NCBI GenBank assembly: GCA_016218805.1
Contig: JACRCW010000045.1
Span: forward strand, 1 to 23,178
Origin: Deltaproteobacteria bacterium
Lineage (GTDB): Bacteria; Myxococcota; JACRCW01
Direction of reading: 5' to 3'
Length of the DNA stretch: 23,178 nucleotides
Within the stretch, counting starts at the first letter, position 1; every line of letters starts with the position of its first letter. Shown here in pieces: positions 1-23,178 of this stretch. The notes under the pieces are model-generated. The model saw only the letters and a list, made by a program, of their open reading frames with translations. It ran no database searches and was not told where the DNA came from. Made by a program: the position numbers and the translations under genes.

Positions 1-139
1 CCGCTGGGATCGGCCATCGGTTTGGGTCGTAGGTGGTGTCGTTCCGGAGCATGGCGACGAGGACAGACAAGAGCCGGTCACCGACGATTCGGAGCGCATG
101 GCCGTGTTCGCATCCTCGGGCCCTGGCATCGCTGTACAG
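1..139 (-). pseudogene. C-terminal fragment of an IS110-family transposase (5'-truncated, runs off the window start)
   Basis: Manual translation of 139->2 gives LYSDARARGCEHGHALRIVGDRLLSVLVAMLRNDTTYDPNRWPIPA, which matches the typical IS110 C-terminal pattern Y..xRARG..H..ALR.(V/L).DRLL.VL.AMLR..T.YDP. Similarity is lost upstream of about 140 and the frame closes at a TGA at 244-242. Not in the ORF track. Confidence 0.75.
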
Positions 140-160
140 GCAACGGTTTCTTCTCGTTCT

Positions 161-299
161 GGATGACTTCCGTGACTCCAGGCTCACATCTTGACCGACT
201 TGGGATGACTTTTTGCAGTCCAGGAAGTCATCTTGAACGACTCAATGTCACTTCCAGCGCCACAGGAAGTCACCTCTTGTCATCCGGGATGACTTCCTG
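161..299. repeat. Degenerate 42-bp tandem array (about 3.3 units) of alternating inverted motifs GGATGACTTCC / CAGGAAGTCATC
   Basis: Units start at 161 (ggatgacttc), 203 (ggatgacttt), 245 (atgtcacttc) and 287 (ggatgacttc). The reverse-complement motif occurs at 179 (caggctcacatc), 221 (caggaagtcatc) and 263 (caggaagtcacc). Confidence 0.85.
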
Positions 300-306
300 C
301 GGCGTC

Positions 307-334
307 TTGACTGACCTGGAATCTGTTCTATCCT
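307..334 (+). promoter_or_regulatory. Putative sigma70 promoter TTGACT-N16-TATCCT for the 382..1071 gene
   Basis: -35 TTGACT at 307-312 and -10 TATCCT at 329-334; GGAG RBS at 371-374 before the ATG at 382. Confidence 0.5.
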
Positions 335-381
335 CCGCCGGGACCGTCTGATGGCATCCCCCCTGACCCCGGAGCCCTTCC

Positions 382-1071
382 ATGGCACTTCCTCTCCCGG
401 CTGACCCCCTCCCCGACCTGCTTGGTGACATCCACTACACGGCCGCCTGGCTGGACGCGCATCCGGAGGTGGCCTCCCTGGCGGCGCGGCTGGATGGCGC
501 GCACGCGGACATCGTGGGCAAGGCCACCGCGCGCAACCGCGCGGCGGATGGGATTGTCCGCGGGCAGGCCAAGCGGGAGGTAGCCTTCCGCGCCGTGGGC
601 GAAGCCCTGGTGTCCCTGGAGCGGAAGGTGGATTCGCACTTTGACACCGACCGCAAGGGCTACCAGGCGTTCTTCCCGGTGACCCCCAAAGCCATCATCG
701 GGTCCCCCATCTCCGACCGTGCATCCGCCGTTGAGGCGACGCTGGAGGCGGCCGCCGCCAAGGGTCTGCACAAGGACGTGGCACCGGCGGCCAAGAAGCT
801 GGTGACCGCGTGGGACAAGTACCAGGGCGCCGTGAAGAACCTGGTGGCCGCCGAGAAGGCGTACGCCAAGGCCGACGCCGTGGTGATGGCCGCCAAGACC
901 AAGGCCTGCGCCACCATGCGTGAGACCCACGGTCACCTGGAGACGAAGTACCCCGAGGACCGCGTGTTTGTGGAATCCTTCTTCCGCAAGCGCGTCAAGA
1001 GGGTGGCGGGCGCCGGGAAGAAAAAGGCGCCGGCAGAAACAGCCGAGGTGCCGGTGAACCAGCCGGGTTGA
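382..1071 (+). CDS. Hypothetical all-alpha/coiled-coil protein, 229 aa, with Lys/Arg-rich C-terminal tail
   Basis: ATG with RBS and strong GC3 codon bias. Ala/Lys-rich amphipathic helices; motifs YTAAWLDAHP, YQAFFPVTP and KYPEDRVFVESFFRK. No signal peptide and no recognisable catalytic motif. Confidence 0.85.
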   Translation: MALPLPADPLPDLLGDIHYTAAWLDAHPEVASLAARLDGAHADIVGKATARNRAADGIVRGQAKREVAFRAVGEALVSLERKVDSHFDTDRKGYQAFFPVTPKAIIGSPISDRASAVEATLEAAAAKGLHKDVAPAAKKLVTAWDKYQGAVKNLVAAEKAYAKADAVVMAAKTKACATMRETHGHLETKYPEDRVFVESFFRKRVKRVAGAGKKKAPAETAEVPVNQPG

Positions 1072-1118
1072 AAGCGGGCGTAGCGCGTTCTGACTGAGGT
1101 GCGCCAACCACCAGACGC

Positions 1119-1146
1119 CACGGACTGTGGTTGAGGTCAGTCCGTG
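1119..1146. terminator. 9-bp hairpin between convergent genes, possible terminator
   Basis: CACGGACTG (1119-1127), a 10-nt loop, then CAGTCCGTG (1138-1146); no U-tract. Confidence 0.35.
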
Positions 1147-1532
1147 AGACCAGATGCAGGCGTTCTCCGGCGATACCGCGTCCTGCCGCGCCGCGGCGCG
1201 GCGAACTCCGGCTCACCGTCGTGATCGGGGGTCTCCGCCATCAACTCCGCCACGTCCGACAGCACCGCTTCCAGCGTGCGGCCCGACCCGGCGGTTTGGG
1301 CCAGTTGCCGCTTGAGGCGCGCGCCCACCAACAGCACCGACATGATGCCAAACGCCACCAGGCAGTGGATTGCGGGCAGGCCCAGGTGGCGCTCGGCCAG
1401 CCCGGCCCCCCACGCGACGAGCAATACCGCGCTGAAGAAGACCACCAGGTAGAACCCGCTGACCAGGATCCCGATAACCCACCAGATCACCGGGTGCCGC
1501 GCGCGCAGCTCGTCCGATTCATGGTTGGACAT
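1137..1532 (-). CDS. Hypothetical membrane protein (2 TM segments)
   Basis: MSNHESDELRARHP... with hydrophobic stretches VIWWVIGILVSGFYLVVFFSAVLLVAWGAG and IHCLVAFGIMSVLLVGA. The start could alternatively be the GTG at 1586. Confidence 0.65.
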   Translation of the reverse strand: MSNHESDELRARHPVIWWVIGILVSGFYLVVFFSAVLLVAWGAGLAERHLGLPAIHCLVAFGIMSVLLVGARLKRQLAQTAGSGRTLEAVLSDVAELMAETPDHDGEPEFAAPRRGRTRYRRRTPASGLTD

Positions 1533-1818
1533 TGCCGCGCGTTCGTCGTCGTCCCGGGGACCTCCTCCAAAGGTGGGGTTGGTCACGCTTGAGCCCTTTC
1601 ATGGCCCGCTTGTTCGCGGCGCCTGGAATGAGAGTCATGGCGCGGCCACCCGTGGCTGACAAGGGTGTCCGCCCATCGCCGCCCGTTGTTGCACGCAGCG
1701 CGCATGAGGGCCAGGACGCCCTCCACATCCGTCACTTTGCGCACCGCGCTGATGGCGGGGGACCCCATTGCCCGCCCCCGCCACGGCAGGCAGAGTGGAC
1801 GCGGAGACCCCAAGCGCC

Positions 1819-2370
1819 ATGCACGGCACGCGGCGGCTGGTGAGGGTGGCGGCGCTGCTGGCCGCGGCGGGGGGATGCTCCAAGCCGCCCGCCACGCCCG
1901 CGCAAATCTGTTGCGCTTGCCTGGCGGAACACCGCGTCCTGGGGTTCTTCACGGTCGCTGACAAGGAGAGCGCGGCGTCATGCGAGGAGAAGGCAGCCAG
2001 CGGCATGCCGCTGGCCGATCCGTCGCTGACGGACATGCGGCGCGGCGTCCCGGGAGTCGCCGTCAACAACCCGTGCCTGGTCTTTGACCACTGCGCGTCC
2101 CAGTGCACCGCGCTGTGGTCCAAGCCCGCCACCTGCGGCAACGCGGGCGATTGCTGTGCTTGCCTGGCGGGCAAGACCTTCACCCGGTACGCGCTCATCA
2201 AGGGGTACGAGGTTCCCGACGGGACCCGGCCTTGCATGGACGCCGCGCCCGAAGCGTGCCGGGCCCAGGTGGAAACCGGCGGCGCGCTCCCACTGGCCAA
2301 CCCCTACGCCGACGGCAGCAGGGAGCAGTGCCTGGGCGCGGCGTGCGGGGAAGCGTGCAAGGGTTATTGA
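1819..2370 (+). CDS. Cys-rich lipoprotein with two internal repeats (CCACLA...)
   Basis: Signal peptide and lipobox-like MHGTRRLVRVAALLAAAGG-C, followed by two copies of SKP(P)AT...CCACLA...C...G.(L)PLA.P...CL...C...C. Confidence 0.75.
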   Translation: MHGTRRLVRVAALLAAAGGCSKPPATPAQICCACLAEHRVLGFFTVADKESAASCEEKAASGMPLADPSLTDMRRGVPGVAVNNPCLVFDHCASQCTALWSKPATCGNAGDCCACLAGKTFTRYALIKGYEVPDGTRPCMDAAPEACRAQVETGGALPLANPYADGSREQCLGAACGEACKGY

Positions 2371-2382
2371 CCGTTATTGACC
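2363..2382. repeat. Perfect 10-bp direct repeat GTTATTGACC x2 upstream of the kinase operon
   Basis: gttattgacc at 2363-2372 and 2373-2382, followed by the palindrome TGACGTCA at 2391-2398. Confidence 0.7.
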
Positions 2383-2402
2383 GCAGGCGTTGACGTCACC
2401 CG

Positions 2403-4862
2403 GTGCGCGTGGTCAGCACCCGCCGCATGCGGCAAGGAATCACCCGTACGCTGGTGCTCACCAACGCCGTGGCCACGCTGCTGATGCTGGCGGGCTACTT
2501 TGGCCTGGACCACATGCGGGACCGCGCCGGTGCGCTGCACGGCGCGCTGGTGGAGTTGGAGGCGGTGGGCGCCACGCTGGCCACCCAGCTGGACGGGGAC
2601 ATCATCACCCAGCTGGTGGAGACCTGGCCGGACGCCCACGCCGCCCGCGCGGACCCGGAACCGGAGGAGCTGCGCCGTGCGCGTGAACCGCTCCGGCTGG
2701 CCCTGGCCCGTGCGCGTGCCGTCCGTGACATCACGCTGGTCCGGCTGGCAGCGGAGGCGCGCGCCGGCGTGGAGGCGCGCCCCGCGGCACCGGCGTCCGG
2801 CGCGCTGGAGGTCCTGCTGGCCAGCGGCGAGAGGTCCCGCTGGGGGGACCGCGTGGACTACGCGCCGCCCATGGCCACCGCGCTGCTGGAGGGTTCGGTG
2901 GCGCACGTCACGGCACACCGCGGCGCCACCGGGTCCGTCATCTCCGCCATGGTGCCGCTGCTCAACAGCCGCGGGCAGGTGGTGGCCGCCGTGATGGTGG
3001 ACCGCCTGGAGGACGAAGCACTGGCTGACCTGACCGGCCTGCTGCGGGACCGCCTGCTGCTGCTGCTGGCCATGGCGCTGCTCAGCGTGCTGGTGGCGCT
3101 GGTGATGTCGCGGTGGATTGTGGAGCCGCTGCGGGAGTTGACCCGCCGCGCGGAACGCTTTGGCCGGGGCGAGGCGCAGCAGACCCTGGCGCTGGCGCGT
3201 GACGACGAGATTGGGCGGCTGTCACGCGTGCTGGACGGGGCCGCGCTGGAGCGGTCCCAGCGGGAGCGCCTGCTGGTGGATGCGCGTGACGAAGCCCTGC
3301 GTGCGAGCGCCGCGGCCGAGACGGCGCGGCAGGACGCGCTGGCAGCCAAAGACGCCGCGGAGACGGCCAACCGCGCCAAGAGCCAGTTCCTGGCCAACAT
3401 GAGCCATGAATTGCGCACGCCGCTCAATGCGATCATTGGCTATTCGGAGATGCTGCAGGATGAGCTGGAGGAGCTCTCCCCCGACGACGTGCGCGCCGAC
3501 CTCAAGAAGGTCCACGGTTCCGGGCGGCACCTGCTGGGCCTCATCAACGACATCCTGGACCTGTCCAAGATTGAGGCCGGGCGCATGGACCTCTATCTGG
3601 AGGACTTCAGCGTGACGCCGCTGCTGGAGGAGGTCCGCTCCACGGTGCAGCCGCTGGTGGAGAAGAACCAGAACACGCTGGTGCTGGAACCCGCAGACAA
3701 CCTGGGGCGCATGCACTCTGACGTCACCAAGCTTCGGCAGGTGCTGCTCAACCTGCTGTCCAACGCTGCCAAGTTCACGGAAAAGGGAACCCTCACGCTG
3801 CGCGCGCGGCGGGACGGTGACCGCGTGCAGTTTGCGGTGACGGACACCGGCATGGGCATGACGCCCGAACAGGTGGCGCGCGTGTTTGACGCATTTACCC
3901 AGGCGGACGCGTCCACCACCAGGAAGTTTGGCGGGACGGGCCTGGGGCTCACCATCACGCGGCATTTCTGCCGGATGCTGGGCGGCGAGGTGAAGGTGGA
4001 AAGCACGCCCGGGAAGGGGAGCACCTTCACCGTCACGCTGGCCGCTGAGGTGCGCCGGGAAGCCGGCGCGGCCACCCCCGCGACGTCCACCGCGCCTGCC
4101 GCGGGCAAGGGACCGTGTGTGCTGGTGATTGATGACGACCCCGGGGTGCATGACCTGATGGCGCGTTACCTGCGGCAGGAAGGGTACCGGACCGCGTTTG
4201 CCGGCAGCGGCCAGGACGGCCTGCGCCTGGCGCGCGAGCTGCTTCCCGACGTGATCACGCTGGACGTGATGATGCCCGGGCAGGACGGCTGGAGCGTGCT
4301 GGCGGCGCTCAAGGAGGACCCCGCGCTGGCGCACGTGCCGGTGATCATGCTGACCATGGTGCATGACCGCAGCCTGGGGTTTGCGCTGGGCGCGGCGGAT
4401 TACCTGACCAAGCCGGTGGAGCGCGCACGTCTGGTGGGCGTGTTGGCGCGCGTCCGCGGTGATGCGCCCGCGGATGTGCTGGTGGTGGAGGATGACCCGC
4501 AGGCGCGGGACATGCTGGTCAAACAGCTGGGCCGTGAGGGCTGCACCGTGCGCCAAGCTGCGGACGGCGTGGCCGCCCTGGAACTGCTGGCTGACCGCCG
4601 GCCCACGGTGATCCTGCTGGACCTGATGATGCCGCGCATGGACGGGTTTGAGTTGCTCTCCCGCCTGCAGGATGAGCCGCAATGGAAGGGGATTCCCGTG
4701 GTTGTGGTCACGGCCAAGGAGCTCACCGACGCGGACCGCGCGCGGCTGGAAGGGCGGGTGCGGGACGTGTTGCAGAAGGGCGCCTACGGGCGCGAAACGT
4801 TGCTCGCCCGGGTTCGCGAGCTTGCCCGGGGCGCCCGGGGCGCGGAGGTCGGGGATGGCTAG
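2403..4862 (+). CDS. Membrane hybrid sensor histidine kinase (TM-periplasmic sensor-TM-HAMP-HisKA-HATPase-REC-REC)
   Basis: H-box [19 protein letters not shown]-box [11 protein letters not shown]1 DTGMGM, G2 GGTGLGL; two receiver domains (LVIDDD...LDVMMP...KP and LVVEDD...LDLMMP). Start is GTG 2403 or ATG 2427. Confidence 0.95.
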
Positions 4863-5226
4863 AATTCTGCTCGTAGAGGACAATGAGATGAACCGGGACA
4901 TGCTGTCCCGCCGCCTCAAGCGCAAGGGCCACGACGTGGTCATGGCGGTGGATGGACAGCAGGGCGTGGACCTGGCGGTGAGCGAGCGCCCCGACCTGGT
5001 GCTGATGGACATGAGCCTGCCGGTGATGAACGGCTGGGACGCCACGCGCACGCTCAAGGCGCGGGAGGACACCCGGCGCATCCCCGTCATTGCGCTGACC
5101 GCGCATGCCATGAGCGGTGACCGTGACCAGGCGCTGGCAGCCGGGTGCGATGACTACGACACCAAGCCGGTGGAGCTGGACCGGTTGCTCGGGAAGATCC
5201 AGGTCCTGCTGGAGAAGAAGGCATGA
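4855..5226 (+). CDS. Single-domain response regulator (DivK/CheY-like)
   Basis: [21 protein letters not shown]...LMDMSLP...ALTAHAM...TKP; the ATG at 4855 overlaps the end of the kinase gene. Confidence 0.95.
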
Positions 5227-6647
5227 GTGAGGAGAAGGAATCCGGCAATCTCCTTGTCGTTGACGACAACGAGATGAACCGGGACATGCTGTCCCGCCGG
5301 CTGGAGCGCCGCGGGTTCACCGTGCTCACCGCTGAGGACGGGTACAAGGCGCTGGCGCTCATTGCGGAGAAGCCGTTTGACCTGGTGCTGCTGGACATCA
5401 TGATGCCCGGCATTGACGGCGTGGAGGTCCTCAAACGCCTGCGCGAGAAGTACACGCCGTCCGACCTGCCGGTCATCATGGTGACCGCCAAGGACAGTTC
5501 CGAAGACGTGGTGCAGGCGCTCAAGGTGGGCGCCAATGACTACGTCACCAAGCCCATTGATTTCCCGGTGGTGCTGGCCCGCACGACGACACAACTCACG
5601 CTCAAGCGCGCGCAGGAGCAGCTCAAGCAGAAGTCCGCGGAACTGGAGAAGCGCAACGCGTTCATTCGCAAGGTGTTTGGCCGCTACCTGACGGACCAGG
5701 TGGTGGACAGCCTGCTGGAGACACCGGAGGGGCTGGCGTTTGGCGGGGAGAAGCGCAAGGTCACCATCCTGATGAGTGACCTGCGCGGGTTCTCCTCCAT
5801 GTCCGAGCGGCTGGGCCCGGAGAAGGTGGTGCTGTTCCTCAACCACTACCTGGGCCTGATGGCGGAGGTGATCACCGGCTACCAGGGCACCATTGACGAG
5901 TTCATTGGCGACGCGGTGCTGGCGATCTTTGGCGCGCCGGTGCAGCGGCCGGATGACGCGGAGCGCGCGGTGGCGTGCGCGCTGGCCATGCAGCGCGCCA
6001 TGGAGCAGGTCAACGCCTTCAACCGTGAACACGGCGTGCCGGACGTGGAGATGGGCATTGGCATCAACACGGGCGAAGTGGTGGTGGGGAACATTGGGAG
6101 TGACAAGCGCGCCAAGTACGGCGTGGTGGGCAGCCACGTGAACCTGGCCGGGCGCATTGAAACGTATACGGTGGGCGGACAGGTGCTGGTGGCGGACACC
6201 ACCGCGGCAGAGGTGGGTGACCAGTTGCTCACGCGCCGCACGCTGAAGATGGAAGCCAAGGGCATGAAGGACCCCATCACGCTGCATGACGTGATGGGCC
6301 TGGGCGGCCGGCACAACCTCACGCTCCCGGACGACGAGGACCCGCCGCGCGCGCTGGCCATCCCGGTGGACGTGGGCGTGATCATCCTGGAAGGCAAGCA
6401 CCTCAGCGGGGCTCCCGCGCCCGGCCAGGTCCTGGCGCTGTCCCGGAAGTCCGCGTGGCTGGCCACAACGCCCGCGCCCGTGGCCACCGCCAACCTCAAG
6501 CTGCACTGGCACGCCGTGGCGGGCGGTCCCTCCGTGGGCGAGGCCTACGCCAAGGTCATGGACGTGGCCCCGGACGGACGGGCGCTCATCCGGTTCACGT
6601 CCGTGACGCCGGAAGTGACCGCGGCCATGACGCCGCTGCTGGAGTGA
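5223..6647 (+). CDS. REC domain fused to class III adenylate/guanylate cyclase (Cya2-like) with a C-terminal beta-rich domain
   Basis: N-terminal REC (VVDDNE...LDIMMP...TKP); cyclase motifs TILMSDLRGFS, IDEFIGDA and GNIGSDKRAKYGVVGSHVNLAGRIE; ATGA overlap with the upstream gene. Confidence 0.93.
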   Translation: MSEEKESGNLLVVDDNEMNRDMLSRRLERRGFTVLTAEDGYKALALIAEKPFDLVLLDIMMPGIDGVEVLKRLREKYTPSDLPVIMVTAKDSSEDVVQALKVGANDYVTKPIDFPVVLARTTTQLTLKRAQEQLKQKSAELEKRNAFIRKVFGRYLTDQVVDSLLETPEGLAFGGEKRKVTILMSDLRGFSSMSERLGPEKVVLFLNHYLGLMAEVITGYQGTIDEFIGDAVLAIFGAPVQRPDDAERAVACALAMQRAMEQVNAFNREHGVPDVEMGIGINTGEVVVGNIGSDKRAKYGVVGSHVNLAGRIETYTVGGQVLVADTTAAEVGDQLLTRRTLKMEAKGMKDPITLHDVMGLGGRHNLTLPDDEDPPRALAIPVDVGVIILEGKHLSGAPAPGQVLALSRKSAWLATTPAPVATANLKLHWHAVAGGPSVGEAYAKVMDVAPDGRALIRFTSVTPEVTAAMTPLLE

Positions 6648-6651
6648 CCGC

Positions 6652-7473
6652 ATGACCACGCTCAGGGGAAAGACGCTGTTCATCACCGGCGCCAGCCGCG
6701 GCATAGGGCTGGCCATTGCGCTGCGCGCCGCGCGGGACGGCGCCAGCATTGCCATTGCGGCCAAGACCGCCGAACCGCACCCGCGCCTGCCCGGCACCAT
6801 CCACACCGCCGCGGCGGAGATTGAGCAGGCGGGCGGGCACGCGCTGCCGCTCACCGTGGACGTGCGGCAGGAGGACCAGGTGGTGGCCGCGGTGGAGCGC
6901 ACCGTGGCCACGTTTGGCGGGATTGACGTGCTGGTGAACAACGCCTCCGCCATCCAGCTCACCGGCACGCTGCAGACGGAGATGAAGCGCTATGACCTCA
7001 TGCACCAGGTCAACGCGCGCGGCACGTTCCTGTGCAGCCGCACCTGCCTGCCGCACCTGCGTAAGAGTTCCAACCCGCACGTGCTGACCCTGTCACCGCC
7101 GTTGAACCTGGCGCCCAAGTGGTTTGGCCCGCACGTGGCGTACACCATGGCCAAGTACGGCATGAGCCTGTGCACGCTGGGCATGGCGGAGGAATTCCGT
7201 GATGAGGGCATTGCGTTCAACGCGCTGTGGCCGCGCACCGTCATTGCCACCGCTGCCATAGACATGTTGGGTGGCGACGACATGATGCGGCAGTCACGCA
7301 AGCCGGCGATCATGGCGGATGCGGCGCACGCGGTCCTGGTGAAACCCGCGCGGTCCTTCACCGGGAACTTCTGCCTGGATGAGGACGTGCTGCGCGCCGC
7401 AGGCGTGACGGATTTCTCCGGCTATTCCGTGGAGCCCGGGGCCGCGCTGCTGCCGGACCTGTTCCTGGATTGA
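6652..7473 (+). CDS. Short-chain dehydrogenase/reductase (HSDL2/AtuG-like)
   Basis: TGASRGIG Rossmann motif, NNAS, catalytic YTMAK, ALWPRT and C-terminal PDLFLD typical of this subfamily. Confidence 0.93.
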   Translation: MTTLRGKTLFITGASRGIGLAIALRAARDGASIAIAAKTAEPHPRLPGTIHTAAAEIEQAGGHALPLTVDVRQEDQVVAAVERTVATFGGIDVLVNNASAIQLTGTLQTEMKRYDLMHQVNARGTFLCSRTCLPHLRKSSNPHVLTLSPPLNLAPKWFGPHVAYTMAKYGMSLCTLGMAEEFRDEGIAFNALWPRTVIATAAIDMLGGDDMMRQSRKPAIMADAAHAVLVKPARSFTGNFCLDEDVLRAAGVTDFSGYSVEPGAALLPDLFLD

Positions 7474-7506
7474 GGCCAGGGCTTCAGGGGAGCTGGCGGG
7501 GGGTGC

Positions 7507-8484
7507 TCACTGCGGACCGCCGGGCAGTTCGCCCGCACGGATGCGCGCGCGCACCGCGGCACGCAGGGCCGCGCGCTCGTTGTCATCCATCCGGTGATTG
7601 CCGTTGGTGTCAAACTGCGCGCGCTGCTGCATGTGCTCCGCGCGGCGGGCCTCGCGGAACGCGCGCTGTTCATCGCAACTCAGCGAGCCATCCGCGTCCG
7701 CATCCGCCGCGGTGAGATCCGCGGTGATGTCCGCCAGGCGTTGCTGGTGCATGGCGTCGCGCGCCGCCTGGGTCTCCGCGTCGGACAGCGTCCCGTCCCC
7801 GTCCGTGTCAAAGCGGGTGAGCAGGTTGGCGTTGCGCGCTTGGCAGCCGGCCCGCAGGTCATCCTCCAGCGTGGCGCGCTCATCCTGGTCCAGCGTGCGC
7901 GAATCATCCGCGTCATAGATGAACATCAGCTTGTGCCAGCCCTCCGGGCGCGGCGGGCCGCGCCGTGGCGGGTGCGCGGTCATGTCCGCGATCACCATGG
8001 GGCCCTGGCACTGCGGCTCGCCGTGGGGGCCGCCCTCACCGGGCCGCGGGCCACCCTGACCACCACCGGCACCGGGGCCCGCGCCGCCGCCCTCACCGGG
8101 CATGCCCATGCCGCCACCGCCGTGGCGACCGGGTCCCTGACCTGCACCACCACCACCGCCACCGCCTTCACGCGGGAACTGTTCCTCCAGCGCCGCCTCC
8201 TCGTCGGCGTCCATGGTGCCGTCACCGTTGGTGTCACACCGGTCACGCACGCGCCGCTCTGCCGCGGGCAGCGTGCAGTCCTGCAGCAGCGGCGGCAGGT
8301 CGGTCGCCTCGGTCTCGGTGGCGCTGCCGTCGTTGGTCGGCGCGGACCCCAGCGCATCATGGCTGGTGGAATCCGTGGCCTCCGCGTACGTGGCCTTCTG
8401 CAGCGCCGTCAGCGTATCCACCGCCGCGCAACCGCTACCCAACAGGGCGGACAATCCCATCCCAACAAGTCGATTCGTTCGCAT
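7507..8484 (-). CDS. EF-hand calcium-binding lipoprotein with Gly-rich linker
   Basis: Lipoprotein signal MRTNRLVGMGLSALLGSG-C; five EF-hand-like loops DTNGDGTMDADE, DADDSRTLDQDE, DTDGDGTLSDAE, DADADGSLSCDE and DTNGNHRMDDNE. Confidence 0.85.
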   Translation of the reverse strand: MRTNRLVGMGLSALLGSGCAAVDTLTALQKATYAEATDSTSHDALGSAPTNDGSATETEATDLPPLLQDCTLPAAERRVRDRCDTNGDGTMDADEEAALEEQFPREGGGGGGGAGQGPGRHGGGGMGMPGEGGGAGPGAGGGQGGPRPGEGGPHGEPQCQGPMVIADMTAHPPRRGPPRPEGWHKLMFIYDADDSRTLDQDERATLEDDLRAGCQARNANLLTRFDTDGDGTLSDAETQAARDAMHQQRLADITADLTAADADADGSLSCDEQRAFREARRAEHMQQRAQFDTNGNHRMDDNERAALRAAVRARIRAGELPGGPQ

Positions 8485-8572
8485 GGACGTTCCTCGGTCC
8501 GCGGGCGCGGGGGCCGCGCACGCGGTGGTTGTGGCTCCCTGCATGTGGATTGTCCGGGATCCGCCGGATCCG

Positions 8573-9391
8573 TCACGGGAAGGTGGGCAGACACACGCCA
8601 ATATCGGTGCGGTCTGTTCCGTCGGGATCGCGGAAGGTGATGCACCGTTCGGTTGCGCTGCACTGGACCGGGTCCGCCACGCCGCACAACGTCATGCAGC
8701 GCCCGTCCTGCACGCCGTCCTCAGTGATCTCCACAAACGCGGGCGGACCGCCGCCCTGGGGCACGCGCGCGGTGCACTGGTAGCCCTTGGCGCAGTCCGC
8801 CGCGGATGCACACACGGTGCCGGCCGCCCCGTTGCCCGCGGGAACACACTGGTTGGGGGCGCCGGGGCGAACCACGCAGGCCTGGCCGGACGTCCCGCAA
8901 TCCTGCGCCAGGCCGTCACACGGCGGTGCAGGATCATGCGCGGGGTCAATGCACACGCCCCACGCGCCCGCGTTGCCGCCGGGCGGCGGTGCGCACACGG
9001 AGCCACCGGGACACCCGTGTTCCGGCCCGCACAGCGCAAAGCAGCGTCCGCCCGGATTCTCCGGTACACGGCGGAGGCAGACCAGGCCGCGGCCACAACG
9101 CGGGACGTCACCCGCGTCGGGCGGGAGGTCCGCGCATTCGGCGCCGGGATGGCCGGCGCGGCCGCGCGGCACGCAGGTGCCGCGGGTGGACGCGGGACCC
9201 AGCGGCTCGCAGCGGAGGAAGGGCTGGCCGCAGTTCTGCGCCAGGACGCTGCACACACCGGCATCACCCGCGGTGGCGCCCAGTCCCGCGTAGGAGGACC
9301 CCACCGCCACGTCCTCCACGCAGCCCGCCACGGCGAGCATTACGATGACGGGAGCAACGCAGCGCACCACCCAAGCACCTCCGCCCTTCAT
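8573..9391 (-). CDS. Cys-rich repeat lipoprotein (myxobacterial type)
   Basis: Lipobox-like VMLAVAG-C; two similar modules (C..LAQ.C...C...C.P.G....G..C...C..G..C). ATG at 9391 lies just after the upstream stop; the ORF-track extension to 10072 is a shadow of the upstream gene. Confidence 0.8.
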   Translation of the reverse strand: MKGGGAWVVRCVAPVIVMLAVAGCVEDVAVGSSYAGLGATAGDAGVCSVLAQNCGQPFLRCEPLGPASTRGTCVPRGRAGHPGAECADLPPDAGDVPRCGRGLVCLRRVPENPGGRCFALCGPEHGCPGGSVCAPPPGGNAGAWGVCIDPAHDPAPPCDGLAQDCGTSGQACVVRPGAPNQCVPAGNGAAGTVCASAADCAKGYQCTARVPQGGGPPAFVEITEDGVQDGRCMTLCGVADPVQCSATERCITFRDPDGTDRTDIGVCLPTFP

Positions 9392-9395
9392 CCTG

Positions 9396-10184
9396 TCAGC
9401 GCCCCAGCGCCTGGTCGACCATGGGCTGGAACAGGCTGCGCCGGTGGGCGGCGCGGAAGGCATCCGCCGCGCGCGTGGCAGCCTCGCGGTCACCCGCGCG
9501 CGCCAGCAGCACCACCTCCAACGCCAGCCGCTCCTCCACCAGCCGGCCCGCCGGGAAGCGCCGGCCGTGCTCCGCCAGCGCCCCGCGCGCATCCTCCAGC
9601 CGCGCCGCCTGCAGGTGCGCCCGCGCGCGCTCCAGCACCGCGTGCTCCTCCACCAGCGTTTCCGCCGGCGCGGGCACTTCCGCCTGCTCCACCACCTCCG
9701 GCGCGGCGGCGGGTGGGGGATCCTCCGCCACGGGCGCGGGCATGGGCGCGGCGGGCGTCCGCGTTCCGCGGCGGCGCTGCGGCAGTGGGGCCGGAACGCT
9801 GGCCGCGGCCACCTCCGCTTCTGCCACCGCCACCCGTACAACCGCCCCGGCCGCGACGGGCTCCGCCCTGGGAGCGTCTGACGGCGCCGGTGTCGCGACC
9901 GGGGACACCACGATGGAAACCACCGGCTCAACCGGCCCGCGCGCGAGCCAGGCGCCACTGCCCAACGCCCCCAGCACCACGGCGGAACCGACCACGCGCG
10001 CCACGGTGAACAGGCCGCGCGCCGACGGGAGCGGTGGCAGGTCCGCCACGGCACCCGCGGCGATGGACGCATGCAAGCGGCCCTTCACGCGCGCCAGCGT
10101 TTCCGCGGACGGGAGCGGGCGCGCGCTTTCCTCGTCAACAACGCGCTGGATGTCCGGCGGCAGGGGCGGGAGGTTGTGACTCAT
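9396..10184 (-). CDS. Putative anti-sigma factor: short cytoplasmic N-terminus, TM helix, Pro/Ala linker, TPR-like C-terminal domain
   Basis: ATGA overlap with the ECF sigma gene; TM VVGSAVVLGALGSGAWLA; C-terminal EE..VLERARAHL...ALAEHGRRFPAGRLVEERLAL motif characteristic of myxobacterial ECF partner proteins. Confidence 0.75.
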   Translation of the reverse strand: MSHNLPPLPPDIQRVVDEESARPLPSAETLARVKGRLHASIAAGAVADLPPLPSARGLFTVARVVGSAVVLGALGSGAWLARGPVEPVVSIVVSPVATPAPSDAPRAEPVAAGAVVRVAVAEAEVAAASVPAPLPQRRRGTRTPAAPMPAPVAEDPPPAAAPEVVEQAEVPAPAETLVEEHAVLERARAHLQAARLEDARGALAEHGRRFPAGRLVEERLALEVVLLARAGDREAATRAADAFRAAHRRSLFQPMVDQALGR

Positions 10185-10762
10185 GGCCGGCCTCCGGTCT
10201 GCTGGGAGCGCTGCACCAGCGTGATGAAGCGCGCGCGCGCCAGGCGCAGGCGCGAGTACAGCGTGTTGACGGGGACCGCCAGCTCGCGCGCCAGGTCCGG
10301 CATGGAATGCCCTTCCACTTCGTGCAGCACCAGCACGGTGCGCTGCGTCTCGTCCAACTCGTCCAGCACGCGCTGCACCATGGCGCGCTCCTCGCCGGCC
10401 TGCGCCAGCTGCTCGGCGTTGCGCCCCGGGGCCACGCGTTCCTCCGGAGCCTCATCCGCGTCTTCACGCCGGCGCCCCACCTTGCGGCGGTGGTTGGCCG
10501 CTACGCGCGCCGTGATTCCCATCAGCCACGGCCGCAGCGGCCGGGAGGGGTCATACGTGGGCAGCAGCCGGTGCAGGACAAGGAACACGTCATGCGTGGC
10601 GTCCTCCAGGTCGGCCGTGGTTACGCCCAGGCGCCGCAGGCAGTTGTACACGCGACCCGCCTCCTCGTCGTAGATCGCATCCAGGTCGGGCAGCGCGCGG
10701 AGTGGCGCACCGCGCGCCTCCGCCGGACTGGCTGCCGTCTCACGACCGGGTTGCTCTCCCAA
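10181..10762 (-). CDS. ECF (group 4) RNA polymerase sigma-70 factor
   Basis: Region 2 DLEDATHDVFL...LRPWLMGITARVAANHRR and region 4 LDELDETQRTVLVLHEVEG...LARELAVPVNTLYSRLRLAR. The TTG start is uncertain. Confidence 0.93.
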   Translation of the reverse strand: MGEQPGRETAASPAEARGAPLRALPDLDAIYDEEAGRVYNCLRRLGVTTADLEDATHDVFLVLHRLLPTYDPSRPLRPWLMGITARVAANHRRKVGRRREDADEAPEERVAPGRNAEQLAQAGEERAMVQRVLDELDETQRTVLVLHEVEGHSMPDLARELAVPVNTLYSRLRLARARFITLVQRSQQTGGRP

Positions 10763-10823
10763 CGCGCACCGTCCTTCAGTCCATGCAGTTCTCTATTGTC
10801 CCCGGCCCCGCGGATCCGTCACC

Positions 10824-11786
10824 TCACGGCCAACCCGTCCCCAGCCCCACAAAGAACCCCAGCGATCCCGGCGGCATGGCCCAGTAGGTGGCCCCCGTCA
10901 CGCTGTCAGAAAGCCGCACCCGGTTGAGCGACAGCGACGCCTCCAGCCCGGTGCGCAGCGCCACCGCGGCCACCAGCGGGATCTCCAGCTCCAGGCGCGT
11001 CCCCAGCGCGGCGTAGGGGCGCGTCACCCGCCGCGCCTGGTGCAGCCCGTCCCCCATGGCCACCAGACCGCCCGCCGTCGCGGCGCCGCACGCCAGCAAC
11101 CACCCCTGCCGGACGCACGGCAGCCACGTGGCGGCGACCAACGCCGTGCCCACCCGCCCACCGGGCACCGGCAGCAGCGACGGTGCCAGCAGCCGCGCCT
11201 CCACTCCGGACTGGAACGGCCCCCACCCCAGCGCGGTACCCACCTGCATCCCGCTGGAGACGCCCGGCGCGGTGCCCCAGGACAACACCGCGTGTGCCCA
11301 ACCGGAATGCCGCCATTCAATTCCGCGCATTTCCGGGGGCGGCGGAGAGGGGACCCAGCGCGGCCTGCGCCGCGGTGGTGGCGTCGTCACCGCCGGGGGT
11401 GGCGGAGGCGCGGACGCAGGCTGCAGCGCCGCCCGCGGATCAATGGCCATGCACAGGTCCAGCACCAGCGCTTCCGCAATTTCACGGCAATCCATGGACG
11501 TGGAGGCCAGGTCCCGCTGCCCGGCCACGGTGCCATCCGCATCCAGCATGGCCAGGTGCAGCGTGAAGGCGCCCGGACCGCCGGACACCACCGCGTTGAG
11601 GATGACTTCCGGCTCCTCCACCCACGGCGAATACCCGAGCCGCGCCGTCACCGCGCGCTCCAGTTCCGCCGCCTCCGGGCAGGACGTCGCGCCTTCACCG
11701 CGCGCGTAGTCCAGCGCGGCGCGGTGGTGCACGGGCGCTCCCGACGACGACGCGGCCCAGGCGAGGAGGAGGGCGGGCTGCCACAC
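10824..11786 (-). CDS. Secreted hypothetical protein: N-terminal two-Cys domain, Pro-rich linker, C-terminal probable beta-barrel
   Basis: Signal-peptide-like start; SCPEAAELERAVTARLGY...DCREIAEALVL; poly-Pro linker; Gly-rich alternating beta-strand pattern in the C-terminal half. Confidence 0.75.
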   Translation of the reverse strand: MWQPALLLAWAASSSGAPVHHRAALDYARGEGATSCPEAAELERAVTARLGYSPWVEEPEVILNAVVSGGPGAFTLHLAMLDADGTVAGQRDLASTSMDCREIAEALVLDLCMAIDPRAALQPASAPPPPPAVTTPPPRRRPRWVPSPPPPEMRGIEWRHSGWAHAVLSWGTAPGVSSGMQVGTALGWGPFQSGVEARLLAPSLLPVPGGRVGTALVAATWLPCVRQGWLLACGAATAGGLVAMGDGLHQARRVTRPYAALGTRLELEIPLVAAVALRTGLEASLSLNRVRLSDSVTGATYWAMPPGSLGFFVGLGTGWP

Positions 11787-11789
11787 GGG

Positions 11790-14093
11790 TCAATCCGTGA
11801 TCCCGCCGAACAGATCCTGCAACCGCCGCGGGAGGGAGCGCAGCAGGGCCTCCATGCGGTCGGAGGGCTCGGCATGTACGGGGCAGGCGTCCAGCGGTTC
11901 CGCGCCGCGCCAGTAGACCTCGCGGTGGCGCGCGGGGCAGTGCGTGGTGGCGCGGTGACGGGACTCGTCGCAGATGTCCACGGCGGTCAGACCCGCGGGG
12001 ACGGGGTCTGCCGGCGGCGCGTCGTTCTTCCGGATGGCGTTCATCAGGTCCACCCAGATGGGCAGCGCGGCCTGCGCGCCGGTGAGCCCCGTGGGGACGG
12101 GCTGGTCCGCGCCCAGCCACACCACCGCCAGCAACTGCCCGTCCATCCCGGCAAACCACGCGTCGCGGGACTCGGTGGTGGTCCCGGTCTTGCCGCTGGC
12201 CGGGTGGTGGTAGCCCAGCGCCCGGGCCGCGCGCCCGGTGCCGCGCTCCAGCACGCCGCGCATCAGGTCGCGCACCAGGTAGGCCTCCTCGTCGGTGGCC
12301 ACCTCCACCGCGTCGGACGCGCCGTCCATCAGGACCCTCCCCTGCGCATCGCGCACGCGGCGCAGCATACGCGGCGGGACGTACGCTCCGTCGGCAAGTG
12401 CCGCGTAGGCCGCCGCCACCTCCAGCGGACTCATGTCAAACGCCCCCAGCACCAACGACGGCACCGGATCCAACCGACCCGCCAGCCCCAGTTGCCCCAG
12501 GAACTCCACCAGCCGGGGCAGCCCGACCTGCACGCCCACCCTCACGGTGGGCACGTTGAGCGACTGCTCCACCGCGTCACGCACGGTGATTTCGCCGTGG
12601 AACTTGCGGTCACTGTTGCGCGGTGACCACGGCTTCCCGCCCAGGGTGAGCGTGAGCGGTTCGTCGTCCAGCAGCGTGGTAGGCGCCAGCGACCGTCCGA
12701 GCAGGTGGAACGCCCCCAGGTACACCAGCGGCTTGAACACGCTGCCCGGCTGCCGCTTCCCGCGTGACGCGCGGTTGAACTGGCTGTCCGCGTAGGACCG
12801 CCCGCCCACCATGGCCAGCACGTTGCCGTGCGCGGGCTGCATGACCACCACGGCGCCTTCCAGCGGCACGCCCGCGCGCGCGTCCACCTTCTCCAAACCG
12901 CGCCGCAGCGCGTTTTCCGCGGCGCGCTGGATGCGCCCGTCCAGAGTGGTCTCCACGTGGAGACCCGCGCTGCGCAGTTCCACGCCGGGCACCACTTCGT
13001 TGATGAGGTCCACCAGGTCATCCACCGCCCACGGCGCCTGCCGTTGCACCGTCACCGTCGGGCGCACCCGTACCGGCGCGGCCACCGCCGCATCATGCTG
13101 CTTCCGGTTGATGCGGCCCTGTTCCAGCATCAGGTGCAGGACCACGTCCCGGCGGGTCCGGGCCTTCTCCGGGTGGCGGTCCGGCGCATACGCATTGGGC
13201 GCCCGGATCATGCCCGCCAGCAGCGCCGCTTCATCCAGCGTCAGCCGCGCGGGCTCCTTGGAAAAGTACGCCAGCGCCGCCTGTCCCACGCCGCAGATGG
13301 ACACGGACCCGTGCTGCCCCAGGTAGATCTCGTTGAGGTACAGCTCCAGGATGCGGTCCTTGGGATACGCGTCCTCCAGCGCCAGCGCAAAGAAGAGTTC
13401 CTTGAGCTTGCGTGACAGCGTCCGCTCCTGCGTGAGGAACATGTTCTTGGCCAGCTGTTGCGTGAGCGTGCTCCCGCCCTGGCGCGCGTCAGAGGTCACG
13501 TTGGTCAGCAGCGCGCGCGCCACGCCGCGCGGGTCCACGCCGTGGTGCTCGCGGAAGCGCCGGTCCTCCACGGCAATGACCGCGTCCTGCAGCGCCTGGG
13601 GAATGTCCTTGAGCGCCACCGGGCGGCGGCTCTCGCCTTCCGGCCCGCGAATCTCCGCCAGCGGCACACCCGGCACCACCGCGCGCGTGAGCGGCATGCC
13701 CTTGCGGCGCTTCAGTTCGGTGACCTTGCCGTCAACGTGCGAAAACTCAATGGCGTCACGCGGGACGTCCTCCAGCCCCGGCCATCCCGGCCGCGGCACC
13801 ACCACGGCGCGCTGCGCGCTGGCCAGCCCGAACTCGCCCGGCTGCACCGGGTTGGCCACGCGCTGGTAGCCCAGTCCGTCCAGCACGTCCGCCAGCGGGC
13901 CGGGCGGCAGCGTGGAGCCCGGCTTGAGCACCAGCGGCGCGGGGTGGATGCGCGTGGGCACCTCCCAGGGACCGTGCTCCACCCGTTCCACCACCAGCAC
14001 GCGCGCCCGCGCGTACACCGCCCACGCCACACCGGCGGCCAGCAGCGCCACGCCGCACAACACAATGAACGACCGCAGGAGCACGCGCCGCAT
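11790..14093 (-). CDS. mrcB: Class A penicillin-binding protein (PBP1b-like: TM, UB2H-like, transglycosylase, transpeptidase)
   Basis: TG motifs EDRRFREHHG, GGSTLTQQLAKN, RKLKE and KDRILELYLN; TP motifs SVFK, SLN and KTG. True start is ATG 14093 (MRRVLLRSF plus TM helix). Confidence 0.92.
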   Translation of the reverse strand: MRRVLLRSFIVLCGVALLAAGVAWAVYARARVLVVERVEHGPWEVPTRIHPAPLVLKPGSTLPPGPLADVLDGLGYQRVANPVQPGEFGLASAQRAVVVPRPGWPGLEDVPRDAIEFSHVDGKVTELKRRKGMPLTRAVVPGVPLAEIRGPEGESRRPVALKDIPQALQDAVIAVEDRRFREHHGVDPRGVARALLTNVTSDARQGGSTLTQQLAKNMFLTQERTLSRKLKELFFALALEDAYPKDRILELYLNEIYLGQHGSVSICGVGQAALAYFSKEPARLTLDEAALLAGMIRAPNAYAPDRHPEKARTRRDVVLHLMLEQGRINRKQHDAAVAAPVRVRPTVTVQRQAPWAVDDLVDLINEVVPGVELRSAGLHVETTLDGRIQRAAENALRRGLEKVDARAGVPLEGAVVVMQPAHGNVLAMVGGRSYADSQFNRASRGKRQPGSVFKPLVYLGAFHLLGRSLAPTTLLDDEPLTLTLGGKPWSPRNSDRKFHGEITVRDAVEQSLNVPTVRVGVQVGLPRLVEFLGQLGLAGRLDPVPSLVLGAFDMSPLEVAAAYAALADGAYVPPRMLRRVRDAQGRVLMDGASDAVEVATDEEAYLVRDLMRGVLERGTGRAARALGYHHPASGKTGTTTESRDAWFAGMDGQLLAVVWLGADQPVPTGLTGAQAALPIWVDLMNAIRKNDAPPADPVPAGLTAVDICDESRHRATTHCPARHREVYWRGAEPLDACPVHAEPSDRMEALLRSLPRRLQDLFGGITD

Positions 14094-14199
14094 GGACGGC
14101 GCAGGGCTTACCGCCCCGTGCGGGGCGCTGTCAGGTAGGCGGCCCGTTGGCTGCGCGGCGGAGAGCGGATACACCGCTGCGCGCAGGGACGGGAACCAC

Positions 14200-15786
14200 A
14201 TGTCCATCCACAAGCCCACCGACGGAACCACGGCCAAGTCCAAGTCCGGCAAGGCGGGCGAATCCAAGCCGGCCGCGTCGCCTCCACCCGCCACCGGTGC
14301 CGTCAGCGACGATGCACTCCGGGGACCGGACCCGCACAAGAAGATTGCCGCCCGCAAACAGCTCACCGGCTCCGAGCAGAGCACCGGCGAGGCGTTTGTC
14401 AGCGCGCAGGGCACCAGCCTGCGGGCGCCGTCGGGCCCCGCGGCGCCGGTGTCCACCGGATCCATTGGCAAGGGACCGTTCCGGGGTTCACTTGACGAGC
14501 GCCAGGACGCGTTCACCAAGGCCGCGCGCAAGGAGGGCGTGTCCAGCGCCAGCGCGGAGAAGCTGTGGCGCATAGGCCCGGGCTGGAACGCGCGGGACCC
14601 GGTCACCGGCTTCCACGGCGAGGCCGACCGCGTCACGACGATGCAGCGTGCCACCGACACGGTGACCGCCAAGCGCGGCACGGCGGTGTACGTGCAGGCG
14701 GACATCCACAACCTCAGCGGGCTCAACCAGGCGCGCGGCGGCCCCGCCACCAACGACCACGTGCGCGCGGTCGCCGGCATCTTTGCCGACGAGCTTGGGA
14801 AGCTGGGCGGGCAGGTCACGCTGTTCCGCGGCAACGGCGGCCGGATGAGCGCCACGGTCACCGGCCGGGACGTCACCGCCGCCGAAGTTGACGGCGCCAT
14901 GACGCACGCGCAGACGCGCGTGGCCGCGTACGCGCGGGAGCACGGGCTGGACACCATTCCGCACCCGCTGGGCCGGACGCCGGGCCTTGGGCTGGAGGCG
15001 CGCGCCACGCAGATCCGTTCCAAGGACACCGTGGACCGCCTGGAGAAGGACACCAGCCTGACCACGGCGGCCGCCGTGAAACCGGACCACGCCGTTCCCC
15101 GCGCGGAACCGCTTGCGCTTGCGGAGGCCTCCCGGCCCGGCACGCCGGACACGGCGTTCAGGAATGCCATGGAGGTCCAGCGCGACGCGTTCAACGCCGA
15201 GTGCACGCGCAACCGGCTGTCCCCGCCACGCGCCCAGAAGCTGTGGGACGAGCATTCCGTCGGCAACCAGGACCCGGTGACGGGCCTGCTGCACGGCAGC
15301 TTCCGCGCGCCCACCGTGCAGTCCGCCATTGATCACGTGCGTGCCAACCCCGCAGACCACGGCGTGTATGTCGAAATGGACGTGGCCAACCTGGGTGGGC
15401 TCAACCGGGCGCTGGGCAAGCAGGGCGCGGATGATGTGTTCCGTTTCGCCTCCAAGACGGTGCAGGAGGAGCTGGCGCCGCTGGGGGGTTCACTGTCCAT
15501 GATCCGGCACGGCGGTGATGAGTTCAGCGCCGTGCTGGTGGGCCCCAAGGCCACCGCGGAGAACGTGCAGGACGCGCTCGGCCGCGCGCGGACCCGCATC
15601 AGCGCGTACACCAACGACCACGGCCTATCGGACATCCCGCACGCCAAGCATCCGGACGACGAGCGCCAGCGCGGCACGGGCGTGCACTTTGGCGTGGCAC
15701 AGCTCACCGCCCGGGACAGTCCCACCACCGTGTTTGACGCTGCCGATGCACGCGTGGTGCTGGACAAGATGCACGGAGGCCACTGA
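14200..15786 (+). CDS. Tandem GGDEF-like protein (degenerate domain 1, domain 2 with intact GGDEF) with disordered N-terminus
   Basis: Two repeats 225 aa apart: DPVTGF...YVQADIHNLSGLN...RGNGGRMS...HGLDTIPH and DPVTGL...YVEMDVANLGGLN...RHGGDEFS...HGLSDIPH. ATG at 14200. Confidence 0.85.
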   Translation: MSIHKPTDGTTAKSKSGKAGESKPAASPPPATGAVSDDALRGPDPHKKIAARKQLTGSEQSTGEAFVSAQGTSLRAPSGPAAPVSTGSIGKGPFRGSLDERQDAFTKAARKEGVSSASAEKLWRIGPGWNARDPVTGFHGEADRVTTMQRATDTVTAKRGTAVYVQADIHNLSGLNQARGGPATNDHVRAVAGIFADELGKLGGQVTLFRGNGGRMSATVTGRDVTAAEVDGAMTHAQTRVAAYAREHGLDTIPHPLGRTPGLGLEARATQIRSKDTVDRLEKDTSLTTAAAVKPDHAVPRAEPLALAEASRPGTPDTAFRNAMEVQRDAFNAECTRNRLSPPRAQKLWDEHSVGNQDPVTGLLHGSFRAPTVQSAIDHVRANPADHGVYVEMDVANLGGLNRALGKQGADDVFRFASKTVQEELAPLGGSLSMIRHGGDEFSAVLVGPKATAENVQDALGRARTRISAYTNDHGLSDIPHAKHPDDERQRGTGVHFGVAQLTARDSPTTVFDAADARVVLDKMHGGH

Positions 15787-15941
15787 TGTCGCTCGAAGAC
15801 CGCCTGGCCCGCCTGGGGCTGGCCCACCTCATCAACAAACCGGAAGAGTTGGAGAAGGCGCTGGCCAAGCTGGAGAAGGAACGGCGCGTGGCGGAGCAGG
15901 AGAAGCCCGCCGCGGCGCCCGCACCCAAGAAGCGGCGCTGA
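15786..15941 (+). CDS. 51-aa small helical protein translationally coupled to the GGDEF-like gene
   Basis: TGATG overlap; MSLEDRLARLGLAHLINKPEELEKALAKLEKERRVAEQEKPAAAPAPKKRR; GC3-rich codons; below the ORF-track cutoff. Confidence 0.75.
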   Translation: MSLEDRLARLGLAHLINKPEELEKALAKLEKERRVAEQEKPAAAPAPKKRR

Positions 15942-15951
15942 CCGGGTACGC

Positions 15952-16485
15952 TCACGCCGGCGGCGCGGGCCGGGCAAGGAACGCCGCCACGTGCGCGGTC
16001 AACCGCTCCACGTCACCCGCGCTCATCCAGGGATTGTGCAGGTGCCGCCGGAGCTCCGCCTCCGTCATGCCCAGCCGGCGCCCCTCCTCCACGGCCACCG
16101 CGTAGCCCTCAATCTCCGTCGGGCGGTCCACGTACGCAAACCGGGCGTCCCACAGGTCCGCGCCCTCGGACAGCTGCCGCAGGTGTGTGAGCTCGTGCAG
16201 CATGTCCAGGTACAGGTCCCGGTGCGTGCCCGTCTTCAGGTACAGCCAGCTGAGCTCAATGCACGGGATGCGCGTGTTGATCCACGCAAATCCGGGAACC
16301 GGCAGCACCCGCACACGGGCTGCTTCAACGAGCTTTGCGCGCACCTCGGGGTCGCGCGCCACGCGCAGAAGCGCGGGTGATTCGCGCACGCGCGGGAACA
16401 CCTCCAGGTAGCGGTGCTTTCCCAGCCCCACGCCGCGGCACAGGCGCGCGTACTCCGGCACTGCGCGGTGGTCCTGCGCCGTCAC
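15952..16485 (-). CDS. Putative zincin-like metallopeptidase (HExxH)
   Basis: LDMLHELTHLRQ with downstream PTEIEGY providing a candidate third ligand; the GTG start overlaps the upstream stop (GTGA). Confidence 0.7.
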   Translation of the reverse strand: MTAQDHRAVPEYARLCRGVGLGKHRYLEVFPRVRESPALLRVARDPEVRAKLVEAARVRVLPVPGFAWINTRIPCIELSWLYLKTGTHRDLYLDMLHELTHLRQLSEGADLWDARFAYVDRPTEIEGYAVAVEEGRRLGMTEAELRRHLHNPWMSAGDVERLTAHVAAFLARPAPPA

Positions 16486-17600
16486 TCCGTCCCCAACCGC
16501 GCCACCATCCGCAAGGCTGCCGCCATGCCGGGGAGCCGCGCCGCCAGCACCTGCGCCCGCCCGCGTGCCGCGCCGCGCCTGCCCGCGTCCTCGTCATCCA
16601 CCGCGCGCGCATACTCCACCGCGTCCTGCAGCGTTCCCGGCCGCGCCGGGCTCAGCCGCCGCTGCTCCTCTTCGGAGAGCGCGGTTCCCAGCCCCGCCAG
16701 CAGCTTCACCGCCAACTCCTTCTCCAGGTCCATGAACGCTTCCTCGCGCCCGGAGACACCCTGCGCCGTGGCCACCGCCGCGGTCTCCACGCGCACCACC
16801 CGCGCGTCCAGGCGGAAGCTGTTCCCCAGCCGGAAGAAGCCACCCAGCACCAGGTACTCCGCCCCCAGCAGCTGCCCCACGCGCTGTGCCGTGGCGGGGT
16901 CAAACGCCTTGTCGCGCTGCAGCTTCAACTCGTCCAGCACCTTGTTGAGCTCTTCGCGCTCCACCACCTGCACCGCCGCGCACGCGGCAAAGTCCGCCAG
17001 CACCATGTCCGCCAGCCCCTTGCGCAACATCTCCAGCCGCTCGTCCTTGCCCGTGTTCTCAAACGGCAGCACCGCCACGCGCACGCGCACGGCGGGCGCT
17101 GCCGCGGACGGAGCCGCCACGGCGTGGACCACGGCGGCGCCCGGCGGCGCCAGGCCCACCAGGTCACGCGCCACGGATGGGAGCGCGTCCAGCACCGCGG
17201 CGGGACGGTCCGCCGGGAACCGCCGCTGCAGCGAACGCGTTGCCACGCCCGTGCGCACCACCACGCGGGATAACCCCAGCACGTGCTCCTTCCCCACCCG
17301 CGCCAGGCTGCCGCTCACCACCTCGTCGGCGTGCAGCGCCGCGCCCAACTCGGTGATGCACGCGCCTTCGCAGCCGGCCACCTGCGCGCGCCGGGTCTGC
17401 GCCGCCGCGCCTTCCAGTTCGCGCAGGGCGTGCACCGCCAGGCCTTGGCGGCGCAGCGCCTCCACCAGCCCGTCACCCACGGTGTCCGCAAAGTCCCGCG
17501 TCACCCCGCCCCGCGCGTCCAGCGGCAGCACCAGCACCGTGGGGGGTGCGGCCAGCGCGGCCAACAGCAGGGCGTGGGCGGGAAACACGGCAGGGACCAT
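16482..17600 (-). CDS. Secreted protein with two tandem CsgG/FlgO/TolB_N-like domains
   Basis: Signal-like ALLLAALAA; domain 1 VLVLPL...GAALHADEVVSGSLARVG; domain 2 VAVLPFEN...VVEREEL..VLDE...VGQLLGAEYLVLG...RLDARVVRVET. Start uncertain. Confidence 0.75.
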   Translation of the reverse strand: MVPAVFPAHALLLAALAAPPTVLVLPLDARGGVTRDFADTVGDGLVEALRRQGLAVHALRELEGAAAQTRRAQVAGCEGACITELGAALHADEVVSGSLARVGKEHVLGLSRVVVRTGVATRSLQRRFPADRPAAVLDALPSVARDLVGLAPPGAAVVHAVAAPSAAAPAVRVRVAVLPFENTGKDERLEMLRKGLADMVLADFAACAAVQVVEREELNKVLDELKLQRDKAFDPATAQRVGQLLGAEYLVLGGFFRLGNSFRLDARVVRVETAAVATAQGVSGREEAFMDLEKELAVKLLAGLGTALSEEEQRRLSPARPGTLQDAVEYARAVDDEDAGRRGAARGRAQVLAARLPGMAAALRMVARLGTE

Positions 17601-17655
17601 ACCCCGCCGGGGCCCGGTTTGACCGGCCCCGGGCACCCCTCCTAGCTTCCTCGTC

Positions 17656-19455
17656 GTGGAGAGACTCTCGTTCAGCGTGCTGGGTCCGCTCATGGGCGGG
17701 TTCGGGAGCCAGGCGTTCCTGGGTTGCGTCCACGAATCCGGCGGCATCCGGCCCGCCGTCATGGTGTTCCTCCCCGACGACGTCGTGGAGGATGCGGACA
17801 CGTTCCGCAAGGTCGTCGCGGAGACGCAGCTGGCCACGCAGATTGATCATCTGCACGTCATCGGCGTGCACGGCCTCATCCGGCTCGACGAGGGCGTAGC
17901 GCGCCTGGTGGAGTTTGCCGACGCGGAGAGCCTGCGCGCGGTGTACTCCCGCGCGGCGGACCTGGGGCTGCGCGTGCCGGTGCCCATCACGCTGGCGCTG
18001 CTGGCCGGCGCGTGCAGCGGGGTGCACTACGCGCATGAACTGGGCCGCTCCACCACGGGGCAGCCCATGGTGCACGGTGGCCTGCGCCCGGAGACGCTGC
18101 TGGTGGGGTTCCATGGCATGTGCAAGGTGACCGGCTACGGCGCGGCCACCATTGCTGAGGCCTACCAGCGCACCCGCGCGTCTGAGCCCTCCCTGCGCGA
18201 CTCGTACACGTCCACGGAGCAGCACTTTGGCGGGCGGCAGGCGGCGGCGGTCCAGTCTGACGTCTATGCGCTGGGCGCCATCCTGTACGAAGCGCTCACC
18301 GGCAAGAAGCCCGTGGCCGCGGACGTGTCCGACGCCGAGGACCAGCACCAGGCGGGGCTGCTGGCGCGCCCGGTGAAGGGCCTCACCGAAAAGCTTGGCC
18401 ACATTGTCATCCGCGCCATGCGCAAGCGGTCCACGGACCGGTTTGGTTCCGTGCTGGAGATGCGGGACGCGCTGCTGGAGACCGGGGCGCGCGCCTCCAA
18501 CGAGGAAGTCACCGCGTTCATGAACCAGCTGTTCCCGGCGGACTGGCCCGCGCGCGTGGCGCGGCGCGAGCTGCTGGCCAAGGCGGTGGGGCTGCCCGTC
18601 CCGCAAGCCACCGTGCCGCTGGTCAACTCCGCCGGTGAGGAATCCGCGGAGGCCCGGCTCCCCATCAACACGTCGTCACCGGCCATTCCCGTGGTGCCGG
18701 TGGCAGCATCGCCGGCGCCCCGCGCGGCGGCGCCCGCGCCGGCGCCCGCGCCCGCAAGGCCCGCCCTCACCGAAGCAGAACTGGAGGCCCTGGCCGCGCC
18801 GCGCCATCCCGCGCCCTCGGAGGGGACGCCGTGGACGGGTTGGCTGGTGTTGGGGCTGGCCGGCGGCGCGGCCCTGGCGCTGGGCGCGTGGCTGCTGCAG
18901 ACGCCACCGCCCGCTCCCGCTCCCCCACCGCCCGCGCCGGCACCCGCACCGGCGCCCGCCCCGCCCTCCCCCGTTGAGCCCGCGGCCGCGCCCTCCGCGC
19001 CGGAGCCAGCCCCCGTTGCCAAGCCGGCCCCGCCGCCCGGCCCCGCGCGCCTGAGCATCCGCACGTCCCCGGCGCTGGACCTGGTGGTGGACGGCAAGCC
19101 CGCCGGCCATGGCAACGCCACGGTGGAGGTGGAACCGGGCGAACACGTCGTGCGGGGCACGGACAAGGCGCAGGGACTGGACGTGTCGCGCAGCGTCTCC
19201 GTGGTGGCGGGCACCACGCGGTATGTGACCTTTGAGATTGGCAAGGGCACGCTGGTGCTGGAGGTGGAACCCGGGTGCGACGTGTTCATTGACGGGAAGA
19301 AGCGCGGCACCACGCCCATGGAGCCGCTGGAGGTGTGGGAGGGGCGGCACCACGCCACCGTGGTGAAGGGGAAGGCCAAATTCGAGCAACCGTTTGTGAT
19401 GAAACCGGGCTTTGAAATGACGCTCCAGGTCGGGTTCCGCAAGGCCGGCGAGTGA
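17656..19455 (+). CDS. Ser/Thr protein-kinase-fold protein (predicted pseudokinase) with TM helix, Pro-rich linkers and C-terminal PEGA-like domains
   Basis: The kinase C-lobe motif SDVYALGAILYEALTG is retained, but catalytic motifs are altered (VHGGLRPETLL, KVTGYG). TM WLVLGLAGGAALALGAWLL; PEGA-like VFIDGKKRGTTP. Confidence 0.88.
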   Translation: MERLSFSVLGPLMGGFGSQAFLGCVHESGGIRPAVMVFLPDDVVEDADTFRKVVAETQLATQIDHLHVIGVHGLIRLDEGVARLVEFADAESLRAVYSRAADLGLRVPVPITLALLAGACSGVHYAHELGRSTTGQPMVHGGLRPETLLVGFHGMCKVTGYGAATIAEAYQRTRASEPSLRDSYTSTEQHFGGRQAAAVQSDVYALGAILYEALTGKKPVAADVSDAEDQHQAGLLARPVKGLTEKLGHIVIRAMRKRSTDRFGSVLEMRDALLETGARASNEEVTAFMNQLFPADWPARVARRELLAKAVGLPVPQATVPLVNSAGEESAEARLPINTSSPAIPVVPVAASPAPRAAAPAPAPAPARPALTEAELEALAAPRHPAPSEGTPWTGWLVLGLAGGAALALGAWLLQTPPPAPAPPPPAPAPAPAPAPPSPVEPAAAPSAPEPAPVAKPAPPPGPARLSIRTSPALDLVVDGKPAGHGNATVEVEPGEHVVRGTDKAQGLDVSRSVSVVAGTTRYVTFEIGKGTLVLEVEPGCDVFIDGKKRGTTPMEPLEVWEGRHHATVVKGKAKFEQPFVMKPGFEMTLQVGFRKAGE

Positions 19456-19468
19456 GCCGGAGGCACGC

Positions 19469-20116
19469 GTGCTGGTGAACGTGCGCTCCTCCCCGCAGAA
19501 GCACATCGTCGTGGACGACTTTGCCGCGCCGGCGGAGGTGGAGAGCCTGCTGGCGGAATTTGAGTTGTTGCGGGACGCGCTGGGCGCGGGGCAGGTCCTG
19601 CGCGGCGGCACTGCGGTGGACAGCGCGCTCAAGCGCAACAGGAACTTGTGGCTGGATGACCACTACCGCGGCCGGCGCGCGGAGTCGGCCACGCTGGCGT
19701 TGCTGCGGGCGCGCCTGCTGTGCCCGCCCATCCGCCGCGCGCTGGAGGAAACCGGGGACCTGTTGTTTGCGCACTGGGCGCTGGCCAACGCGGACGCCAC
19801 GCTGCTGTCCGTCTACGGCCCGGGGGACTATTACGGTGACCACTGGGACGAATACCCCTCCCTCACCGCCAACCTGATGGTCTGCTCCACGCCCAAGCGC
19901 TTTGCGGGCGGTGACTTCTGGCTTGCGGATGATCACGTCCTGCACCCGGACCGCCCGCGCCACTACACGCGCCTGGAGTTCCGCGCCGGGCGCCTGGTGC
20001 TGTTTCCCGCGCGCGCGCGCCACTACGTGGACGTGGTCACGGGGGAGGACCTGGCGTTCCGGGACGGGCGCTTCTCCGTGCAGCACTGGGCGCAGTACGT
20101 CACGCGGGCCACATGA
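19469..20116 (+). CDS. 2OG-Fe(II) oxygenase (prolyl-4-hydroxylase-like)
   Basis: YGPGDYYGDHWD (HxD), FAGGDF, LVLFP...HYV (distal His) and GRFSV (2OG-binding Arg). Confidence 0.85.
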   Translation: MLVNVRSSPQKHIVVDDFAAPAEVESLLAEFELLRDALGAGQVLRGGTAVDSALKRNRNLWLDDHYRGRRAESATLALLRARLLCPPIRRALEETGDLLFAHWALANADATLLSVYGPGDYYGDHWDEYPSLTANLMVCSTPKRFAGGDFWLADDHVLHPDRPRHYTRLEFRAGRLVLFPARARHYVDVVTGEDLAFRDGRFSVQHWAQYVTRAT

Positions 20117-20925
20117 AGACGCGCTCCCCGTCACTGGCCGCGCGCGCGGACCCGCACGCCCTGTATGAGCGCGCCGTGCAGGACCCCCTGCGCGAAGTGC
20201 GCCTGCTGGTGCGCGTCTACCAGGACGCGTTTGGCGCCACCCCGCTGCGCCTGCGCGAGGACTTCTGCGGCACCGCCGCGGTATCCGCGGCATGGGTGCG
20301 CGGGGGCGCGCGCCGCCAGGCGTGGGGCGTGGACCAGGACCGCACGGTGCTGGAGTGGGGCATGCGCCACCACGTGGCCGCGCTGGCGCCCGCCGCGCGG
20401 CGGCGCATCCACCTGATGCGCGGGGACGTGCGCGCGCCCGCGCCCGTCCGGGTGGACGTCATTGCGGCGGCCAACTTCTCGTTCTTTGGCTTTCACGCGC
20501 GCGCGGACCTGCGTGACTACCTGTGCCAGGCGCGCAAGAACCTGGCGCGCCGGGGCGTGCTGGTGCTGGAGATGATGGGCGGCGCGGACGTGCAGACGGA
20601 CCGCCGCACGGAAGCGCGCCGCTTCCCTGACTTCACGTACGTGTGGGAGCAATCACTGTTTGATCCCATTACGCACCGCTGTGACTTTGCCATGCACTTC
20701 CGCTTCCGGGACGGCAGCGTGCTGCCGGACGCGTTCACCTATGCGTGGCGCATCTGGACCATCCCGGACGTGCGCGAACTGCTGGCGGAGGCCGGCTTCC
20801 GCCGTTCCGTGGTGTACTGGGCGGAGACGGACCGCCGGTCCGGCGGCAGCAACGGCGTGTACCGCCGCCGCGAACACGCCCCGCCGGACCCCGCGTGGCT
20901 GTGCCACGTGGTGGGGATCACCTGA
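20113..20925 (+). CDS. Class I SAM-dependent methyltransferase
   Basis: LREDFCGTAA motif I, AWGVD motif II, GDV, DVIAAANFS and L...GVLVLE; ATGA overlap with the upstream gene. Confidence 0.85.
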   Translation: MKTRSPSLAARADPHALYERAVQDPLREVRLLVRVYQDAFGATPLRLREDFCGTAAVSAAWVRGGARRQAWGVDQDRTVLEWGMRHHVAALAPAARRRIHLMRGDVRAPAPVRVDVIAAANFSFFGFHARADLRDYLCQARKNLARRGVLVLEMMGGADVQTDRRTEARRFPDFTYVWEQSLFDPITHRCDFAMHFRFRDGSVLPDAFTYAWRIWTIPDVRELLAEAGFRRSVVYWAETDRRSGGSNGVYRRREHAPPDPAWLCHVVGIT

Positions 20926-20935
20926 AGGAGGGCGC

Positions 20936-21520
20936 ATGCAGCTGCGCGGTGCGGGCATCACGGTGTTCTGCGGGTCCAGCCCGGGCGCGGACCCGCGGTT
21001 CCTGGCGCAGGCGCGTGCGCTGGGCGCCGCGCTGGCGTGTGACGGCGCGGTGGTGGTCTACGGCGGCGCGTCCGTGGGGCTGATGGGCGCGGTGGCGGAC
21101 GCAGCGCTGGCGGCGGGCGGGCGCGTCACCGGCGTCATCCCCCGGCCGCTGGTGGAACGGGAGCTGGCGCACCGCGGACTGACGCAGCTGCACGTGGTGG
21201 AGACCATGCATGAACGCAAGGCGCTGATGAGCCGGCAGGCGCACGGGTACGTGGTGCTGCCCGGTGGGTTTGGCACGTGGGAGGAGATGCTGGAGGTGGT
21301 GACGTGGAAGCAGATGGGCCTGCACAAGAAGCCCGTGGTGCTGGTCAACGTGGGCGGGTACTACGCGTCGCTGCTGGCGCAGGTGCAGACGGCGGTCACG
21401 GACGGGTTCATGCGGCCGCACTTCCTCACGTACATCACGGTGGTGGAGAGCGCGGAGGCCGCGGTGGCCGCGCTGCGCGCGTTCGCGGAGCCCGGCGAAG
21501 ACATTGGGAAGTGGGCGTAA
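20936..21520 (+). CDS. LOG-family (TIGR00730-type) nucleotide phosphoribohydrolase
   Basis: [23 protein letters not shown] and the signature [19 protein letters not shown] before the ATG at 20936. Confidence 0.92.
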
Positions 21521-21556
21521 CCCGCCGCGCCTGGGCGGCCCGCGGAGCACGCGCCG

Positions 21557-22198
21557 TCAGCCGACGCGTTCCACCTGCGTGAACTCCAGCTCCACGGGCG
21601 TGGGCCGGCCAAAGATGCTGACGGTGACGCGCAGCTTGTTCTTCTCCGGCTTCACCTCTTCCACGGTGCCGGTGAAGTTGGCAAACGGCCCCTCCGTCAC
21701 GCGCACGGTGTTGCCCTCTTCAAAGACAACGCGCGGCTTGGGCTTGAGGACGCCCTCGGTCATCTGGCTGGTGAGCCGGGCAATTTCCTCGTCCCGCATG
21801 GCGGGCGGGTTGGTGTCGCTGGAGCCGACAAAACCGGTGACCTTGGGGGTGTTCTTCACCGCGTGGAAACTGCGGTCATTGAGCACCATCTGCACCAGGA
21901 TGTACCCGGGCATGCTCTTGCGCTTGGTGGTCCGCTTGGCGCCGCGCACGGTCTCCTGCACGGTCTCCGTAGGCACCAGGATGTCACCAAACAGTTCCTG
22001 CAGGCTCTCCAGGCGGATGCGGTCCTCCAGCCCCTTCTTGGCCTTGTTCTCGTAGCCGCTGTACGTGCGGACCGCGTACCACTTGAGCTTGCCGGCCTTG
22101 GCGGGCACGCCCTCGGCGGTGGCGGCGGGCGCCGGCACCGCGCCTTCCTGGACGGGTGCGGTGGCCTGCTGCGGTTCGTTCTCGCCGGTTGCGCTCAT
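21557..22198 (-). CDS. nusG: Transcription termination/antitermination factor NusG
   Basis: [34 protein letters not shown] motif [13 protein letters not shown] and [18 protein letters not shown]. Confidence 0.98.
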
Positions 22199-22217
22199 CT
22201 GCCTTGCCTCTGCTCTT

Positions 22218-22595
22218 TCAGAAGATGCGGTTGATCACCCAGTTGAATCCCAGATCAAAGAACCCGAGCACCAGGCTCACCACCACGCTGGTCACAATGA
22301 CCACCAACGTGGCCGCGCGCGTCTCCTCGCCCGTGGGCCAGGTGACCTTCTTGAGCTCGGCCACCACTTCATGGGCCATGGGGTTCACGGTGGCGTTGCG
22401 CCACAGCAGGAACCCCGTCCCAAAGCTCACCGCCGCGGCAATGAGGGTGGTCAGGGTGAAGCGGTCCCCCAGGATGGGCGTGTCAATGATGCCCAGGTTG
22501 AGGAACACCCAGTGCAGCGTGTGGGACAGCACAAAGCTGACGGCCAGCGACAGGAAGATGAAACCCAGCGCAACCAGACTGCCGACGGACTGCAT
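22218..22595 (-). CDS. secE: Preprotein translocase subunit SecE (3-TM form)
   Basis: ELKKVTWPT.EET motif followed by a TM helix; located between tRNA-Trp and nusG. Confidence 0.95.
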   Translation of the reverse strand: MQSVGSLVALGFIFLSLAVSFVLSHTLHWVFLNLGIIDTPILGDRFTLTTLIAAAVSFGTGFLLWRNATVNPMAHEVVAELKKVTWPTGEETRAATLVVIVTSVVVSLVLGFFDLGFNWVINRIF

Positions 22596-22643
22596 GCCAA
22601 CTTCCTTTCCGTGCGCGCCGCGCGGGGGCGGCTGGAGAAAAGC

Positions 22644-22719
22644 TGGCAGGACGGGAGGGGATCGAACCCCCAGCCTGCGGTTTTGGAGACCGCTGCTCTA
22701 CCAGTTGAGCTACCGTCCT
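22644..22719 (-). tRNA. tRNA-Trp (CCA)
   Basis: AGGACGGTAGCTCAACTGGTAGAGCAGCGGTCTCCAAAACCGCAGGCTGGGGGTTCGATCCCCTCCCGTCCTGCCA; 76 nt cloverleaf, anticodon CCA, encoded 3' CCA. Confidence 0.98.
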
Positions 22720-22743
22720 GCGTCTTTCCAAAGGCACGCTTTG

Positions 22744-22766
22744 CCCCGGCCCTTCACCGGCCGGGG
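22744..22766. other. GC-rich hairpin between rpmG and tRNA-Trp
   Basis: CCCCGGCC, a 7-nt loop, then GGCCGGGG. Confidence 0.4.
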
Positions 22767-22773
22767 ACGTCCA

Positions 22774-22929
22774 TCACTTCTTGGTCTCCTTGTGCTCCTG
22801 GTGCTTCTTGCACCATGAGCAGTACTTCTTGAGCACAAGCTTGTCGGTCTTGCGCTTTTCCGGCTTGGTCGTCGCATAGTTGCGCCGCTTGCAGGTGGCG
22901 CATTCCATCAGGACCACGACGTACGGCAT
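22774..22929 (-). CDS. rpmG: 50S ribosomal protein L33 (zinc-ribbon C+ form)
   Basis: [60 protein letters not shown]; canonical position between tuf and tRNA-Trp. Not in the ORF track. Confidence 0.95.
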
Positions 22930-22955
22930 GGGTCCATCTCCTCATCACACAGCGC

Positions 22956-22998
22956 CGCGGGTCCCGCGCGCCCACCCTCGGGCGGTGCGGGGTCCGCG
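22956..22998. other. Imperfect GC-rich hairpin between tuf and rpmG
   Basis: cgcgggtcccgc gcgccc accctc gggcg gt gcggggtccgcg forms a long imperfect stem. Confidence 0.4.
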
Positions 22999-23012
22999 AA
23001 CTAAGGGAAACC

Positions 23013-23178
23013 TCACTCCAACACTTCGGCCACAACCCCGGCGCCCACGGTCCGGCCACCCTCACGGATGGCAAACCGCAGCTCCTTCTCCATGGCCACC
23101 GGCGTGATCAACTCAACCGTCACGGTCACGTTGTCACCCGGCATCACCATCTCCGTGCCCGTGGGCAGCGTGCAGCTC
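23013..23178 (-). CDS. tuf: Elongation factor Tu, 3' end (partial)
   Basis: ...[48 protein letters not shown] with TGA at 23015-23013. Confidence 0.98.

What the first reader, a model, noticed from the sequence alone, without database searches (positions are those of the whole stretch)
14200..15786. Single-chain degenerate plus intact GGDEF-like pair with non-canonical motifs: possible novel nucleotide cyclase or effector
Seen: an internal duplication with a 675-nt period (DPVTG at 14596 and 15271). Domain 2 has RHGGDEF (GGDEF at 15511-15525); domain 1 has RGNGGRM. Both replace the canonical DxDxFKxxNDxxGH with D(I/V)xNL(S/G)GLN and carry an insertion HGLxxIPH. There is no sensor domain, only a roughly 95-aa Ser/Lys/Pro/Ala-rich disordered N-terminus. 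Established: diguanylate cyclases need two GGDEF half-sites, and active/inactive intramolecular palm pairs are the layout of Cas10 (Palm1/Palm2), whose Palm2 strand, from recollection, often reads MDxDNLG, similar to MDVANLG here. By manual alignment domain 2 keeps the metal-binding Asp and the guanine-contacting Asn/Asp but lacks the conserved Lys. Inference: a constitutive pseudo-dimeric cyclase, possibly making a non-c-di-GMP product and possibly secreted via the disordered N-terminus.
Basis: partly seen in the sequence, partly recalled or inferred. Interest (0 to 1): 0.7.

Follow-up and report, generated by a model that had tools for sequence, protein, structure and literature searches.

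The report
GGDEF-fold effector with overprinted partner gene
This gene encodes a two-part relative of the enzymes that make the bacterial messenger c-di-GMP; its relatives ride in phage and bacterial injection proteins, and it comes with a tiny partner gene, probably an antidote, that phages hide inside the enzyme's own gene in another reading frame.

Summary
ORF 14200-15786 (528 aa) holds two GGDEF-fold domains, the first degenerate and the second intact. It belongs to an undescribed family (283 representatives at E<=1e-30) carried by eCIS-core cargo proteins, giant multi-enzyme proteins and phage ejection proteins. Of 74 tandems, 59 have exactly one intact half, on either side. Dead halves keep the base-binding residues and lose the metal and general-base residues, which fits one composite site. 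Its homologues follow the domain across phyla. In phages they are overprinted in the +1 frame inside the giant gene (16 of 24 viral loci with a held-out profile). Complex prediction gives only weak support for binding. Best reading: an unregulated nucleotide-polymerising effector with a cognate inhibitor. Not shown: product, toxicity, and an export route in this host. Against: the partner is present in only 7 of 30 genome loci. The fold is far closer to GGDEF than to Cas10.

The parts
14200..15786 (+). Tandem GGDEF-fold protein, 528 aa (P0001)
14200..14478 (+). Low-complexity N-terminus (res 1-93); no Sec-type hydrophobic stretch, no eCIS-core domain, no paralogue in the genome; export signal unproven
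14479..15066 (+). Domain 1 (about res 94-289): two-helix extension plus degenerate GGDEF fold; keeps D168, N171, N176, N185, R210; RGNGGRM replaces RHGGDEF; no terminal Lys. Inferred acceptor-binding half
15067..15141 (+). Disordered linker (res 290-314, pLDDT under 50)
15142..15783 (+). Domain 2 (res 315-528): intact half with D394, N397, N402, D411, R436, GGDEF 438-442, H481/K483 insertion, K523. Inferred donor-binding, metal-binding half
15775..15779 (+). GGAGG ribosome-binding site inside the end of the enzyme gene, ahead of the TGATG stop/start overlap
   Evidence: sequence
15786..15941 (+). 51-aa partner protein (P0002), motif MSxExRLxRLGLxHL; candidate inhibitor/immunity protein; no Pfam family
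   Evidence: GC by codon position 0.76/0.41/0.90

Best explanation
The protein is a conflict effector: a GGDEF-fold nucleotidyltransferase with no sensor and no feedback site, whose two halves close on each other to form one working site. Domain 2 holds the donor NTP with two metals and supplies the general base. Domain 1 only has to hold the acceptor nucleoside whose 3'-OH attacks. One bond is made per cycle, so the likely products are a linear dinucleotide, an oligomer, or a cyclic product made stepwise, most likely containing guanine. In a target cell this would drain NTPs or jam nucleotide signalling. The 51-aa protein, translationally coupled to it, binds and silences it in the producer. 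SHOWN (computationally): fold, asymmetry pattern, effector contexts of relatives, tight linkage to the partner, overprinting in phages. INFERRED: catalysis, product, toxicity, inhibition by the partner, export from this host.
For: (1) Asymmetry: of 74 tandems, 46 have domain 1 degenerate, 13 domain 2, 14 have both intact and 1 neither. The 59 dead halves keep N397 (52), N402 (56), R436 (52) and D/N411 (56) but rarely D394 (13), D440 (7), E441 (8) or K523 (8); the 59 intact partners keep K523 in 57. Hallberg 2019 (PMC6456294, passages) places the fourth-residue Glu of GGDEF as the base acting on the NTP held by the other monomer, so an acceptor half needs only the residues that are kept. (2) Tandems arose more than once: 11 of 72 have their own other half as first or second nearest sequence, 8 of these with both halves intact. 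(3) Model: pTM 0.87 for both domains; it aligns across both domains to the one-chain C1/C2 pair of adenylyl cyclase 6r3q (279 residues, rmsd 6.5 A, Z 8.8, a middling score). (4) Carriers: eCIS_core in 3 of 21 large tandem proteins scanned, Fic in 5, NUDIX in 2, LPD1/5/39 in 1; a Nostoc copy sits in an eCIS operon behind Pvc16_N and the AAA ATPase (L015); single domains sit in phage proteins matching phrog_1145, phrog_4067 transglycosylase and phrog_315, and in ones with LPD or ART-PolyVal domains. Distribution is patchy: 4 of 61 genomes, this one included. (5) Partner: a profile from 6 free-standing bacterial copies hits 16 of 24 distinct viral loci found by the enzyme alone at E<1e-4, each right behind the domain, with 5 more weak hits at the same spot. 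All 28 hits that lie inside a longer host ORF are in the +1 frame. A ribosome-binding motif precedes 18 of 20 such starts against 72 of 684 control starts. In the reverse search, 23 of 41 pattern matches (23 of the 33 I judged true homologues, duplicates included) lie directly behind the domain. (6) Complex prediction: weak support, score 0.33 against best control 0.00, runs agreeing in at least 68% of contacts, partner pLDDT at least 74. That mark was reached by 116 of 157 solved and 2 of 215 mismatched pairs, but at 0.60 or under by only 18 of the solved pairs and by both mismatches.
Against: The partner follows the enzyme in only 7 of the 30 genome loci found through the enzyme; 21 have none and 2 end at the contig edge. 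So many producers carry the enzyme without this antidote. Six stand-alone single-domain copies of about 245 aa in Gammaproteobacteria have no partner (L007-L010, L014, L021), and the two Woeseiaceae-type loci scanned sit beside pyrB, which looks domesticated. This protein has no recognisable delivery domain. The genome gave no Pvc16_N match (control genomes silent) and no VipB match; its one FHIPEP gene lies in what I read as a flagellar cluster. The canonical transition-state Lys and the C-terminal Arg are absent, so activity depends on the HPK insertion replacing them, which is unshown. Base-reading residues are compatible with GTP, so the product could be plain c-di-GMP. 'All 80 singles intact' is biased, because the search ranks intact domains first.
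Confidence: 0.5

Rival explanations
1. In this host the pair is a resident cytoplasmic module, a type II toxin-antitoxin or defence unit or a domesticated signalling enzyme with a small regulator. It is not exported.
For: No signal peptide, eCIS-core domain or LQRxxGN motif in P0001; no eCIS or T6SS marker in the genome; coupled two-gene layout between unrelated genes; partner-less stand-alone copies exist.
Against: Many tandem relatives without a named delivery domain also start with a low-complexity, non-hydrophobic stretch (read by eye), as effectors often do (recalled). The genome is 92% complete, and predatory or other export routes were not tested. The family is otherwise fused to delivery proteins.
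Confidence: 0.2
2. The small protein is an activator, chaperone or structural subunit of the enzyme, not an inhibitor.
For: It is fused in frame behind the tandem in P0039 (E 3e-5) and perhaps P0024 (E 0.13). Weak predicted binding does not give a sign.
Against: Enzymes with all catalytic residues lack it in 21 of 30 genome loci, so it is hardly essential. Ten of 41 pattern matches are orphans beside unrelated genes, as orphan immunity genes are (recalled). The P0039 tail keeps its own Met, so it may still be translated separately.
Confidence: 0.13
3. It is an ordinary-product diguanylate cyclase. Domain 2 of two chains pairs to make c-di-GMP, and domain 1 is a regulatory or nucleotide-binding module, as in other active/degenerate GGDEF tandems.
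For: Domain 2 passes the Pfam GGDEF cut-off (39.5 against 23.8) and keeps N402/D411. All top fold matches are diguanylate cyclases. Asn is reported to favour guanine (PMC12657218 passage).
Against: Conserved Lys, C-terminal Arg, the NR turn and the RxxD site are all missing; it is below the TIGR00254 cut-off (24.4 against 37.4); no dimerising sensor; dead halves keep selected active-site residues whichever side is dead.
Confidence: 0.12
4. The asymmetric members add nucleotides to an RNA end (for example tRNA), with the degenerate half holding the terminal nucleoside; the related Thg1 polymerases also act on tRNA.
For: Dead halves lose the triphosphate- and metal-binding residues but keep base-binding ones, so the acceptor need not be an NTP. 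GGDEF, Cas10 and Thg1 palms are related (PMC12657218 passage).
Against: No RNA-binding domain; single-domain and double-intact members look like symmetric dinucleotide cyclases; Thg1 was not among the 50 listed fold matches (inconclusive).
Confidence: 0.05

Closest known systems
GGDEF diguanylate cyclases (PF00990; WspR 3i5c/3bre, GcbC 5euh, PleD 1w25)
   Same: Fold of both halves (Z 19.9 for the pair's domain 2, 16.3-16.4 for domain 1); first Asp, Asn, Asp, R-x-GG[DE]EF and terminal Lys in domain 2.
   Different: DxxNLGGLN instead of DxDxFKxxND; no NR turn, no C-terminal Arg, no RxxD site; added two-helix N-terminal extension and HPK insertion; no sensor; one-chain active/dead pair; cognate small gene.
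GGDEF domains in phage polyvalent proteins (Iyer et al. 2017, PMC5512222; three passages read)
   Same: A GGDEF domain inside giant phage/prophage proteins with LPD, ART and similar domains, proposed there to interfere with host nucleotide signalling.
   Different: The passages read give no subfamily motif, no tandem asymmetric form, no eCIS cargo and no nested partner gene. Whether their Acetonema example is this family was not tested; the supplements could not be read.
Cas10/Csm1 Palm1-Palm2
   Same: Active plus degenerate palm in one chain, with asymmetric donor and acceptor sites and stepwise bond formation (PMC12657230 passage).
   Different: Fold match only Z 7.6 (6ifk); no other Cas10 domain, no cas genes nearby. 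The tandem arose repeatedly inside this family, so the layout is convergent.
mCpol / Panoptes OptS
   Same: Sensor-less palm nucleotide synthase in conflict systems that works constitutively.
   Different: No Pfam mCpol match; OptS is a symmetric oligomer that restrains a membrane toxin, whereas here the neighbour is a 51-aa soluble peptide and the enzyme is the cargo.
Hypr GGDEF (GacA)
   Same: GGDEF fold with possible non-c-di-GMP output.
   Different: Hypr enzymes have Ser/Thr at the base-reading position; here it is Asp (D411) and Asn (N185).
Class III adenylyl cyclase C1/C2 pseudo-heterodimers (6r3q)
   Same: Duplication followed by loss of one catalytic centre; model aligns over both domains (279 residues, rmsd 6.5 A, Z 8.8).
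   Different: Much weaker fold match than GGDEF; class III motifs absent.
Polymorphic toxin / immunity pairs and nucleotide-synthesising toxins such as Tas1 (recalled, not from a call)
   Same: Enzyme domain shuffled among delivery proteins, small cognate gene directly downstream, orphan copies of the small gene.
   Different: Different fold; the small gene is overprinted inside the carrier gene in phages; toxicity untested.

Membership tests
GGDEF diguanylate cyclase | GGDEF palm fold | tested here: met
   Z 19.8, rmsd 2.1 A, 154 aligned (domain 2, 5euh); Z 16.3, rmsd 2.0 A, 146 aligned (domain 1)
GGDEF diguanylate cyclase | Profile score above curated cut-off | tested here: inconclusive
   Pfam PF00990 met by domain 2 only (39.5 > 23.8); TIGR00254 not met (24.4 < 37.4)
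GGDEF diguanylate cyclase | Metal-binding Asp plus GG[DE]EF | tested here: met
   Domain 2: D394 and GGDEF 438-442. Domain 1 keeps D168 but has NGGRM
GGDEF diguanylate cyclase | Transition-state Lys (PleD K332, numbering recalled) and C-terminal Arg (R446) | tested here: not met
   G399 at the Lys; no GRN motif; alignment with 21 canonical domains of this genome
GGDEF diguanylate cyclase | Guanine-reading Asn and Asp (PleD N335, D344, recalled) | tested here: met
   N402 and D411 in domain 2; N176 and N185 in domain 1; Asn in 55 and Asp in 24 of 80 singles
GGDEF diguanylate cyclase | Makes c-di-GMP from two GTP | not testable with these tools
   needs an enzyme assay
Cas10 | Cas10-type palm pair as closest fold | tested here: inconclusive
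   Csm1 6ifk at rank 47, Z 7.6, rmsd 3.3 A, 123 aligned, far below GGDEF; not among the 50 rows for the two-domain model
Cas10 | Further Cas10 domains and a type III cas locus | tested here: not met
   The two domains account for residues 94-528; the flanking genes scanned are a PBP1b-type gene, an unassigned HExxH protein and a CsgG-like protein
mCpol / Panoptes | Pfam mCpol profile and linked 2TM effector | tested here: not met
   Only PF00990 at E<=1; the neighbour is a 51-aa protein without a membrane segment
Hypr GGDEF | Ser/Thr at the base-reading position | tested here: not met
   D411 and N185
Polymorphic toxin with immunity gene | Domain shuffled among different delivery proteins | tested here: met
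   eCIS_core, LPD, phage ejection-type and giant multi-enzyme carriers
Polymorphic toxin with immunity gene | Small cognate gene directly downstream | tested here: met
   Here and in 16 of 24 viral loci, but only 7 of 30 genome loci
Polymorphic toxin with immunity gene | Delivery domain or system for this protein in this host | tested here: inconclusive
   None found; Pvc16_N control silent, genome 92% complete, other routes untested
Polymorphic toxin with immunity gene | Toxicity neutralised by the small protein | not testable with these tools
   Only weak predicted binding (0.33 against control 0.00)

The most novel reading that the evidence does not exclude
This is a widespread, undescribed class of injected nucleotide-polymerising weapons shared by phage virions, contractile injection systems and giant bacterial effectors. 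Single-domain phage members make a cyclic dinucleotide on entry to disturb host signalling or defence. Repeatedly evolved one-site tandems make a different product (linear or oligomeric nucleotides, or modified RNA ends). A 50-60-aa antidote is written in the +1 frame inside the phage ejection gene, so the enzyme is silent while virions are built and active only after injection.
Probability: 0.3. Interest if true: 0.9.

Novelty: new variant of a known kind. Interest (0 to 1): 0.78.

Why it matters
GGDEF domains are read as signalling enzymes, and their presence in phage polyvalent proteins has only been noted in passing. Here a defined subfamily behaves like a toxin domain with a cognate partner, which makes its chemistry and role directly testable with one small gene pair. 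The partner is a conserved overprinted gene that annotation misses inside phage ejection genes; it suggests how a phage can package an enzyme that would harm the cell it is built in. The repeated drift from two active halves to one active and one dead half parallels Cas10 and adenylyl cyclases and may yield a new nucleotide product.

Tried and rejected
Sequence search of solved structures with the single protein gave only weak GGDEF hits (best E 0.086); with a profile, 44 of 46 listed sequences were GGDEF-domain proteins and none was Cas10 or mCpol. No match in annotated GenBank phages (tblastn). PHROGs gave no family specific to the domain. The small protein has no Pfam family (0 for P0002; scattered single hits among 26 members), no usable Atlas hit, and 13 homologues in the protein database, itself included. 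The viral fold library returned ordinary phage GGDEF proteins at the top. mCpol and Thg1 were not listed in the fold searches, which is inconclusive. No promoter-like site was found, and one terminator-like site as expected by chance; no Rfam match near the gene. No RNA holder was listed, which is no evidence. I first read Asn at position 411 as favouring adenine and dropped that after the Panoptes passage linking Asn to guanine. I considered the FHIPEP hit as an injectisome and rejected it: the surrounding ORFs read as flagellar genes (names recalled from their sequences). The longer start at 13912 was rejected because it overlaps the opposite-strand PBP1b-type gene. A programmed frameshift into the partner is not needed, since the nested copies have their own start and ribosome-binding motif; it is not excluded. 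Literature searches that found no description of this family or its partner: (0 papers); the library lacks most subscription papers. Earlier-finding look-ups by sequence, place and words gave nothing.

Full report
OBSERVATION. The ORF 14200-15786 gives 528 aa with coding-type GC bias. The DPVTG motifs at 14596 and 15271 are 675 nt apart, and the halves align at 35% over 189 residues, E 1e-31. Pfam sees GGDEF only on the second half (39.5 bits, cut-off 23.8); TIGR00254 stays under its cut-off. An AlphaFold2 model of residues 90-528 from 54 sequences has pLDDT 91.5 and pTM 0.87, with the same topology twice and a disordered linker at 290-314. Domain 2 matches diguanylate cyclases at Z about 20 and class III cyclases at about 10. 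Domain 1, folded alone (pLDDT 95.4; its alignment was of intact single-domain relatives), matches GGDEF at Z 16.3 and Cas10/Csm1 at 7.6.

THE FAMILY. A first search gave 7 proteins, this one included. A profile of six sequences against 1.84 billion representatives gave 283 hits at E<=1e-30 and 642 at 1e-10; I analysed the 150 listed plus four earlier hits. Of these 154 proteins, 74 carry two copies scoring over 60 bits and 80 carry one (a few 'singles' are fragments or have a weaker second copy). The signature is a two-helix N-terminal extension, D(P)VTGF, DxxNLGGLN, R[HT]GGDE, an HPK insertion, G[TV]G and a terminal Lys. Against 21 of the 25 other GGDEF matches of this genome it lacks the NR turn, the Lys of DxDxFK, the RxxD site and the C-terminal Arg. 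PleD residue roles are recalled.

ASYMMETRY. All 80 singles keep the Asp and GG[DE]E, though the ranking favours intact domains. Among tandems, 46 have a dead first half, 13 a dead second half, 14 two intact halves and 1 neither. The 59 dead halves keep N397 (52), N402 (56), R436 (52) and D/N411 (56), and partly H481 and K483 (36 each), but seldom D394 (13), D440 (7), E441 (8) or K523 (8, with 16 gaps). Hallberg 2019 (PMC6456294; 12 of 18 passages shown) assigns the fourth Glu of GGDEF as a base acting on the NTP bound in the other monomer. An intact half can then hold the donor NTP and activate an acceptor held by the dead half, which needs only base-binding residues. This is inference, but it matches the pattern whichever side is dead. 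The mCpol paper (PMC12657230, passages) contrasts symmetric sites that give a cyclic dinucleotide with the asymmetric donor/acceptor sites of Cas10. A FastTree tree (173 sequences: tandem halves and every third single, 2 dropped for gaps; midpoint root) has 11 of 72 tandems with their own other half as first or second nearest, 8 of them double-intact. That suggests repeated duplication followed by loss of one centre; the clustering of dead halves may be long-branch attraction. The product is open: the Panoptes paper (PMC12657218, passages) links Asn to guanine, so I expect a guanine-containing product.

CONTEXT OF RELATIVES. Of 21 large tandem proteins scanned, 3 have eCIS_core, 5 Fic, 2 NUDIX, 1 LPD1/5/39 with a pyrophosphatase, and 3 no family at all. 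Thirteen more gave helicase, Acb1-like, LPD, ART-PolyVal, LysM and peptidase-like domains, 3 of them nothing. Singles of about 820 aa match phage families phrog_1145, the transglycosylase phrog_4067 and phrog_315; calling these ejection proteins is my reading from size, gene order and muralytic domains. Thirty genome loci span Proteobacteria, Cyanobacteria, Actinobacteria, Chloroflexi, Chlamydiae, Planctomycetes, Myxococcota and others. A Nostoc copy lies in an eCIS operon, and eCIS_core also marks the carriers in L012 and L028 (78 of 200 called ORFs scanned). Four of 61 genomes searched have the family, this one included. Iyer 2017 (PMC5512222, three passages) already noted GGDEF domains in polyvalent proteins; its supplements could not be read and may bear on novelty.

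THE PARTNER GENE. A 51-aa ORF starts at 15786, overlapping the stop (TGATG) behind a GGAGG motif. Homologues follow the enzyme in Duganella, Nostoc, Tumidithrix, Rheinheimera and a Myxococcota MAG. Where the domain is internal to a long phage ORF, the homologue is written in the +1 frame just after the terminal Lys. A profile built only from the six free-standing copies hits 16 of 24 distinct viral loci found by the enzyme alone at E<1e-4, all at that spot, among 6,549 segments. Five more have weak hits there (E 0.056 to 14), L004 has an unrelated +1 ORF there, and L062 and L063 have none. Over all loci, the 28 hits inside a host ORF are all +1 (this set includes profile seeds and loci found by the partner's pattern). 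In 20 nested copies chosen by similarity, codons 2-16 are 56% identical in the +1 frame against 28% in the host frame, and 18 have a ribosome-binding motif against 72 of 684 control starts (the choice inflates the 56%). A strict host-frame footprint appears behind the domain in 12 of 50 single-domain proteins against 3 of 1,279 control windows. In reverse, a DNA pattern for the partner gave 41 matches; I set aside 8 as not homologous; 23 lie directly behind the domain and 10 are orphans, duplicates included. Complex prediction gave weak support: 0.33 against best control 0.00, at least 68% contact agreement, partner pLDDT at least 74. The mark was reached by 116 of 157 solved and 2 of 215 mismatched pairs, but at 0.60 or under by only 18 solved pairs and both mismatches.

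AGAINST THE READING. Only 7 of the 30 genome loci have the partner; 21 lack it, among them the three Streptomycetaceae and two Chlamydiales tandems, and 2 end at the contig edge. Stand-alone single domains in Gammaproteobacteria look domesticated. In-frame tails in P0039 and perhaps P0024 fit a subunit as well as an inhibitor. This protein has no signal peptide or eCIS motif; the genome shows no Pvc16_N (control silent) and no VipB match, and its FHIPEP gene lies in a flagellar cluster by my reading. No activity, toxicity or expression is shown.

VERDICT. The feature is real and larger than reported: a two-gene module of a divergent GGDEF-fold enzyme and a cognate small protein. It works like a nucleotide-synthesising toxin with immunity (0.5). 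It is a GGDEF-superfamily member by fold but fails tested features of canonical diguanylate cyclases, Cas10, mCpol and Hypr enzymes. I found no description of the subfamily, the one-site tandem or the overprinted partner in the searches named (listings and abstract starts only, except the passages cited and four passages of PMC7159879, which concern other systems). Novelty: new variant of a known kind. Interest 0.78.

Noticed in passing
L068 (minus strand, small ORF at locus 2362-2544): A phage tandem in which the partner ORF is nested in the +1 frame between a degenerate first half and an intact second half.
   Followed up: partly
L004:8539-8763: At the usual nested position, a 75-aa +1 ORF with a ribosome-binding motif but an unrelated sequence: possibly a second partner family.
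   Followed up: no
L074, L075, L078, L082, L084, L085, L086, L091, L101, L104: Orphan copies of the small gene; the upstream ORFs, where present, are unrelated. They could protect hosts against the injected enzyme.
   Followed up: partly
L007-L010, L014, L021: Stand-alone single-domain members of about 245 aa in Gammaproteobacteria without the partner; L008 and L010 lie near pyrB and L008 beside a PilT-type ATPase gene.
   Followed up: partly
P0032, P0065, P0125; P0059: The domain shares a chain with an inorganic pyrophosphatase domain in three polyvalent proteins, which would pull a PPi-releasing reaction; P0059 also carries an Acb1-like domain. Not tested for enrichment.
   Followed up: no
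P0048, P0121: Two tandems start with a hydrophobic, signal-peptide-like stretch, odd for a cytoplasmic nucleotide enzyme.
   Followed up: no
L107, L110, L113, L115 (handle G017): One related genome holds six matches on five contigs, in very long ORFs; these four loci show no partner.
   Followed up: partly
window 15952-16485 (-): 177-aa ORF with an HELTH (HExxH-type) motif and no Pfam or NCBIfam match, convergent on the partner gene.
   Followed up: no
window 11790-14093 (-): PBP1b-type transglycosylase/transpeptidase gene, divergent from the enzyme gene with about 100 nt between them.
   Followed up: no
window 2403-6647 (+); 21557-23074 (-): Histidine kinase, response regulator and a receiver-class III cyclase-like ORF in a row; nusG, secE, tRNA-Trp (22644-22719) and an rpmG-like ORF at the end. 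Names other than the tRNA are recalled from the ORF list.
   Followed up: no
other genomes, earlier notes e1-2804034, e1-4493544, e1-1505935: Unchecked notes describe active-plus-dead divergent GGDEF tandems in DPANN archaeal proteins; relation to this family untested.
   Followed up: no
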